From IMG/VR virus record IMGVR_UViG_3300014204_000122, positions 64,001 through 128,000 of that record: a stretch of DNA of 64,000 nt; one strand, given 5' to 3'. The position numbers and the translations under genes were made by a program. This document shows, in pieces, positions 1 through 64,000 of the stretch. Origin of the DNA: a virus (taxonomy: Duplodnaviria > Caudoviricetes). The notes below the pieces were generated by a model. The model worked only from the letters and a program-made list of their open reading frames with translations. It searched no databases and had not been told where the DNA came from. Within the stretch, counting starts at the first letter, position 1. Each line of letters opens with the position of its first letter.

Positions 1-108
1 CCTTCTAATATATCTTTTTTCATTTGATTATAACAGGAAGTAAAATCTGGAAATCTTAAAGTATAATCTATAACTATACCTACTTTATATCTGTTTTTGC
101 TTATTAAA

Positions 109-309
109 TTACTCATTGTTTACTGGTATTAAAAATTCTAAATCTTTTAAAAAATTATATGAAATAAAAAAGTGAGTGTTTGTGTTAAGATTTTCTAGAC
201 TATCTTCAAACATTACTATATTAACTGCTTTAATAATAATTTTTTTTAAATCTTCATTATTATTAAAAATTAAAAAATTTTCTAGTTTCTTTGCATCTAT
301 TTTTTGCAT
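109..309 (-). CDS. hypothetical protein
   Basis: 66-aa ORF abutting the upstream nuclease gene in the same minus-strand run. Confidence 0.55.
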   Translation of the reverse strand: MQKIDAKKLENFLIFNNNEDLKKIIIKAVNIVMFEDSLENLNTNTHFFISYNFLKDLEFLIPVNNE

Positions 310-1260
310 CTATTTTATTTTTTTTATTATATCTTCTTTGATTACTTTTTGTTTAGGACAATCAGTGCATATATCTTTTTTAAAAAAACAATAATCACAA
401 TATTTTTTTAATCCTTTTTCTATTTTTATTTTAGGTAATGTTTTTTCATCTTTAAAAGTATATATTTCTTTTGCAACTTGTTTTATATCTTCTAATACCC
501 ACTCTCTAAAATCTTCTGTTATATTAACTCTATATTCTTTAATTCCTATTGGTTGTCTTGTTAAAGCACAGTATTCAACATCTATTTTATCTATATCAAT
601 ATCGTATTTTTTTGATAAAAAATATTGATATAAAGCTGTTTGACCAAAAAAGATTTTTATTCTTAAATTTTCAAACTCTTCTTTGGATAACTCCTCTTTA
701 TTTTTTATTTTTTTATAAATAACATCAAAAGGAATTTTTCCTACTTTTTTTTCTAAATTCCACTCTCTTAGTGCACTTTTCCAATCTAAAACAATGTATT
801 TGTCTATTTTTTTATATTGTCCTATAAAATCTATAAACCCTTTAAAATAAATAACTTCTCCGTTAACCTCTACAAGGGGTTCATATATATTTTCTTCTAT
901 TCCCGCAATATCTATTCCTTTGAATCTATTATAAAAATCTAAAGAATTTACAACTCCAACAGCATCTTTAATTAAAGTTTTCCCAAAAAAAGATGTTGTA
1001 AATGCAGAATTTCCATTTTTTTTAACTTTTTGTGTTGCAATTTCTCTTATATTGTTTACTTTTAAGGGATCTTTTAAAATTTCCTCTATAGTTTCATGAA
1101 CAGAACTGCCAAAAACTAAAAATTCATTTGTTGGCTCTTTAATACCTAAATAATATTGTAAATACCATCTAAAAGGACATTGTTTATATATAGAATATTC
1201 CGAAAAAGAAATATGTTGTTTTTTCGGAATATCTATATTATTATTTATTTTTTCAGGCAT
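310..1260 (-). CDS. PD-(D/E)XK exonuclease (RecB/Cas4-like)
   Basis: SFS..Y.QCP, FGSSVHE, E..FKGFID, VLDWKS motifs; C-terminal C-x2-C-x5-C. Confidence 0.85.
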   Translation of the reverse strand: MPEKINNNIDIPKKQHISFSEYSIYKQCPFRWYLQYYLGIKEPTNEFLVFGSSVHETIEEILKDPLKVNNIREIATQKVKKNGNSAFTTSFFGKTLIKDAVGVVNSLDFYNRFKGIDIAGIEENIYEPLVEVNGEVIYFKGFIDFIGQYKKIDKYIVLDWKSALREWNLEKKVGKIPFDVIYKKIKNKEELSKEEFENLRIKIFFGQTALYQYFLSKKYDIDIDKIDVEYCALTRQPIGIKEYRVNITEDFREWVLEDIKQVAKEIYTFKDEKTLPKIKIEKGLKKYCDYCFFKKDICTDCPKQKVIKEDIIKKIK

Positions 1261-1278
1261 TTTTTATTATAAATAAAT

Positions 1279-1821
1279 TTAAAAATTACTCCCGTTATCT
1301 TCACAGAATTTTTTATAAGAAGCAACAAAATCAACATCAGCTGAACACCCAGGACCAAATATTCTAATTACACTACTAAATTCTCTAACAGTATGATCTA
1401 TTGTAAAAACTTTTCCTTTTTCACTATCAACAGCTAAGTGTTCTAATTCATGATAAACTAATCTAAATTTTTGATCATCTGAGGCGTCTTCCCATGTATC
1501 ATATGATATTTGAATAATTGCATCATAACCATGTAATACTTTTTGTAATTCACTCTCTGTTTTTGCCGTTCCTAAAACAACTTCACCATCTTTTTTAGGA
1601 GCTTTTTGTTTAAATACATATCCTATTTGATAAGGTGCTAAATCTTTTCTAAAGCGATCAATTAATTGCTCACCAATTTCAATAACTTCTTCTGCTAATA
1701 TAAATTTTTGATCATCAGATGGCCATGCGCCTAAAGGTGCAGATTTTAACTCAAATCCAAATTTTTCACAGGTTTTATTACCTGTATCTATTAACTCTAA
1801 TTTTAAATCGTCTTTTTCCAT
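1279..1821 (-). CDS. putative phage metallopeptidase
   Basis: LVYHELEH (HExxH) followed by DHTVREF, typical of this family. Confidence 0.7.
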   Translation of the reverse strand: MEKDDLKLELIDTGNKTCEKFGFELKSAPLGAWPSDDQKFILAEEVIEIGEQLIDRFRKDLAPYQIGYVFKQKAPKKDGEVVLGTAKTESELQKVLHGYDAIIQISYDTWEDASDDQKFRLVYHELEHLAVDSEKGKVFTIDHTVREFSSVIRIFGPGCSADVDFVASYKKFCEDNGSNF

Positions 1822-1834
1822 ATTTTGTTTGTTT

Positions 1835-2182
1835 TTAAAAATTAATTATTGTATTAAATAAACTTAATGTTAAATCGTTTTCTTCTGTTATTATAATGTT
1901 TTTATTAGCATCATCAACGTCTACAGAAAATTCTAATTGTTCTATATCCCATTCAGGAAAAATTAAAATTATTAAATTTGTAAAAGTGTCATAAGCTACG
2001 CATCTTAATTGATCCTTCTTTACTTTAGAAAAAACTCTATATTTTATTAAAAGTTCAGCATAGTCTTTAAATGTTTTACTAGAATTTTCTCTATTATACT
2101 GTTCTAAAAACATTATAATAGCCTTTCTTTGATTAATAGGTATACTATTTTCTTTAAAAAATAATTCTAAATTTAAGTTCAT
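1835..2182 (-). CDS. hypothetical protein
   Basis: 115-aa ORF in operon. Confidence 0.6.
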   Translation of the reverse strand: MNLNLELFFKENSIPINQRKAIIMFLEQYNRENSSKTFKDYAELLIKYRVFSKVKKDQLRCVAYDTFTNLIILIFPEWDIEQLEFSVDVDDANKNIIITEENDLTLSLFNTIINF

Positions 2183-2199
2183 TTTTATATTTATTAAGT

Positions 2200-3138
2200 T
2201 TATTTAATTAAAGAATTTAGCTCATCATGGCTAATATTGTCAGAAAAACCATTTGGTATTCCACTTGTTATTATCGAAAAAGCACCGTGGTTATGTAGAC
2301 TTTCTGAGTGTAAACAAACAACTCTAAAATCTAAAATTCTTTCATCTTTGATTAATTCTTGATAAAGTAATCGAGCTGCGTCTTCTACAAATTTTAAATA
2401 AGAACCATTTAATTCTGCAAAGGCTTGTTCATCTTCTCTTTTTACCATTACTTGGGTTTCTGTTTTTAAAGCCTCTAAACATATTTGCTGTAAATCTTCT
2501 ATCCAAATAAAATCTTCAAACTTGATAGATACTCTAGCTGTACTTCTTTGAGAGTGTGGTACAACTGCTTTATTTCTTGTTTTTTGCGCATGTCTACCTA
2601 ATTCATAAGAACAAGGGCAAGCACTGGAATAAATAAAATCAAAATGTAGAAATTTTTCAAAATTTCCTGTTTTATCAATTTTACCTTCTAAAGTTACATT
2701 ATAATACTGCCAACCACTAAGATTAGATCTTAAAGATTGCTGTCTAATTGGGTAACTAAAATTCATTAAAATATCAGCTTCAAAAGTGTCTAACTCTTGT
2801 TTATATTTTTTTAAAATTTCTCCTAACGTATCTAGTCCAAAAATATTATTTTCAAATTCATAAAAAGTGCGAACTATTCTACTCATATTAATTCCTTTTT
2901 TATCTGCTTCTAAGGATACAGAACCACAAACAGAAGTTTTTAAATTAATAGAACTTCCATCTTTAGTTTTAAAAGTTAATGGTAAAAGAAAATTATGAAT
3001 TCCTACTCTTTGTATTTTAACATTTTCTCCCTTGATATAGGAGTTGCCTGAATTTTGTAAATCAGGAAGAGTTGCAATGTATGCCTCATCTATTTTTAAA
3101 TTACTATCGTAATTAGTACTTAAATCTTTATCAATCAT
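2200..3138 (-). CDS. folE2: GTP cyclohydrolase I type B (FolE2)
   Basis: KGINMSR, SSACPCS, PHSQRS, VKREDE, FVEDAAR, ESLHNH motifs. Confidence 0.93.
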   Translation of the reverse strand: MIDKDLSTNYDSNLKIDEAYIATLPDLQNSGNSYIKGENVKIQRVGIHNFLLPLTFKTKDGSSINLKTSVCGSVSLEADKKGINMSRIVRTFYEFENNIFGLDTLGEILKKYKQELDTFEADILMNFSYPIRQQSLRSNLSGWQYYNVTLEGKIDKTGNFEKFLHFDFIYSSACPCSYELGRHAQKTRNKAVVPHSQRSTARVSIKFEDFIWIEDLQQICLEALKTETQVMVKREDEQAFAELNGSYLKFVEDAARLLYQELIKDERILDFRVVCLHSESLHNHGAFSIITSGIPNGFSDNISHDELNSLIK

Positions 3139-3218
3139 TATAAACGTTTTTGAAATTAACTATTTACTATAAAATAAGAAAAAAAAATCATTTTATTCAT
3201 ATTTAAAGAAAAAAAGAA

Positions 3219-3827
3219 ATGGATAGAGAAAAAGTATTAAATAGTATTAAAGAAAAGACTCCTATTAGAGTTTCTATTATTAAAGATAATATTACACATA
3301 TATTAAAAGTTATTCCTACTAAAATAAATAGTGATGATTTAATTATTGGTACTATTGAAAAAACAAACACTCCTATAGTTTTTGGATTAAGTAAAGTTTT
3401 AAAAGAGGCAACTACTGGAATTAAAGTCAGTCAGAAAAATTTAAATAAAATGGATGTTAATACTTTAGCTAAGGTATCTGAAAAAACTCAAATAGAAATT
3501 ACAGAAGCTGATGAAGAAGGAAGTTTTAATGTTTCAGTTAAAGAACCTGAAATAGAAAACGAAGCAAACGTTAAAGATATAGATATATCTAATAACATAA
3601 ATATGGCTAAAGAAAATTTAATAGCTTGGGCTACTCAAAAAAATATTGATTTAGATAAATTTAGTGATTTAAATAACAACAACGGTGAAATTGTATCTAA
3701 ACTTTTTGTAAAAAATCAACCTCACTTAGTTTTTATTCAACCTAATGGTAATATTAAAATAGGTGGACATAAAGTTGAAAGTTATGATACTTTTTCTGAT
3801 TTGATAGATTTTTTTTATAGTGTTTAA
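3219..3827 (+). CDS. hypothetical (probably virion/late) protein
   Basis: 202-aa ORF downstream of an ATATTTAAA motif; contains LKE/ITE sites. Confidence 0.6.
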   Translation: MDREKVLNSIKEKTPIRVSIIKDNITHILKVIPTKINSDDLIIGTIEKTNTPIVFGLSKVLKEATTGIKVSQKNLNKMDVNTLAKVSEKTQIEITEADEEGSFNVSVKEPEIENEANVKDIDISNNINMAKENLIAWATQKNIDLDKFSDLNNNNGEIVSKLFVKNQPHLVFIQPNGNIKIGGHKVESYDTFSDLIDFFYSV

Positions 3828-3832
3828 TAAAT

Positions 3833-4165
3833 ATGCGATATATTTACTTAATAAATAAAGAACATACTGACGATTACAAAATAGGAATTTCAAATAAGCC
3901 TGAAAAAAGATTAAAAACTTTACAAACTGGAAATTCTAAAAAGCTAATAATAATTGATAAGTTTTTATCTAGTTTTGCTACTAAAATAGAAACTCATCTT
4001 CATCATCAATTTTATAAAACTCAAAAAGTTGGAGAATGGTTTACTTTAAATGACAATGATGTTAAAGGTTTTAAAACTACTTGCGAGCAATTAGAAGAAT
4101 CTTTTAAGTTTCTTTTAAAAGAAAATTGTTTTTTTCAAAAAGATATTAACAAATTAAAATATTAA
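3833..4165 (+). CDS. GIY-YIG-like (T5orf172/Mug113) domain protein
   Basis: YIYLI..YKIGIS..PEKRLKTLQTGN..E..LH..GEWF. Confidence 0.85.
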   Translation: MRYIYLINKEHTDDYKIGISNKPEKRLKTLQTGNSKKLIIIDKFLSSFATKIETHLHHQFYKTQKVGEWFTLNDNDVKGFKTTCEQLEESFKFLLKENCFFQKDINKLKY

Positions 4166-4416
4166 TAATTTTCAAGTTCTTTTAATAATTCTTGTAATTT
4201 TGAAAAATTTGATTGTTCAAACATAATTATTTCAGAAACCAGGTCTTTTAATTTTACATTTTGAGACTCAAGTTTTATTTGTTGATACATATTTATAGAA
4301 TTAATTTTTTCAATCATTGAAAATCTTAAAAATTCTATTTCTTTACTATTACTAGGTTCATAATTACTATCTATGATTTTTTTTCCTATATATTCATTAA
4401 AATTAAACTCTTTCAT
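4162..4416 (-). CDS. hypothetical protein
   Basis: 84-aa ORF coupled to the methyltransferase gene. Confidence 0.55.
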   Translation of the reverse strand: MKEFNFNEYIGKKIIDSNYEPSNSKEIEFLRFSMIEKINSINMYQQIKLESQNVKLKDLVSEIIMFEQSNFSKLQELLKELENY

Positions 4417-4417
4417 T

Positions 4418-4981
4418 TTATTTTTTTATAATAACTGTAAATCCATTTCCCACTTTATCATCTTTGTCGTGATATTCTATAACATTATATCCTAAATAAT
4501 TACAAAGCTCAACCATATCTTCTGTAACCCATATAGTCCAATGTCTGTGATCATCAAAATCATCACTTGGATTTAAATCTCTTTCTATTAATTCATTTAA
4601 AGTTGTTCTTGGTTTATTTCTATCTATTGTTCTTTCTTTATGAGGGCATATTGTAAAAATATAACCACCTGGTTTAACAACCCTGATCCATTCTTTTAAT
4701 GTTTTTATCGGATTTTTAAAGTGTTCTATAACATGACTTGATAAAACATAGTCTAAAGAATCGTCTTCGAAAGGTAATTCATCTCCGTTTGCTACAATAT
4801 CTACATTTAAATATTCACCACAGTCTTTGATTTGTCTAGTTTGAAAAACAGTCATTTCTTTTGTATAATCTACATTTATACAATCTTTTATATTAAAAGG
4901 GTTGTGTGCTCCTCCTCCTATTTCTATTCCCTTAAGACCATCTAAATATTTATGTGCTAATTCTGATTCTTTTGCTTTCAT
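4418..4981 (-). CDS. class I SAM-dependent methyltransferase
   Basis: IEIGGG motif I, LPFEDDSLDYVLSSHVIEH, RVVKPGG. Confidence 0.88.
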   Translation of the reverse strand: MKAKESELAHKYLDGLKGIEIGGGAHNPFNIKDCINVDYTKEMTVFQTRQIKDCGEYLNVDIVANGDELPFEDDSLDYVLSSHVIEHFKNPIKTLKEWIRVVKPGGYIFTICPHKERTIDRNKPRTTLNELIERDLNPSDDFDDHRHWTIWVTEDMVELCNYLGYNVIEYHDKDDKVGNGFTVIIKK

Positions 4982-4984
4982 TTT

Positions 4985-7708
4985 TTATTTTAATAAATGT
5001 TTACTATCTGAAGAGTTACCTCCTCTATACCAATGATATAAATAAATACCTTTCATTAAAAATATTTTTTCATTAAAGTTTTGAAGTTTTCTACTAAAGT
5101 CATTATCTACTCCTAGCATGCCTTCTTCTAAAAAACCACCAACTTTTTTCCACGTACTTTTTTTAACCAATATTAATATTCCACTAAAAGGCTCTTTTGC
5201 CCCTACATTTGATTTATCTTCACATTGTGTTCCTAGTTCATCTTGTAATTTTCTCCCTAATTTTCTATGATAGGTCATATCATCATTATCCCAATTTGTT
5301 TCAGGGGTTAATTGCCACTTACATCCTATTCTATTTGTAACTGAAGTAAAAACACCCACGTTTGGATTCTCAATTATTATTTGCTGTATTATGTGACCAT
5401 AATCTGTTGTAGTGAAAATTGTATCTGCATCTACAAAACAAGCATAATCATTATCATTTGGTAAAACTTTCATAAAATCATTATAATATTTTCCAATATT
5501 CTTGTTTATATCATAAGGTATTGAGTAATATATATTTCCAATATCTCTATAATCTAATGATTTAAAATCTTCATCTTTGCCACTACAACCTATTGTATTC
5601 CAATTATAAAACTTTGCTTTATCGTTTGATAAAAGCCACATTTCTGCTTTATATCTATCTGTGTTGTTTACACCTGGTCTTATTATTTGTATATTATCTA
5701 TTACTTCTAATTTTTTTAAATAGTCACTACTGGTCCACCAAAAATTTCCTGAATAGTGATTGTTATACCAATCTTTACCTTTAATATAATTAGATCCAAC
5801 AGTATCATATTCGTTAAGAAGTTCAATATTTTTTTTCCATTTTTCAATATTAAAATATTCTAAATATCTTCTCCAATGAACTCTACTATAATTATGTAAA
5901 TTACCAAAAGATCCTTTTGTATGAAAATATAAACACTTAAACTCTTCTTTTAAAGAATGTTCTTTTAATTTTCTTAATATTGGTAATTCTGCAACCGTAT
6001 AATCTGTATTTTCATATATACATTCAAATTTAGAAGGTAATTGAGGTAAAAAAGATTTATCTCCTACTATACTATAATATATTTTATCTACATAGTTATA
6101 TAATCCTGTAACTTGTAATAAATGTAATTGGTCTTTAACTATACTTGTGCATAGGTTATCATACGCACCTATATGGTAATAAATATATGTTTTAGGTTTA
6201 GTTTTGTTTAATTTAACATAAGAGAGTATAAGACCTCCTTTTGTATTATTTTGGTGTACTAATGCATCTTTATTTTCTTTCCAATTTAATAAATGGTTTT
6301 TTATTTTTGTTATATTATTATATATTTCTTCGTTATTTATAGACATATATGATCTGAAATCAATTTTATTATCATAAGATTCTTTTAAGTATGTATAATG
6401 GTGCATATACATGTTTGATATGTGATAATTATTTTCTTTCATTTTTCTATTAGGATCAACTAAAACAGAAGAGTGAGTAGCCTCGAATTTTCTATTATTT
6501 ATTTTATAAATAGATGCGACAAAATAACTATCATCAAAATAATGATTTCTATCATAATAATAAGAACGAATAGGACAATATAAAGTATCTATATCATTAT
6601 AATACATGAATTTTATTTCGTTTTTTAATTCATCTGCGTTATATAACTCGTCAGTATCTAAAGGCATTATATAATGACAATTATTTTTTTTACAACACTC
6701 CAATCCTAAGTTTCTTTTTTCTAATACACTTTGTTGTTTACTATTTTCTTCTTTTTGATTATAATATACTATTTCATCTATTAGTTTCTCATCTATTAGT
6801 TTTTTAATAATAGATTTATTTATACTTGGCTCTTCTTTTCCACTAAAACCTATTTGTTGGTGAACAAGCACTATATAATCTACTACATTTTTTATACTTC
6901 TTATAGATTCTTCTATTAATTCTAAACCATAAAAAGTATTATATGCTGCTCCTACTTTAATTTTTATATTATCATCAATTATGTTAGAATTACAATAAAA
7001 ACTTTTAAGATTACTTGTTTCAAAGATAAAACTATATTTGCTTTTACCTCTTTTTGAATTTATATAGTTAATTTTTGAAGCTAATACTTCTTTATTATTG
7101 AAAAGATTTATAGATAAGTTTTCGTTAAAAACTCTTTTTAATACAGTAGTCTCTAAAATATCTATTTGTTTGAAATTATTAGAAACTAATCTATTTATTA
7201 AATCATAATCTGAAACACTCTTCCAATTTGAATATCCATTTAGTTGTAAAAAAGTAGATGTTTTTATACAAATTATATCATCAGTATTAATAAAATTTGA
7301 TAGTTTTGTTTTATCTGGATTGTTAAACTTTTTACAACCAACTCTTATAAAGTTATTATTTGATAAGCTTGATAGATTTGTTTTAAAAAAATCATTAATC
7401 ATTAAATCTTCTGCATTAAAAAAACATAACGTATCATATTGACTTTTTGAAACTAAAGAGTTTTTCATTAACCAAACTCCTATATTGTTTTCAGATAAAA
7501 ATATTTTTAAATTTTTATATTTATGCTTAATAGAATTTAATTTATTACAAGTATCCTTGCAAGTATCTACTCCTATTAAAATTTCATATTCGTAATTTAA
7601 TAAGGATTTTTGAAAATTAATAGAATTTAAACATTCCTCTATATAATTATGTGCTTTATTTGCATATATAATAATAGATAATCCTTGTTTTTTATTTAAA
7701 CAATCCAT
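4985..7708 (-). CDS. multi-module glycosyltransferase (about four GT-A/GT2-like domains)
   Basis: GT2-like N-terminus (SIII..YIEECLNSI, ILIGVD); LDTDE DxD; YFHTKG..HYSGNFWW module; FVDADT..GGF.E..VDNDF module. Confidence 0.8.
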   Translation of the reverse strand: MDCLNKKQGLSIIIYANKAHNYIEECLNSINFQKSLLNYEYEILIGVDTCKDTCNKLNSIKHKYKNLKIFLSENNIGVWLMKNSLVSKSQYDTLCFFNAEDLMINDFFKTNLSSLSNNNFIRVGCKKFNNPDKTKLSNFINTDDIICIKTSTFLQLNGYSNWKSVSDYDLINRLVSNNFKQIDILETTVLKRVFNENLSINLFNNKEVLASKINYINSKRGKSKYSFIFETSNLKSFYCNSNIIDDNIKIKVGAAYNTFYGLELIEESIRSIKNVVDYIVLVHQQIGFSGKEEPSINKSIIKKLIDEKLIDEIVYYNQKEENSKQQSVLEKRNLGLECCKKNNCHYIMPLDTDELYNADELKNEIKFMYYNDIDTLYCPIRSYYYDRNHYFDDSYFVASIYKINNRKFEATHSSVLVDPNRKMKENNYHISNMYMHHYTYLKESYDNKIDFRSYMSINNEEIYNNITKIKNHLLNWKENKDALVHQNNTKGGLILSYVKLNKTKPKTYIYYHIGAYDNLCTSIVKDQLHLLQVTGLYNYVDKIYYSIVGDKSFLPQLPSKFECIYENTDYTVAELPILRKLKEHSLKEEFKCLYFHTKGSFGNLHNYSRVHWRRYLEYFNIEKWKKNIELLNEYDTVGSNYIKGKDWYNNHYSGNFWWTSSDYLKKLEVIDNIQIIRPGVNNTDRYKAEMWLLSNDKAKFYNWNTIGCSGKDEDFKSLDYRDIGNIYYSIPYDINKNIGKYYNDFMKVLPNDNDYACFVDADTIFTTTDYGHIIQQIIIENPNVGVFTSVTNRIGCKWQLTPETNWDNDDMTYHRKLGRKLQDELGTQCEDKSNVGAKEPFSGILILVKKSTWKKVGGFLEEGMLGVDNDFSRKLQNFNEKIFLMKGIYLYHWYRGGNSSDSKHLLK

Positions 7709-7723
7709 GTTGTAAATAATTAT

Positions 7724-8050
7724 TTATTTATTAGAACCCCTTCTAACAAGTCCTAGATAAATTGATTTTTTTCTTTTTTTACTATCTATTTTAGGAAACC
7801 AATAATGAAAACCATCTCTTTCTATACTATAATGAAAAGTTCCGTGATGAATATCATCAGGTGTTTGTAAGGATTGAAAATCTTCAACTGCTTCTCCACC
7901 ATCATCAGAATTAATCTCTATTGGACTATTACTAAGCCCTATATTAATAGTAGTTGTTTCTTCTTTTAAAATAACTTTTTTGTGTGTTATTCTTTGAAGT
8001 TTTTCAATTAATAGTTCAATTTCTAATTGTTTTTCTTTGTTTGTTTTCAC
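7724..8050 (-). CDS. tagged putative internal head protein
   Basis: N-terminal MKTNKEKQLEIELLIEKLQRITHKKVILKE tag. Confidence 0.7.
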   Translation of the reverse strand: MKTNKEKQLEIELLIEKLQRITHKKVILKEETTTINIGLSNSPIEINSDDGGEAVEDFQSLQTPDDIHHGTFHYSIERDGFHYWFPKIDSKKRKKSIYLGLVRRGSNK

Positions 8051-8088
8051 TATAATTGGTTTATTCTTAAATATAGATTTTATAAATT

Positions 8089-9726
8089 TTATTGTAAATA
8101 TAAATCAAATATATCATCTTCTGTTAATCCGTCTCCTAAATTAACAATGTTTCTTTCAATAATAGTTTTCATACCATCTCTAAAATCCGCCTGTCTTCTT
8201 TCTATGTGAAATATATAAAACATCGCAATGGTCAAACTCATTATTAAGTCATCATGTTTGCCTTCCGCATGATCTCTTCTCCCTCTTTTACTCCAAATCC
8301 ATGTATATAATTCATTTATTATCATAGGACAAGGTATAATTAGTTTTTTTGTATTTAACATTTCTTCTAACTTGTCACCTCCTAATGTTCTAGTTTTTTC
8401 GGTTTGCCAAAATCCTATTTTACGCTTTTTATCTTTTTGTGATGGATCTTCTCTTTTTAACGTAGAATAAAACAAATTTGTATATTTATATGTATCTCTT
8501 AAAGATATTAATACAGATAATCCAAATTGGTGTTCTACTATTACCAATGCGTTTCCATATTCTCTAGCTACTGTATTTATTATTTCAGCAAATTTAGCTG
8601 TTTCAAATTGATCTTTATATGTAGCAACTATTTCAAAATTATTTAAATTTATAACTACAAAAGTTGAAAAGTCAGATCCGTCTCCTGTTGCAACGTCAGA
8701 TACAAGAATATATTTACAACCTTCTTCATATTTCTTCCATTGCTTATAATTCTTCCATGGTCCACTTGTTATTTCATTTAATTGTTTATATTCTTTTGCT
8801 AATATTTCTAAATCTCTAACTATTTCTGGATTTAAAACTTCTCCACCAGAACCGGCAAAACTACAATCTAACTCACATCTAGTTTTTTTAGCTCCAAGAA
8901 CTTTACTTTCTGCATCATACCAAGGGCTTCTTATTCTACCATCTCTAATAAAATTGTAATCTTCTCTACAAGTACATTTATATTTACGTCTATTTTTTAT
9001 ATTATTCATATCAGGCCATGTGTCACCCTTCATAAATTCTATATAACCACCTTCAGATTTAGCTTTATCTTCTATCCATCTGTATTGACCTAAATTATAA
9101 ATAGGGTGTTCTGTCCAATGTGCATTGATAATATTCCAGTTGTTTTCTTCCGCATTTGTATATTGCTCAAAGTACCACCCCTGGCTTCCTTTTGGTGTTG
9201 AAATTACTATACACTTTCCTTGTGATCTAGTTAAAGTTAAACCAGCGGCAGCCCATATATCCTCCATCCACGATATGGCAGCGCAGTTACTACTTACAAC
9301 TTCACTTGTATAATAAATACTATTTTTTTCAACATCGAGTAAATCAAATAACTCTACTTCACCTACCTTTTTTCTTTTAGAAATTACTCTATCACCCGTA
9401 ATAACTTCATCATTTTTTTTAAGTAAATAAGTGTATTTAAATTCTCCGTTTTTCATTAAAAACTTATGATATGGAGAACATTTTAATAAATTTCCATTAC
9501 TAAACTTAATATGATAACAATATGGTTTAACTATTTTTTTAACTGAAGAAAAATTACTCCAACCTGTAGGAGTTAATACTTCCCAATCAGATATTTTTTT
9601 AACCTCTTTAGAAGATTGCGCATCTACATTATCAATATCAATAGTATTAAAATCTAACAATTCGTCGTTAACTTCTATAGATATATTATTATCTTTTATA
9701 TGTTGTTGTAATTCATCGTAGTTCAT
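8089..9726 (-). CDS. terL: terminase large subunit, C-terminal part, preceded by a 147-aa C-intein
   Basis: Intein blocks (KCSPYHKF, ELFDLLDV, VVSSN/C) then ISTPKG, DVATGDGSDFS, HDDLIMS nuclease motifs of T4 gp17-like TerL. Confidence 0.9.
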   Translation of the reverse strand: MNYDELQQHIKDNNISIEVNDELLDFNTIDIDNVDAQSSKEVKKISDWEVLTPTGWSNFSSVKKIVKPYCYHIKFSNGNLLKCSPYHKFLMKNGEFKYTYLLKKNDEVITGDRVISKRKKVGEVELFDLLDVEKNSIYYTSEVVSSNCAAISWMEDIWAAAGLTLTRSQGKCIVISTPKGSQGWYFEQYTNAEENNWNIINAHWTEHPIYNLGQYRWIEDKAKSEGGYIEFMKGDTWPDMNNIKNRRKYKCTCREDYNFIRDGRIRSPWYDAESKVLGAKKTRCELDCSFAGSGGEVLNPEIVRDLEILAKEYKQLNEITSGPWKNYKQWKKYEEGCKYILVSDVATGDGSDFSTFVVINLNNFEIVATYKDQFETAKFAEIINTVAREYGNALVIVEHQFGLSVLISLRDTYKYTNLFYSTLKREDPSQKDKKRKIGFWQTEKTRTLGGDKLEEMLNTKKLIIPCPMIINELYTWIWSKRGRRDHAEGKHDDLIMSLTIAMFYIFHIERRQADFRDGMKTIIERNIVNLGDGLTEDDIFDLYLQ

Positions 9727-9867
9727 ATACTATATTATAGTTTTTTCTAAATATAATTTTTATTTAAATAAGATAGAATTTAAATTGTTTTCTACAGTAT
9801 TTTTTTTGTTTTTTAGATGATATCACTAAGATACATTATTTATATTTAAACAAGAAAAAAAATAATT

Positions 9868-10488
9868 TTATTTGTATTTTTCTAAATAAAAAAGATCTTT
9901 TAAGTCGATTGTTTTTGTTTGTTTTGTAATTTTATTTCTTACAACTACTTGATTATCAACTGATTCGTCGATACATAAGAGTGAAATTGTGTCTCCTCTA
10001 CATGCGTCAGGTTTATTTGCTTCGGCTAGTATTGTACTATCATTTTTTAATCCAAATGATTCTTTCGCATTATTATTTTCATCATAATCTGGGATAAGCC
10101 ACGGTGCTTTTTTTCTTGCCCCGTCTAAAAAATCTCTAACTCCTTTTAAAAACTTTTTAGATGTCTTTTTTTCTTGAGCTAATGCGTTAACTACTTTTTT
10201 TGATTTTGTAGCCATAAACCACGCTACATAGGCTTGAGCTACTGTAGTTAATCCTGTTTGACGAGTTTTCATAGTCATATTATAATCATATTCTTCAAAA
10301 TCTTTAATTGCAACATTTTGATAGGGATAAGGATCAAATAAAGTTTCAACTCCTGTATTTGGATCTGTAAGAGGAAAATAATTAGTTATAGTATACAAAG
10401 GGTCATTCATACACTTTATATATTCATTAGTTAAAACTGTTACTCTTTCTTTCTCTGGTAATGTGTTTAAATATTCTAAAGTTAACAT
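9868..10488 (-). CDS. terL: terminase large subunit, N-terminal part, ending in a 31-aa N-intein
   Basis: PYPYQ, Walker A KTRQTGLTT, RG, Walker B LLCIDE, then SVDNQVVVRNK..IDLKDL. Confidence 0.9.
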   Translation of the reverse strand: MLTLEYLNTLPEKERVTVLTNEYIKCMNDPLYTITNYFPLTDPNTGVETLFDPYPYQNVAIKDFEEYDYNMTMKTRQTGLTTVAQAYVAWFMATKSKKVVNALAQEKKTSKKFLKGVRDFLDGARKKAPWLIPDYDENNNAKESFGLKNDSTILAEANKPDACRGDTISLLCIDESVDNQVVVRNKITKQTKTIDLKDLFYLEKYK

Positions 10489-10495
10489 ATTTTAT

Positions 10496-12457
10496 TTAAA
10501 TGTATTTGTAAATATCATCTTCAACAGAAATTCCCCATGTTTCATCAGTAATATCGTTTGATAATTCTATATTATTATATTCTTCATAGAACCATAATGA
10601 ATATATTTGATTTTTTTTATCTTGAAATATAAAACCATAATCATAAAATACCATATCGTTATATCCTTCTTTAATATAATCTAATTCTTCAATTATTTCA
10701 TAATTTTCATTTGCTTTAATAAGATTATAATTTTTTTCTATAAATTTTATTTTCTCTGTACTATTTGTGTTAATTACTGTTGAAAAAGGGTAAAGATTTC
10801 TGATTGCAGAATTAGTATTAGTAGGACCATCATAATAAACGGTTTTAGAATCTTCATCAATTTTAACATGATCTTCAATAAATTTATTTTTTATAATATA
10901 ATTTGAATATTTATTTATAAGATATTCTTCAACTTTTTCAGATACAGTTGGAATGAGAATCCAAACTATTTTTTTTTCTTCGTCAACTTTAATTATTTTT
11001 TCTAATCTTTCATCTAATTTAATAGGTTTAATATATTTTGAATATGCCATTTGGCTATTTTCCAAAATAGGTGTTTTATTAATATTTTTATTATAATAAT
11101 CTTCTAAATTTTCTTCAGATTCAAAATATTTAATTTCACTTTTAATTGGATTAAAATTAACCATTTCTCTTCCTTTAATAATTATACCATCATATCCTAG
11201 TTTTAACATTTCAACTTCAATAGTAGTATCTTTACGAAAATCTCTTTTGTCTTTATATTTTTTTGCTATATTACCCCAAAACCAAATTTCCCAATCATTT
11301 AATGTATTAAAAGTTTTAGGGTTTTTAGGAATAGCACCTAATACAAAATGAATCTTACCAAAAGGTTTAGCCATTTGATGATTAGATAAACAAGCTGTAT
11401 ATAAACCATCTCCTAACATTGCTCCACCACCGTTAGGGACTCCTTTTTCTCTCATTCCTCTAACTGTAACGTTTTTACGTTTCCATTTTAAATAATCAGA
11501 GTGAACATCTTCTAATAAATTTTCTTTTTTTAATAAAGATGTATGTTGTATAGTTTTTTCTCCATCTTTAGTAGGTTCAGAATAAACTATTTTTTCAGGA
11601 TTAACTACATATGTTTGATCTTTAAACATATCAATATATTTTTGTCCCTTTCCAGATTTTAAATAAGCTATTGTCGAATGTGGATTGTAATCAGGATAAT
11701 CAGAATGATAAGGAAAAATATCTGTTAATTTTTTATTTATTGAATTTAAAATATTTTTTTTAGAATTATGCTCTCTACATTCAAATTTTAAAACATCATA
11801 TTCTTTATTCTCAAAACATGATATATTATATAATTCTAAAGCTGGTATTTTAAATTCCAAAATACAATCAATTATATCTTTATAACTTTCTATTTCTTTT
11901 GTTTTAAATCCATATAATAATGTTGTGTGTGGTTCAGTCTCTAAACCAAAAGTAGGTTTGTCATATATATCTTCAGTATTTATTTTTTTTTGAATTTCTT
12001 TTAATTTATCAAAATTAAAAAACAACATAGCACATCCATATTCATATTTAGGCTTAGTTCTTTCTTCTAATAATACTTTTTTATTAGTAAGTTTCTCTAA
12101 CATTTCTACCATTGTTTTAACCTTTGATGGATTAAAACTTGATTTCACAGTGGTTGATACTAAATCTTTTCTAATATATCTTTGTATTTTATCATCTAGA
12201 TAATTTTTATCTTGTTTAGAAATTTTCTTTTTAATTATTCTTTCTATAATGTCAATAAGAGTTCTAGAATATGTTGAAGGTGAAATATTTCCTTTATTTA
12301 CTCCAGTTCCTAATTTAATCATCTTGTTTTGATCTTTTTCATTTAAATTCCCAATAGTATTAGCTTCTGGTATAGTTCTTTTAACGGCAGCCATTGCTAT
12401 ATTTAATATAACAAATCCTTGGTTATCATCTGAGGGAATAGGATAATTAATATTCAT
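10496..12457 (-). CDS. multidomain protein with a 2H phosphoesterase (T4 gp57B/Acb1-like) domain and a possible ART-like domain
   Basis: EPHTTLLYG and NPHSTIAY (two Hx[T/S] motifs); LGDGLY...GYDGIII module; internal tag copy EKLTNKKVLLEE. Confidence 0.65.
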   Translation of the reverse strand: MNINYPIPSDDNQGFVILNIAMAAVKRTIPEANTIGNLNEKDQNKMIKLGTGVNKGNISPSTYSRTLIDIIERIIKKKISKQDKNYLDDKIQRYIRKDLVSTTVKSSFNPSKVKTMVEMLEKLTNKKVLLEERTKPKYEYGCAMLFFNFDKLKEIQKKINTEDIYDKPTFGLETEPHTTLLYGFKTKEIESYKDIIDCILEFKIPALELYNISCFENKEYDVLKFECREHNSKKNILNSINKKLTDIFPYHSDYPDYNPHSTIAYLKSGKGQKYIDMFKDQTYVVNPEKIVYSEPTKDGEKTIQHTSLLKKENLLEDVHSDYLKWKRKNVTVRGMREKGVPNGGGAMLGDGLYTACLSNHQMAKPFGKIHFVLGAIPKNPKTFNTLNDWEIWFWGNIAKKYKDKRDFRKDTTIEVEMLKLGYDGIIIKGREMVNFNPIKSEIKYFESEENLEDYYNKNINKTPILENSQMAYSKYIKPIKLDERLEKIIKVDEEKKIVWILIPTVSEKVEEYLINKYSNYIIKNKFIEDHVKIDEDSKTVYYDGPTNTNSAIRNLYPFSTVINTNSTEKIKFIEKNYNLIKANENYEIIEELDYIKEGYNDMVFYDYGFIFQDKKNQIYSLWFYEEYNNIELSNDITDETWGISVEDDIYKYI

Positions 12458-12461
12458 TGTT

Positions 12462-12899
12462 TTATTTATCTTCTAATAATACTTTTTTGTTAGTAAATTT
12501 TTCTAGTTTTTCTATTAAAACTTCTAGATTTTTATTAAAATTTTCAACATAAATATATTTTTTTACATTACTATGCTCTTCTATCTCTTTTTTCGTAAAT
12601 ATAAGCGCATTAGAAGCAATATTAAATGTTCCGCCTACTTCTCTAGGGCAATTTTCTAAACTCTTTAAATCATTATTAAACACATTAAAATCGCCTGTGA
12701 CAGAAATAAAATTAACAGGAATTTCTTTTAAACTGCAATTAGGAAGCTCTATACTGCCATTAACTCTAACTTGATAATCAGAATAATAATCTTTTAATAT
12801 ATTTAATTGTTCTAACTCTATATTTCCTTTATATAATAGTTCATTGTGGATTTTATCACTAGTTATAGTAACATTTTGATCAAAAATTTCTTTTTTCAT
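12462..12899 (-). CDS. LRR-like protein with C-terminal tag
   Basis: VTGDFNVFNNDLKSLENCPREVGGTF repeat; ends LIEKLEKFTNKKVLLEDK; ATG at 12899 preferred over the GTG at 12950. Confidence 0.65.
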   Translation of the reverse strand: MKKEIFDQNVTITSDKIHNELLYKGNIELEQLNILKDYYSDYQVRVNGSIELPNCSLKEIPVNFISVTGDFNVFNNDLKSLENCPREVGGTFNIASNALIFTKKEIEEHSNVKKYIYVENFNKNLEVLIEKLEKFTNKKVLLEDK

Positions 12900-13030
12900 T
12901 TTAAATTTGTTTTTTAAAAGTAAAGGTGGCGCTTTTAAACAGACAACCACCTTTTTAACTCATTAAGCTCATAACCATAATTAAATATTAAAAAAAATAA
13001 AAAAATTATATATTTAAAAATAAAATTAAC

Positions 13031-13690
13031 ATGAAAGAGATACAATTAGCCAAAATACTTGTAGATTATTACGAAAACAAAGGATATGAATGTTATAAAG
13101 AAGTGAGTTCATCAGGTAGTGGTGGATCTAAAAGAGCTGATTGTTATTTTATAAAAAAAGAAAATGGAGAAATAATTGATTCTTTTTCAGTTGAAACTAA
13201 AATGACACTGGGATTAAATGTTATAGAACAAGCTTATAAGTGGAAACCTCAAGCAAAACGTGTATATGTGGGAGTTCCTCGATTGAAAAGAAAACCTGTA
13301 AAAGCAAGAAAGTTTGCAATGTTTGTTTGCAATAAATTAGGCATAGGTATTATTGAAATAGCAAAAGGAGATATTAAAATTATACAAGAGGTAGAAGATA
13401 ATTTAAAATATAAAATGCCACCATTATATGAAGAACAAAAAAAATCTAAAGCAGGAAATGCAAAATCTCAATTTTTTACAAAATATAAAAAAACTATAGC
13501 TAATATAGATAAATTTATGAAAGACAAAAAAGAATATAGTTTAAAAGATTTATTAAATCAAATAGAACATCATTATTCAAATAATCTTTCAGCACATGGA
13601 TGTATAATAAAGTATATTAAAAAGGGAATTATAAAAAATTATACTACTAAAAGAGGAAATAAGTGTATAATGTTAGTTAAAATTAAATAA
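13031..13690 (+). CDS. PD-(D/E)XK family nuclease-like protein
   Basis: YKEV..RADC..SVETK..VIEQA motif pattern. Confidence 0.65.
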   Translation: MKEIQLAKILVDYYENKGYECYKEVSSSGSGGSKRADCYFIKKENGEIIDSFSVETKMTLGLNVIEQAYKWKPQAKRVYVGVPRLKRKPVKARKFAMFVCNKLGIGIIEIAKGDIKIIQEVEDNLKYKMPPLYEEQKKSKAGNAKSQFFTKYKKTIANIDKFMKDKKEYSLKDLLNQIEHHYSNNLSAHGCIIKYIKKGIIKNYTTKRGNKCIMLVKIK

Positions 13691-13691
13691 G

Positions 13692-13772
13692 TTCCCACGA
13701 CAGGATTCAAACCCGCATTTTCAACATTCAATTACGTATACTTGATCCGTATTCAAGCTCGGTTACGTAGGA
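13692..13772 (-). ncRNA. D-arm-less tRNA-like RNA, anticodon ACG (Arg)
   Basis: Acceptor TCCTACG/CGTGGGA; hairpin CTTGA-ATACGGA-TCAAG; T arm GCGGG-TTTGAAT-CCTGT; only 8 nt between acceptor and anticodon stems. Confidence 0.6.
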
Positions 13773-13786
13773 ATAAAAATAAAAAG

Positions 13787-13882
13787 TCTAGTGTGAGGGA
13801 TTCGAACCCTCGGATAATACTACCTGTGTACCACCGCACGCTTCCAAGACGTGCATCTTAAACCTAACTCGACCAACACTAG
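13787..13882 (-). tRNA. tRNA-Pro(UGG) with long variable arm
   Basis: CTAGTGT/ACACTAG-A; CACGT-CTTGGAA-GCGTG; about 25-nt V region; TTCGAAT T loop. Confidence 0.8.
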
Positions 13883-13892
13883 TTATAATTAG

Positions 13893-13964
13893 TAGCCCTA
13901 GATTGATTCGAACAATCATCAAGTCATTCGTAGTGACCCATTCTATCCGTTGAACTATAGAGCC
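13893..13964 (-). tRNA. tRNA-Arg(ACG)
   Basis: Cloverleaf with GGTCA-CTACGAA-TGACT. Confidence 0.92.
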
Positions 13965-13973
13965 TCAAATTTG

Positions 13974-14058
13974 CTGATTAGGTACGACTCGAACGTACAA
14001 GCTCTTTACGAGCACTTGCTTCAAAGACAAGTGTGTTTACCAATTCCACCACTAATCA
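13974..14058 (-). tRNA. tRNA-Gln(UUG) with long variable arm
   Basis: TGATTAG/CTAATCA-G; CTTGT-CTTTGAA-GCAAG; V arm GCTC-GTAAA-GAGC. Confidence 0.8.
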
Positions 14059-14064
14059 ATATTG

Positions 14065-14137
14065 TATCCATAGATGGGTTTGAACCACCGACCGCCAAGG
14101 TATAAGCTTGGAACTCTGACCACTGAGTTATATGGAT
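14065..14137 (-). tRNA. tRNA-Ile(UAU)
   Basis: CCAAG-CTTATAC-CTTGG; acceptor ATCCATA/TATGGAT. Confidence 0.88.
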
Positions 14138-14160
14138 ATATTTCAATTAACTTAATCTAG

Positions 14161-14235
14161 TCGAGGTGGTGAGATTTGAACTCACGAACCGACGTTTCCA
14201 GGACGCCGTTGTATAACCATCTGCATAACACCTCG
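14161..14235 (-). tRNA. divergent tRNA-Pro(UGG)
   Basis: CGAGGTG/CACCTCG-A; GGCGT-CCTGGAA-ACGTC (C33, A37); weak D stem. Confidence 0.7.
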
Positions 14236-14248
14236 TTATATTTTTTTG

Positions 14249-14319
14249 TTGTCTTACAAGGATTCGAACCTTGAATACCTGGATCAAAACCAGATGTGTT
14301 ACCATTACACTATAAGACA
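14249..14319 (-). tRNA. tRNA-Gln(UUG)
   Basis: TCTGG-TTTTGAT-CCAGG; U1:A72. Confidence 0.92.
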
Positions 14320-14391
14320 ATATATTTTAAAATCTAATTCTATGTTTCTCTGTCTATCGATCCTTTAAATTAGTAACGGTCTCCTGTATCG

Positions 14392-14467
14392 TCTAGGTAG
14401 TGAAATTTGAATTCACGTGCTCTGCATCCCAAATGCAGCGAGATAAACCTGACTCCTCTATACCTAG
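14392..14467 (-). tRNA. tRNA-Pro(UGG)
   Basis: CTGCA-TTTGGGA-TGCAG; C1:G72, A73. Confidence 0.92.
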
Positions 14468-14490
14468 TTATATATTTTTAAATTTTAAGC

Positions 14491-14527
14491 AAAAAAAAAT
14501 CTCAATCAAATTACTGATTGAGATTTT
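14491..14527 (-). terminator. attenuator terminator of tRNA array 1
   Basis: AAAATCTCAATCAG-TAAT-TTGATTGAGATTTTTTTTT on the minus strand. Confidence 0.85.
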
Positions 14528-14559
14528 CTATTAAAATATGAAATATTAACGTAAAACTT

Positions 14560-14649
14560 TTAAATTTTAATATTCAATTTTAAACATGACTCAATCAGGC
14601 TGCTTCTGCGCGGCTGTTGAGGTATTTGTATGTTTAAAATTGCGTTCAT
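14560..14649 (-). CDS. leader peptide 1 (MNAILNIQIPQQPRRSSLIESCLKLNIKI)
   Basis: 29-codon ORF between promoter repeat and terminator; codons 7-14 ATA CAA ATA CCT CAA CAG CCG CGC match array 1 tRNAs. Confidence 0.8.
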   Translation of the reverse strand: MNAILNIQIPQQPRRSSLIESCLKLNIKI

Positions 14650-14664
14650 TTTGTTTATTTTATT

Positions 14665-14767
14665 TTTAAATATTACTTTTTTATTTATTTATTATTAATA
14701 TAAGAAATTATTTTTGTTTTATTTCTATTTTGATACCCTAAAGATATATTTTTTTATAATACAAACC
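14665..14767 (-). promoter_or_regulatory. composite promoter block of tRNA array 1 (repeat copy A)
   Basis: About 100 bp nearly identical to 18125-18227; carries TTTG..TATCTTTAG, TTCTTATATT and ATATTTAAA elements. Confidence 0.7.
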
Positions 14768-15180
14768 TAATATTTTGAATTATTTTTTAACACTATACCA
14801 TTTTTATAAACTTCATACTCATAAAAACGAGGTAATCCATATTTTAGAGCTTCTGCTAAATCTGTCCATTCTTCTTCAGAAACCATATCATCTGGATAAG
14901 AAAAATTACCTTTTAAATGAGCAGGTATAGGTCTTAAATTAACTAAAACTAATTCACCTTCACCACCTTTAACATCTATTGCTAATTCTTCTGTGCTCCA
15001 ATCTGATTTAGTATCGATAATTTCTTCAACTCTATCACGAATTTCTTTTTGTGTATAAATTTTAGGTGTTGGAGGATCAGGAAACATATCTTCTTTCAAA
15101 ATTATTTTTTTTCCTGAAATTCTTTGTAATTTTTCAGTAAGCAATTGTATCTCTAATTGTTTTTCCTTTTCTGATTTCAT
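14767..15180 (-). CDS. tagged putative internal head protein
   Basis: MKSEKEKQLEIQLLTEKLQRISGKKIILKE tag. Confidence 0.75.
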   Translation of the reverse strand: MKSEKEKQLEIQLLTEKLQRISGKKIILKEDMFPDPPTPKIYTQKEIRDRVEEIIDTKSDWSTEELAIDVKGGEGELVLVNLRPIPAHLKGNFSYPDDMVSEEEWTDLAEALKYGLPRFYEYEVYKNGIVLKNNSKY

Positions 15181-15181
15181 T

Positions 15182-15568
15182 CTATTTTTCTTCTATATCT
15201 TCAATTTCTACATCACTATTTTCAAAATCTATAGGTTCTACACTTATTTGTGGTTGAGTTTCTTCTCCCTCTAATGCTTTATCAACACTGATAATTTCAC
15301 AAGAAACTATGTTAGTGAATACTTTTAATCTTTTATCAATTGCATTTTTAAGTTCTTCTTCTGAAGGTTCAAGATTATTTGTAATTATAATTTTACCTTC
15401 AATAAGAGTAGGTTCAAACCCTTCAAATAAAACAGATACTTTAAATAAATAAGTAATATTGTTCCAATAACTATTCATTTCTGTAAAAACTACTTTCTTG
15501 CCAGATATTCTTTGAATTTTTTCTGTAAGTAATTGTATCTCTAATTGTTTTTCTTTTTCTGTTTTCAT
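15182..15568 (-). CDS. tagged putative internal head protein
   Basis: N-terminal tag ending VVFTE. Confidence 0.75.
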   Translation of the reverse strand: MKTEKEKQLEIQLLTEKIQRISGKKVVFTEMNSYWNNITYLFKVSVLFEGFEPTLIEGKIIITNNLEPSEEELKNAIDKRLKVFTNIVSCEIISVDKALEGEETQPQISVEPIDFENSDVEIEDIEEK

Positions 15569-15580
15569 TATTGTTTATAG

Positions 15581-15838
15581 TTATACAGTTATTTTATTCC
15601 AAAAATCATTTAATTTTTTATCTGCACCCACTGCTAATTGAATTATGTCTTTAGATATAGGTCCTCCTATGATTTTAGCTGATTCTATAATGGCTTTTAA
15701 TTTTTCTGCTACTATTAAAATATCTTTTATATTATTAGTGGCTTCGTTTTCTTTTAAAACTACTTTCTTGCCAGATATTCTTTGGATCTTTTCAGTAAGT
15801 AATTGAATTTCTAATTGTTTTTCTTTTTCTGTTTTCAT
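15581..15838 (-). CDS. tagged putative internal head protein
   Basis: N-terminal tag ending VVLKE. Confidence 0.75.
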   Translation of the reverse strand: MKTEKEKQLEIQLLTEKIQRISGKKVVLKENEATNNIKDILIVAEKLKAIIESAKIIGGPISKDIIQLAVGADKKLNDFWNKITV

Positions 15839-15844
15839 TATTAA

Positions 15845-16261
15845 TTAAATACTGATTGTTTTTACTTCTTGAATATTTAGTTTTCCTGGAACTACTATAA
15901 AAGTAACATTTTCACAAGTCCATTTATCATAATCATCGAATGATTCATGTTTGCACTCTTCAATAAGCTCTAAAGCATCTTCTGATTCTTTTTTATCTAT
16001 AAGAGTTAAAAAATTAAGTAAGGCAATTTTTCTATTGATTCCTTTTACATAACTTATTTCTGAAACGTCTGCATTTCCTGAATTAGATTGTGAATAAACA
16101 GTAAATATTTTTTCTTCTTCTTGAGGTTCTCCTGGTTCCATAAGTTCTTCGATAATATCTTTGTCTTCACTTTCTGTAAAAACCACTTTCTTGCCAGATA
16201 TTCTTTGAATTTTTTCTGTAAGTAATTGTATCTCTAATTGTTTTTCTTTTTCTGATTTCAT
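15845..16261 (-). CDS. tagged putative internal head protein
   Basis: N-terminal tag ending VVFTE. Confidence 0.75.
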   Translation of the reverse strand: MKSEKEKQLEIQLLTEKIQRISGKKVVFTESEDKDIIEELMEPGEPQEEEKIFTVYSQSNSGNADVSEISYVKGINRKIALLNFLTLIDKKESEDALELIEECKHESFDDYDKWTCENVTFIVVPGKLNIQEVKTISI

Positions 16262-16296
16262 TTTATTTATATTTTAATTATTTACTTTAAATATAA

Positions 16297-16920
16297 TTAA
16301 TTTGGTTTTCCTACTAAAATTTTATAATGTTTTTCACCTGCAATGTCTCTTAAATACCAGCCTTCTTTTATATTAGATCCTTTAGGATTCTCTCCAACCC
16401 ATGTTACTTTCTTTCCTAATACTTGTTCTACTTCTTGTTGATTGTTTATAATAGGTACATTATATCTTTCTAGAACTTTCATTATTCTATTATCAACTTC
16501 ACAATAAAAACCTTGATTCTTTACTTTATTTGCAGCTCTTTCAAAATAAGATATAATAGAAGCTCTTGCTCCATCGTGTCCTACTCCTACTAATTTAATA
16601 CCGTGTTTAGTATTTTTTCCAAAATATAATACATCTATATCAGGATCTTGATCTATATCTACTACTTCTACATAAGAAAAATCATCATTTGATAAAATAT
16701 CATTTGTTGACTTTATATTACTATGACCTCCAATTTGAGAATATGCTATATTAATAAGTTCAAGAAATTCATCTACTAGTTCTGGGTGAGATTTTATATT
16801 GATTTTCTCCCACTCATGTTTTTTTAATCCTAATTTTGATGATTCTTTTTCTATAAGAATGACTTTGCTTTTAGAAATTTTTTCTAATTTTTCAATTAAT
16901 AATTGTAAAATAGGTTTCAT
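16297..16920 (-). CDS. protein with divergent N-terminal tag
   Basis: MKPILQLLIEKLEKISKSKVILIE. Confidence 0.7.
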   Translation of the reverse strand: MKPILQLLIEKLEKISKSKVILIEKESSKLGLKKHEWEKINIKSHPELVDEFLELINIAYSQIGGHSNIKSTNDILSNDDFSYVEVVDIDQDPDIDVLYFGKNTKHGIKLVGVGHDGARASIISYFERAANKVKNQGFYCEVDNRIMKVLERYNVPIINNQQEVEQVLGKKVTWVGENPKGSNIKEGWYLRDIAGEKHYKILVGKPN

Positions 16921-16985
16921 TTATAGCATTTTATTATAAATATAGGAAAGTAAAATATAAAAATTAAATTTTATAATATTTTTTG

Positions 16986-17068
16986 TACTCTAGGTCAGAC
17001 TCGAACTGACACGCTTGAGGGCGACGACGCTTAAAATCGTTGTGTACTACCAATTTCACCACTAGAGC
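16986..17068 (-). tRNA. tRNA-Leu(UAA)
   Basis: ACGAT-TTTAAGC-GTCGT; long V arm. Confidence 0.9.
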
Positions 17069-17073
17069 ATTTG

Positions 17074-17155
17074 TGATCTAAGAGAGATTTGAACTCTCAC
17101 TATTTACATAATTAGCTTCTTAAACTAACGTGTCTACCAATTCCACCATTAGACC
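17074..17155 (-). tRNA. tRNA-Leu(AAG)
   Basis: TTAGT-TTAAGAA-GCTAA; Leu-type D arm. Confidence 0.88.
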
Positions 17156-17163
17156 ATATTTTG

Positions 17164-17253
17164 CGGAAGATGAGGGGGTCGAACCCTCGTAACGGTTTTT
17201 AAGCGTCCTAATTGTTTAGCAAACAATCCTCTTTACCATTTGAGTAACCTTCC
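17164..17253 (-). tRNA. tRNA-Ser(GCU)
   Basis: ATTGT-TTGCTAA-ACAAT; long V arm; G73. Confidence 0.92.
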
Positions 17254-17265
17254 ATTTTATTTTTG

Positions 17266-17340
17266 TAGATTAGAAGGGAGTCGAACCCTCACTGAATAGT
17301 TTCTAAAACTATTGCCTCTTAACCATTGGGCTACTAATCC
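17266..17340 (-). tRNA. tRNA-Leu(UAG) with short variable loop
   Basis: ATAGT-TTTAGAA-ACTAT followed by a 5-nt V loop. Confidence 0.82.
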
Positions 17341-17354
17341 ATTTATATTTTTTG

Positions 17355-17445
17355 TACTCCAGGTCGGACTCGAACCGACAGTGTTTTCTCAATGAGTGTC
17401 ACCGTTTAAAAGTGATGCGTTTCAACCAAGTTTCGCCACTGGAGC
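17355..17445 (-). tRNA. tRNA-Leu(UAA)
   Basis: TCACT-TTTAAAC-GGTGA; long V arm. Confidence 0.9.
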
Positions 17446-17464
17446 ATATTTATTTTTTTATTTG

Positions 17465-17537
17465 GGTGAAAACGGGGCTCGAACCCTGTCCTAGATATTC
17501 ACAGTATCTCATGCTAACCAATAACACTATTTTCACC
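17465..17537 (-). tRNA. tRNA-His(GUG)
   Basis: G-1:C73; AGATA-CTGTGAA-TATCT. Confidence 0.9.
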
Positions 17538-17546
17538 ATATATTTG

Positions 17547-17639
17547 CGGAAGAAGTAGGATTCGAACCCACACACCCCTAAAGGCCCTCGGTTTTCAAGA
17601 CCGCCGCCGCTACCCTGCAAGCTTTCGGCTTATTCTTCC
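17547..17639 (-). tRNA. tRNA-Ser(UGA) with expanded D arm
   Basis: GCGGT-CTTGAAA-ACCGA; D arm GCCG-16nt-CGGC; G73. Confidence 0.82.
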
Positions 17640-17653
17640 ATTTTTTTATTTAG

Positions 17654-17743
17654 GGTGAAAGACGAGTCACGATCTCGCATTAAGTTGTTACACTATTCCA
17701 GAACCACAATCTGGTCGGCATCCAATTACCGGCTACTAACACC
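17654..17743 (-). tRNA. divergent tRNA-His(GUG) with long variable region
   Basis: G-1:C73; CCAGA-TTGTGGT-TCTGG; 19-nt V region; atypical D and T loops; two U.U acceptor mismatches. Confidence 0.65.
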
Positions 17744-17831
17744 ATATATTTTTAAAATAATATTATAAGCCGTACACTTTTCACAGTCGCTATGGGTTTC
17801 AACCATTTAGTACTTATAATATTATTTAAAG

Positions 17832-17915
17832 CGGAAGAAGAGAGATTCGAACTCTCGAAGCTTTTACACCCAGTTGTTTTCAAAACAATGTCCTCATGCC
17901 TACCGGATTTCTTCC
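17832..17915 (-). tRNA. tRNA-Ser(UGA), atypical D arm
   Basis: GGAAGAA/TTCTTCC-G; TTGT-TTTGAAA-ACAA; long V arm. Confidence 0.8.
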
Positions 17916-17936
17916 AAATTTATTTTTTTTACAATT

Positions 17937-17948
17937 ATTTCAATGAAC
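17937..17948 (-). promoter_or_regulatory. boxA-like antitermination element
   Basis: GTTCATTGAAAT between the terminator and the first tRNA. Confidence 0.55.
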
Positions 17949-17959
17949 TATATACAAAC

Positions 17960-18000
17960 AAAAAAAACCCTTGATCAATTTATTTAGATCAAGGGTTTTT
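17960..18000 (-). terminator. attenuator terminator of tRNA array 2
   Basis: AAAAACCCTTGATC-10nt-GATCAAGGGTTTTTTTT. Confidence 0.88.
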
Positions 18001-18026
18001 AATATTAACTTTTAAAATTATAGAAA

Positions 18027-18119
18027 TTATCTTTTCGTTAAATCATACCTTGATCCACATCTGCTACTTGATAACAGGTGTAAATGCGATAACAACGATA
18101 TGATAACTATTTTTTTCAT
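18027..18119 (-). CDS. leader peptide 2 (MKKIVIISLLSHLHLLSSSRCGSRYDLTKR)
   Basis: 30-codon ORF; codons 8-19 are exclusively Ser/Leu/His, matching array 2. Confidence 0.82.
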   Translation of the reverse strand: MKKIVIISLLSHLHLLSSSRCGSRYDLTKR

Positions 18120-18124
18120 TTTCT

Positions 18125-18227
18125 TTTAAATATTACTTTTTTATTTATTTATTATTAATATAAGAAATTATTTTTGTTTTATTTCTATTTTAATGCTCTA
18201 AAGATATATTTTTTTATAATACTAACC
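18125..18227 (-). promoter_or_regulatory. composite promoter block of tRNA array 2 (repeat copy B)
   Basis: Near-identical to 14665-14767. Confidence 0.7.
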
Positions 18228-18247
18228 AAATTATTTTAAATTATTTT

Positions 18248-18892
18248 TTATTTCATTACATATAGTTGGTATTTTCCTTTAGGAAATTCTTTAATTTCTT
18301 CAGGTGTATTAGCTGTTGCTAAAACCTTAGTTAATGTTCCAACATAGTAAGGATTATAAATTTTTGCTTTTCTATTATAAAGAGATGGAAGTTTAGTTGT
18401 ACCATTTCCATCATCAAATAAATATAAATCTCTATTATCTTTTAAATATTCTTCTGTTTTTCCTGAACCTGATAAAATAATTGTTTTATCATTTCCCACA
18501 AGTTTAAGTAAAAAATATGCTGTCTTATTTTGCACAAACTCATTATTTAATGGATTTTGCGTATCAATTTTACTATCTGAATTTAAACAAGCTATTTTTA
18601 TTCCTTTCTTTTCTTCTTCTAATATAATACTTTTATTAGATAATGTTGAAAATGCACTTTCATTTAGCACTTCAAAAACCAATATACCGTTACCACCAAA
18701 TTTTGAATTATTTCCTACTAATTGTCCCTCTTCATCAAATCCTAAATGAGACCAACCATCTTCTTCTAATTCTTTTTTAAATTCAGGATCTAATTCAACC
18801 TCTTCTTTTAAAACTACCTTCTTACCAGATATTCTTTGAATTTTTTCAGTAAGCAATTGTATTTCTAGTTGTTTTTCTTTTTCTGATTTCAT
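18248..18892 (-). CDS. tagged putative internal head protein
   Basis: N-terminal tag ending VVLKE. Confidence 0.75.
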   Translation of the reverse strand: MKSEKEKQLEIQLLTEKIQRISGKKVVLKEEVELDPEFKKELEEDGWSHLGFDEEGQLVGNNSKFGGNGILVFEVLNESAFSTLSNKSIILEEEKKGIKIACLNSDSKIDTQNPLNNEFVQNKTAYFLLKLVGNDKTIILSGSGKTEEYLKDNRDLYLFDDGNGTTKLPSLYNRKAKIYNPYYVGTLTKVLATANTPEEIKEFPKGKYQLYVMK

Positions 18893-18896
18893 TATT

Positions 18897-19466
18897 TTAT
18901 ATTTTATTTATTATTAAGTTTTCAGGAATATCAACTATATATTCTCCTGATGTTAAAGGGTCCAAAAATAAAAGTCCTCTTGGAGTACTTAAAACTAATT
19001 CTTTTCTTTTAGTTTGCGATGGATTTGAAATAAACCCTAAAACTTTTCCTACTTCAAAACTATTATAACCATTATATCCTATATATTGGTTTTGTTTAAG
19101 TAACCACAAACCTCCTGTTTTATCTAAATTTTTAATATGATCTTTAATACTATTATTAGATGTAAATTCTTCCTCAAAACTATCACCCATATCAGGATGT
19201 ACAATTAAAGGATTTTTAACTAAAGGTAATTTAACTTTATAATCAGGATATATTTTTTTAAAATATTCTAATACTTCAATTTTAATAGGAGTATTTTTTA
19301 AATTAATTATTTTATTTTCTTCATTAATATTATCAATAAAATTTTTTATTCGTTCTTCTATTTTAACAGGTTTGGCATGTTTAGAGTAGTAAACATAATC
19401 ATCTTCCAAAATAACCTTTTTATTAACAAGGTTTTCTAATTTTTCTATTAATATATTTATGTTCAT
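18897..19466 (-). CDS. protein with divergent tag
   Basis: MNINILIEKLENLVNKKVILED. Confidence 0.7.
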   Translation of the reverse strand: MNINILIEKLENLVNKKVILEDDYVYYSKHAKPVKIEERIKNFIDNINEENKIINLKNTPIKIEVLEYFKKIYPDYKVKLPLVKNPLIVHPDMGDSFEEEFTSNNSIKDHIKNLDKTGGLWLLKQNQYIGYNGYNSFEVGKVLGFISNPSQTKRKELVLSTPRGLLFLDPLTSGEYIVDIPENLIINKI

Positions 19467-19468
19467 TA

Positions 19469-22387
19469 TTATAATTCGTTATAATTTTCTTCTGCTTTTT
19501 CTAATTTTGGAGATAATTTTTTAATTTTCTCTTTTATTTTTTCAATTTTACTATTTAAATCATTCATTTCTCCTCCTATTTCATTAGCAACATTTTCACC
19601 TTCACTTTCGCCACCCTTTTCTATTGCTTGAGGAATTAATTCTTCTTGATCTATATATAATTGTCTTAATTCTCTTTTATAATCTTCTAATTCTCTTTCT
19701 AAGTCATCCATCTCATATCTAAGATTATCATATTTCTCCTCAACCCTATCTTTTCTGATTTGTTTATTTTTTTCTATTCTTTCACTTCTTTTATTTGCTA
19801 TATCATAATCAGATACTGTTATGCTTCTATCAAATTTTCCATTTACAAAAGGAGACCAACCTCTTTCAGTTCTTATATGTTTAATATCGTTTATAAATTT
19901 TATTGTACCTATAGGAATTACTGGTTTTGTATTGTTTTCTTTTGAAAAAACAGATTTTCTAGATTCTATTAAACTAGCACTAGAATTTGAATAAGAGAAT
20001 TTTTTTTCTTCTTCTATTTGCTCATATTCTTCTCTTGTAATGATTTTTGTTTCAACTTTAACTATTTCTATATATTCAGATAAATTTTCTTCCCATTTTT
20101 CTAACGCTGTTTTTTCTATTTCCTCTGCTTCTTTTTTAGTTAATATAACATCATTATAATCTCCAGCTATAATATCACATTGACATCTACCTACACTATC
20201 TATCCATTCTGCAACAACAACAAATCCTTTTATATCTTCTATTTTGTTTAATTTATTTATTTCATAAGCAGGGACTTCTTTAAACCCAGTAAATTTAGGT
20301 TGTTTTAATTTTTTAAATTGAGTAGCTTCTAATAAATCATCTTTTTTTTCAACTACATAATATTGATACGCATTATCTATCTCTTCAATAGAAGGCTTTG
20401 CTTTTTCAGAATATTGATCTCTAGTTATTCCTTTATCATCTAAAGCGTGTATTTTTTTCCAATCTTCATCATTATATTCTTCACCCTCTTCAGTTATTAC
20501 ATCATCTTCTTGGTTTTCTTGATTTAAAAGATCTTTATATTTATTAATAGAAATAGGAAATGCTCTAACGTTTGAAGTGTTATAATTTTCTGGATTATTA
20601 CTTTTCCATGTTTTTAAAGCTTTATTACACAGTTCATCTGCTTCTTCGTATGATACACCTTGTTCTGTAGAGTGTATTATATCCCATTTTTCTTCACCAT
20701 CTTCTGTCCATTTACATATAGCAACATATGAAGTTTTTATTATATCTTTTAGATTTCCATCAGAAATAATAGATGATTCTTCAATAATACCTTTTATGTC
20801 TTCTATAATATATTCTGTATAAGATTTTAAATCTATAGGGTTTAACTTTTCAGGTTTTATATTTGTTAAATAAGATATTATTTTTATTCCTTTTTCAGAA
20901 TCTTTTATAAAAGAATCAAAATCAGATATTTTTTTATTATTATCTTTTAATTTTTTTATTATATTTTCTTTTTCTTTTATAAGAATTTGGTCAAATTCGC
21001 TCAAACTAATATATTCTCTTTCTTTTTTATCTAATTCTATTAATTCTTCTTTGGAATTTACTACTGTGTCAGATATAATACTATTTTTATATTGAACTTT
21101 TATTTCTGTGAATGGTTTACCAAATTCAAAATTGGTATTTTCAAAAGCTTCCTCAATTGTTTTTCCTTCTCCTATTTGCTCTGATTCTTGTTCTACAAAA
21201 CTGCTTTCGTGATCTCTTACTACAATATTCCATCTATAATTAACCAAATATAAATCTTGATTTCTATTATATTCAAAACTATAACAATCATCGTTCTCAA
21301 TTGCTTCTTGATCTTCATCAGACATAATACGAGGTTTTCCTCCAATTAAATCATCATTATAAGTTAATAATGTTTCTATTAATAATTCATCGTTAGAAAC
21401 AATTTTATTTTTAAATAAATTAGAAGTAATAAAAGAGGGAAGATTATCATATTCTAAATTAATATATTTTTCACAATCATCAGGATCTTTAATTATAGTC
21501 AGTAACAAATTACAACGCTCATCAGAATTTAAAATTTCCCAATCTTTATTTGTAATTAAACTATTTTTATTTTCTTCTACAACATAAAGATTATCAGTTT
21601 CTTCTGTTAAACTTTTTACCAAAGATTCTTTTACTTCTTTTTCTACATCTTTTTTAATATCTTCAAAATTCTCAATAAATTCTTTAGTACAAGTGCCTCC
21701 CGTAATTGTAACCCTATCTGTTTGATTATAATGTAACTTATCAGCAGAGTATATATGATCTATAATTTCAGAAACATCTTTGCCCCATTTTTCTTCTATT
21801 AAATTAAAAATTCTAATTAACTCGTCACTTTCTAATTTATCGAACTTCTCCCATATTTCAACTAACCAATTTTCTATAGGGTAAAGTTCATCAAGACTAT
21901 ATATCTTGTTAGAGTTTATTGATTCTTCAATAACATCATTTGATTTTAATAAAGCTTTATTTAATCCTTGCATAGTAATGTCTATATTATCATTTACTGT
22001 AAAATTATCACCTGCAATAACATTTGTTCCTTCTAAAACAACAACACCATAACCACTATCACCATCAGGTTCATTATCATTTACATTTTCTTTTAATAAT
22101 TCCCAAGCTTTAAGAATACCATTTTCAGTAAACTCTTCTGTTTCTTCACTATAATCACTACCAACATCTCCAGTGAAATCATAAAAAAATACACATACCT
22201 CATTAATCATTTCTTCTAAACTATCGAAAGGTCTAATTGCTACACTTTCATCGTTCCAATAAATAAAAGAATAAGGACTAGCCTCTTCTTCTTCTAAATA
22301 TTCAAAACCTTTTACTTGTTTTTCGTTTGTTGTTATATGAATTGTTTTATAATCATAATGATTTGGAAAACCTGCGTATATTTTCAT
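19469..22387 (-). CDS. large acidic multi-module protein with C-terminal coiled coil
   Basis: 972 aa; modules separated by IEE/LTE/LIE/LLE sites; two related modules (YVAICKW..WDII and FVVVAEW..CDII). Confidence 0.65.
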   Translation of the reverse strand: MKIYAGFPNHYDYKTIHITTNEKQVKGFEYLEEEEASPYSFIYWNDESVAIRPFDSLEEMINEVCVFFYDFTGDVGSDYSEETEEFTENGILKAWELLKENVNDNEPDGDSGYGVVVLEGTNVIAGDNFTVNDNIDITMQGLNKALLKSNDVIEESINSNKIYSLDELYPIENWLVEIWEKFDKLESDELIRIFNLIEEKWGKDVSEIIDHIYSADKLHYNQTDRVTITGGTCTKEFIENFEDIKKDVEKEVKESLVKSLTEETDNLYVVEENKNSLITNKDWEILNSDERCNLLLTIIKDPDDCEKYINLEYDNLPSFITSNLFKNKIVSNDELLIETLLTYNDDLIGGKPRIMSDEDQEAIENDDCYSFEYNRNQDLYLVNYRWNIVVRDHESSFVEQESEQIGEGKTIEEAFENTNFEFGKPFTEIKVQYKNSIISDTVVNSKEELIELDKKEREYISLSEFDQILIKEKENIIKKLKDNNKKISDFDSFIKDSEKGIKIISYLTNIKPEKLNPIDLKSYTEYIIEDIKGIIEESSIISDGNLKDIIKTSYVAICKWTEDGEEKWDIIHSTEQGVSYEEADELCNKALKTWKSNNPENYNTSNVRAFPISINKYKDLLNQENQEDDVITEEGEEYNDEDWKKIHALDDKGITRDQYSEKAKPSIEEIDNAYQYYVVEKKDDLLEATQFKKLKQPKFTGFKEVPAYEINKLNKIEDIKGFVVVAEWIDSVGRCQCDIIAGDYNDVILTKKEAEEIEKTALEKWEENLSEYIEIVKVETKIITREEYEQIEEEKKFSYSNSSASLIESRKSVFSKENNTKPVIPIGTIKFINDIKHIRTERGWSPFVNGKFDRSITVSDYDIANKRSERIEKNKQIRKDRVEEKYDNLRYEMDDLERELEDYKRELRQLYIDQEELIPQAIEKGGESEGENVANEIGGEMNDLNSKIEKIKEKIKKLSPKLEKAEENYNEL

Positions 22388-22389
22388 TT

Positions 22390-23082
22390 TTATATTTTTT
22401 TAAATTCTATCATAGCTTTATAAAGGTTTTCTAAATCAGAATCAGAAAAAGATAAAGTATCAATTTCATGATTATGTAATATTTCAACCATTTTGTCAAT
22501 TTTTTCATCACTTATACTTTCCCAAATAGAGGAATCATAATCTGATGTAGTTCCATCTTCAAACTTTAATTTAATTGTGTTATCGTCAACTTTTTGTATA
22601 AATTTTCCTGTTTGACCCTGTTTATTAGCTGGATCAGTAGTTAAATTTCTAGGAACTGTTAGAGATTCTCCTATTTCGTGATAATCAAAAATGTTTTCTT
22701 TTAATACTGTTAAACCACTATTTAGTGATTCTTCAAATACCTCTCCCTCAGTAGCATCCTTTAAAAATTTAATAATTTTTTCTTCAGGTGATAATTTATC
22801 AGGTGTTTCACCCATAGCAATATCGTATTTGTCAATTAATTCAGCTTTTTCTTCATCGCTGTTATTTTCATTTTCACAAAATTTAATTACTTTATTAAAA
22901 AAAATTCTATCATCTTGAAAATTTCCTTTAATTTCATAATTTTTTAAATCCTGAAAAGTGGAATTATTATTTGATGATTCTTTTAATATGTCGATTGATA
23001 AAACCACTTTCTTACCAGATATTCTTTGGATTTTTTCTGTAAGTAATTGTATTTCTAATTGTTTTTCTTTTTCTGATTTCAT
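22390..23082 (-). CDS. tagged putative internal head protein
   Basis: N-terminal tag. Confidence 0.75.
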   Translation of the reverse strand: MKSEKEKQLEIQLLTEKIQRISGKKVVLSIDILKESSNNNSTFQDLKNYEIKGNFQDDRIFFNKVIKFCENENNSDEEKAELIDKYDIAMGETPDKLSPEEKIIKFLKDATEGEVFEESLNSGLTVLKENIFDYHEIGESLTVPRNLTTDPANKQGQTGKFIQKVDDNTIKLKFEDGTTSDYDSSIWESISDEKIDKMVEILHNHEIDTLSFSDSDLENLYKAMIEFKKI

Positions 23083-23135
23083 TATTAATTAATTTATTTT
23101 AAATATTAAATTTTACTTTAAATTATTAAAATAAA

Positions 23136-23456
23136 TTAATTTTCATCCTGATTATCTTCTATTTCATCAAAAACTTCTTCTTCCACTTCATCATAATCAA
23201 AATATTCTTCTTCCTCATCACCATCAACTTCTTCAATTTTTTTTACAACTCTATTTTTAGCAATATCGTCGCATTTTTTACCATTTTTTTTACACTCAAA
23301 TTTTAAAACATCTAAATTATCTTTTATATATTCCAATAAATCTTTATCAGAAATTTTATTATTATATATTCCTAATAAATATTCAGCAGGAATATTAATT
23401 AATTTTCGTCCCTTATAAGGTCCAAAATTAATTATTGAATCATCATCTAGTATCAT
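23136..23456 (-). CDS. DUF3820-like small protein with acidic tail
   Basis: FGPYKGRKLINIPAEYLL motif. Confidence 0.65.
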   Translation of the reverse strand: MILDDDSIINFGPYKGRKLINIPAEYLLGIYNNKISDKDLLEYIKDNLDVLKFECKKNGKKCDDIAKNRVVKKIEEVDGDEEEEYFDYDEVEEEVFDEIEDNQDEN

Positions 23457-23693
23457 TAAAATTATTTTTTTTGTTTATAAATATAACTTTAATTTAAAAT
23501 AAGTAATTTTTTTAAATTTAAAACATTGTTATTGTATTTAACTTAAATCTATACAAAATGTATTATATGAAAATACAATCATTATATTATTTTATGAGCT
23601 CTAAACAATTATCTTTCTAAATATGTAACTACATGTCACTTTAAATAAATAAGCTCTTTAAACAAAAGATTTCTTATATTAAACAATAAAATA

Positions 23694-23975
23694 AGGTTTG
23701 TATCGTAGTGGCGTACCTAACAAATAAAGCGTTAATTTTGTAAAACACCACTTGTTCATGTTCTTGTAATAAATAAAAGTCTTGCTCTGTCTACAGGTGA
23801 CAACAAGGACCTTAAAGCTGGTCATACCAAAATTTTTATTACACCGGTGGGAGAAACGGATGGAAAGGGTTGAGCATTTATAACCAACGCAAAAATATGG
23901 TTATAGAACTTTTTTAAAATTAGAGGATTTTGTTTACACAAAGGCCTTTAGCTTTAAGGGAGAAAACCTGAGGTA
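23694..23975 (+). ncRNA. candidate structured non-coding RNA
   Basis: ORF-free, GC-richer island with nested helices, downstream of a TTCTTATATT motif. Confidence 0.4.
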
Positions 23976-24021
23976 TGTATAAAAAATTATATTTAAAGAT
24001 AAATAATAAAATACAAATAAA

Positions 24022-24882
24022 ATGAAATCAGAATTAGAAAAATAATTAGAAATACAATTACTTACTGAAAAAATACAAAGAATCTCTGGAAAGAAAATTG
24101 TTTTAGAAGAAAGTGAAAAGGATATTTTTGATTTATATCAAACATATCCAATAAAGGGAAATAGAAAACTAGGTGTAGTAGAATCGATAAATGGAAAAGA
24201 TATTGAAAAAAAACAAACAGATAAAATTTGTAGTGATTTAGAAAACTTAGGATATTATACTCATGTTGTTAAAAATAGATTTGGTTATTATGATATTATT
24301 TTTTATAAAGATTTTAACAGTGAAATTGATAAAGCCATTAAGCTTTATAAAAAATACACGAGCTTTTCTATGATAGATAAAAAAGACACAATGGATGGAT
24401 TAACTAAAGATGAACATATTTTTTTAGGAAGAATGTTTGGTATAAAAGAATCAGAAATAAATAAATTTGTATTTGATATTTTTAATGACGATAACGATGA
24501 TGAAGAATGGAAAAAAGCTGTTGAAAATTATATAGATGAAAATGATGCTGTTTTAATAAAACCTTTTTTGGAAGATAAAAGAAAACTTTCGGCTAAATTT
24601 GAAATGCAAGGAACAACTATTATTGTAACTTTTAACAAAAAATTTATATTTCCGGAAAATTATAAAGCTGATTTTTTCTTTATGAGATTAATGGTAACAC
24701 AATTTAATAAAGGTTTAAAAAAATCAAATAAATTAAAAATAATATCTCCTAATATTATAAGTTGTGAAAATATTCCAGGAGAAATAGATTTGGATTTATT
24801 TAACGAACTTGTAAAAGAAATAGAGGAAGACCTTATTTGGGCTGCAAAACGATATTTAAAAAATACTTCAAAAAGATCTTAG
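24022..24882 (+). pseudogene. tagged head-protein gene with in-frame TAA at codon 8
   Basis: MKSELEK*LEIQLLTEKIQRISGKKIVLEE continues without further stops, in frame, into the 24370 ORF. Confidence 0.75.
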
Positions 24883-24883
24883 G

Positions 24884-24925
24884 TAATATTAAAAAGCCTA
24901 TATTTATATAGGCTTTTTAATATTA
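24884..24925. terminator. bidirectional intrinsic terminator
   Basis: TAATATTAAAAAGCCTATA..TATAGGCTTTTTAATATTA between convergent genes. Confidence 0.8.
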
Positions 24926-25197
24926 CGTTTATTTATTAATTAAAAGGTTTTAACAATTCTTCTTCTGATTTTTAAAAACCTCCAACCATTTCATCAGAAT
25001 CACCCCAAGAATCACTAATAATTTCATCTAAAACATCTTCAGATATTTTCCTTTCAAAAAACGCCTTACAATATCTTGCTAATACAGTAAAGTATTTGAT
25101 AGTTTTTGTTAAAGAAAATCCCACATAAGGATATCCTTTATCACCACTTTCTTCATTCCATTTATTCCAATAAGCTATAGCTTTTTAATAAGATTTT

Positions 25198-28100
25198 CTA
25201 AAATTCTAAGTTAATTTTTATATTTAAATCAGCTAAATTGTCTTTTACAATAGGAGGGCTAATTTTAGCATATACTAAAGGTAAACTATTAACATTTCCA
25301 TCTCTATTAGTTATATGAAAAGCAATTTCAGATATTAATTTTTTGTTATGTAAACTATTTCCCTCATCAAAAGTAGGGTTAACAGATTTATTCCATTTAT
25401 CCGCTTCTGCTTTAATATTAAATGTTAATCCATATTGAGTTACTTGTTCTTTGTGGGATAAGTTGCCTATTAATATATGAGGAGTAGCCATAGTTGTAAT
25501 TAATTCTGATTCTATTTCGTAAATATTAATAGAATTTAAATAACCAGCTAAATCTACTGTAACTTCCTCTCCTACAACATAAGGAATTGTATTAACAATT
25601 TTTAGATCTTTAACCCCAGTTATATTATAAGGATCCTCAATATCATAATCATATTTTCCTATTATAATATTAGCTATCATACTACCCATATTAACACTTG
25701 TTATATTAAATTGAGGTAAATTAACTTTAAATAAACTTGTAGCATTATTATAAGACCCATCTTCATTTTTACTAGGAATAGAAAAATTAAAAGGAATTAA
25801 TTCACCACACAATATAGATTCACAATGTTCGTTTTCTATATTATAAGTTATAAAATATTCATAACTAGGTTTGTTAGAATAAGTATAGCCAGGTCTACCA
25901 GAAAAACTTGGAGTTGTTAAAAGAATAGGTTCTGTAATCCAGTTAATGTTTCCGTAAACGCCACTAATATATTTAGCTACATAAAAACTATCTTGATCTA
26001 TAACTTTGTATACACATAATATATTATCAGGCGTAGAAGTAAAAATAGAACTGTTAGCGCCTGGTACATCTTTAATATAAATAATATCACCATCTTTATA
26101 ATTATGAGGTTGATTTAAACTAATAATTGTTGTACCGATTGTTGTGTCGTATCTTATTTCATTAATAAAACTAACACCAGTAGGGGTTATATTTGAAAAA
26201 GTTTCACCTGCAGTTATAGGTAATAAAGTATAATTTCTATTAGAAGAATATCCCAACGCTAAAGTAATTTCAGTATCAAAAAGTAAAACAAGATTTAAAT
26301 CATGTAATATGTATCCAATTTTTTTAACACTATTAAATAAAGTATATAAAGGTGAATAATTACCTAGAGAGTTATTATCGTTTTTTAATTCATTTATATT
26401 ATTTACAAACCAAGCAGGTTCTACTCCATTGTTTTTTTGAATAATTAAATATGGAATTTCTAAAGATATATTTTCTGCTATGGTTATTCTATCTTTAATT
26501 TGTTCGTTTAAATTAAGTACTGTAAAAGGCGTTTTAAAACCTGTTATAACTGGTAATAAATCTTGAAGTTGACTTTTTATTCCAAAATATTCTGATCCTT
26601 TATAATTTATATAATTTTTTTTACTTGAGGTATTATCCCCCAACATTTGATCTCTGTGTATTTCACGTTGTTGCCATAAACTATTATACAAATCTTCAGT
26701 ATTCCAATTTCTATTTAAAAGAATAAGTAAATATTTACCACTTCCAACAATATTAATGAAATTTTTATCAACATCTATATCAAAAGTATTTCCAATTTGT
26801 GTAACACTAGTTATTTGATAAATATATGTTTCTTGATTAAAAAAATAAGGAATATTATTAATTCCATCAGTTCCAGAAGAAGCTCCTAATATTTCGTTTG
26901 GTAAATATTGAACTATTAAATAAGAACCATCAGTAGGAACAGTATGAACGTCTTCAATAATTATTTCTTTTATTATTTTATCAGATTCTATTGTTAAAGT
27001 ATCATATAAACCAATAGGGGTAGTGTAAACTTCATTCCAAAAATATTTAGTAAACTCAAAACTATACGAATTACTTACATATGTATCAAACATAGGAGCA
27101 TTTATTAATGCAGATTCTAAAAAAATATTAATTGAATTTTCTGTATAAGATAAAACTTTATATTTTCCTGTCGGAATTACAACAAAACCTCCTATTTCTA
27201 TATCTATAGGAATAGTTATATATTCAAAAGAGTTATTGTTAAAAACTTCTCCTGTATATAATATTTTAACCTCATAATTTTCCCCTGTAGTCTCATCAAT
27301 TAATTCAGTAATTTTATTAAAAAAAATAGATTTATAAAATATACCTTTTTCTTTTAAAGGAGAAGATAATATATTTTCATAATTAGAACAATTAACAGTT
27401 TCTCCATAATAATTATTAGTTAAGTTTTGTTCTAATATATTATTTCCTTCAAAATAAACTCCAAAGGGATATAAATTATGATAATTGATAGTACAATTTC
27501 CTAATAATTGGCTTTTGTGTAATTTTAAAAATTTTAAATCTGTATTTTGAGCTAAAATATTACCATTTACTAAAATTGTTATTATATCAGAAGATCCTAA
27601 TACTATTTGACCTTGAAGATATATTTCTGCCATGTCTTTAAAATAACAAGTATCTGCTGGATATTCAGCAATTAGTTCTACTTTCCAATTACCTTGAGGT
27701 AAATTAATAATTTGATCAGTAGTATAATTATATATATATTCTTTATATATAGTATTAGTAATAATGTTTTTTATAATATATTTTACATTATAAAACCTTG
27801 TTAAAAGATTTTTACAATCACTTAAAGAAAGTTCATAAGTATGGCTTCCTTGCACAAATTCATCAATATTTGTTATCCCCGTGTTACTAATATTATCTAA
27901 ACTTAAGGTTAGAGTTGAAGTTTCGTTATCTATAATTGAAAGAGATGAACGTTCTAACGTTTTTATTTTAAAAGTAGGTAATTTAAAAGATGTTTTATAA
28001 ACACTACCAACTTCTCCATAATAAGTTGAGAAGCTATTATTTATTATAACATATATATGTTTTATATTAGGACCTGATTTAATTGAAGAGGCCCCTATTA

Positions 28101-29022
28101 AGGGAACACCTATTACAAAAGTATCAGATGAAGAAAAATTAACAGCCCTCCAAGATGAAGAATTTGAAATAACTTCTACAAATTTTCCGGCAGTATTTGA
28201 GTTAAATACGTTATAAGGAGTATTTATAATATATTTAAACCAAGAATCAATTGAAACAACACCTTTAGTGTTATTAATAAAAATTTCAATACCTTTTGTT
28301 GAACTATTATATCTTCCTGAAGTGTTTGTTTGATAAGTAAGCCATGATTGATTTAAATTACTTCCAGGGTTACTTGTATCGAATCCAGTAGCTAGTAATT
28401 TACCTTCTACTTTTTGAAAAATATTAACAATTTTACTAGTTTTAGCAATAGCTAAAGATGGATGAGTAATATTACCACACTCTACACTTATTTGTGAATC
28501 TATATGAGGGTTTCCATTAACATGTAAAAATAAATAAAAGTCTATTTTATATTCTCTAGAGTTGTTTCCTAATCCAGTTGAATCAAAAGTCATGTTATAA
28601 TTATCTTTAATTCCAATAACAGGTATAGAACTAGATACGGGCACTCCATTGTTATCTTCAAAATCACTTACTTTGGTATAAAAATCTCCTATTTCATAAG
28701 CATTAGTTACATTAGTAATAGGCCTATACATATATCCATTAACACTACCAACGGCTGTTGAAGGATAGGAAATAACTACAAGTGTTTGCCAGTGATTAAT
28801 ATGAGTAATACCATTTTCATCTATACTAGTACCCCCAGGAGCATCAGTACTATAAGTTATAGTAGTTTTATCATCTATTTCATCTTGAACTTCAACTACG
28901 AAGTTTTTTAAATTTATATTTTCTATAATTTTTGAAGAAGTTTGTATATCTTCTATATAGTCATTTTCTAATTTTAAACCATCAGAGGTTAAACAATAGA
29001 AATAATTTTTAGTAATACTCAT
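25198..29022 (-). CDS. large virion structural protein (baseplate/tail)
   Basis: 1274 aa, N/S/T/Y-rich; C-terminal ISEI..VYAKISPPIVK..IKINLEF typical of large-myophage baseplate proteins. Confidence 0.65.
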   Translation of the reverse strand: MSITKNYFYCLTSDGLKLENDYIEDIQTSSKIIENINLKNFVVEVQDEIDDKTTITYSTDAPGGTSIDENGITHINHWQTLVVISYPSTAVGSVNGYMYRPITNVTNAYEIGDFYTKVSDFEDNNGVPVSSSIPVIGIKDNYNMTFDSTGLGNNSREYKIDFYLFLHVNGNPHIDSQISVECGNITHPSLAIAKTSKIVNIFQKVEGKLLATGFDTSNPGSNLNQSWLTYQTNTSGRYNSSTKGIEIFINNTKGVVSIDSWFKYIINTPYNVFNSNTAGKFVEVISNSSSWRAVNFSSSDTFVIGVPLIGASSIKSGPNIKHIYVIINNSFSTYYGEVGSVYKTSFKLPTFKIKTLERSSLSIIDNETSTLTLSLDNISNTGITNIDEFVQGSHTYELSLSDCKNLLTRFYNVKYIIKNIITNTIYKEYIYNYTTDQIINLPQGNWKVELIAEYPADTCYFKDMAEIYLQGQIVLGSSDIITILVNGNILAQNTDLKFLKLHKSQLLGNCTINYHNLYPFGVYFEGNNILEQNLTNNYYGETVNCSNYENILSSPLKEKGIFYKSIFFNKITELIDETTGENYEVKILYTGEVFNNNSFEYITIPIDIEIGGFVVIPTGKYKVLSYTENSINIFLESALINAPMFDTYVSNSYSFEFTKYFWNEVYTTPIGLYDTLTIESDKIIKEIIIEDVHTVPTDGSYLIVQYLPNEILGASSGTDGINNIPYFFNQETYIYQITSVTQIGNTFDIDVDKNFINIVGSGKYLLILLNRNWNTEDLYNSLWQQREIHRDQMLGDNTSSKKNYINYKGSEYFGIKSQLQDLLPVITGFKTPFTVLNLNEQIKDRITIAENISLEIPYLIIQKNNGVEPAWFVNNINELKNDNNSLGNYSPLYTLFNSVKKIGYILHDLNLVLLFDTEITLALGYSSNRNYTLLPITAGETFSNITPTGVSFINEIRYDTTIGTTIISLNQPHNYKDGDIIYIKDVPGANSSIFTSTPDNILCVYKVIDQDSFYVAKYISGVYGNINWITEPILLTTPSFSGRPGYTYSNKPSYEYFITYNIENEHCESILCGELIPFNFSIPSKNEDGSYNNATSLFKVNLPQFNITSVNMGSMIANIIIGKYDYDIEDPYNITGVKDLKIVNTIPYVVGEEVTVDLAGYLNSINIYEIESELITTMATPHILIGNLSHKEQVTQYGLTFNIKAEADKWNKSVNPTFDEGNSLHNKKLISEIAFHITNRDGNVNSLPLVYAKISPPIVKDNLADLNIKINLEF

Positions 29023-29024
29023 TT

Positions 29025-29741
29025 TTAATATTTATAAACTAATTGTTTTTTTATTGCAGATTCATTACCTATAATACTTAATATATTTTCTCGTCCTAAA
29101 GTATTCCAAGTTTTAGGTTTAAGAAAAGAAAATGAATTATTATCTAAATCATATATTATTTCCCACCCTGTAGGAATATCTGATTCTATGGGATTTGTAA
29201 GAAAACCATTATTATCAAAAATTAAAGGCACGTTATTATTTAAAATAGTATAAGGTTCTTTTAATTGTAATAAATTACCATTACTATCTGTATAATTATC
29301 TATAAGAGTTTTAGGCAATATAACATATCCATCAGTGTTAGGTTCTGTATATAGTAAGGTAAAAAAATTATTTGCATTTATTAAAGTAGGTTTACTTCTT
29401 TTTGTAAAAAAAGTAATTGAATCGGGAGGATAATTATAGTTAGAACTTAATTCTACAACATTATTAGGTGTTTTAAAAATTTTAACAACATTAGCATGTA
29501 TTTCTCCACTTACGTTATTTATATCTCCAGTATATATTAATTTATGCTTAATTCCATAAGATTTAAACGGAGAATTAAAAGATCTTATATTTTCATAAGA
29601 AGCAGACATTTCATAATCGATATCACTATCCCCTAAAGAAATATTAGATATTTTAATACCACTAGTACTACCTCTTTGAGAAAATAAACGTCTAAGTTCA
29701 TCTTGTACTTTTATATCTAATGTAATATTATTCATTTTCAA
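29025..29741 (-). CDS. virion structural protein
   Basis: LGDSDIDY motif; located in the baseplate cluster. Confidence 0.55.
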   Translation of the reverse strand: MKMNNITLDIKVQDELRRLFSQRGSTSGIKISNISLGDSDIDYEMSASYENIRSFNSPFKSYGIKHKLIYTGDINNVSGEIHANVVKIFKTPNNVVELSSNYNYPPDSITFFTKRSKPTLINANNFFTLLYTEPNTDGYVILPKTLIDNYTDSNGNLLQLKEPYTILNNNVPLIFDNNGFLTNPIESDIPTGWEIIYDLDNNSFSFLKPKTWNTLGRENILSIIGNESAIKKQLVYKY

Positions 29742-30561
29742 TTATTATTTTTAAAACTTCATTATAAGAAATCTTCTTTTTATCTATTATACTTTGAATA
29801 CACGTTCCAGATTCATTTAAAAAAGGAAGAGCGTTAATTTCTAAAATTTTATATTCTCCGTTTTTTATCATAAAATCGATTGTACAACAAGATTTTATAT
29901 TTAGTTTTTTATATATATCTTCAAAATCTTTTTCTATAAAATTAAAAACAAGATCTTTATTATCATATATATATTTTACTTCTTCATTGTTATTTTTATT
30001 CCAAGTAGAACCTTGTTTTTTAATTAAAACAGGAGAACAAACTTTACCTTTTAATACAGTTATTGTATATTCTGTCCAATTATCATCAACAGATAAATAT
30101 TCTTCATATAAATAATTATCATCATATTTTTTTTCGTTATTTATTATTTTAACAGCAGCAGAATTTTCTCCTATTTTAGGTTTTTTAATACAAGGAAATT
30201 TTATATTAGCTTCCAAGTATGTTTTAGGAATATTTATTTTATTTTTTTTAGCCCATGTTTTAAATTTGGTTTTATCACCACAGATTTCTATAATCTCTTT
30301 AGAAGAAAACAAATAAGGCTTTTGATATTTATCTAAATATTCCTGAATTAACCCAGACTCACTCCAACCAAATTGTATACAGGGTAAAATTATATCAAAT
30401 TCTATTTTTTTTACAATATGTTCTAAATCTTTTATACCTCTAATATCGGTTAAGTAAACATCGTGTTTATCTTCTTTTAAGGTATTATAAAGCTCTCTTG
30501 ATACTATTTGAGTTAAGCCACTGCCTTCACCAATTGTTTTGTTTAAAATTAATATTTTCAT
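29728..30561 (-). CDS. ATP-grasp ligase (D-Ala-D-Ala ligase-like)
   Basis: GWSESGLIQ, GDKTKFK, FPCIKKP, EEYL..EYT, IDFM..ILEINALP. Confidence 0.8.
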   Translation of the reverse strand: MKILILNKTIGEGSGLTQIVSRELYNTLKEDKHDVYLTDIRGIKDLEHIVKKIEFDIILPCIQFGWSESGLIQEYLDKYQKPYLFSSKEIIEICGDKTKFKTWAKKNKINIPKTYLEANIKFPCIKKPKIGENSAAVKIINNEKKYDDNYLYEEYLSVDDNWTEYTITVLKGKVCSPVLIKKQGSTWNKNNNEEVKYIYDNKDLVFNFIEKDFEDIYKKLNIKSCCTIDFMIKNGEYKILEINALPFLNESGTCIQSIIDKKKISYNEVLKIIIENE

Positions 30562-30562
30562 T

Positions 30563-32359
30563 TTATATTGTTATATAATATCCTTTACTTATTAATACTA
30601 TGTTTTCTTTTATATCAGAAGGAATATTGAATTCCAATTCAATTTGTTCTCCCTGTCTTAAAGAGGTATATTTATCTTTAAACTCATAATTAATAGGTTT
30701 AATAGTTATATCTCCAATTTTTATATAAATATAATCTATATAAGATATTTCATTTTTTTCTTCTTTAATATATATATTTAATTTATTATCTTTTATATAA
30801 AAAGAATCTATACTTGTTTCTGATATTTTATCATTAAGAATACCTTCTTGATTTTCTAAAATTTCTGAATAAAATATTTGTTTATTGTTATAATTTAAAT
30901 ATAAGTAAGGACAAGCAATATCAATATAAGGACTAATTATACCACCAGATGTACTTCTTGAACTACTAAAAAGAGAATGATCACATTGTATGTCATTAAG
31001 AGTATATCTTGTTCTTAATTGCATTTGTGAAAAAGTACTGTTTTTATTTCTTGTTGAATAAATTTTTGGGTTTTCACTATATGATACATCAACTATTGAA
31101 GCTGACATTACCATCGATTGATCAGATTCAGGAGATTTAATAGATATAGTAGTTTGTGGTGATAAAACATAACCTGTATCTGGAGAAATACCCCCAAGAC
31201 CAGTTACTGTTATTAGTCTATGTAAAATTCCTTCAATTTCGATATCACTGTAGGTACTATAATAAACTGATTTACCATTATAGGTAATATTATTTCCCAA
31301 TTCAAGTGAAGGGATACTATTTATTGCTAATAGTTGATTAAAAGAATAAACAACTCCGAGAAAATTTGATCCGTCATAACTCATTGTAAATAAAGGATTA
31401 TATAATGTACTACCATTTTTCCCCTTCTCTACTGTTATATAAATTTCGTCTGTATTAGCATCAACAACAGTAGGAATATCTAATATTTTAAAAGTATAAG
31501 TATCACTATCATAACTTAAAGTATCTCCAATAGATAAAATTGGTTTTATTCCATAGCCTTCGGTACTTAACACAGGTGTTAGTTTTATAGTATTATAATT
31601 TACAATAAAACCAGTAAAAGTATTATTAGTCACATCTGTTAAGTGCTGCAATTCTAAATATTTATTTAATTGTATTGAACTAAAAGCAACAGGATTTGAG
31701 TTTCCGGCAACAGGACGTTGAACCAAAGATCCGGGAGTTGAACTGTATGTAGCTGTATTAGTTAAATTATAAGCAAGTTCTCCAAGATAAATTTTTCTTG
31801 TTAAATCTTTTAAAGATAATATATCTCTTTTTCTTATAAAAGTTTCATCCATATCAACAATGTCACCTAATTCATTAGTATTCCAATCATAAGGCTTAGC
31901 TGTTTCGCTTGTTCCTAATATATAAGAATATCTAGCAGTGCGAATAATATGACATTTTTTAAATATAGTATCTTCATATTCAACAGGAGAGGCGTTAATA
32001 TCAAAAGAATTTTCGTCACTATAACTAGTTTTAGGGATAATAATACAACCAAGATCTTCAAATTCAGGATCACTAACTCCAAAATAATTTCCTTGATTTA
32101 ATAATGCAGCAGCTTCTATAGAATAGAATTGTTTATTATAATAAACAATACCAGGGTTGCCTATAAGAGTGTCAGATCTTTGGTTTGCGTGTTGTGTTCT
32201 TAAAGGGAGAAAATCTGCATCTAATAATATTGCTTGATCGGCATTAATATTAAAAGAATTTAAGAATGTATAAAAAGCCTTATCACTTCTTTCTTTTAAA
32301 GTTATAAAATCATCTTTCCTAACAGGGTGACCACTTTCGTGAAATATTAAATCTTTCAT
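30563..32359 (-). CDS. putative tail fibre/structural protein
   Basis: 598 aa; C-terminal ACPYLY..E.SYIDY..GYY domain. Confidence 0.5.
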   Translation of the reverse strand: MKDLIFHESGHPVRKDDFITLKERSDKAFYTFLNSFNINADQAILLDADFLPLRTQHANQRSDTLIGNPGIVYYNKQFYSIEAAALLNQGNYFGVSDPEFEDLGCIIIPKTSYSDENSFDINASPVEYEDTIFKKCHIIRTARYSYILGTSETAKPYDWNTNELGDIVDMDETFIRKRDILSLKDLTRKIYLGELAYNLTNTATYSSTPGSLVQRPVAGNSNPVAFSSIQLNKYLELQHLTDVTNNTFTGFIVNYNTIKLTPVLSTEGYGIKPILSIGDTLSYDSDTYTFKILDIPTVVDANTDEIYITVEKGKNGSTLYNPLFTMSYDGSNFLGVVYSFNQLLAINSIPSLELGNNITYNGKSVYYSTYSDIEIEGILHRLITVTGLGGISPDTGYVLSPQTTISIKSPESDQSMVMSASIVDVSYSENPKIYSTRNKNSTFSQMQLRTRYTLNDIQCDHSLFSSSRSTSGGIISPYIDIACPYLYLNYNNKQIFYSEILENQEGILNDKISETSIDSFYIKDNKLNIYIKEEKNEISYIDYIYIKIGDITIKPINYEFKDKYTSLRQGEQIELEFNIPSDIKENIVLISKGYYITI

Positions 32360-32374
32360 TTTATTTTTTTGTTT

Positions 32375-35300
32375 TTATTTTGCATATAATTGTTTATTTA
32401 CTGTAATTTCGGCAGCTTCGTTTTTATCATAAATATAAATATCAAAACCATTTTCTCTAGTCCAATAAATATAATTTGATGGAATAATTTCTTTTGGCTC
32501 ACTATACCAAACTATTAAATCATTACTTCCATATGTTTCTTCGTGACAAGCAGATAAATCTTTTGGAGTACTAATATATGAGTATATTGATTCTCCGTCT
32601 GTATTTGTAGTACTAAACGCGCCATTAGTTTCAAAACCTATTTGTAAATATAAAGTTGAAGGATTTCCATATTGATTTACAAAATTTTGTAAATTAACAG
32701 AGTTTTCATTTCCTAAACTTAAATAAACATCCAAACCGTTGTGAATACAGGTAATATAATCAGAAAATTCAGAAGATATACTATTCATAAGATTTGTTAC
32801 TAATGAATATAAATTATTATTATTTCCAGTATTATATCTAATTAAGTTTTCTATAACAACATTATCATTTTTATCTATAATGTTTACAACAAAGGTTTGG
32901 TTTGTTTTTGTAGCAAGAACCTTAAAACTTGAGTGAGATGGAGAGTTTAAATAATGTCCTTCGTTTTTAAAAAAAGCCTTCGGATATCTATACTTACTTA
33001 TAAAAAAATTATATATTAAATTAAATCCAGTAATGTTAATTACAATAGGAATAAATTGTTTTATTATATTTTCAAATTTTAAGCTTGTATTTTTAGAATA
33101 TCTTAATAAATCTAGATAATTTAAAACTGTATCAGAAAAAGTATAATAATTATTTATAATAGATTCTAAATTAATATATGTATAGTCTTCATGTATAGCG
33201 TTTGTCCAACCATTTTCTTTTATTATATTTTTAACAAAATTATTATTTAATATTGTTTCTACTGCGTTTAAAGAAGTTTCTATAAAAACAGGATTAGGGT
33301 AGTTTTTAAATAAAGAATTAAAATTTGATCTGTTTACGTTAGATAATTCAACTAGATTACTATTTAAATTAAAAAAAGAATTAGTTTTGTAAGCAACAGA
33401 AGAAGCAACAGAAGTAGAAGGTAATGAACTTCTATAATTGGCAATTATTTTAATATAATCATTAACATATTCATCGTTAATTTTCTCTTGATCAGAAAAA
33501 TTAAACCACCATTTTTCTATTTCGTTTCCTAAAGTATTTGTTAAATTAGTATCTTCAATATCTGGTTGATTAATATATAATTTTTCATAAACTGCTATTT
33601 TATGAACATACATATTAATATTCACAGGCATTCCTGTAAATAAATCCCACCATTGTAATTCATTATTATATTCTACACTAATAGGATCATTTCCTAAAAG
33701 TTCCAAAGAATTCAATGGTAAAACTCTTCTTTTTAATATATCAGCTTTAGGAAAACATGATGATCCAAGAAAATTCTCAGTAGCTATTTGTTCGGGTGTT
33801 TTGGGAACATCTTCAAAACATTCTCTCCAAGGAATAAAATCATAAAATTTATAATCTTTAAATATTTCTATGCCTTCTAATCTATATGTTAGTTTTATAC
33901 AGTGATATAAACCATCACAATTAAATATATTTTGACATATAGCAACTCTATCATAAATACCAGTCGATCCTGGAGCTTTAGATCTAAGTCTTAATCTTAC
34001 AACTAAATCATTTTCTTCTAAAGAAGCAATAATATATTCACTAGCAGGACTAACTTTATAATTTGCATTAACTGGAGCAGGAACTTCGTCTGTAGGGTAT
34101 TTGTTGGGTAAAAAAAGTGAAATGTTATTATTCCAACTATAAAATTCACTCATACCTCCATAAATTTCTCTATAAACTTTATTTTCATAAGCTAAAGAAC
34201 CATTTAAATCACCATCATCAATGCAATTAAACGTAAAAGTATCAGAATCTAGTCTAGTGATTTGTTTTAGTCCTATTGTTTGTATAAGGTTTGAAATATA
34301 TGTTACATTTATTTCATCACCAGTTACATATCCATGAAATTTTGAATATACTGTAATTTTAGAGTTTTCGCGAGTCCAAGAAACCTTTTCATCCAAATCT
34401 CTTAATAAGGGTATTTGATAAGTATAATAGTTTTTAATTTTATCTATACTTATACCCTCCGCATAATTAACATCGTTTTCTATTATAAAAATAGAACCGT
34501 TATATGAATAATAACTTGATGTGTTTACAGCATGATATTTAAAAGAAACATTTCCTATTATTAATGTATCAAAAGTTTCTTCTTCATACATTAAATTATC
34601 GCTAATATTAAAATATACATTATCTATAACTGATGTATAAGTAACATCATATTCACCATATTTGTTTAACTCATCTAATTTATATAATCCACATAATTGA
34701 AACTTTGCTTTGTTTAAATTATCAGGAGAATCTTTATCTATAAAATAATCAATACTTACACCACTAAATTTTTCTGGAAAAGATAAAGGTAAAGCATAAT
34801 ATTCAGGATTGTTTATTCCATTTCTTTCTATAGGTTGAAGATTTAAATAGCTATTTTGTTTAAAAAGCACATATTGTTTTATGTTTTGTAAATATTTGGA
34901 AATATCATTAGCAATAGCCTCTGTAGGATCCATGTTTAATGATATTTCTCTTAAGTTATATATATTTTCATTATCATAAACAGGTTTGTAATGATATGGT
35001 TTATTTTCAGGACTTGAAGGATTTGTTTTATTAACAAATTTAGATGTATCTATTGTATATGTAATATTGGGAACGTTAACTTTTTCATTATTTGATTGTT
35101 TATATCCAAATCCCTCAGCATTGTTCCAATAATATTCATATTCATATATATTAGTCAATCCATTAGGAGATCCTAATAAGTTAATTAAAGATTCTATACA
35201 GGCAATAGTACCTTTTTTACTATATAAATATAATAAATTTACTAATAAATATTTTTGTCTTTTTTGAGAGAACTCTCTTAATTTAGAATTATCTAATAAA

Positions 35301-37180
35301 ACTTGATTATCTGTATACATAGAACTTCTTGTATTGGTTTGATCAAGTATTAATGTATTTAAATAATCTTCTTGGTTTTCATCATATAATTTAATACCAT
35401 AATGATCTGAGTATAATTTATAAAACTCAGGGGATAATTGATTAAATTCAGAATAATTTAAAGTATGAGTATATTGTAAAAAATCTATATATATTTTAAT
35501 ATAATCAAACATTTTACCAGCAAGTAATACATATCTAGTAAACATATTACTTTCAGATTCATTCATTTCATTAATTAATTCATGAGGAATACAACGTCTA
35601 ATTAATTGATTAGTTACATTTTGATCTAAATCAATAGCACCAATTAAATTATTAGAATCATCTTCTGTTTCTCTATAATATGAAAAATCTGTATTACTTT
35701 TATCCTTAACCATATTATCTGGATTTTGAATCCAGTGCTTAAAATCATCTCCTTCTATTATAATATTATTAGTAATAGGTTCTCTAGGCCAAGGAGTAGG
35801 ATTTAGAAAGTTTAACAAAGCTTTTTGTACACCATCTAATTGATTTTCATAATCTATAATATATTCCAAGTTAGGAGATAATAAAAATCCTTTATAAGTA
35901 AGAGATAGCTCATCAGGCGTTTTGTATGATATGTAGTTAGCTTGAGTTAATCTTCCATTTATTTGAACGTTTAAAATATCATCAGGTAAAACCATTTTAA
36001 TTTCATAAACATTATCTTCTATGAATTGTTCTATATCATAATAAGTATCTTCAACCAAGTCGGGTGTAAAAAAAGTTATAATAGTTTCAGAGCCTATAAC
36101 ACTAATATCTTTTATTCTTAAAACAGCTATAGTTTCATAATATTCAACAATTTCTTCAATAGCTCCAAAACCAGTATTAACAAAATAATTTCTTACAAAA
36201 GAAACTTTATCATTTTCTTTAATATGCTGTGGAAATCCTAAATTAGTATCTAACTTAATCTCTATAGGATCCCCTAAGGAAGTTATTTCAGTAGTTTGTA
36301 TATTATTGGAAGTATAAGATAATACAGCCGTTTTACCTCTTTGTAGTATTTCCAAATCTTCTAATTCTGAAGACATATTAATAAAATCAACAACTGTATA
36401 AATTCGATCAATAGAATAAAAAGGATATTGTTTATCTTTGATAATGGTTGCTTCTCCCAGTTTTGTATTTAAAGTATCATCTTCATAAAAAGTTATAATA
36501 CCTCCAAGTTTATAAGTTTCAGGGGTTTGTATTTCAATAACATAGCCAAATTCAACATCTTCACTAGTATATGGGGATACACTACCTATTATACCTGTTT
36601 TAAATATATTAAAATTAGATATAGGATATCTATTGTTTTCTTTATCTATTATATCATAATTTTGAGTCCAATTATAGTTTCCATTATTTGTAAAAGAAAT
36701 TAATCCTTTAAAAATAGTATCTTCTTTTAAACTAAAATAAAAATATGTATTTAATCCCCTAATATAAGGCTCAATTAAATTTTCTTCCCCTTGTTCATTT
36801 AAAATTCGAGCAATAAAAGCTTTATAAGGATAAGATTCTGATAAATAACTTATTTGATAACTTAATTCAGTATAAGAAGAACCAAAAAAAACAGTATTTC
36901 TTATATCTTCATTATCAATTAAAAGTTGAGTATATTTTGATAAAAAAACAGTCATAGCGTTATCTGATAAACTAGAATCAGATGATGTAATTTGAGAATT
37001 AAGACTATTTTTAATTTGCTCAAGTGTAAGAATTATATTAGGTGATATTACATTGTTAGAATTAGTAACAATTGTACTGTTTGGAATATTAGAAAAAACT
37101 CCATTGGGAGTTAAACTACTTCCAAAAAATTTACCACCTTTAATTGCATCATCTCCACTAGAGGTTAATATTGTTGGCAT
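32375..37180 (-). CDS. large baseplate wedge-like structural protein
   Basis: 1601 aa; LYSKKGTIACIESLINLLG motif typical of baseplate proteins. Confidence 0.65.
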   Translation of the reverse strand: MPTILTSSGDDAIKGGKFFGSSLTPNGVFSNIPNSTIVTNSNNVISPNIILTLEQIKNSLNSQITSSDSSLSDNAMTVFLSKYTQLLIDNEDIRNTVFFGSSYTELSYQISYLSESYPYKAFIARILNEQGEENLIEPYIRGLNTYFYFSLKEDTIFKGLISFTNNGNYNWTQNYDIIDKENNRYPISNFNIFKTGIIGSVSPYTSEDVEFGYVIEIQTPETYKLGGIITFYEDDTLNTKLGEATIIKDKQYPFYSIDRIYTVVDFINMSSELEDLEILQRGKTAVLSYTSNNIQTTEITSLGDPIEIKLDTNLGFPQHIKENDKVSFVRNYFVNTGFGAIEEIVEYYETIAVLRIKDISVIGSETIITFFTPDLVEDTYYDIEQFIEDNVYEIKMVLPDDILNVQINGRLTQANYISYKTPDELSLTYKGFLLSPNLEYIIDYENQLDGVQKALLNFLNPTPWPREPITNNIIIEGDDFKHWIQNPDNMVKDKSNTDFSYYRETEDDSNNLIGAIDLDQNVTNQLIRRCIPHELINEMNESESNMFTRYVLLAGKMFDYIKIYIDFLQYTHTLNYSEFNQLSPEFYKLYSDHYGIKLYDENQEDYLNTLILDQTNTRSSMYTDNQVLLDNSKLREFSQKRQKYLLVNLLYLYSKKGTIACIESLINLLGSPNGLTNIYEYEYYWNNAEGFGYKQSNNEKVNVPNITYTIDTSKFVNKTNPSSPENKPYHYKPVYDNENIYNLREISLNMDPTEAIANDISKYLQNIKQYVLFKQNSYLNLQPIERNGINNPEYYALPLSFPEKFSGVSIDYFIDKDSPDNLNKAKFQLCGLYKLDELNKYGEYDVTYTSVIDNVYFNISDNLMYEEETFDTLIIGNVSFKYHAVNTSSYYSYNGSIFIIENDVNYAEGISIDKIKNYYTYQIPLLRDLDEKVSWTRENSKITVYSKFHGYVTGDEINVTYISNLIQTIGLKQITRLDSDTFTFNCIDDGDLNGSLAYENKVYREIYGGMSEFYSWNNNISLFLPNKYPTDEVPAPVNANYKVSPASEYIIASLEENDLVVRLRLRSKAPGSTGIYDRVAICQNIFNCDGLYHCIKLTYRLEGIEIFKDYKFYDFIPWRECFEDVPKTPEQIATENFLGSSCFPKADILKRRVLPLNSLELLGNDPISVEYNNELQWWDLFTGMPVNINMYVHKIAVYEKLYINQPDIEDTNLTNTLGNEIEKWWFNFSDQEKINDEYVNDYIKIIANYRSSLPSTSVASSVAYKTNSFFNLNSNLVELSNVNRSNFNSLFKNYPNPVFIETSLNAVETILNNNFVKNIIKENGWTNAIHEDYTYINLESIINNYYTFSDTVLNYLDLLRYSKNTSLKFENIIKQFIPIVINITGFNLIYNFFISKYRYPKAFFKNEGHYLNSPSHSSFKVLATKTNQTFVVNIIDKNDNVVIENLIRYNTGNNNNLYSLVTNLMNSISSEFSDYITCIHNGLDVYLSLGNENSVNLQNFVNQYGNPSTLYLQIGFETNGAFSTTNTDGESIYSYISTPKDLSACHEETYGSNDLIVWYSEPKEIIPSNYIYWTRENGFDIYIYDKNEAAEITVNKQLYAK

Positions 37181-37181
37181 T

Positions 37182-38279
37182 TTATTCTATATTTAAATTT
37201 TTTCTAACTTCTTTATTGTTTACTTGAGATATTTGATAAGAAGCTATTATTGTACCATCTATACTTCCATCTTCAGAAACAGTAATACCATTATCATCAT
37301 ATATTTCAAAAACATTAGTTTGCAAATCTCTTGCAACATCATTTTTAATATATTGAGATAAACCAGTAATAGAATTATTAATAGATTGAAAATTTAATAT
37401 AATAGATATAGCATTGAAATATGATTCTTTTGGATAAATTTTTAATATATCACCAACAATTATATTTTGAAATGGAGAATCATATCCTATATAATTAGGA
37501 GAGAGTTCTAGGTTAACTAAAGCATTTGTATTAATATCATCGTTAGATATAAATTTAGTTGTTTTATATTCACCAGATGAAGAATAAACCTCTACAACAG
37601 ACCCTAATAAACGTCCTTTTTGTTGTAAATGATTAATGTTTTCAAATTCCCATATTGTGTTTAAAAATGGATTTTTATCTACACTATAATAGGTTCTCCT
37701 TTTTAAAGAAGTATTTGTAGAATTGACATAAGCTGTAGAAACAGATAAACTTCCACTTGTTGCTTCATAAGGGAGATGTTTTCCTAGACTAATAGTAGAA
37801 ACAGTCGTAGTTATACACTTGGATTGAATACTTAAATAATATAATCCATAATTATATGTATTATCATTATAATTTTTAAATCTATATTGAGGAATTTCTA
37901 ATAATTGAATTTTATTTCCAAGAACTTTAATTTTTTCTTCATCGTTCAAAAATAAGTTTTCAGACTCAATATTTTCATTACTAATAAAAAAATCTGCAAA
38001 AATAGGGTTAATAATATGAATAGTATCTATCGTTGATACACCTACATATTGTGTTGGGCTTTTAAATCCAGGGAAAAGGGGACTAAGATTGGTTCTATTA
38101 GCTGAAAGTAAAGAATAAGGAGTTTGACTAATTCCTTCATAATTAGTTTGACTATTTACAAAATCTTTTAATATCCATGATGCACTCTCTTCTGTGGGTA
38201 TAAACATCATTTTAGGAGAGGTTGGTGAAATAGGTATATAATTTACTATACTATTATCTGAAAAATCAAATTGTCTCAT
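37182..38279 (-). CDS. structural protein
   Basis: 365 aa in the baseplate operon. Confidence 0.55.
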   Translation of the reverse strand: MRQFDFSDNSIVNYIPISPTSPKMMFIPTEESASWILKDFVNSQTNYEGISQTPYSLLSANRTNLSPLFPGFKSPTQYVGVSTIDTIHIINPIFADFFISNENIESENLFLNDEEKIKVLGNKIQLLEIPQYRFKNYNDNTYNYGLYYLSIQSKCITTTVSTISLGKHLPYEATSGSLSVSTAYVNSTNTSLKRRTYYSVDKNPFLNTIWEFENINHLQQKGRLLGSVVEVYSSSGEYKTTKFISNDDINTNALVNLELSPNYIGYDSPFQNIIVGDILKIYPKESYFNAISIILNFQSINNSITGLSQYIKNDVARDLQTNVFEIYDDNGITVSEDGSIDGTIIASYQISQVNNKEVRKNLNIE

Positions 38280-38283
38280 GTTT

Positions 38284-39798
38284 TTAACGTTTTAAATAAA
38301 TATCTCTATCATTGTAAGGAGAAGCACTTACATTATCAAATCTAGTAACACCATCATAAATTAATTTAAATTTATAAGTATCTGGGCTTGTTTGTAGTCT
38401 TTCTCCGTTTTTAAACCTAATGTAAACTTCATATTCTATTTCTTCATAAAAATAAGATGTATCTACATAAAAAAATATCTCTTCACCATAAACACTAACT
38501 TTTGACCAAGGACATATTTCAAAATCACTAGTAGTAAGTATTTTATATTCAAAATTTGAAGATACAATATTTTTTCTTTTATCTTTTGCTATAATATTAA
38601 ATTTAACAATATCATTTTTAAATATTATATTTTTATTATAATAAGTAGTAGGATAGAAATATAATGTTGAATAAGAATTTTCTATAAAATTATAACCAGG
38701 TTTAGTAATCATCATAGATTTAGCTATTGTATTAGAATTTATAGACCACGTTTCTTGAAACTCTCCAGATGTTAAAGGTAAATAAGTATAACTATGAATT
38801 CCATTTCCTAAATAAGTAACAATAGGAATTTTAATTTTATCTATATCATCTATAGGTAATTGTAAGTCAGTAACAACAACAGATAAATTTTCAATTTCTG
38901 TTAAGTTCCAATTTATAAGATATAAAGTAGATTCCGTATCTTGTTTTAACATATATCGAGAATCAACAATATTATCTTCTATAAAAAATTCTAAATAAGG
39001 TTTAAATATAGTTTTAGTATGTCTAGATTTTACAAATTTAGTATATAAAACATCATCACTATCAAAAATATCAAAATTTAAAGCAAAATTACACTCTACT
39101 TCATTTTCTATGGAATTTTTTACAGGATCTAAACCGTTTTCTATAATTTTATTATAAGTAAAGGTTAAATCATCTGCCCTAGATTGTAGTTGTAAACTAG
39201 TTAAAGGTGTTTTAAATTCATCAGGTATAGGATCAGAAGTAAAGAAATAAACGGTTCCATTCCATTGATAACAATTTCCATTTATTAAATTATAGTAATA
39301 AGAATTTAAAATAGGAATGATAGGAGTAGTAAATGTATCCTCTAAATAAAATAAATTATCTGCTGGGTTGAAATAACCATTAATATAATTAACCCAATAA
39401 TCATTATTAGTTCTCTTTTCCCAATTACTAACACTTTCAAGAGCATTAGGTGGCGAAAAATTAAAACCATCACCTTCAACAAATTCAGAGTTAAAATAAT
39501 ATAAATTAATAGGTTTTATATTACTTATACTGTTTTTATTTATGGGAGTTCTACCTATATCTCTAAGAACACCACCATCATATAGTTTTAAATTATATGT
39601 ATAAGTTTTACCTTCTAGTTTGGTTTTTAGTTCGTTTAAATTAAATCCTAATAATATTCTTGATTTGCCTGCACCATCATTTAATTCAAACACAGGATTT
39701 TTTCCTGTATTAATTAAACCTTTTTGAATAGTTGAAGATCCAGTAGTAGGTTTAAAAATAGTATTATTTTTATCAGGGTATATTCTTATATAAGACAT
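38284..39798 (-). CDS. virion structural protein
   Basis: YPDKNNTI..NTGKNPVFEL..SRILL..SRHTKTIFKPYLE pattern. Confidence 0.6.
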   Translation of the reverse strand: MSYIRIYPDKNNTIFKPTTGSSTIQKGLINTGKNPVFELNDGAGKSRILLGFNLNELKTKLEGKTYTYNLKLYDGGVLRDIGRTPINKNSISNIKPINLYYFNSEFVEGDGFNFSPPNALESVSNWEKRTNNDYWVNYINGYFNPADNLFYLEDTFTTPIIPILNSYYYNLINGNCYQWNGTVYFFTSDPIPDEFKTPLTSLQLQSRADDLTFTYNKIIENGLDPVKNSIENEVECNFALNFDIFDSDDVLYTKFVKSRHTKTIFKPYLEFFIEDNIVDSRYMLKQDTESTLYLINWNLTEIENLSVVVTDLQLPIDDIDKIKIPIVTYLGNGIHSYTYLPLTSGEFQETWSINSNTIAKSMMITKPGYNFIENSYSTLYFYPTTYYNKNIIFKNDIVKFNIIAKDKRKNIVSSNFEYKILTTSDFEICPWSKVSVYGEEIFFYVDTSYFYEEIEYEVYIRFKNGERLQTSPDTYKFKLIYDGVTRFDNVSASPYNDRDIYLKR

Positions 39799-39888
39799 TG
39801 TAATAAATATTTTTAATTAAATACAAGTTTAACAAACATTTTCGTATTTAAAACAAAAACAAATTAAACATTTTGAAAATAATATAAA

Positions 39889-42800
39889 ATGGCCAGCTCT
39901 ATTAAAGTAAATAAAACACAAATTCAAGCTGTAGAAAATATCTTAATAGCTAATACTGTTTTTAGAAAGGCTCATTTTTTAGCTCAATGTCATGCAGAAA
40001 CATCAGGTTTTTATTATAAAGAAGAAAATTTAGCATATGGAACAAGAGCTTTAAGAGATTTGTTTGGAAAATATTTTAAAACGTTAACAGATGCTCAAAT
40101 AACTAAAAATTATGCTTATAAACCTCAAAAAATTGCTAATAGAATATATGCTAACAGAATGGGTAATGGAAGTGAAGCTTCAGGAGATGGGTGGAAATAC
40201 AGAGGAAGAGGATATATTCAACTTACAGGTAAAAGTAATTATATAGCCTTTCAAAATTCTGGATTGTTAGACTCGGGAGATAATGTTATTGTCAATCCTG
40301 ATTTGGTAGCAAGTAAATATCCTCTTAGAAGTGCATCTTTCTTTTTTAGTAAAAATGATATATGGACATATTGCGATCATGGTGCGGCAGACCCTGTAGT
40401 TGTTTCAGTATCAGCAGCTGTAAATACAGGAAATCCTAATTCTAATCCAGATAAAATTATTCATTTAGATACAAGAAGAGAATGTTTTAAGGCATATTAT
40501 GAATATTATACAGGAACTACTCCTCCAGGGTATGATCAATCAAATGAAGGACTAATACCAACAAGTGAAACAGGAAAAAAAAGTGAAGAACAACCATCTT
40601 GGGAAAAGACTTTTGAGCAAATAGGGGTAAATATAGCTAATATTGAAGCAGATCAGGTAGACGTAACTTGGGGTAAAAGAACAAATTCTAGTGAAGATAG
40701 TGATTGGATTAGTCTTAAACAGTTTATTTTATATCTAGCATCTAAATATACACCACAAAGTCTTTTACCTTTTGTAGAACTTATACCAGAGGTTTCAATG
40801 AATAACGGATACTATGATAAAGACGGAACAGTTCCTGATAATGTAAAAAATAGTACAGGAAGCAAATCATCTAAATTTAAAGATAAAATAATTGAAAAAG
40901 CTAAAGAGTTAGATAAAGAATTACCTAAAGGATCTTTTTATACAGATTCAAATAAAGCTAAATTAGGACAAGAAACTTTTAATAAAGGTAGTGGTGTAGC
41001 AGATTTAACAACATTAGATCCTTGGAGAGAAACTCAAGATTGGATGGGGGTACCTAACGAAGGAGGAAAACAAATTATAGAACTTAGAAAGGTTGGAGTA
41101 AGAGCTTTTGGACAATTAGTTTTATCACCAGGTGCTTTAGATAAATCAGCTTCAAAACCAGGACCAATAGGATTTCAAGAGTTTGAAATAAAATCAGGAG
41201 CTCAATGTGATAATGGATTAGCTTTAATATCTATGAAGTTAGTAGATATACAAGGAAATAAATTTACAGACTTAACTTCTCCTTGGTCTTTTATTTATGA
41301 TACAAGACCCGGCGCTGTTGGTGGAGATTTTTGGTTTAGATATGGTTGGCAATTAAGATTACCTTTTTATGATAAAAAAGATAAAACTTCTTGGGGTTTT
41401 TGGAATCACCCAGGTTGGGATATTTTTGGAAATGAAGTTAAGTGGTATATAATTAATCAAATATTACCATGGAAACCTTATATTACTTTAACTCAAAACC
41501 TTAGTGCATCAGATTCTAATACTAAAGATAAAAATGGCAATATATTAGGAGATATAACTAGAGATGTTCAATTTAACTCCATGTTTGATGATGGAATTCA
41601 ATATGATGAAGAAAGCGGTTCTGTTACTATATCTAGATCTAATTTAACTGAAGCTAATTATGTAAAGTTAGCTATTTTAAATCCTGAAATAACAATGAAT
41701 CAAAATGGGTCTTTAATTGCAGACTTATCTTTCAGAACAACAGGATCAATTTGTCATCAAATGCCTTTAGCTTTTGCACATAATTTAAGAAGAGTTATAT
41801 CTGAAACAACAAAAATTATATTAGGTGATCTTTTAGTGGCTTACTTAAGCGATTTAGAGAGTTTTCAAAACCTTTTAGATTCAGATGAAGTTAGAAAAAA
41901 AAGAGATTATTTAAATTCAAAAAGATCTTCTTTAAATTTAACAAAATCTAGAAATTTTGATGGTTTCGTTCACATAGTAGGTCTTGGAAAAGGAGCAGGT
42001 GCTGGAGGTTCAGTACACCCTGACTCTATATGGCTGGAGGTAAGCAAAAAGAAAGTAAGGTTGTTAGAGGATAAAGTACCTGATAATGAGATGACTATTA
42101 TAAGATGGTTTAGAGAAGTTTTAGAAGATAATGGTTGTGCCTTGCAATCGGCTGCAACAGGATCGGGTGCAGGGATTAATTCAGCATGGATAATTGCTGT
42201 AACAGATGACTTTGAAGAAGAAAGATACAAACCCAGCAAATGGAGACAATCAGAATCAACAAATGGAGACAGTAGTATAGATGGAACGAAAGCAGCAGCT
42301 ACTACTTTAGCTTTAATGCAATCGGAAAAAGACGTATTTTCTTATAGATTTCAAGGGGCTTTAAATACACAAATTTCTGTAGAAAAATCAGATGCCCCAA
42401 ACGCAATGAAAGTTGATGTTAATTTTGCTGTTGGTGATTTTTTAACATATGATGGAGAAAGTGTTAAAACAGAAAAAGTTCCTGTAACAACAACAGATAG
42501 ACAAAGAAATTTAAAAATATTATTTGCACAAATGCAAAATGTAAAAGTAACAGCTTTGTGTCATCCTTGGATAGGTCCAGGAAAAAATATTTTTATAAAA
42601 GGATTAGGGTTTTTTGATGGGGAATATATGGTTTTATCTTGTTCACATAAGTTAGATAATAGTAATTCATTTACTTCTGAATTAGAAGCAGCAAGAATAT
42701 TAAAAGATGATAACACAGCAGATATACATAAAGAAAATGTAGATAATAAACAAGAAGAAGGAGGTAATACCAATAAGTCTAAACAAACTGAATATCAAAA

Positions 42801-42981
42801 AGAATCATCAACTAAAGAAAAACCTAAAGAAAATAATCCTGTTTACACTAAAGAACAAAAAGACGCTGTTATGAAAAAAAAATTAAAAAATCAAGAACTT
42901 ACAGCAGAAGAAAAAAAAACTTGGGATTCTTTAAGTCCGTCAGATAAAAAAGGAGCTTTTAAGGAAATGAAAAAAAAGTAA
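39889..42981 (+). CDS. GH19 lysozyme fused to baseplate hub-like protein
   Basis: AHFLAQCHAETSGF, EENL, YANRMGNG, GDGWKYRGRGYIQLTGKSNY; C-terminal GEYMVLSCSH..FTSEL hub-like segment. Confidence 0.8.
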   Translation: MASSIKVNKTQIQAVENILIANTVFRKAHFLAQCHAETSGFYYKEENLAYGTRALRDLFGKYFKTLTDAQITKNYAYKPQKIANRIYANRMGNGSEASGDGWKYRGRGYIQLTGKSNYIAFQNSGLLDSGDNVIVNPDLVASKYPLRSASFFFSKNDIWTYCDHGAADPVVVSVSAAVNTGNPNSNPDKIIHLDTRRECFKAYYEYYTGTTPPGYDQSNEGLIPTSETGKKSEEQPSWEKTFEQIGVNIANIEADQVDVTWGKRTNSSEDSDWISLKQFILYLASKYTPQSLLPFVELIPEVSMNNGYYDKDGTVPDNVKNSTGSKSSKFKDKIIEKAKELDKELPKGSFYTDSNKAKLGQETFNKGSGVADLTTLDPWRETQDWMGVPNEGGKQIIELRKVGVRAFGQLVLSPGALDKSASKPGPIGFQEFEIKSGAQCDNGLALISMKLVDIQGNKFTDLTSPWSFIYDTRPGAVGGDFWFRYGWQLRLPFYDKKDKTSWGFWNHPGWDIFGNEVKWYIINQILPWKPYITLTQNLSASDSNTKDKNGNILGDITRDVQFNSMFDDGIQYDEESGSVTISRSNLTEANYVKLAILNPEITMNQNGSLIADLSFRTTGSICHQMPLAFAHNLRRVISETTKIILGDLLVAYLSDLESFQNLLDSDEVRKKRDYLNSKRSSLNLTKSRNFDGFVHIVGLGKGAGAGGSVHPDSIWLEVSKKKVRLLEDKVPDNEMTIIRWFREVLEDNGCALQSAATGSGAGINSAWIIAVTDDFEEERYKPSKWRQSESTNGDSSIDGTKAAATTLALMQSEKDVFSYRFQGALNTQISVEKSDAPNAMKVDVNFAVGDFLTYDGESVKTEKVPVTTTDRQRNLKILFAQMQNVKVTALCHPWIGPGKNIFIKGLGFFDGEYMVLSCSHKLDNSNSFTSELEAARILKDDNTADIHKENVDNKQEEGGNTNKSKQTEYQKESSTKEKPKENNPVYTKEQKDAVMKKKLKNQELTAEEKKTWDSLSPSDKKGAFKEMKKK

Positions 42982-42982
42982 A

Positions 42983-43843
42983 TTATTCTGAATAAAAAGG
43001 AAGTAGTTTCTTTTTTAATAATTTTGAATTTTTAACATAAAAATAATTTAAATCATTTTGTACCTCTGTTAAAATTAAAGATTGAACAGATGAGCAAGTT
43101 GATAACAATTGTTTTATTTTAGATTCTATTAAAGATTCATTTACATCAGCATCTAAAATTAATAAAACGTTAGTATCTGTTAAAAAATCCAGTATTTTAT
43201 CATTAATCTCTGTACCTAATAAAATTAAAGAATTAGGAACAATTAATCCATCAAGTATACCTTCTGTAATTATAATAATAGAATTTTTATTAATAAAATT
43301 TTCATAAAAACAAACAAATTTAGAACTTAAATGTTTTTTATATTTCTTTGTATAAAAATTTTGTGAAACAAAAGCAACAAGTTCTCCATTTTTGTTATAA
43401 GAAGGATATATTATATTATTTTTAAAATTCCCATCATAACAATATAATATACCTCTTTCTTTTATTATTTCAAAAGTTAACCCTCTAGATTTTAAATAAT
43501 CGTAAATTTCAGGATAATTATATACAGTTCCACAATTTGGTGGTAAAATTAAAGTTTTTTCTTCAACTTGTGATTTGTAATTGTCTTTTTTATCTTTTTT
43601 AAATAACTTAGCAAAATCAGCATAACCATATTTTTCTATTATAAAAGACAAGCCACCTTTTAAACCGCAGGCCCAGCAATGGCAGGCGTTTTTATTTAAA
43701 GAAATTTCAAGATTATATTTATCAATAGGATTTCCTAATTCCTTTTCACATCTAGGACAATTAAATTTTAATTGACTTCCATCTGTTTTATATTCACCCA
43801 AAGGTTGAAGTGCTCTTAATAATTGCTCGTAAGTTCCAGACAT
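42983..43843 (-). CDS. DNA primase (Zn finger + TOPRIM)
   Basis: CPRC..CHCWACG, YLKSRG, ITEGILD, LDAD; start taken at MSGTYEQ. Confidence 0.85.
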   Translation of the reverse strand: MSGTYEQLLRALQPLGEYKTDGSQLKFNCPRCEKELGNPIDKYNLEISLNKNACHCWACGLKGGLSFIIEKYGYADFAKLFKKDKKDNYKSQVEEKTLILPPNCGTVYNYPEIYDYLKSRGLTFEIIKERGILYCYDGNFKNNIIYPSYNKNGELVAFVSQNFYTKKYKKHLSSKFVCFYENFINKNSIIIITEGILDGLIVPNSLILLGTEINDKILDFLTDTNVLLILDADVNESLIESKIKQLLSTCSSVQSLILTEVQNDLNYFYVKNSKLLKKKLLPFYSE

Positions 43844-43928
43844 TTTAAAAAAAATAATTTTTAATAATAAAATAAGAAAAAATTTAAACAATAATTATAT
43901 TTAAGTAAAATAAACAAGGTTTAACAAA

Positions 43929-44747
43929 ATGGAAAAAGAATTACAATTACTTATTGAAAAATTACAAAAACTTTCAAACAAAAAAGCTTTTTTGGTAAAA
44001 ACCAATATATTTAAAGAATCTTTAAATAGTGCAAAACAAAAATATTTAATAAATAATTTAATTGAAGAAGATATATTTAAAAAATTATTAGAATCTGATA
44101 AAACATCATCTAAAAAATATATTGAATGGATGTGCAAAATATATTTAAAAGATCAGCCTGAGTTACATGAATTAAAAAATGCAATAGAGGAATTTAATGC
44201 TCTTGTTTTAGATAAGAGAATAAAAGGAGAAGAGTCAAATATAGAAAAATATAAAAGTTTTAAAGAGTTTAGTGAATATATTGATAGAAAAAATAATGAA
44301 GAAATAGTTGTTTCTAAAACACAACAAGAGAATGATTATAAAATATTAATAAATAATTCTGAACTTTTTGTGGTAGCTCCACATAATCATGCTGCTAGTA
44401 GAAAAGTAGGTTTAAAATGGTTCGCAGTAAGACCTAACACTAAAACAGGAACAAATGATTGTCCGTGGTGTACAACATATGGTGCTGAGTCTCATTGGAA
44501 GGGTTATTGGGAAAGTGGCCTTGATTCTTTTTATTATGTTAAAGTTAAAGGAAAACTTAAAGAGAAAATAATATCAACACCTGGATTAGGTCCAAAATGT
44601 GAATATGTTGCTTTACAAATACATATTACAGGAGGTATTAGAGTTTGGAATACGGATGATAGTCAAATTTCAAAAGGTGGAGAATATATGAGAATATTAG
44701 AAGAATATCTAGAAGAAAATAATTTAATAGAGAGTTTTTGGGAGTAA
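43929..44747 (+). CDS. tagged protein with a conserved phage WCT domain
   Basis: MEKELQLLIEKLQKLSNKK tag; DKTSSKKYIEWM and WCTT motifs. Confidence 0.65.
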   Translation: MEKELQLLIEKLQKLSNKKAFLVKTNIFKESLNSAKQKYLINNLIEEDIFKKLLESDKTSSKKYIEWMCKIYLKDQPELHELKNAIEEFNALVLDKRIKGEESNIEKYKSFKEFSEYIDRKNNEEIVVSKTQQENDYKILINNSELFVVAPHNHAASRKVGLKWFAVRPNTKTGTNDCPWCTTYGAESHWKGYWESGLDSFYYVKVKGKLKEKIISTPGLGPKCEYVALQIHITGGIRVWNTDDSQISKGGEYMRILEEYLEENNLIESFWE

Positions 44748-44768
44748 ATTAATTAAATATTTATAGAA

Positions 44769-45011
44769 GTGTATACAGCAATATTATTAGAAGATACAAA
44801 AAAATTTAAAAAAGGTGATTTAATAAAAAATATTAAGAGATCACCTGAAGGTATAATTAAAGAAGACGATTTAATACCTTATGATAAAGTATTAATATTA
44901 AATGAAGCTTTATCAACACAAGATATTGCACAAGTAAAAAAAATAGTAAAAGATATTTTAAAATTAGTTTTTTGGAGATTGTATACAAGAAATTCATTTG
45001 TTTTACAATAA
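44769..45011 (+). CDS. hypothetical head-region protein
   Basis: 80 aa with LLE/LNE sites. Confidence 0.55.
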   Translation: MYTAILLEDTKKFKKGDLIKNIKRSPEGIIKEDDLIPYDKVLILNEALSTQDIAQVKKIVKDILKLVFWRLYTRNSFVLQ

Positions 45012-45058
45012 TTTTAAAAAACAGTTATATTTAAATAAAATAATAATTATATATTTCA

Positions 45059-46273
45059 ATGAATTCAAAAAACTTATCGCAAAAAATTGATAGTATTTTA
45101 ATGAAAGAAGAACTTACAGATAAAAAAACAGTTAGTAATTCTGGAAGAGTTTATGTTCACGAAACTGTGGATGTAATCTTAAAAAATAGAAACTTTAATC
45201 AATCTTTACAAGATGATTTAGATCTTACAGAAGAAAATTTTAATAAAATTAACGATAGTATTTTAAAAGAATATGTTGAATATTGTGGGTTTAATTATTC
45301 TAATCGCAATCAAGCAATTCAAATTTTATTTGAAAATAATAAAGTTAATCAAGATGTTATTTTTTCTTTAGAAGATAAACAACGAGAAGAACAACAAGAG
45401 TATGAGTTAAAAGAAGTTTTTGAAAATTACAATAAAGTAATAGAAGAAGATTTTCAAACTAAATTTGGTGAAGATGTTGATTTTAGAAATATAGAAGAAA
45501 AACAAATTTTTGAAATAGGTAGTTTAATATATGAACAACTAGATAATTTTGGAAAAGAAGATTGGAAAGAATATATTTCTATATTAAAAGAAAATAATGT
45601 AGATTGTTTTTATGATACTGAAACTGATAAATATATAGTTAAAAAATTATTAAAAGAAGATATACAAGAAAGATATCTCATAGAAGAAGCTGATAAAAAA
45701 ATAATTGAAAATATTATAAAACCAACAAGTTTTACTTTATTAGAAGTTAGAGGCTTACCTAAATCAACATATAAAGATTATGTTATTGAAACCATTGTTG
45801 AAAAAGATGGCCAACAAACATTAATAGAATATCATGATACGCAATTAAGAAAACCTTGGAAAATAGCAAATAACGAATTTCAATTTTTACAAGAAGCGTT
45901 ACAATCAATAATCCCTCCAACTAAAGATTTTTATAAAGAAAAAAGTTCTGAAGTAAAAAAACCTACTATTTTAACTAAAATAATTAAAGAAAATTATAAT
46001 AAAACAGATAATCTTCCATTGGCTGAAAGTCAAAGAAGAGAAATGGAATCTAAAAAATTAATTTCTAAGTTAGATAAATTACATAACTCTGATAATATTA
46101 TTGAATTATTAGAAGAAGGAGTTAAAGTAAAAACAAATAAAGGTAACGGAATAGTACGCCATATAGATTGGATATATGGAACAGTTAATATTAACACTAA
46201 AGAAGATAATAATGGAATTAGTAGCTTTGTTTCTAATGTTAGTTTTGATGACATTTCGGAAGTAGGAGAATAA
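45059..46273 (+). CDS. hypothetical head-region protein
   Basis: 404 aa, many L/I-x-E sites, late motif upstream. Confidence 0.6.
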   Translation: MNSKNLSQKIDSILMKEELTDKKTVSNSGRVYVHETVDVILKNRNFNQSLQDDLDLTEENFNKINDSILKEYVEYCGFNYSNRNQAIQILFENNKVNQDVIFSLEDKQREEQQEYELKEVFENYNKVIEEDFQTKFGEDVDFRNIEEKQIFEIGSLIYEQLDNFGKEDWKEYISILKENNVDCFYDTETDKYIVKKLLKEDIQERYLIEEADKKIIENIIKPTSFTLLEVRGLPKSTYKDYVIETIVEKDGQQTLIEYHDTQLRKPWKIANNEFQFLQEALQSIIPPTKDFYKEKSSEVKKPTILTKIIKENYNKTDNLPLAESQRREMESKKLISKLDKLHNSDNIIELLEEGVKVKTNKGNGIVRHIDWIYGTVNINTKEDNNGISSFVSNVSFDDISEVGE

Positions 46274-46290
46274 TATATTTAAACGTTATT

Positions 46291-46319
46291 AAAACTATAG
46301 ATTATGTCTATAGTTTTTT
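46291..46319 (+). terminator. intrinsic terminator
   Basis: AAAACTATAGA..TCTATAGTTTTTT. Confidence 0.7.
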
Positions 46320-46384
46320 ATTTACAAGGTGTTTAAATTTTTTCTTATTTTATATTAAATGGGACAGTTCAAAAATAATACACA

Positions 46385-48112
46385 ATGAGTAATTTTAGAG
46401 ACGAGCTAACAGATTTTTATAAAAGACTGTCAGGAAAAGAAAGAATAAAAATAGCCAATTCAAATGTTAACATACTTAATTCTGCCCCAACTGAGCAAGA
46501 AAGAGTTATGAAACAAAAAATCTGGCAATTAAATCAATATGTTAGATTAAAAAGTAGCAATAGGAGATATTTACAATTTTTTGATGAATATCGCCAAATG
46601 GATGTTACTTTCCCTATTATAAAGGCAGCTCTAGATATATATGCAGAAGAAACAGTAAGTAAGGACGTAAGTGGAGATCTTATTAAAATAGTAACAGAAA
46701 ATGAAAAAGTAAAACAATTGCTTGAAGAATGTTATTTTTCTAATTTAGATTTAAATAAAAGAGCTTTTATAATAGCTAGAGAGTTTTGTAAATTTGGAAA
46801 TGTTTATGCCTATCTTATAACTAGACAAGATGATGGTGTTGTAGATTTAGTCTTTTTACCAGCAGATGCTTTAGTAAGACAACAAATGTTAGGATTAACT
46901 GCATATGAAGATCAAATGGATTTTGAAAAAATAAATGAATATCAATTTGTATGGCATGGTAGTGGTGGTGGTGGAACTGTTTTTGAACCATGGGAAATTG
47001 TACATTGGAAAAATTCAGAAGATTTAGAATCAGAACCATATGGAGTATCAATTTTAAGACCTATTGTAGAAACGTGGAGAAGAGTTGTTTTAATGAGAGA
47101 AGCTTTAATTGTATATAGAATTTCAAGGGCACCTCAGCGTTACTTATTTAAAATTGCAACAGATGGCTTAACTGGAGAAGAAGCTTATAGGTTTGCACAA
47201 GATGTTAAAAAAGAAGTCAAAAAGAAGCCTTTAGTAGATCCAAGAACAGGGGAAATAGATTTTAAGCATAACCCCATGTCTGTTATGGATGATTTTTTTA
47301 TACCAGTAGCTCAAAATAATTCTTCGGATATACAAGTTTTAGATGGAGCCAGTAATTTGGATGCTATAGAAGATTATAAAATTATCAAAGACGATTTGTT
47401 TGCAGGATTAAAAATACCAAAAGCATATTTAACTTTTGAAGAAACGTTAAGTAATAAAGCAGCTTTAGGGGAAGAAGACGCAAGGTTTAGTAAAACAATA
47501 CAACGTATACAAACAGAGTTTATACAAGGTTTAGTTCATATAGGTATAGTTCATTTATTTCTTAATGGATGTTCTACTGAAGAAATACAGTCTTTTAGTT
47601 TAGAAATGGCCCAATCTTCTACAATAGCGGAACAGAGAAAATGGGAAATAATGACAGCTAAACTAGATGTTGCTGTTAAATTATGGGATGAACAAAAAGC
47701 AGGATTGAATTTTATGACTTATGCGGATGTTTTAAAAACAGTATTTAAATTTACAGATGAAGAGATACAAGAAACTATAAAAAAACAATTTATAGAAAAG
47801 AAAATAGCATGGAGATTAGAACAGATAAAAACAAATGGTTTTTATGAAATGCCAGAACTTGATAATTTAACCGATAAGTTAAAAGGATTAACTCCTGGAT
47901 CTAGCATGTCAGATAAAGACTTAAATATATTTAAATCTTTGAATTTTGAAAGTTTTGAAAGTATAAAACCTATTATTGACCAGCACATAGATGAAGAAAT
48001 AGCAACTATGTTTAAAACTCCTTCTATAAAGCCAACAAAAAAAGATATAAATAGAGTAAAGGGTTTACTTACAGATAATATAGAAAAAACAAAAAAGGAT
48101 ATAAAAGTTTAA
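46385..48112 (+). CDS. portal protein (T4 gp20-like)
   Basis: IIKAALDIYAEE, PYGVSIL, LIVYRISRAPQR, DDFFIP, GLKIPKAYL, EDARFSKTIQRIQ. Confidence 0.92.
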   Translation: MSNFRDELTDFYKRLSGKERIKIANSNVNILNSAPTEQERVMKQKIWQLNQYVRLKSSNRRYLQFFDEYRQMDVTFPIIKAALDIYAEETVSKDVSGDLIKIVTENEKVKQLLEECYFSNLDLNKRAFIIAREFCKFGNVYAYLITRQDDGVVDLVFLPADALVRQQMLGLTAYEDQMDFEKINEYQFVWHGSGGGGTVFEPWEIVHWKNSEDLESEPYGVSILRPIVETWRRVVLMREALIVYRISRAPQRYLFKIATDGLTGEEAYRFAQDVKKEVKKKPLVDPRTGEIDFKHNPMSVMDDFFIPVAQNNSSDIQVLDGASNLDAIEDYKIIKDDLFAGLKIPKAYLTFEETLSNKAALGEEDARFSKTIQRIQTEFIQGLVHIGIVHLFLNGCSTEEIQSFSLEMAQSSTIAEQRKWEIMTAKLDVAVKLWDEQKAGLNFMTYADVLKTVFKFTDEEIQETIKKQFIEKKIAWRLEQIKTNGFYEMPELDNLTDKLKGLTPGSSMSDKDLNIFKSLNFESFESIKPIIDQHIDEEIATMFKTPSIKPTKKDINRVKGLLTDNIEKTKKDIKV

Positions 48113-48132
48113 GTAATTATCATCAAAAAGTA

Positions 48133-48168
48133 AAAAAGATCATATAAATTTATATGATCTTTTTTTTT
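48133..48168 (+). terminator. intrinsic terminator
   Basis: AAAAAGATCATATA..TATATGATCTTTTTTTT. Confidence 0.8.
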
Positions 48169-48205
48169 ATTTAATATTTAAAAAAAACTTTAATTTATAA
48201 AAAGA

Positions 48206-49114
48206 ATGAAACTTACAAAAATAGAATTTCAGTGTTTAACTGAACAAGAAAATAAAAATCTTAGCAAACATACTTTTTCTATGTTGGAAAAATATGCTAG
48301 TAAATTATCACCTAAAGATAATTTTTATACAAATAAATGTATAAAGGTTTTAAAAGAGGAAGTTAAAAAAAATATTGATATTTCAAATACAATTTTTAAG
48401 GTTTACGAATTAAAAGAAAATATATTAAACCTTTTAAAAGAAGATAGTAATGGAGAAAAAAGAGCCGTTATTAGAGATAAAGAAAATATTAAAAACATTG
48501 TAGTAACTACAATGGGTGAAGGAAAAAGAGACCTTGAAACAATTTATGTGGATTTTAGTATTATTGTTAAGCCTTTTGGAGATTCAAAAGCAGCAGTTGG
48601 AAGAGAGATAGAAAGAATTATAGTTAATAATGATCGTTTAGGAACAAAAATCATAGCACAATTATTACCTCAAATTGATGGATTTGCAGGAACGGGAACA
48701 TATCAAGGATATATAAGATCAACACCAGTAGCACCAGGAGATTCAATTAAAGCTAGAAATGATATATCTATTGATACTACTTATGCTAAAGATCCTAAAA
48801 GTTTTAAAGAATATGTTGAAGGAATATCTCAATTGTTTGATCTTTTAGATGAAAAAGTTGTAAGTTGGTTAGATGTTGAAAATTACGATGATGAAAATGT
48901 AGCTGCAGGCTCTGATGAAACAGAAGAAGAAAAAAGAGATAAAGAATTTAAAAATTCTGAAAGAGAATTTGATAATCCTGATGATGAACAAATTGAAAAA
49001 GGTATTTTGAGTAAATTACGCAAGGAAGGTTTGAAAAGAGAAAAAAATTTAGAGATTGAATTACTTACAGAAAAAATTCAAAAGCTTTCAGGTAAAACAG
49101 TTATTTTTGAATAA
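48206..49114 (+). CDS. head-region protein with C-terminal tag
   Basis: Ends REKNLEIELLTEKIQKLSGKTVIFE. Confidence 0.7.
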   Translation: MKLTKIEFQCLTEQENKNLSKHTFSMLEKYASKLSPKDNFYTNKCIKVLKEEVKKNIDISNTIFKVYELKENILNLLKEDSNGEKRAVIRDKENIKNIVVTTMGEGKRDLETIYVDFSIIVKPFGDSKAAVGREIERIIVNNDRLGTKIIAQLLPQIDGFAGTGTYQGYIRSTPVAPGDSIKARNDISIDTTYAKDPKSFKEYVEGISQLFDLLDEKVVSWLDVENYDDENVAAGSDETEEEKRDKEFKNSEREFDNPDDEQIEKGILSKLRKEGLKREKNLEIELLTEKIQKLSGKTVIFE

Positions 49115-49135
49115 AAATAATTAACAAATAAAATA

Positions 49136-49171
49136 AAAAAAGATCTTAAATAAATTAGGATCTTTTTTTTT
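49136..49171 (+). terminator. intrinsic terminator
   Basis: AAAAAAGATCTTAA..TTAGGATCTTTTTTTTT. Confidence 0.75.
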
Positions 49172-49256
49172 GCTATCTTAATTAGTAAAAATAGTTAAAA
49201 AAATATTTTTTTAAGCATTAAGGTTATATTTATAAAAAACTATAGTTATATATTTA

Positions 49257-50027
49257 ATGAATTACGGTAAGAAAATAAAAATTACAAAAGAACGTGCGTT
49301 GTTAGATGAGTCTAAAATAAACGGCCGTATAATAAATTCAGCAACTAATGGCTTTTTATTAGAAGCAGAAGGTGGAATGTCATATATGGAAAAGTGCAAA
49401 CTTAATCCAGATTTACCAATATTTTTAACAGGAATTATACAAACTGGTGATAAGCCTAATAGAAATGGTAGAATATATCCATGGGACTATTTAAAACGTG
49501 AGGCTATTAGATATATGGAAAATGAGGTTAAAAACGGATTGTCTTTTGGGGAGTTAGATCACCCTTCAGACTCTGCAACTCCTTCTCTAAGTAACGCTGC
49601 ACTAGCTATTGAAGATCTTTCCTTTAAAGGTAAAGATGTGATTGCAAAAATCAGAGTGTTAAATGCTTATATGCCTGATAACGCTCCAGGTAGAAAAGTA
49701 AGAGGTTTTTTATTAAATGGTAAAAATGTAGGAATATCCTCAAGAGCTTTAGGTTCTTTAGAACAATATTCAAATACAGAATATGACGTAGTAGCTGAAG
49801 ATATGGAAATGGTATGTTGGGATTTTGTTTCTAATGCTTCTAATTATGGATCTGAAAAAATGCAATTATCAGAAGAAAACGGATCTAAACCTCAATTACA
49901 TAAAAAATCTAAATTATTATTTGAATCTGAACTTCCTAAAATTCAAACATTAACAGAAGCAGAGAAAGTTTATTTAGAAATATTAGGAATTGAAAATTTT
50001 ATAAAAACTAAAAACATTTTAGGATAA
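49257..50027 (+). CDS. prohead protease (T4 gp21-like)
   Basis: NRNGRIYP, GELDHP, GISSRALGS, WDFVS. Confidence 0.93.
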   Translation: MNYGKKIKITKERALLDESKINGRIINSATNGFLLEAEGGMSYMEKCKLNPDLPIFLTGIIQTGDKPNRNGRIYPWDYLKREAIRYMENEVKNGLSFGELDHPSDSATPSLSNAALAIEDLSFKGKDVIAKIRVLNAYMPDNAPGRKVRGFLLNGKNVGISSRALGSLEQYSNTEYDVVAEDMEMVCWDFVSNASNYGSEKMQLSEENGSKPQLHKKSKLLFESELPKIQTLTEAEKVYLEILGIENFIKTKNILG

Positions 50028-50028
50028 G

Positions 50029-50706
50029 ATGAAAACAGAAAAAAAAATATTTAAAGAAGAGATAGCAATTAATTATTATCTTTTATCAAAAAAAGATATG
50101 AATGATTTTAAAGCTGATGAATTTAATAATGATAATTATTTATTAATAAAAGATATATCACAGTTAGATAAAAGAGATATATTGGACTTATATAAAGATA
50201 AAGGTTATATTAAAGTTATTCAAATAGGAAAAGATTCTTTTAATGAGTTATCTACATCTTTAAAATTTCAAAAAACACCTGGTTTAAGTTTAGTAGAAGA
50301 AATTAAAGAATATAAAAATAAAAAAATATTTAAAGAAATTGAAGCAAAAGATCCAGGATATCATAAATATGATAATGAATCTATTGTAGAAGATATTAAA
50401 AAATATTGTGAAAAAAATAAAAATACTGAATTAAAAAATATACAAATTGAAGGCGAATTACTTACTGTAGATATAGAGTTAGAATATGATTCTGAAGAAG
50501 AAAATTTATTTTTCAGAAGAGAAAAAGTAAAGCAACTAGTGTATGACACAAAAACAGAGTTAGAAAAAGCTTTAAGAAAAAAAGCACATGATTTTTTACC
50601 TTTATCAGTACAAGGTATTGATATTCAACCTAAAAAAGCAAGATTTGAATTAGTTAGTATGTTATCTTTTAAAACTCGAGCAAATATAGAAATGTATGTA
50701 GGTTAA
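50029..50706 (+). CDS. hypothetical head-region protein
   Basis: Between protease and scaffold; KKIFKE occurs twice. Confidence 0.6.
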   Translation: MKTEKKIFKEEIAINYYLLSKKDMNDFKADEFNNDNYLLIKDISQLDKRDILDLYKDKGYIKVIQIGKDSFNELSTSLKFQKTPGLSLVEEIKEYKNKKIFKEIEAKDPGYHKYDNESIVEDIKKYCEKNKNTELKNIQIEGELLTVDIELEYDSEEENLFFRREKVKQLVYDTKTELEKALRKKAHDFLPLSVQGIDIQPKKARFELVSMLSFKTRANIEMYVG

Positions 50707-50786
50707 TCAAAATAAATTGATTAAAATATTTAATTTTTTTGAGTTAGTTATATTTAAATAAAAAATAAACAATAAATTTTTGTAAA

Positions 50787-52259
50787 ATGGACAAAACTAA
50801 AATAAAAAAACTATTAACAGAAGATTTTTCTCTTAATTCCCCAATTGAAGTTATAGATGGTGTTGAGGATGGAAACATTGAAAATCCAGTAACAGTTAAT
50901 TTAAAACCAGGGGATATTATTACTGTTATAGATAATGAAGGCTCTAAAAAAGGAGTAGTACAAGTAGCTGAAAATTCAGGAGATTTAAATGTTGCTATTG
51001 AAGATGAAGAAGAATCTTTAGATCAAGATGATTTGGATATTATAGATATTATAGATTCGGAAGATGAAGAAGAATCTTTAGATCAAGACGATTTAAATAT
51101 TATAGATTCAGAAGATGAAGATGAAGAACAGGAAGAATCTTTAGAAAGTGAGGATTTACAAAATAAAATTGAAGAAATTAAAACTAGTATAGATAACCTA
51201 CAAGAGGAAATAGAAAATATTGAATTGCAAATATCTGATAACGAAGAAATAGAAAATATAGAAGATAGTGAAATTGAACTAGATTTAGAGGATGAAGAAG
51301 AATCTTTAGATCAAGACGATTTAGATATTATAGATATTATAGATTCAGATGATGAAGAGGATAATTTAAACGCAGCAATAGATGAAGTTGAAAGCGAGAC
51401 AGAAGAAATAAATGAAAGTGATATTTCTGACGATGATGATCTTATTGATATTTCTGATATAAATAATAATGATGAAATAGAATTAACAGAAGATATTAAT
51501 ATTAGTTATGATGACGATAAAGAAACTATAGAAGATATAGAAACTTTAGATCAAAATAGCTTAGATACTAATGATTTAGAAATAGAAGATTTAGAACCAG
51601 AAGATGAAGAAGTTGGTTTATCACCAGAGGAATTAGATGCAGCTGGCCTAGGAGATTTAAACCCAACGTTATCTGACACATCAGAAGAAATTACAGATAC
51701 TAATATGTTAAATACAGAATTGGAAGATGAAGTTTCTGACGAAACTCTTTCTGATGTAGATGAAGGTGAAGCTATAAAAAAACAAGAAGATGTGGATGAG
51801 TTAGTGGTATCTTTACTTGATGACGAAGAATTAGAATATATTTCTGATTCACCTAATGATGAAATAGATCTAAAATTAGAGTCAGTTTCTAAAAAAGAAA
51901 AAATGTTACAAGAATCTGTTAAAAAATTAGAACTTGAAAACTATAAACTTTTAAAGGTTAATGGAATTTTAAATTTATTACCTGATTTGTCTTTAGAAAC
52001 AAAACAAACATTGGCAGAAAGTTTTGATAAATGTTCAACAACAACACAAGTTAAAAATTTATATAGTAAAGTTGTTTCAACTGTAAAGGAACATAAAAAA
52101 CCAAAACTTAATACATTAATTATAGAAAGTAATAAAGGCTATAATACAATAGGTATTCCAATGAAAGATAATTTTGATGATAATATTTTAACAGAAGATC
52201 AAAAAAGAAAAAATTATTTAATGGGAATAAACGAAAACGAAGAAGATTATTTCGGATAA
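50787..52259 (+). CDS. acidic prohead scaffold/core protein (gp22-like)
   Basis: Extremely D/E-rich; immediately upstream of MCP; C-terminal LENYKLLKVN..ESFD..VKNLY. Confidence 0.75.
   Translation: MDKTKIKKLLTEDFSLNSPIEVIDGVEDGNIENPVTVNLKPGDIITVIDNEGSKKGVVQVAENSGDLNVAIEDEEESLDQDDLDIIDIIDSEDEEESLDQDDLNIIDSEDEDEEQEESLESEDLQNKIEEIKTSIDNLQEEIENIELQISDNEEIENIEDSEIELDLEDEEESLDQDDLDIIDIIDSDDEEDNLNAAIDEVESETEEINESDISDDDDLIDISDINNNDEIELTEDINISYDDDKETIEDIETLDQNSLDTNDLEIEDLEPEDEEVGLSPEELDAAGLGDLNPTLSDTSEEITDTNMLNTELEDEVSDETLSDVDEGEAIKKQEDVDELVVSLLDDEELEYISDSPNDEIDLKLESVSKKEKMLQESVKKLELENYKLLKVNGILNLLPDLSLETKQTLAESFDKCSTTTQVKNLYSKVVSTVKEHKKPKLNTLIIESNKGYNTIGIPMKDNFDDNILTEDQKRKNYLMGINENEEDYFG
51000..51350 (+). 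repeat. three copies of the EDEEESLDQDDL(DII)DIIDS coding repeat
   Basis: GATGAAGAAGAATCTTTAGATCAAGA at about 51003, 51063 and 51291. Confidence 0.8.
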
Positions 52260-52284
52260 TTTTAATAAAATAAGAAAATAAATA

Positions 52285-52315
52285 AAAAAACCCAAGAAAT
52301 TTCTTGGGTTTTTTT
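52285..52315 (+). terminator. intrinsic terminator
   Basis: AAAAAACCCAAGAAATTTCTTGGGTTTTTTT. Confidence 0.8.
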
Positions 52316-52374
52316 ATTTCTGTAATATTTAAAATAAAATACATTAATTTAAAAACAATTTAAAAATTGATAAA

Positions 52375-54051
52375 ATGAGACAATTACAAGAAAACACTGA
52401 AAAATATAATTTAGGCCGTATTCTTGACCGTTCAGAAACTACACGTATTACAGAAGTAGTTTCAGCATGGAAAAAATCGGGTTATTTATATGGTCTTAAA
52501 GGTAGAGACCTAGGTAAAATGGCTATTTTAGCTGAAAATCAAAAAAAACAAATTTTACAAGAAAATAACACTACTGCAGATATGGCAGTATTTGACACAA
52601 TCGCAATTCCTATGATTCGTCGTCAAAATGCATTAATGGTAACTCCTAATTTAATTAGTGTTCAACCATTATCATATCCAAACGGTATTGTTTTCTATTT
52701 AGACTATGAAGTGTCTAACGAAAAAGTATCTGTTGGTACAGCAAAAACATGGGAAGGTAAATCAGGATATGATCGTTTTTACGATAATGCTGGTTATGAT
52801 ACTTCTAAAGGACGTATTATTGCACGTGGTTATCCTACATATGCTGGCCCTATTGCTCCTATTGATGCTGCTTTAGCTGCAGAATTTCAAGTTGCAGGTG
52901 TTGACTTAGGTGCCGGTGCTGATCTTAATCTTGCAATTGTAGAACTTGATGGTGCTGCAGTTGGTGGATTTGCAATGAATAACTTAGCTTCTTTAAGAGT
53001 ATTTGCTCATAATGGTATTAAAGAATTAGTAGAAGGTGTAGATTATTTTATTCAAAAAACAATACAAGATTGGGGAACTGATTTATTATCTAAAAATCGT
53101 GTTGCAGGTGTAACAGCTTCAGGTAACGCAGGTGGACAAAATCAACCGCCAGCAAATACAGGTGGTGGAATACAAGGTCCAGGTGCAGGTGATAATATTG
53201 TTGAAGTAAAAATTATTCCTACAGTAGCTGGTTTAGGTGCAAACGTAACAGTTCGTTTTGGATTTAACGATTATGCTAACTTAGAATTAGAACCACAAAA
53301 CAGTACAGAATTACGTATGAAAATTACTTCTGCTCCTGTTCAAACTCATATTCATAAGTTAAAAACAGCTTGGACTATTGAATTAGCTCAAGACTTAATG
53401 GCTTACCACGCAATTGATGCTGAAGCTGAATTAACTCAGTTAATGTCAGAAGAAGTAGCTCAAGAAAAAGACCGTATGATCATTAAAGAATTAGTATATG
53501 GTGCAGCTCACTTTGAAGTGTGGAATGCAGATTTTGCTACTGCTGTTGATCCTAATCCTGCTAATACAGTATTCCGTGGTACAGAAGGAACATACAATCA
53601 AACATTAGTTTATGCCGTTAACAGAATCAATGGTAAAATCCAAAAATCAACTCGTAGAGGTGGTGCTAACTGGATTCTTATCTCTGCTGAAGGTGCAGCT
53701 AAATTAGAAAACTTAGATACTTATAAACCAATTGAAGGTGATGCAGAAGGAACAAAATTTGCTGCAGGTGTTGAAAAAATGGGTAAATTATCTAAAAAAT
53801 GGGATGTGTTTGTTGATCCAATGTTACCAGCTGAAGTTTGTTTAGTAGGTCGTAAAGGTACTTCTTTCTTTGATACAGGATTCGTTTATTGTCCATATAT
53901 TGAATATATACTATCTCCAGTTGTTATTGATCCAGAGACTTTCAACCCTCGTAGACAATTAGCTTCTAGATTCGGAACAAAAATGTTAAATAATAAATTC
54001 TATGGTATTGTTCATATGAAAGGAATTGAAAAATTCGAGATATTTGACTAA
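52375..54051 (+). CDS. major capsid protein (T4 gp23-like)
   Basis: AILAENQ, LISVQPL, KLKTAWTIELAQDL.AYH.IDAEAEL, G.VYCPYI, FNPR; strongly biased codon usage. Confidence 0.95.
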   Translation: MRQLQENTEKYNLGRILDRSETTRITEVVSAWKKSGYLYGLKGRDLGKMAILAENQKKQILQENNTTADMAVFDTIAIPMIRRQNALMVTPNLISVQPLSYPNGIVFYLDYEVSNEKVSVGTAKTWEGKSGYDRFYDNAGYDTSKGRIIARGYPTYAGPIAPIDAALAAEFQVAGVDLGAGADLNLAIVELDGAAVGGFAMNNLASLRVFAHNGIKELVEGVDYFIQKTIQDWGTDLLSKNRVAGVTASGNAGGQNQPPANTGGGIQGPGAGDNIVEVKIIPTVAGLGANVTVRFGFNDYANLELEPQNSTELRMKITSAPVQTHIHKLKTAWTIELAQDLMAYHAIDAEAELTQLMSEEVAQEKDRMIIKELVYGAAHFEVWNADFATAVDPNPANTVFRGTEGTYNQTLVYAVNRINGKIQKSTRRGGANWILISAEGAAKLENLDTYKPIEGDAEGTKFAAGVEKMGKLSKKWDVFVDPMLPAEVCLVGRKGTSFFDTGFVYCPYIEYILSPVVIDPETFNPRRQLASRFGTKMLNNKFYGIVHMKGIEKFEIFD

Positions 54052-54073
54052 TAATCAAATAATTATATAAAAT

Positions 54074-54100
54074 AAAAGCCTTGTTTTTTACAAGGCTTTT
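54074..54100 (+). terminator. intrinsic terminator after MCP
   Basis: AAAAGCCTTG..CAAGGCTTTT. Confidence 0.8.
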
Positions 54101-54169
54101 ATTTTGTTTTAAAAATAATATCGAAGAATAAAGTATATTAAAAAATAATTCTTATTTTAAAAAATAAAA

Positions 54170-55513
54170 ATGAGGGAAGAAATCCAAAATATTTTAGATA
54201 AAGATAAACTATATAATTTAACGAGAAAAAATTATTTAGAAAAAAACTATAAAACAATTTATGATAATTTATATATGTTTAAAAATATATATTATTTTAA
54301 TATAGAATTACCCTTTGCCCAATTAGTTTATCTTTATTCTTACGATTTAAAAGAATTACCTGTTTGCTTAAAGTGTAATAGTAATAAGCTTACTTTTGTA
54401 TCTTTTTCGCAAGGATATAAAAAATATTGCTCTAAAAAATGCTCAAACAATCACCAAGAAAGAATAGATAAGCGTAACCAAACTATTTTAAAAAAATATG
54501 GCGTTAAAAACATATCTCAATCTGAAATAATAAAAGAGAAAAAGAGAAAAAATTCTATAGAAAAACATGGAGTAGATAGTCCGTTAAAATTAAAAGAAAT
54601 AAGGGATAAATGTGAAGCAACTTGTGTTCTAAAATATGGAGATTATAATGTTTCTAAAGTAAAAGAATTATATAATAAGCAACGAATTAAATATCAAAAA
54701 ACATTAAAAGATAAATATGGAGTAGATCACATTTCTAAAGTAAAGAGTGTACAAGAAAGTAAAGAAAAAACATATTTAAAAAATTGGGGTGTTAAAAATC
54801 CCTTTTTATCCAAAATTATACAAGATAAAAAAAATAATACAATTCAAGAAAGATATGGAGTTAATAATGTTGGAAAATTATTAGCAACTATAGATAAAAG
54901 AGAAAAAACATATTTAGAAAAGTATGGGGTTAAAAACCCTATGTTGTTATACAAACCGGTTAAAACTTCTAAAATAGAAACAAAAATTTGCAAATTAATA
55001 AATGGAGAAAAATTTAGATTTCAAGGACGTGAATATGACATTAAGGTAGGAAAAGATATATTTGAGATAGATGGAGATTATTTTCATCCAAAAGAAAAGA
55101 AAAACTTAGGTATAATGCAAATGGGTGGATTGATAAATGATTATAGAAAATATAATGCTATTGTAGGTTCTGAATATAATATTTATAAAATATATACTTC
55201 TAATCTACCAAAAAATTTAGAAGGGTTAACAATTGATTTGCTTAAACAACTAAGTTATGAACCCAATTATCAAATAAACTATGAAGATGTTTTGATATCC
55301 AGTGATTACTTAAAAAAATACGTTAAAGAAAAAGGAGAAAATAAGTTATTTAAATATGTGTTTAAACAATTAGTTGATATTTGTATAGAAATAGGAAAAT
55401 TAAATTTGACAAAAGAAGAAATAGAAGAAAGAGTAAGATATATTTTGTTGAACAAGTTAGATTTTAGTTTCAACAATATTTTAAATAATTCTTATTTTAA
55501 AATAAATAAATAA
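54170..55513 (+). CDS. homing-endonuclease-like protein with KYGV repeats
   Basis: C-x2-C..YCSKKC Zn motif, about seven KYGVxN repeats, FEIDGDYFH Vsr-like nuclease motif. Confidence 0.7.
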   Translation: MREEIQNILDKDKLYNLTRKNYLEKNYKTIYDNLYMFKNIYYFNIELPFAQLVYLYSYDLKELPVCLKCNSNKLTFVSFSQGYKKYCSKKCSNNHQERIDKRNQTILKKYGVKNISQSEIIKEKKRKNSIEKHGVDSPLKLKEIRDKCEATCVLKYGDYNVSKVKELYNKQRIKYQKTLKDKYGVDHISKVKSVQESKEKTYLKNWGVKNPFLSKIIQDKKNNTIQERYGVNNVGKLLATIDKREKTYLEKYGVKNPMLLYKPVKTSKIETKICKLINGEKFRFQGREYDIKVGKDIFEIDGDYFHPKEKKNLGIMQMGGLINDYRKYNAIVGSEYNIYKIYTSNLPKNLEGLTIDLLKQLSYEPNYQINYEDVLISSDYLKKYVKEKGENKLFKYVFKQLVDICIEIGKLNLTKEEIEERVRYILLNKLDFSFNNILNNSYFKINK

Positions 55514-55517
55514 TAAA

Positions 55518-55946
55518 ATGAAAGAAGAAATAAAAGAAATTATAGATACATATAGTATTTTTAAATTAATTAAGCCACAATTTTTAGAGAAAGAATATAA
55601 TAGTATTTTCTTAAAAATAAGCGTATTTAAAGAAAGATATTATAAAAATGATATATTACCATATTCTCAGATAGTTTATTTGTATAATCACAATATAATA
55701 AGTATACCGAAGTGTTATTGTGGTAATCAATGTACTTTTAAATCTTTTTCAGAGGGATATAGAGGCTATTGTTCTAATAAATGCTCAGCCAATTCAAAAA
55801 ATAAACAAGAAAAAATAGAAAAAACTTGCACAGAGAGGTATGGTGTAAAAAATGTAGCACAAAAACAAGAAGTAAAAGATAAAAAAAGAGAAACTTTTTT
55901 AGCAAATGAAAAAAATATGATAAAAAATAAAAAAACTTTTATATAG
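55518..55946 (+). CDS. truncated paralog of the KYGV-repeat protein
   Basis: Same N-terminal region, Zn motif and one repeat; no nuclease domain. Confidence 0.65.
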   Translation: MKEEIKEIIDTYSIFKLIKPQFLEKEYNSIFLKISVFKERYYKNDILPYSQIVYLYNHNIISIPKCYCGNQCTFKSFSEGYRGYCSNKCSANSKNKQEKIEKTCTERYGVKNVAQKQEVKDKKRETFLANEKNMIKNKKTFI

Positions 55947-56042
55947 AAGTGTAGCAAATATGTTTTAAAGTGTTTTTAATCTTTAAAAAATAAAATATTT
56001 AGTAAAAAATTAATATTTATATAAAATGTTAATATAGACTAA

Positions 56043-56804
56043 ATGGAAAAAAATAAAACAGAACAATATAGACAATTATATCCCAAAGGAACACAAATAG
56101 AATTAATTTCTATGGATGATGATTTTACCAATTTAAAACAAGGAGATAAGGGGATAATTCAATTGGTGGATGATATAGGTAATGTTCACGTAAATTGGGA
56201 AAATGGTTCAAAATTAGCTTTAGTTCCAGAAGTGGATTCGTTTAAAATAATATCAAACAAATCAGAGATTGAAACAGTTAAGTTTAATGAATTAAAAGAT
56301 AAATTTAAAGAAGAGTATTCATATCTTGATATTCCAGAAGATAATATAATTCAAAAATTTGCAAATAAAGCTTTAAATATAGATGTTAAAGTTGATTTAC
56401 TTGCAGGATATGTATTGTCAGGGAAAGAAAATTCAGCTGAAATTGAAGAAAGTTATACTAAAGAAAAAGATGATAAACCTGGCTACCCAAGAGGAGATGA
56501 GCCTACCAAAATTATTGAAGAGGATGAAAATATTGAAGAAAAAGAAGAAAATCTTAATATTATCTCTTTAGGAGAAATAACTTCTGAAATTTTTGAAAAC
56601 AACAAAGAATATATAAAAGAACAAATTATTGATAATTTTATTACCCAGTTTAAAGCATCTGGTGTATCTCCAGGATTAGCAGAAGATCAAGCAAAAGATC
56701 TTTGGAGAGAAAATTATGGTGAATTTACATATGAAGGTTTAAAAGAAGCTATAGATGATGCTTTTTTAATAGATAGTAGTTTTACAGTTGAGATTATTAA
56801 ATAA
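56043..56804 (+). CDS. DUF4314-like domain protein
   Basis: YPKGTQIELISMDD..G.I..VDDIG..HVNWENGS.LAL.P..D.F. Confidence 0.7.
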   Translation: MEKNKTEQYRQLYPKGTQIELISMDDDFTNLKQGDKGIIQLVDDIGNVHVNWENGSKLALVPEVDSFKIISNKSEIETVKFNELKDKFKEEYSYLDIPEDNIIQKFANKALNIDVKVDLLAGYVLSGKENSAEIEESYTKEKDDKPGYPRGDEPTKIIEEDENIEEKEENLNIISLGEITSEIFENNKEYIKEQIIDNFITQFKASGVSPGLAEDQAKDLWRENYGEFTYEGLKEAIDDAFLIDSSFTVEIIK

Positions 56805-56814
56805 TAATTAAAAA

Positions 56815-57084
56815 ATGGCAAGTAGATATACAAGAAGAACATTTATACAACCTACAAGAAAGATATCAATAGCTAATACAGATGTTTATCATACTTTTAA
56901 TCAGTTTGATAATGTTGATGCTTTAGCTGATAAATGGTATCACGATGTAACATTAGGTTGGGTTATTATGTGCGCCAATCCACAATATAAATTTGAGTTT
57001 CAAATAAACCCAGGTGATAAAATTAGAATAGCTTTTCCTATTAATAGAATATGGAATGAATGGGGTTATAATAATGAAGTTTAA
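56815..57084 (+). CDS. LysM/tail-X-like baseplate protein
   Basis: D.LA.KWY.D..LGWVI..AN..I.PG..IRI. Confidence 0.75.
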   Translation: MASRYTRRTFIQPTRKISIANTDVYHTFNQFDNVDALADKWYHDVTLGWVIMCANPQYKFEFQINPGDKIRIAFPINRIWNEWGYNNEV

Positions 57085-57096
57085 CAAATATAAAAA

Positions 57097-58563
57097 ATGA
57101 AATCAGAAAAAGAAAAACAATTGGAAATACAACTACTTACTGAAAAAATTCAAAATATATCTGGAAAAAAGGTTATTTTCAAAGAAGAGTTTAATATAGA
57201 AGAGGAAGACGATTATTATTTAATAACCTCTTTAGAAGATGAAATAGAAACTGAAGCTTTTATAGATAATTCAAAATATATTCAAAATAAATTTCCAAAT
57301 GAAAAAGTTTTAAAAATTGATTGTGTTTATAATAATGATTTTTTTAAAAAATTTATAGGGTTTTTAAAAAAGAATAATATTAAATATAATATTAGAAAGG
57401 CAAGATTAGATAATTTTTGTAGAATCAATATAAATGTAAAAGATTTAAAATCAACAAACATTTTAAAAGAAAACGAAGAGAAAACATATAAAATATCAAA
57501 AACATATAACGATAAAACTAAAGTTATTGAAGATACTTTAGAAGGATTAATCAAATATTTTAGTTATACTTTAGAATCAGGAAAAAGTCATAATAGTTCA
57601 ATAGATAAAAGACCTAAAACAATTAATAGTCTTATAAGTAATTTAAGAAAAGCTTTTGATGAATTAGAAGGAGGTTTTTCTAGAACAAGTATTAGGTTAA
57701 TTAAAGAAAATGTTGAAGTATTAAAAGAAACTATGTCTGCTATCCCTCCTGTTAAAAGTAAAACATCTGATTTAGAGAATTTAAGAGCTGCAATTATAGC
57801 AGAATATGATGCTATTAATTTATATGATCAAATGGCTAATAATACAAAAAATAGTAAAATTAAAGAAGTTTTGTTAGATATAGCTAAAGAAGAAAAAACT
57901 CATGTAGGTGAATTAGAAGCACTTTTAAAAGACTTTGACAAACAACATGCAGAAGAAGTCGTTTCAGGAGAAAAAGAGGTTAAAAAAGCTTTAAAAGAAG
58001 AAAAAACAACAGTTTTAAAAGAAGCTATTAATCCTAGCAGTTGGAATATGACTAATGTGGCAAATAAAGTAGAAAGTTATGCAAATGAAAAAAATATACC
58101 TTTTGCTAAATTTAAAATTGAAAGAAAACCTTATGGGTATGGAGCTACTAGAACTACAGCTAAATTAAAAATAGGTTCAAATATAATTCTTATGAAAGTA
58201 GATAAAGTACCTGGAATGGGCAATAACGCAAATGACCTTGAGGTATATATGATAGATCCACAAGATGAATCTAAAGGTATAAAAATCAGCAACTGGTGTT
58301 ATTTATCAGATATTCCAAAATTTTTAGATAAATGGTTTGAATCATCTCAAGTTAGTTCTGATATTAAAACAATGTCTAAAGAAGAGGTTGAAAAATTAAA
58401 ATCAGATTTAAAAAAGGCAAGAATTGAAAATAATGAAGAAATAAGTGATGATCAAGCTTTTGATATAGCAGAAAATATTATAAATGAAAATCCGGGTTTA
58501 AAGGAATATTTAACTAGTATAGGAATTAAAGATATACAAGGCTATATAGCTAATTGGATATAA
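57097..58563 (+). CDS. tagged multi-module protein with a ferritin-like domain
   Basis: N-terminal tag; LRAAIIAEYDAINLYDQMA..DIAKEEKTHVGEL; modules separated by LKE/IKE. Confidence 0.75.
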   Translation: MKSEKEKQLEIQLLTEKIQNISGKKVIFKEEFNIEEEDDYYLITSLEDEIETEAFIDNSKYIQNKFPNEKVLKIDCVYNNDFFKKFIGFLKKNNIKYNIRKARLDNFCRININVKDLKSTNILKENEEKTYKISKTYNDKTKVIEDTLEGLIKYFSYTLESGKSHNSSIDKRPKTINSLISNLRKAFDELEGGFSRTSIRLIKENVEVLKETMSAIPPVKSKTSDLENLRAAIIAEYDAINLYDQMANNTKNSKIKEVLLDIAKEEKTHVGELEALLKDFDKQHAEEVVSGEKEVKKALKEEKTTVLKEAINPSSWNMTNVANKVESYANEKNIPFAKFKIERKPYGYGATRTTAKLKIGSNIILMKVDKVPGMGNNANDLEVYMIDPQDESKGIKISNWCYLSDIPKFLDKWFESSQVSSDIKTMSKEEVEKLKSDLKKARIENNEEISDDQAFDIAENIINENPGLKEYLTSIGIKDIQGYIANWI

Positions 58564-58627
58564 AAAAATAAACATTGATAATCAATGAATTATAAATTAT
58601 TTTAAATTATTTTAAGAAAAAGGTTGT

Positions 58628-58741
58628 TTTGTATTAGAAAAAACCATTATCTTTAGCATAACAAATTAAGAGAAATAATACACTTTTGTAAAAATTTTTC
58701 TTATATTAATAATGAAAAATAAAAAATAGTTATATTTAAAA
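58628..58741 (+). promoter_or_regulatory. composite promoter block of tRNA array 3
   Basis: TTTGTATTA..TATCTTTAG, TTCTTATATTAATAAT and TATATTTAAA in the same order as for arrays 1 and 2. Confidence 0.65.
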
Positions 58742-58760
58742 GAAACAATAAATAAAAAAA

Positions 58761-58847
58761 ATGAAAAAGTGGTATACATATAGAACAATTATGACAGCCT
58801 TTAATAAAGGGGTAGAGGATTGTGGTGTACTCGATATTCGGATTTAA
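58761..58847 (+). CDS. leader peptide 3 (MKKWYTYRTIMTAFNKGVEDCGVLDIRI)
   Basis: 28-codon ORF; the first 21 codons contain exactly the 15 amino acids served by array 3. Confidence 0.85.
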   Translation: MKKWYTYRTIMTAFNKGVEDCGVLDIRI

Positions 58848-58872
58848 ACATTAATAAAGTAATTAAATATTT

Positions 58873-58906
58873 AAACCCGAATCAGTAAAAAGTTTCGGGT
58901 TTTTTT
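58873..58906 (+). terminator. attenuator terminator of tRNA array 3
   Basis: AAACCCGAA-12nt-TTCGGGTTTTTTT. Confidence 0.85.
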
Positions 58907-58929
58907 ATCCGGAAAAAAAAATAAAAAAA

Positions 58930-58941
58930 GTTCTTTGACAT
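58930..58941 (+). promoter_or_regulatory. boxA-like antitermination element
   Basis: GTTCTTTGACAT between the terminator and the first tRNA-like RNA. Confidence 0.6.
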
Positions 58942-58957
58942 ATTGGTATAAAAAAAT

Positions 58958-59046
58958 GGTTCTGTGGTGAAAGTATCACAAGGCAGTCGATTCACAACAG
59001 TGAGGTATCTTCAGTCGTGTTACAGGTTCATATCCTGTCAGAACCA
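58958..59046 (+). ncRNA. tRNA-like RNA without a canonical anticodon arm
   Basis: Acceptor GGTTCTG/CAGAACC-A, D arm GTGA-AAGTA-TCAC, T arm ACAGG-TTCATAT-CCTGT; about 40-nt irregular middle. Confidence 0.6.
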
Positions 59047-59055
59047 CATAATATT

Positions 59056-59136
59056 GGATCAGTTGAGCAATTGGTTGGCTCGCCTGACTGTAGATCAGGT
59101 CTGAAAGGCGTGGGGGTTCGAATCCCTCCTGATCCA
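59056..59136 (+). tRNA. tRNA-Tyr(GUA)
   Basis: CCTGA-CTGTAGA-TCAGG. Confidence 0.92.
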
Positions 59137-59152
59137 CATGATATTTTTCACT

Positions 59153-59390
59153 AGGTTTTGTTAATCTGACAAAATAATAAACCTTTAAACATATTAAATA
59201 AAAAGTCAGAATAGTTTAATATGGGTTTTAAGACGGTTTAAGCGCCGATAAATTATTCATTCAGTGGAAAGTAAAGTTTAGTTGTGTAGCATTGTAATTA
59301 TTTATAATGAATTAAATTTTATGGACTCCGAGATGATCATATATATAGAAAGGTATATAATTTTACAAGTAGAAGGCTTGTTATTAAAAC
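59153..59390 (+). ncRNA. candidate structured RNA within the tRNA array
   Basis: Several hairpins; complementary loops TCTGAC/GTCAGA. Confidence 0.4.
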
Positions 59391-59410
59391 TTATTTTTTT
59401 TAAGAAATAT

Positions 59411-59486
59411 TCCTCTGTAGCTATTAATTGGTTAGAGCGATAAATTGTTAATTTGGGGGTTGTTGGTTCGAGTCCAACTGGAGGAG
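59411..59486 (+). tRNA. tRNA-Asn(GUU)
   Basis: TCCTCTG/TGGAGGA-G; loop TTGTTAA; weak anticodon stem. Confidence 0.85.
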
Positions 59487-59497
59487 CAAAATAAAAT

Positions 59498-59570
59498 GGA
59501 TGAGTGGCGTAATTGGTAGCGCAATTGACTGTTAATCAATAGGTTATGGGATCGTACCCCATCTCATCCG
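59498..59570 (+). tRNA. tRNA-Asn(GUU)
   Basis: ATTGA-CTGTTAA-TCAAT; T loop ATCGTAC. Confidence 0.88.
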
Positions 59571-59582
59571 CAAACAAAAAAT

Positions 59583-59657
59583 GCCTTGATAGCGCAGGTG
59601 GTCAGTTCGCGCTGGACTGAAAATCCAGAGATAGTGGTTCAACTCCACTTCAGGGCA
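59583..59657 (+). tRNA. tRNA-Phe(GAA)
   Basis: CTGGA-CTGAAAA-TCCAG. Confidence 0.92.
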
Positions 59658-59670
59658 CATAAAATAAAAC

Positions 59671-59755
59671 GCACGAATAGCACGTAACTGGAAGCGTCCT
59701 TCTCTTCTAAAGAAGTGACTTTATGTTCTTGAAGGTTCGAATCCTTCTTCGTGTA
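59671..59755 (+). tRNA. tRNA-Arg(UCU) with long variable region
   Basis: CTTCT-CTTCTAA-AGAAG; 15-nt V region. Confidence 0.85.
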
Positions 59756-59782
59756 CAATTAAAATAATAGTTATTATAAAAT

Positions 59783-59853
59783 AGATCTATGGTGTAGTGG
59801 TAACATTTTGAGCTCCAACCTCAACGTCCTGCGTTCGAATCGTAGTGGGTCTG
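59783..59853 (+). tRNA. tRNA-Trp(CCA)
   Basis: TTGAG-CTCCAAC-CTCAA; G73. Confidence 0.9.
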
Positions 59854-59871
59854 CAAAAAAATAAAACATAT

Positions 59872-59956
59872 GTCACGTTCGACTAGCGGTCCAGGTCGCC
59901 AGGTTTTCATCCTGGTTAGAGAAATCTTAACATCGGTTCAAATCCGATACGTGATA
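59872..59956 (+). tRNA. tRNA-Glu(UUC) with long variable arm
   Basis: CCAGG-TTTTCAT-CCTGG; V arm containing AGA-GAAA-TCT. Confidence 0.85.
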
Positions 59957-59980
59957 CTGTAGATAAAATAAATAAAATAA

Positions 59981-60052
59981 CACCCGTTCGACAAGTGGTT
60001 AAGTCGTCAGGTTTTCAACCTGGAGTCACGAGTTCAAATCTCGTACGGGTGA
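59981..60052 (+). tRNA. tRNA-Glu(UUC)
   Basis: TCAGG-TTTTCAA-CCTGG. Confidence 0.9.
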
Positions 60053-60058
60053 CTAAAT

Positions 60059-60130
60059 AGTTCGGTGGTACAATGGTGGTATAACTCGTTGTCTGCGAGA
60101 TGGTTAGGGGTTCAAGTCCCCTCCGAACTG
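60059..60130 (+). tRNA. tRNA-Asp(GUC)
   Basis: CTCG-TTGTCTG-CGAG; G73. Confidence 0.85.
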
Positions 60131-60255
60131 CAATAAATTAAATAAATAAATAAAAATTAAATTATAAGTAAAATGAAAAAACAAATTAAGCAAGTCAAAC
60201 TTTAGAACAACACCTCTATCAAGGATACGTGTTGTAAAAATTAAAAAATTACAAT

Positions 60256-60328
60256 GCGTTCGTAGCTCAATTGGTGGAGCACTCGACTTTTGATCGAGGG
60301 GCTGTGAGTTCAATTCTCACCGGACGTA
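60256..60328 (+). tRNA. tRNA-Lys(UUU), G37
   Basis: CTCGA-CTTTTGA-TCGAG. Confidence 0.88.
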
Positions 60329-60335
60329 CAAGTAT

Positions 60336-60427
60336 GCGTTTGTTCGCTTAGCCCGGTCGAAAGCACCACTCTTTTAAAGTGGATAGTTATTATAACTACA
60401 TCGTAGGTTCAAATCCTACCAGACGTA
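60336..60427 (+). tRNA. tRNA-Lys(UUU) with long variable arm
   Basis: CCACT-CTTTTAA-AGTGG; V arm TAGTTA-TTA-TAACTA. Confidence 0.85.
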
Positions 60428-60438
60428 CTTAATTATAT

Positions 60439-60514
60439 AGAGGTATAGCTCAGCCCGGTTTAGAGCAACTCTTTTACACAGAGAAGGTCGTTGGTTCGAA
60501 TCCAGCTATCTCTA
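60439..60514 (+). tRNA. tRNA-Val(UAC)
   Basis: CTCT-TTTACAC-AGAG. Confidence 0.9.
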
Positions 60515-60527
60515 CAAAAAAATAAAT

Positions 60528-60599
60528 GGTCTATTGGTGTTAATGGTAACATGCTACACTGTCTATGTAGTGCTTTCGGTTCGAATCCGTGATAGACCG
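60528..60599 (+). tRNA. tRNA-Asp(GUC)
   Basis: CTACA-CTGTCTA-TGTAG; G73. Confidence 0.88.
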
Positions 60600-60609
60600 C
60601 ACAATATAT

Positions 60610-60684
60610 TGGAATATAGCTCAGCCCGGTCAGAGCGCGAAACTGATACTTTCGATGTCGGGGGTTCAAATCCCTCTATTCCAA
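60610..60684 (+). tRNA. tRNA-Ile(GAU)
   Basis: CGAAA-CTGATAC-TTTCG. Confidence 0.9.
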
Positions 60685-60762
60685 CATTTTAAAGTAATAA
60701 TTAATTAAAAAAAATAAAAAAATGAAAACAATAATTGGAGGTGACAGCTTGGTCGCGATTTA

Positions 60763-61239
60763 ATGAAAGAACAAAGAATTCAACTTAAAAAGAAACAAAT
60801 TGATAGTAAAAATCATAGAAAGTTACAAAAATATTCTACTAATTTTAATGAAATATTTTCTTTTTTTTTAAAAAGCTATAGAAAAGGAATTTTAACCTTT
60901 TGTGGATCAAACGTTGAAGTAGATTTTGATTATAATGAAGGAAACAGTAAGTTTTGTTTTAGAAAGTATGATAATGGTGAATATAAGTTCCAATCTATTA
61001 AATCTAAACATCCAAATATTTTAAAATCAGTAATTATAGGAAAGAAAAGTTGGGGATTATTTTTACAACAATGGTCAGATGGTATAGTTGATTGGAGTTT
61101 TACAGAAGAAGAAATTTTACAAGAGTTTAAAGATAATAATATAACAATTCCTGAACCTTTGTTAAAAGATTTTCGTAATGTTATTTTAAAAAAGAAAATT
61201 AAAAGAAATGATGAATATTTAAAAAACTGGAGGTTATAA
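60763..61239 (+). CDS. hypothetical protein inside tRNA array 3
   Basis: 158-aa ORF co-oriented with the tRNAs. Confidence 0.65.
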   Translation: MKEQRIQLKKKQIDSKNHRKLQKYSTNFNEIFSFFLKSYRKGILTFCGSNVEVDFDYNEGNSKFCFRKYDNGEYKFQSIKSKHPNILKSVIIGKKSWGLFLQQWSDGIVDWSFTEEEILQEFKDNNITIPEPLLKDFRNVILKKKIKRNDEYLKNWRL

Positions 61240-61437
61240 ATGAAATTAAAAACATTAGAAGAAAAGGAAGATTATTTAAAACAATTAGCAAAAGAAAGAA
61301 ATTATAAAAATCTTAATTTAACATTAAATCCAAATAAAAATATTACAAAAGAAATGATCATAGATGATTTAATATTTTTATTTGAATTAAAAAGAGATAA
61401 GAAAATGAAATTAATTTTTACAACTAAAGGTAAATAA
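61240..61437 (+). CDS. hypothetical protein inside tRNA array 3
   Basis: 65-aa ORF abutting the previous ORF. Confidence 0.55.
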   Translation: MKLKTLEEKEDYLKQLAKERNYKNLNLTLNPNKNITKEMIIDDLIFLFELKRDKKMKLIFTTKGK

Positions 61438-61514
61438 TTTTTAAAGAAGTATTTGTGAACATTAACACAATGGTAGTAAAAATGTTGATTTTCGGTAATA
61501 AGAACCGTTTTTTA

Positions 61515-61588
61515 GGAGAATTAACTCAGCTGACTAGAGTACCTACCTTGCACGTAGGAGGTCATCGGTTTGAATCCGATATTCTCCA
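61515..61588 (+). tRNA. tRNA-Ala(UGC), A3:U70
   Basis: CCTAC-CTTGCAC-GTAGG; acceptor GGAGAAT/ATTCTCC. Confidence 0.85.
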
Positions 61589-61596
61589 CAAATAAT

Positions 61597-61668
61597 GCAA
61601 GAGTAGCTCAGGGATAGAGCGATTGATTACCAATCAATAGGTCGGGATTTTGAAACTCCTCTCTTGCT
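61597..61668 (+). tRNA. tRNA-Gly(ACC)
   Basis: ATTGA-TTACCAA-TCAAT; G1:C72, C2:G71, U73. Confidence 0.82.
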
Positions 61669-61778
61669 CAAATTTTCTCTCCCAAAACAAGATAAATAGG
61701 TAGGAGGTAGGTGTGTTAAATCTTTTAACATAAATTTTAAAGTTTTTCTTTTAATTTATCTTGTTTTTTATTATTTTT

Positions 61779-61851
61779 GCAAAATGTAGCTTAATTGGCT
61801 AAAGCACTTGTCTTCCAAACAGGGGATGCGGATCGTACCCGACATTTTGCT
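61779..61851 (+). tRNA. tRNA-Gly(UCC)
   Basis: CTTGT-CTTCCAA-ACAGG; acceptor GCAAAATG/CATTTTGC; U73. Confidence 0.82.
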
Positions 61852-61886
61852 CATTTAGTTGTAGGATCTATAAAACCTTCATATTT

Positions 61887-61959
61887 GCCGAAATAACACA
61901 ATTGGTAGTGTAGTTGATTTGTAATCAACAGGTTAGGAGTTCAAATCTCCTTTTCGGCT
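61887..61959 (+). tRNA. tRNA-Thr(UGU)
   Basis: GTTGA-TTTGTAA-TCAAC. Confidence 0.92.
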
Positions 61960-61970
61960 CAAAATTATAT

Positions 61971-62053
61971 TGCGGTGTGCCTGAAGTTGGTATCAGTGAG
62001 GTCTCATAAACCTCTGTCGTTTGACCTCGCGGGTTCGAGTCCCGCTGCCGCAA
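61971..62053 (+). tRNA. tRNA-Met(CAU) with long variable arm
   Basis: GAGGT-CTCATAA-ACCTC; V arm GTC-GTTT-GAC; fMet-like acceptor and T arm. Confidence 0.82.
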
Positions 62054-62063
62054 CAAAAAATAT

Positions 62064-62137
62064 GCACATATGCTCGAGTGGTTTATGGGGCTGGTCTGCA
62101 AAACCAGTATTCGATGGTTCAAATCCATCTATGTGCT
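62064..62137 (+). tRNA. tRNA-Cys(GCA)
   Basis: CTGGT-CTGCAAA-ACCAG; U73. Confidence 0.92.
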
Positions 62138-62267
62138 CAAAAATATACCAATATGCTTATTTTTTCTTATTTTATTTAAAAGATGTTTAAAATTTTTGAA
62201 GGTAATAAATAAATTCTTATTTTTAAACTATAAATATAAATGATAGAAAAGAATAAATCAAAAAAAT

Positions 62268-63227
62268 ATGAGTACAAAAAAAACTACCGACTTTGTTATA
62301 CCTAATGAATTAGAATCTATTACTCAAGAAATGTTAATAGAATATTGTTTAACACAACCATTTCCAGGAAGTGCAAAATGGGAATCTCAAAACCCAATAT
62401 GGGATGCATTTTTGCCTGGAAGTATGTCACCTAGAGATGCTTGGTTTGATAGAGATAAAATAACTAAAGCAGTTAAGAATATGTATTGGATAATAGGGAA
62501 AGGCGAAAAAGAAGGTAAATATTATGATTTTAATCAAAAACATAGAGATTCTTTAAAAACTTGTATTGTAGAGAATAATAAAATTACACATGCTGATATT
62601 GGTATATTGTATAAAGTTTTAACTCGATTTACGGTAGCAAAAATTGCTCCTAAAGTTACTGCCTTACGTTATTATAACATGTACAATATTATAAAAGAAT
62701 CTAACATAGATATTTCTTCTGGAGTGTATATGCCAATGGCAGGTTTTGGAGGAATTAAAGAGGCAGCTGAAGTTTGGTATAAAGAAAATAAAATACAAAA
62801 ACAAAAAGATAATTGGGATTATTTAATTGAAACTTATGATATAAACGCTAGTTTTTGCAATTATTATGGTTGGGAAAAGCGTGATATGCTAGCTCAGGTT
62901 ATAGAAACCGATAAAACTTGTTTAGTTTGTCCTCCTTTTGGAAAAAAATATGAACATTGGAAAGGAACTCCTGATGATATGGCAGATATAACATTTATAG
63001 AATGGTATGATTTAATAAAAAAACATGTAAAAGCAAAAAACTATATAATTGTTGGTCCTGAGATTGATTTTACAAATAGTGGTTCAAACAAAGGGGTAGA
63101 CTCTGAAGGAAATAGACGCTGTAGTTTATTCTCTAAAACTGTTGGGATAATGTTGTGGACGGATGAAATGATAGCTTTTTTTAAAAATAATAAAGAAGCT
63201 AGAGTTAAAGCAGGAATTAAAGAATAA
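62268..63227 (+). CDS. putative amino-methyltransferase-like protein
   Basis: VYMPMAGFGG (motif I-like), YDIN, LVCPPF (motif IV-like). Confidence 0.5.
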   Translation: MSTKKTTDFVIPNELESITQEMLIEYCLTQPFPGSAKWESQNPIWDAFLPGSMSPRDAWFDRDKITKAVKNMYWIIGKGEKEGKYYDFNQKHRDSLKTCIVENNKITHADIGILYKVLTRFTVAKIAPKVTALRYYNMYNIIKESNIDISSGVYMPMAGFGGIKEAAEVWYKENKIQKQKDNWDYLIETYDINASFCNYYGWEKRDMLAQVIETDKTCLVCPPFGKKYEHWKGTPDDMADITFIEWYDLIKKHVKAKNYIIVGPEIDFTNSGSNKGVDSEGNRRCSLFSKTVGIMLWTDEMIAFFKNNKEARVKAGIKE

Positions 63228-63275
63228 TACACATAAAAATGTATTACAATATGAAAAAATTTTATAATTGTTTAT

Positions 63276-63339
63276 AGATTTTTATAAGATTTTTATAAGA
63301 TTTTTATAAGATTTTTATAAGATTTTTATAAGATTTTTA
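63276..63339. repeat. 11-bp tandem repeat (AGATTTTTATA) x5.8
   Basis: Read directly in the intergenic gap between convergent genes. Confidence 0.9.
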
Positions 63340-63382
63340 GATCATATATTACCAATATGTAAATTTTTTTTCTTTATTCATT

Positions 63383-63697
63383 TTAATATTTTATATTTAA
63401 AAATTTTGCCACAGTATCAAATTGTTTATAACTCATCCAATCAATCCACAAAATCCAATTATATTTCTCGCTAGGTTTTGTTAAAGGTATAATTTTTTTG
63501 CCATTACTTAAAAAATCAATATTGTTTTCTAATTCTTCTTTAGTAATACCATTCATGAAAATTCGATCTTCTTGAAAATCAAAATCTATTTTTTGCTGAT
63601 TTATATTTTCCCTCAAAATTACTTTCTTACCAGAAATTCTTTCTATTTTTTCGGTAAGTAATTGTATCTCTAATTGTTTTTCTTTTTCTGTTTTCAT
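63383..63697 (-). CDS. tagged putative internal head protein
   Basis: MKTEKEKQLEIQLLTEKIERISGKKVILRE. Confidence 0.75.
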   Translation of the reverse strand: MKTEKEKQLEIQLLTEKIERISGKKVILRENINQQKIDFDFQEDRIFMNGITKEELENNIDFLSNGKKIIPLTKPSEKYNWILWIDWMSYKQFDTVAKFLNIKY

Positions 63698-63712
63698 TAT
63701 TTTTTAAATTTT

Positions 63713-64000
63713 TTATTTAACATTAGAAGATCCGACACGTATAAATTTTCCAACATTATTAGCATCTTTTGTTTTTAGAACTATAGTTGTTTTTTCATCA
63801 CTTTCTAGTTTTGTAATTGTATATTTAGAGGGATATCCGTTATTAGATTTTTCTATAACTTGATATTTTTCTTTAGTATCTTTATTTGTAAAAAGATGAA
63901 CAGCTTTATAACTCCAAGATCCCACATTACGTGTTGTATGACTATCTTCTTGTGTTAAAACAAATCCAGCTTTTTTAAATTCATATTTTAAATTCTCCCA
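63713..64000 (-). CDS. partial hypothetical protein (5' end outside window)
   Basis: Frame stays open from 63925 to the window edge (WENLKYEF..). Confidence 0.6.
   Translation of the reverse strand, partial: WENLKYEFKKAGFVLTQEDSHTTRNVGSWSYKAVHLFTNKDTKEKYQVIEKSNNGYPSKYTITKLESDEKTTIVLKTKDANNVGKFIRVGSSNVK

Follow-up and report, generated by a model that had tools for sequence, protein, structure and literature searches.

A candidate leader-peptide attenuator ahead of a Ser/Leu/His tRNA array in an uncultured phage, with leaders that match their own arrays across phage records

Results

Organization of the array 2 locus

The DNA analyzed here, referred to as the window, is a stretch of 64,000 nucleotides (positions 64,001 to 128,000) of the IMG/VR virus record IMGVR_UViG_3300014204_000122 (G000). 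This record has a length of 136.6 kb and a G+C content of 26%, is estimated to be ~63% complete, and encodes a T4-like portal and a Gp23-type major capsid protein. Array 2, one of the tRNA arrays in the window, lies on the minus strand, on which the order of elements is a gene (18892-18248), an intergenic block, a leader ORF, a terminator, a boxA-like motif, and the tRNA array. We refer to the elements ahead of the array as attenuator 2. The individual features are listed below in the direction of transcription.

18199-18230, minus strand: promoter-like element of the Bacteroidota type (TTTG, a spacer, then TAtcTTTA)
18151-18167, minus strand: invariant 17-mer TTTCTTATATTAATAAT, common to three leaders; 5' untranslated region or promoter
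18027-18119, minus strand: leader ORF with ATG at 18119, 30 codons, and TAA at 18029-18027
18063-18098, minus strand: control run, codons 8-19, twelve consecutive Ser/Leu/His codons
18056-18082, minus strand: local hairpin in the control codons, which leaves the antiterminator strand unsequestered
18048-18056, minus strand: antiterminator strand GGATCAAGG, codons 22-24, complementary to the terminator 5' arm
17960-18000, minus strand: intrinsic terminator with a 14-bp stem (core CCCTTGATC / GATCAAGGG), a 10-nt loop, and 8 U
17937-17948, minus strand: boxA-like element GTTCATTGAAAT, 3' of the terminator U-run
16985-17915, minus strand: tRNA array predicted to be regulated (Ser-UGA, His-GUG, Ser-UGA, His-GUG, Leu-UAA, Leu-UAG, Ser-GCU, Leu-AAG, Leu-UAA)

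The three genes flanking array 2 had no relatives in protein searches, and neither PHROGs nor Pfam assigned a function to them. A DNA search against GenBank phages gave matches of tRNA size only and no close DNA relative. Relatives of G000 were found via the major capsid protein, and further phage records via exact tRNA-arm words. The closest capsid relatives, G001 and G002 (83% identity), are both fragments without the array 1/2 region, so that there is no near-identical homologue of attenuator 2 for a base-by-base alignment of compensatory changes. The phage occurs in landfill and wastewater samples, and no RNA run turned up among the sequencing runs that contain the stretch. Contigs of four DNA sequencing runs pointed to the probable source sample and otherwise gave dispersed matches of tRNA size; the leader showed no informative variation in them.

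The first-pass annotation of the window had listed nine tRNAs of Ser, Leu, and His type only. Their order and isotypes were reproduced, and no other isotype appeared in array 2 even with relaxed ARAGORN settings; three of the nine are weak and are called with relaxed settings only. At default settings, ARAGORN found five tRNAs in the array, and a sixth reached the Rfam gathering score, which makes six solid calls. The sixth and the three weak tRNAs, which are possibly decayed, are the following.

17445-17355, minus strand: Leu-UAA, sixth tRNA, at the Rfam gathering score
17915-17831, minus strand: Ser-UGA, relaxed ARAGORN only; Rfam tRNA 17.9 bits
17742-17653, minus strand: His-GUG, relaxed ARAGORN only
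17626-17546, minus strand: Ser-UGA, relaxed ARAGORN only; 31.8 bits to the tRNA-Sec model

The tRNA with anticodon UAG (17340-17265, minus strand), which reads CUA and CUG, is 75-76 nt long with discriminator base A and a short variable loop, and is thus without the long arm typical of bacterial tRNA-Leu. In bacteria, long variable arms are found in the tRNAs for Ser, Leu, and Tyr, and tRNA-His needs an extra 5' G. Array 2 groups Ser with Leu, the array of another phage record (G006, L043 4957-7720) adds Tyr, and both include His; this grouping may reflect common processing rather than common attack. We additionally observed overlong tRNAs of normally short types, namely Pro (97 nt), Gln (86 nt), His (90 nt), Arg (86 nt), Glu (86 nt), and Lys (93 nt), at 13786-13882, 13973-14058, 17653-17742, 59671-59756, 59872-59957, and 60336-60428. 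Their lengths suggest insertions or introns.

The promoter-like element sits in a block of ~125 nt that is identical at 109 of 125 positions to the block upstream of attenuator 1, and the two sequences diverge at the ATG. This promoter/5' untranslated region block is common to three leaders and occurs nowhere else in the record. The combined promoter pattern is present in three copies in the 136.6 kb, each ahead of the leader of a tRNA array; its exact form had no IMG/VR match outside the G000 record, and a consensus scanner reported no sigma-70 promoter above chance. Three exact copies of the 17-mer TTTCTTATATTAATAAT, all upstream of leaders, were found in the window, and this sequence may be an alternative promoter. 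A near copy with 2 mismatches lies at 16933-16949 (minus strand), 13 nt before the ATG of the gene after array 2, which is why the 17-mer may be a promoter element that is also used elsewhere in the genome.

A leader ORF with twelve consecutive Ser, Leu, and His codons

A leader at 18119-18027 had been proposed from the sequence, with codons 8-19 reading TCG TTG TTA TCG CAT TTA CAC CTG TTA TCA AGT AGC, and this matched the minus strand exactly. Its ATG is the first start after a stop in the reading frame. Ser, Leu, and His together account for 16.9% of the residues in the long ORFs of G000, and with the proteome composition of G000 a run of at least twelve of them in a 29-residue peptide has a probability of P = 8e-9. 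The six-frame translation of the entire record contains no second Ser/Leu/His run of twelve, and among 391 short ORFs the attenuator 2 leader has the longest such run, the runner-up having 9.

Under conservative wobble rules, the anticodons of the array can read 12 of the 12 control codons. Five of the twelve are rare (TCG twice, TTG, CTG, and AGC), each with a share of at most 10% among its synonyms, an excess that has P = 0.003 given the peptide. This excess fits the remark in the first-pass annotation that the run samples the two Ser boxes, the two Leu boxes, and the two His codons. Codons 4-7 (Ile, Val, Ile, Ile) fall within the permissive window defined below, and their tRNAs belong to other arrays, so that the specificity of sensing would not be absolute.

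Predicted mutually exclusive terminator and antiterminator structures

The 5' arm CCCTTGATC of the terminator spans 17995-17987, the 3' arm 17976-17968, and the U-run 17967-17960. The hairpin folds with -18.6 kcal/mol (z = -5.5). A consensus promoter/terminator scanner missed it, the 10-nt loop exceeding the loop limit of the scanner. The proposed pairing of GGATCAAGG (codons 22-24, 18056-18048) with the terminator 5' arm is supported both by complementarity and by folding. Bases 18055-18048 pair with 17994-17987, and an exact 8-nt complement between leader and 5' arm was matched in 23 of 5000 shuffles. In the transcript as it exists before the terminator 3' arm is made, GAUCAAGG pairs with CCUUGAUC at -20 kcal/mol (z = -3.4). 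The local hairpin in the control codons may act as an RNA polymerase pause hairpin.

Folding of the full-length RNA to its minimum free energy always favors the terminator. As this is expected of a kinetic switch, truncated transcripts were folded instead, with a 30-nt ribosome footprint masked at each A-site position. The antiterminator persisted for A-site positions at codons 3-18 and disappeared from codon 19 onward. The end of the control run (codons 8-19) hence coincides with the point at which a stalled ribosome ceases to be permissive. In four other units described below, the last permissive codons were 16, 13, 24, and 14, compared to control-run ends at codons 17, 14-15, 24, and 15, respectively.

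Folding revealed no protector (1:2) helix in attenuator 2, and the ribosome-free RNA folds to the antiterminator, that is, the read-through form. Untranslated transcripts would consequently read through. A protector helix is typical of attenuators of the trp type, while three-segment attenuators do not require one. The leader runs on for 6 codons beyond the antiterminator strand before its stop codon, which is 31 nt upstream of the hairpin. This qualifies the earlier statement that a ribosome finishing the leader covers GGATCAAGG. With the simple footprint mask, the antiterminator indeed re-forms when the ribosome is at the stop codon; we infer that this reflects a limit of the mask model, because the helix would need to close around a ribosome-bound loop. 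Blocking of the antiterminator probably relies on a ribosome anywhere between GGATCAAGG and the stop codon, via steric exclusion.

Leaders match their own arrays in G000 and in other phages

An attenuator of this kind predicts that leaders change along with the arrays that they precede. This holds for arrays 1 and 3 of the window and for other phages. The layout of attenuator 2 recurs in attenuators 1 and 3:

14649-14491, minus strand: attenuator 1, an Ile/Gln/Pro/Arg run before Pro (three), Gln (two), Ile-UAU, and Arg-ACG
58761-58909, plus strand: attenuator 3, 22 codons before ~20 tRNAs, covering the 15 amino acids that these tRNAs serve

Attenuator 1 has a protector helix according to folding, which would lead to termination when the RNA is untranslated. 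The antiterminator strand of attenuator 3 overlaps its stop codon.

The same layout was found in more than 20 units of other uncultured phages, in which the leader matches the amino-acid set of its own array. Records that bear out this rule are G006, G005, G008, and more than 10 further contigs. The closest counterpart found for attenuator 2 is that of G006 (L043 4780-4881), whose kinship to G000 is not established. Its leader has 14 consecutive Leu/Ser/His/Tyr codons, a 10-nt leader segment matches its terminator, and its array encodes Tyr (three), Ser-UGA, His (two), Ser-GCU, Leu-UAA, Leu-UAG, and Leu-CAA; Tyr has thus been added to both leader and array. The Tyr codons matching the Tyr tRNAs are the most direct case of covariation for this type of attenuator. 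In G005, the capsid protein of which is 61% identical, the run PITIVEDIIAVDEP stands before Pro, Glu, Asp, Pro, Ala, Ile, Val, and further tRNAs, and a second leader with QQSSQSQQ, encoded by CAA and AGT codons only, precedes Gln (two) and Ser-GCU. G008, a complete phage of 321 kb, contains four units whose leaders track four different amino-acid sets:

G008, first set: Pro/His/Gln
G008, second set: Asp/Glu/Leu/Val/Ala/Trp/Met
G008, third set: Tyr/Lys(/Arg)
G008, fourth set: Cys/Ile/Ser/Asn/Phe/Gly/Thr/Arg/Met

A scan with tRNA-His-arm words added a dozen more Pro/His/Gln units as well as units of other composition, for example one for Trp/Ser/Ile/Lys/His/Phe whose run has 16 codons, and a unit on a metagenome contig has a run of 23.

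Among 12 leader/array pairs, the own array scored best for 11 of the 12 leaders, and the observed match was reached in 0 of 200,000 permutations. The true pairing was the best of all 6 within G000 and the best of all 24 within G008. The antiterminator strand varies from unit to unit and fits the terminator of its own unit, with a mean exact run of 7.75 nt compared to 4.7 nt in cross-comparisons (12 units). Stop codon and hairpin are separated by 23-40 nt in nearly all units accepted as real; the two gaps outside this range in the scan, of 3 and 56 nt, come from alternative ORFs whose terminators had already been attributed to a different leader. Most leaders begin with Met-Lys. A genome-wide scan of G000 found such units only before tRNA arrays, together with one weak false match. 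The unit detector found no unit in G007 and G009, although both carry large tRNA arrays. Overall, the comparison of leaders and arrays is the decisive evidence for reading these predicted elements as attenuators.

Several further observations were made in the course of this comparison. In G002 (L005 7489-7920), the counterpart of array 3 is preceded by two consecutive leader-terminator units; this counterpart includes Ser-GCU, and both leaders hold AGC/AGT Ser codons, which are absent from attenuator 3. Array 3 itself contains an ORF of 10 codons, rich in those for Lys, Ile, and Val, together with a hairpin without U-run (60175-60255, plus strand); they precede tRNAs for Lys (two), Val, Asp, and Ile, and may be an internal mini-sensor or due to chance. 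In G005 (L011 10486-10718), a Ser/Leu/Gln leader with a terminator is followed by a decayed Leu-like tRNA with a Leu-type 5' half and a broken acceptor and anticodon stem, to which no anticodon can be assigned; leader and tRNA-like sequence may represent a decaying unit. tRNAs with the anticodon CUA (amber-suppressor type) were seen at L038 ~19544 (G008), L042 ~18684 (G009), and L027 ~3210, which hints at TAG recoding in those phage records.

A boxA-like element and the predicted host

The motif GTTC[AT]TTGA.AT has two copies in the record, right after the terminators of attenuators 2 and 3, and is also present in units of G002, G006, and G008. A consensus 17-mer is carried by attenuator 3, with the copy located at 58930, and by G002 and G006; unit 2 of G008 matches its first 12 nt only. 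This 17-mer has at least 120 exact genomic matches in a one-genome-per-species collection, mostly in Bacteroidota, including Pedobacter, Mucilaginibacter, Chitinophaga, and Niabella. All 5 loci checked place it in the 16S-23S rrn spacer, downstream of the spacer tRNAs and 80-200 nt upstream of the 23S gene, the position at which a spacer boxA is expected from rrn antitermination. The boxA-like designation given to the sequence after the U-run in the first-pass annotation therefore stands for the consensus form, which is identical to Bacteroidota rrn spacers over 17 nt, whereas the copy of attenuator 2 deviates from it at 3 positions (14 of 17 matching, 11 of the first 12). The site probably loads host Nus antitermination factors, and the rrn match suggests that these would make read-through polymerases resistant to termination.

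TAnnTTT[GA] boxes are located upstream of every primary unit, and Shine-Dalgarno motifs are nearly absent (5 of 83 long ORFs). Alongside the boxA match, both features argue that the host of this phage is probably of the Bacteroidota type.

Discussion

Proposed mechanism

All structural elements of an attenuator are present at the locus, and control codons and tRNAs match at the level of codons; the attenuator interpretation of the first-pass annotation is thereby supported. We consider it quite likely, judging from the sequence, that the element is a transcription attenuator of the ribosome-mediated (leader-peptide) kind, which responds to slow decoding of cognate codons by turning on the tRNA array. 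Transcription would start within the conserved block that precedes 18119, with translation of the 30-codon leader taking place as the RNA emerges. When Ser, Leu, and His codons are decoded fast, the ribosome would be between GGATCAAGG and the stop codon while the polymerase makes the terminator, the hairpin would form, and transcription would end at 17967-17960. When decoding is slow at any of the twelve control codons, due to too little charged tRNA-Ser, tRNA-Leu, or tRNA-His, the ribosome would stall upstream; GGATCAAGG would then be free to pair with the terminator 5' arm once this is made, no terminator would form, and the polymerase would continue. It would pass the boxA-like site, at which Nus factors could be loaded, and then transcribe the nine Ser/Leu/His tRNA genes. 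Such a loop would amount to negative feedback on the supply of just those tRNAs that the array encodes.

We infer leader translation, its timing, induction, and the physiological trigger from anatomy, statistics, and covariation. The trigger could be cleavage of host tRNAs by defence nucleases, host shut-off, a mismatch in codon usage, or starvation. Since more tRNA would not relieve amino-acid starvation, we assume that a useful trigger must be a shortage of tRNA. A more specific and tentative proposal, which we regard as possible but rather unlikely, is that the leaders are array-specific sensors of damage to the tRNA pool and that each tRNA set is an inducible counter-defence. If this were true, a set would be switched on only upon cleavage or depletion of the corresponding host tRNAs, such as by the anticodon nucleases of anti-phage systems, the hijacking of host rrn antitermination through boxA would ensure full-length array transcripts, and the different ways in which phages partition the 20 amino acids would record which tRNA sets their hosts attack together.

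Alternative explanations

The alternative that fares best keeps the mechanism and differs in the trigger: the element would sense decoding as a timer or economy device, in a role other than answering a defence-driven depletion of tRNAs. For example, tRNA synthesis might be kept low early and released when late translation or host shut-off drains the pools of charged tRNA. That the three arrays jointly cover all 20 amino acids, as would suit general supply rather than one nuclease target, and that a single promoter block is common to the three leaders both speak for this possibility. The separate sensing of tRNA sets that differ between phages suggests instead that set-specific shortages matter. 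On balance, we take a timer seriously without expecting it to be the correct account.

A translation-independent RNA switch, in which the codon run binds tRNAs directly as a T-box specifier does, would fit a regulated product that is itself tRNA and a run complementary to the anticodons of the array. A search of 16900-18260 with E values up to 10 returned no T-box. An ATG and a stop codon always flank the runs in the same frame, most leaders share their Met-Lys start, and the stop codon is 23-40 nt from the hairpin in nearly all units accepted as real, all of which matter only if a ribosome reads the leader and hence count against such a switch. To our knowledge, there is no precedent for a tRNA-binding platform made up of 8 to 28 different codons in a row. 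We therefore regard direct binding of tRNAs as very improbable.

It is hardly conceivable that the hairpin merely terminates the upstream gene (18892-18248), that the ORF is noise, and that the array has its own promoter: AT-rich DNA is full of short ORFs and the A- and U-runs that flank the terminator on both sides resemble a bidirectional terminator, but the run has the low probability given above, the match recurs in more than 20 units of several phage lineages, a conserved promoter block separates upstream gene and leader, and a scan of the interval between the terminator and the first tRNA gave no promoter-like motif. Equally far-fetched is a functional micropeptide, such as a small membrane peptide with codon content as a by-product, for although the N-terminus (Met-Lys-Lys and a hydrophobic start) resembles a signal or anchor, the leaders of different units resemble each other only in Met-Lys and in having a composition that tracks the array of each.

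Relation to known systems

The leader-peptide attenuator that we favor has counterparts among multivalent enterobacterial leaders, namely those of ilvGMEDA, with Ile, Leu, and Val codons, and thr, with Thr and Ile codons. These are closest in logic, as they combine a short translated leader, control codons for several amino acids, an intrinsic terminator, and an exclusive antiterminator set by stalling. They regulate biosynthetic enzymes, whereas the genes regulated here would be tRNAs and are phage-borne. Unlike them, attenuator 2 consists of three RNA segments, has no protector helix, and would function in a host that probably lacks Shine-Dalgarno sites. In hisL and leuL (7 His and 4 Leu codons, respectively), consecutive cognate codons likewise form a stall sensor just upstream of the antiterminator strand; each responds to one amino acid, whereas Ser, Leu, and His are mixed here, with both Ser and Leu boxes and an excess of rare codons. 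The Rfam model His_leader (RF00514) matched attenuator 2 with 18.7 bits against a threshold of 49 (E = 3.1), which is below gathering; at the sequence level, attenuator 2 is not a member of any curated leader family.

The pheM leader of E. coli (pheST, phenylalanyl-tRNA synthetase) shares with attenuator 2 that attenuation acts on a component of the translation apparatus, but its product is a synthetase protein, its sensor responds to a single amino acid, and the gene is cellular, whereas the product here would be tRNA. T-box riboswitches also control a terminator and an antiterminator in answer to the state of a specific tRNA; they bind uncharged tRNA directly and need no ribosome, and no T-box features were found here. 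In its consensus form, the boxA-like element resembles rrn boxA (NusB/NusE), as this 17-mer matches Bacteroidota rrn operons, in which it is found at the position expected of a spacer boxA; the copy of attenuator 2 has 3 mismatches to it. In contrast to boxA in rRNA operons, it is predicted from sequence behind an attenuator, at the head of a phage tRNA array. Phage-encoded tRNAs are known to counter tRNA-cleaving defences, for example PARIS AriB (PMC12409363) and retron Eco2 (PMC12916289). The tRNA genes in those cases are likewise able to replace host tRNAs; the element described here would in addition make tRNA expression conditional and specific to each set.

A full-text literature search found no published account of leader-peptide control of tRNA genes, nor of a sensor acting on those of phages. 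What is new is the target and the feedback: the regulated tRNAs read the control codons, and the element is phage-borne and repeated with different amino-acid sets.

Biological significance

Textbook leader-peptide attenuation controls amino-acid biosynthesis and, in pheST, a synthetase. The same logic appears here to regulate tRNA genes directly, and the supply of tRNA would thereby be under a simple, closed feedback control. This question comes at an apt moment, since tRNA cleavage is now known to be the way in which many bacterial immune systems act (e.g. PMC12409363, PMC12916289, PMC13462974). As compact, portable, and set-specific reporters of decoding speed, the candidate leaders make it directly testable, and with their help the tRNAs of a common transcription unit could be predicted from sequence alone. 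The boxA match further points to Bacteroidota as the probable hosts of a clade of uncultured large phages. Overall, these elements are the first candidate mechanism by which large phages could time the expression of their tRNA arrays.

Follow-up and report, generated by a model that had tools for sequence, protein, structure and literature searches.

A candidate leader-peptide attenuator upstream of a fifteen-amino-acid tRNA array in a bacteriophage

The largest tRNA gene block of a 136.6-kb phage genome (136,569 bp, 26% GC) lies behind a short reading frame whose first codons name the amino acids of the tRNAs that follow, and behind a predicted terminator whose folding would depend on the position of a ribosome on that frame. 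On the strength of the sequence and of a fold model, this element is very probably a ribosome-mediated (leader-peptide) transcription attenuator that gates a tRNA array for 15 amino acids. The sequence holds a short ORF, codons tied to the function of the downstream genes, a predicted intrinsic terminator and an antiterminator dependent on ribosome position, and in relatives the design recurs and the leader covaries with the genes behind it. An earlier note on this DNA, made from the letters alone, had proposed an attenuator whose antiterminator strand would be hidden by a ribosome standing at the stop codon; this reading is supported by composition statistics, by two sister modules, by a ribosome-masking fold model and by the covariation of leaders and arrays in related phages. 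Coordinates are those of the window, the stretch of 64,000 nucleotides that was analysed (positions 64,001 to 128,000 of IMG/VR record IMGVR_UViG_3300014204_000122), unless a relative is named.

The leader reading frame and its tRNA array

Leader ORF 3 (58761-58847, plus strand) extends over 28 codons from an ATG at 58761 to a TAA at 58845-58847. An A-rich stretch lies 5' of the ATG, the same context being found upstream of ten other leaders of the family, and the ORF is presumed to be translated. The amino acids specified by codons 1-21 are M, K, W, Y, T, R, I, A, F, N, G, V, E, D and C; the ORF has no H, P, Q or S at all and its one L is at codon 24, just as the earlier note had read the frame. 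Codons 1-22 (58761-58826) are taken as the sensing zone, on the evidence of the ribosome-mask fold model, the equality of the two amino acid sets and the match of codons to anticodons. This zone holds exactly the 15 amino acids of the 20 assignable downstream tRNAs and none besides, and the identity of the two sets, which had also been claimed from the sequence, was confirmed with ARAGORN and Rfam tRNA calls. The roster as a whole covers codons 1-23, the first non-roster residue being met at codon 24. The description of the leader as ‘one-of-each’ proved only partly apt: it holds for nine of the 15 amino acids and fails for K and T, which occur three times each in the zone, and for Y, M and G, which occur twice each, the other amino acids being single.

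The match extends to individual codons. Twenty of the 21 codons from 2 to 22 are strictly cognate to anticodons of the array, against four of the six beyond the zone, and all 21 are cognate once U34 wobble is allowed, GCC being the one codon that needs four-way U34 wobble. The non-cognate codons of the leader, CTC and CGG, both lie beyond codon 22. Arg is specified by AGA and Ile by ATT, and tRNA-Arg(UCU) and tRNA-Ile(GAU), the tRNAs with which the earlier note had paired them, were both found in the array. Several leader codons are rare in the phage genome: GCC, GGG and GAG (within 58797-58820) make up 6%, 7% and 11% of their families, respectively, and AAG at codon 3 (58767-58769) makes up 9%. 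AAG, GGG and GAG end in G and would be wobble-read by U34 tRNAs of the array, which may heighten the sensitivity of the leader to those tRNAs.

The earlier note had suggested that the probability of such a composition be calculated. With the amino acid usage of the phage's 83 long ORFs, and with codons 2-21 scored, the probability of drawing only members of the set while covering it in full is 3e-6; for the match of the zone to the array, P is put at about 3-5e-6. Leader 3 alone has the exact roster property among the 1074 frames of 21 or more codons that start with ATG in the 136,569-bp genome.

tRNA array 3 (58958-62138, plus strand) comprises 20 assignable tRNAs for 15 amino acids, with a tRNA-like gene at its head and two small ORFs within it. 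ARAGORN identified 18 tRNA genes between 59056 and 62138, and Rfam added three: a second Asn tRNA (59411-59487), a Gly(ACC) tRNA (61597-61668) and the tRNA-like gene (58958-59046). The last of these (34.6 bits in Rfam) has intact acceptor, D and T arms and is without a canonical anticodon arm; in the relative G004 its position is taken by a tRNA of Tyr(GUA) type whose variable arm is long. The tRNA-like gene could be a degenerate tRNA, or else serve as a decoy or in processing. Pro, Arg, Glu, Lys and Met tRNAs, which normally have short variable arms, are 84-97 nt long in this phage (13786-13882, 59671-59756, 59872-59957, 60336-60428 and 61971-62054), a length that suggests insertions or enlarged variable regions. 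The two ORFs, of 158 and 65 amino acids, lie at 60763-61437 between the Ile and Ala tRNAs; neither has a match in Pfam or PHROG, and both would be co-transcribed with the gated array.

Just 5' of the leader cassette is a gene (57097-58563) for a 488-amino-acid protein with a rubrerythrin/ferritin-like domain (Pfam E = 1e-10), an unusual gene to find beside phage head genes. An ORF resembling a homing endonuclease (54170-55513) directly follows the major head protein gene (52375-54051). Among the gene products that can be recognised in the genome are a capsid protein, a portal protein and a homing endonuclease, and a blastn comparison with deposited phage genomes returned tRNA-sized matches only and no close relative.

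The putative terminator switch and the fold model

The 5' strand of the putative antiterminator (region 2, 58836-58852, plus strand) spans the stop codon of leader 3 and the three sense codons before it. It is complementary to a 3' strand (region 3, 58866-58882, plus strand) that holds the 5' arm of the terminator, the pairing being recovered both as an inverted repeat and in the minimum-free-energy fold. Complementarity at 12 of 13 positions had been noted between 58836-58848 and 58870-58882; it is real, and grows to 17 nt at 88% when 58836-52 is set against 58866-82. The predicted intrinsic terminator (58873-58906, plus strand) consists of a perfect 9-bp stem with four G-C pairs (58873-81 with 58894-902), a 12-nt loop and a U-run of seven, with a folding energy of -11.2 kcal/mol. 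A consensus terminator scan reported no terminator in leader 3, since the scan allows loops of up to 8 nt and the actual loop has 12 nt. The inverted repeats of terminator and antiterminator share 58873-58881, and as both structures use this segment they are mutually exclusive. The antiterminator duplex contains one A-C mismatch and, at -9.8 kcal/mol, is weaker than the terminator.

Taken by itself, the leader 3 antiterminator is marginally above dinucleotide shuffles (p = 0.07). Complementarity between the ORF and the terminator arm is found in all 11 leaders of the family, however, with a combined p of 2e-13, and in 11 of 11 the stop codon lies at or just past the antiterminator strand.

The dependence of this switch on ribosome position was modelled with a proxy for co-transcriptional folding. 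The RNA was cut just before the 3' arm of the terminator and a 28-nt ribosome mask was moved along it codon by codon, using equilibrium energies and an assumed footprint from -15 to +12 relative to the A site. With the A site anywhere in codons 1-22 of leader 3, the antiterminator is pre-formed with P of about 0.8; from codon 23 through the stop codon, pairing of the terminator 5' arm falls to 0.3-0.4. In eight other leaders, the limit given by the mask model coincides with the end of the matched codon run. Pooled over the leaders, codons among the last ten of the zone belong to the set of the array in 74 of 86 cases, against 45 of 113 post-zone codons (Fisher p = 2e-11). Strictly cognate codons, pooled over nine leaders, make up 151 of 196 in the zone and 23 of 88 after it (Fisher p = 6e-16). 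One leader (G1_a), whose zone is blurred in the co-transcriptional proxy, was excluded from these pooled counts of cognate codons.

When no ribosome is present in the model, leader 3 forms the antiterminator (P = 0.81), while leaders 1 and 2 of the same genome form a protector hairpin (0.16 and 0.45, respectively). Leader 3 thus behaves in the model as a two-hairpin switch, in which termination would need the timely arrival of a ribosome at the stop codon. As the antiterminator forms without a ribosome, the switch could be leaky. In leader 3 the antiterminator strand is not sequestered ahead of the ribosome, and the leader can therefore also act as a timer that sums the delays at all of its codons; the fold model backs the geometry of such a timer, and the rest of the timer idea is conjecture. 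The leader may respond only weakly to any one tRNA, since most of its sensor codons occur once.

Equilibrium folding of the full-length leader favours the terminator at nearly every ribosome position. This fold, with a masked ribosome, had been tried as a test of stalling and was dropped because it did not tell stall positions apart. Since the terminator wins at equilibrium, read-through would have to rest on kinetic trapping of the antiterminator; classical attenuators likewise depend on a kinetic decision.

Sister modules, relatives and the boxA element

All of the tRNA genes of the genome fall into three arrays, which jointly cover all 20 amino acids. In front of each stand an AT-rich cassette common to all three, then a short ORF and then a terminator. 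The cassette of leader 3 (58620-58720, plus strand) was recognised by alignment as common to the three leaders and presumably provides the promoter and 5'-UTR, including the transcription start. A 16-nt block within it (58698-58713) has zero-mismatch copies at the three leader cassettes only, as found by motif search. Sigma-70-like promoter matches in a consensus scan were no commoner than in shuffled sequence.

Sister attenuator 1 (14497-14649, minus strand) consists of a leader ORF at 14649-14560 and a terminator at 14526-14497. Its leader contains a run of nine consecutive Ile/Gln/Pro/Arg codons, and array 1 is made up of Pro, Gln, Ile(UAU) and Arg(ACG) tRNAs. Sister attenuator 2 (17965-18119, minus strand) has its leader ORF at 18119-18027 and its terminator at 17998-17965; twelve consecutive Ser/Leu/His codons precede an array of Ser, Leu and His tRNAs only. 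Within array 2, the first Ser tRNA and the His-like tRNA are separated by a long non-tRNA element, AT-rich and hairpin-like (17760-17830, minus strand), and the His-like gene itself (17742-17653) has an unusually long extra arm. A strict detector was run on the whole genome with three requirements: a terminator stem free of mismatches, a short ORF close by, and perfect complementarity to the 5' arm over 7 nt or more. It picked out leaders 1 and 2 and nothing else, leader 3 being missed owing to its single mismatch. Across the family the matching reaches the level of isoacceptors: CGC goes with Arg(ACG), AGA with Arg(UCU), ATA with Ile(UAU) and AGY with Ser(GCU).

Relatives were found in IMG/VR through the capsid protein and the protein encoded upstream of the leader. 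The design is shared by four lineages; in G001, G004/G005 and G008 the tRNAs are partitioned differently, and each leader tracks its own array. Capsid identity to the relatives ranges from 83 to 60% where measured, being 83% for G004 and G005, which are counted as one lineage, and 61% for G008. A further metagenome scan added one contig of the G004/G005 lineage and, beyond that, non-syntenic contigs only.

In G001 (135.6 kb; neighbouring protein about 55% identical), the arrays carry Gly/Pro/Ala/Gln/Thr, Leu/Met/Asn/Asp/Glu and Trp/His/Phe/Ile/Lys/Arg/Ser/Val tRNAs, and the leader of each is rich in those residues. The G001 leaders also contain an in-ORF copy of the terminator 3' arm. At another G001 locus (L015; G001:90000-99500), no leader-terminator module goes with the five tRNAs present, which are solitary and scattered (three Met, Leu(UAA) and Cys); the gating therefore concerns arrays and not every tRNA of the family. 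One leader of G008 has fourteen consecutive Pro/Ile/Thr/Val/Glu/Asp/Ala codons followed by that set of tRNAs, while a second, of Gln and Ser, stands before Gln, Gln and Ser(GCU) tRNAs. At the locus L025 (9485-9970), a leader with a Ser/Leu/Gln run and a terminator lies ahead of a tRNA-shaped, Leu-like sequence whose acceptor stem is mismatched; the Gln/Ser leader comes next, giving another tandem arrangement.

The closest relative, G004/G005, has a syntenic array behind two tandem leader-terminator modules (L019, 7489-7910, identical in L018, 13429-13850; the second leader has 53 codons). With Ala and Gly tRNAs recovered from Rfam-only matches, its array differs from array 3 in that Glu is absent and Ser(GCU) is present. 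Neither of its tandem leaders has an E; S occurs in both and is encoded by AGY throughout, and the zone of each comprises exactly the 15 amino acids of that array (P = 8e-6 and 9e-7). If the leader is a roster of its array, this exchange of Glu for Ser in array and leaders alike is the covariation to be expected.

Leader and array match in all ten pairs tested. When the arrays were permuted among nine leaders, the observed summed z was 30.4 against a maximum of 12.0 over 133,496 derangements; the limits of the arrays in the relatives were set by us, an array being followed along its strand until another module or a long gap was reached.

Between the terminator and array 3 lies a 17-nt boxA element (58928-58944, plus strand), recognised by sequence identity. 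The 17-mer is identical in G004, where its flanks differ. Variants follow leader 2 (a boxA-like element near 17947, minus strand) and one of the G001 leaders; in the relatives, the element lies at about 7958-7974 in L019 and at about 2117-2135 in L014. An exact-match scan of prokaryote genomes with the 17-mer returned chiefly Bacteroidota, including Pedobacter, Chitinophaga, Mucilaginibacter and Niabella. Many of the matches come from contigs 5-6 kb long, as long as an rRNA operon, and in four of four loci checked the 17-mer lies between the spacer tRNAs and the 23S rRNA. By its sequence, 58928-58944 is a copy of the host-type boxA of the 16S-23S rRNA spacer. By analogy with rRNA operons, it would bind NusB/NusE and likely keeps polymerase processive over the 3.2 kb of untranslated, structured RNA that follows. 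The phage element is identical to the rRNA-operon element of Pedobacter, Flavihumibacter and Niabella and differs in its setting: it follows a leader-peptide attenuator and precedes an array of tRNAs only. The boxA, the A-rich starts free of Shine-Dalgarno sequences and the TTTG/TAnnTTTG-like promoter motifs in relatives together suggest a host among the Bacteroidota.

The interval of about 50 nt between the terminator and the first tRNA contains a TTGACA, and might be taken to hold a separate promoter for the array. The TTGACA falls inside the 17-mer identical to the rRNA spacer boxA, however, and no -10 box comes after it. In several relatives the first tRNA begins 10-25 nt past the U-run, which leaves no room for a promoter.

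Proposed mechanism, alternatives and meaning

In the proposed mechanism, transcription would begin in the shared upstream cassette, and a ribosome would translate the 28-codon leader behind the advancing RNA polymerase; coupling of transcription and translation is assumed for the presumed Bacteroidota host. If decoding is fast, the ribosome would reach codons 23-28 and the stop codon and cover 58836-58852, the hairpin 58873-58902 would form, and polymerase would stop at the U-run. If the ribosome is delayed within codons 1-22, 58836-58852 would pair with 58866-82 first, the 5' arm of the terminator would be occupied, and polymerase would read through. It would then cross the boxA, probably recruiting host antitermination factors of the rRNA type, and transcribe the untranslated tRNA array. 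As the zone lists all of the amino acids of the array and no others, in codons that its tRNAs can read, a shortage in the decoding of any of them, or a slowdown across the board, would raise the synthesis of that same set of tRNAs. The arrangement would thereby form a demand-driven feedback in which tRNA transcription is matched to decoding speed.

A wider reading extends this to all three attenuators, which would form a closed-loop monitor of the whole decoding capacity of the cell, 20 amino acids being divided among three sensors, each tied to its matching set of tRNAs. The roster leader would be a transit timer, tripped by the depletion or cleavage of any single host tRNA, as through anticodon-nuclease defences or host shut-off induced by the phage, or by a demand from AT-rich late phage mRNAs that exceeds supply; the phage would then replace exactly the missing tRNAs. 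We regard this wider reading as evenly balanced between right and wrong. The earlier note had taken the single sensor codons to indicate a detector of near-total tRNA loss through cleavage. The data do not require this, and a timer of summed delays, whose geometry the fold model backs, could also work.

The same machine might answer to a different signal, namely amino acid starvation or a general drop in translation, the array then being part of a response to translational stress. We consider this unlikely, though it has points in its favour. Stalling alone cannot separate a missing tRNA from an uncharged one, as is established for the trp and his attenuators, and leader 3, with no 1:2 protector hairpin and with mostly single codons, resembles an overall transit timer. 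Extra tRNA gives no relief from amino acid starvation, however, and the tRNAs are sorted into arrays with matching leaders, down to the isoacceptor box, which speaks for each switch being adjusted to the decoding activities under its control. A loop that yields tRNA is better understood as a control of tRNA supply than as a response to amino acid starvation, and the isoacceptor matching supports the former.

An RNA element that acts independently of translation, the ORF being incidental, is very improbable. Such an element might bind tRNA in the manner of a T-box, or serve as a processing or decoy structure; the leader RNA does have alternative structures, and riboswitches that sense tRNA exist. 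Yet an Rfam cmscan of 58000-64000, with E values up to 1, detected neither a T-box (RF00230) nor any other family in the leader region. The signal is also frame-dependent, as rosters and cognate codons run from the ATG to a stop codon near the antiterminator strand in 11 of 11 leaders, and one contact of the specifier type cannot list 15 tRNAs. Least credible is that leader 3 is a plain small gene that has a terminator of its own, or that the leaders are chance ORFs, with separate downstream promoters for the arrays and a coincidental roster: short ORFs and A/T complementarity arise easily at 26% GC and the antiterminator of leader 3 alone is non-significant, but against this stand a composition probability of about 3e-6, ten matching leader/array pairs out of ten with no derangement of nine coming close, and the exact covariation of E and S with the G004 array.

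The leader-peptide attenuator thus preferred has well-known counterparts. The ilvGMEDA, ilvBN, thr, trpL, hisL, leuL and pheL systems each have a translated leader, regulatory codons, a terminator and an antiterminator positioned by the ribosome, and the ilv and thr leaders each sense more than one amino acid. Leader 3 would work on the same principle as these multivalent attenuators. It differs from them in being carried by a phage, presumably of Bacteroidota, and in regulating tRNAs instead of biosynthetic enzymes. Further, it lists 15 amino acids, mostly once, whereas the enterobacterial leaders have tandem runs of one to three; it lacks the 1:2 protector hairpin, such that the untranslated state would be ON; and a boxA follows its terminator.

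A component of the decoding apparatus is already known to be controlled in this manner in E. coli, where the pheST operon, for phenylalanyl-tRNA synthetase, is attenuated through the pheM leader and slow decoding raises decoding capacity. The likeness lies in leader-peptide attenuation acting on the decoding apparatus; the difference is that pheST supplies a synthetase for one amino acid, whereas the phage products are tRNAs for 15. T-box elements also control termination at genes of the translation apparatus, by binding one uncharged tRNA directly and without a ribosome. They share with the phage element transcription termination that answers to the state of tRNA, and differ in that the phage signal is a translated reading frame with no T-box match. 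No description of leader-peptide control of tRNA genes was found in the full-text literature that was searched, in which subscription journals are thinly covered, and a text search on the boxA motif returned nothing relevant.

Phage tRNA genes are usually viewed as constitutive helpers in codon usage or as spares against tRNA-cleaving defences, and to our knowledge little has been established about how their expression is controlled. If tRNA genes are governed by a leader-peptide attenuator, this would be the first instance in which the speed of decoding feeds back on tRNA synthesis, and in the roster leader a single attenuator would poll 15 decoding activities together. The boxA beyond the attenuator suggests that these phages borrow host rRNA antitermination for their tRNA arrays. 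The combination of roster ORF, terminator and tRNA array provides a signature with which metagenomes can be searched, and the element may serve as a compact natural part for sensing translation capacity. For the phages themselves, the arrangement offers a testable model for the timing of tRNA deployment and, if the wider reading is true, would represent a new class of regulated counter-defence and supply control for tRNA genes.
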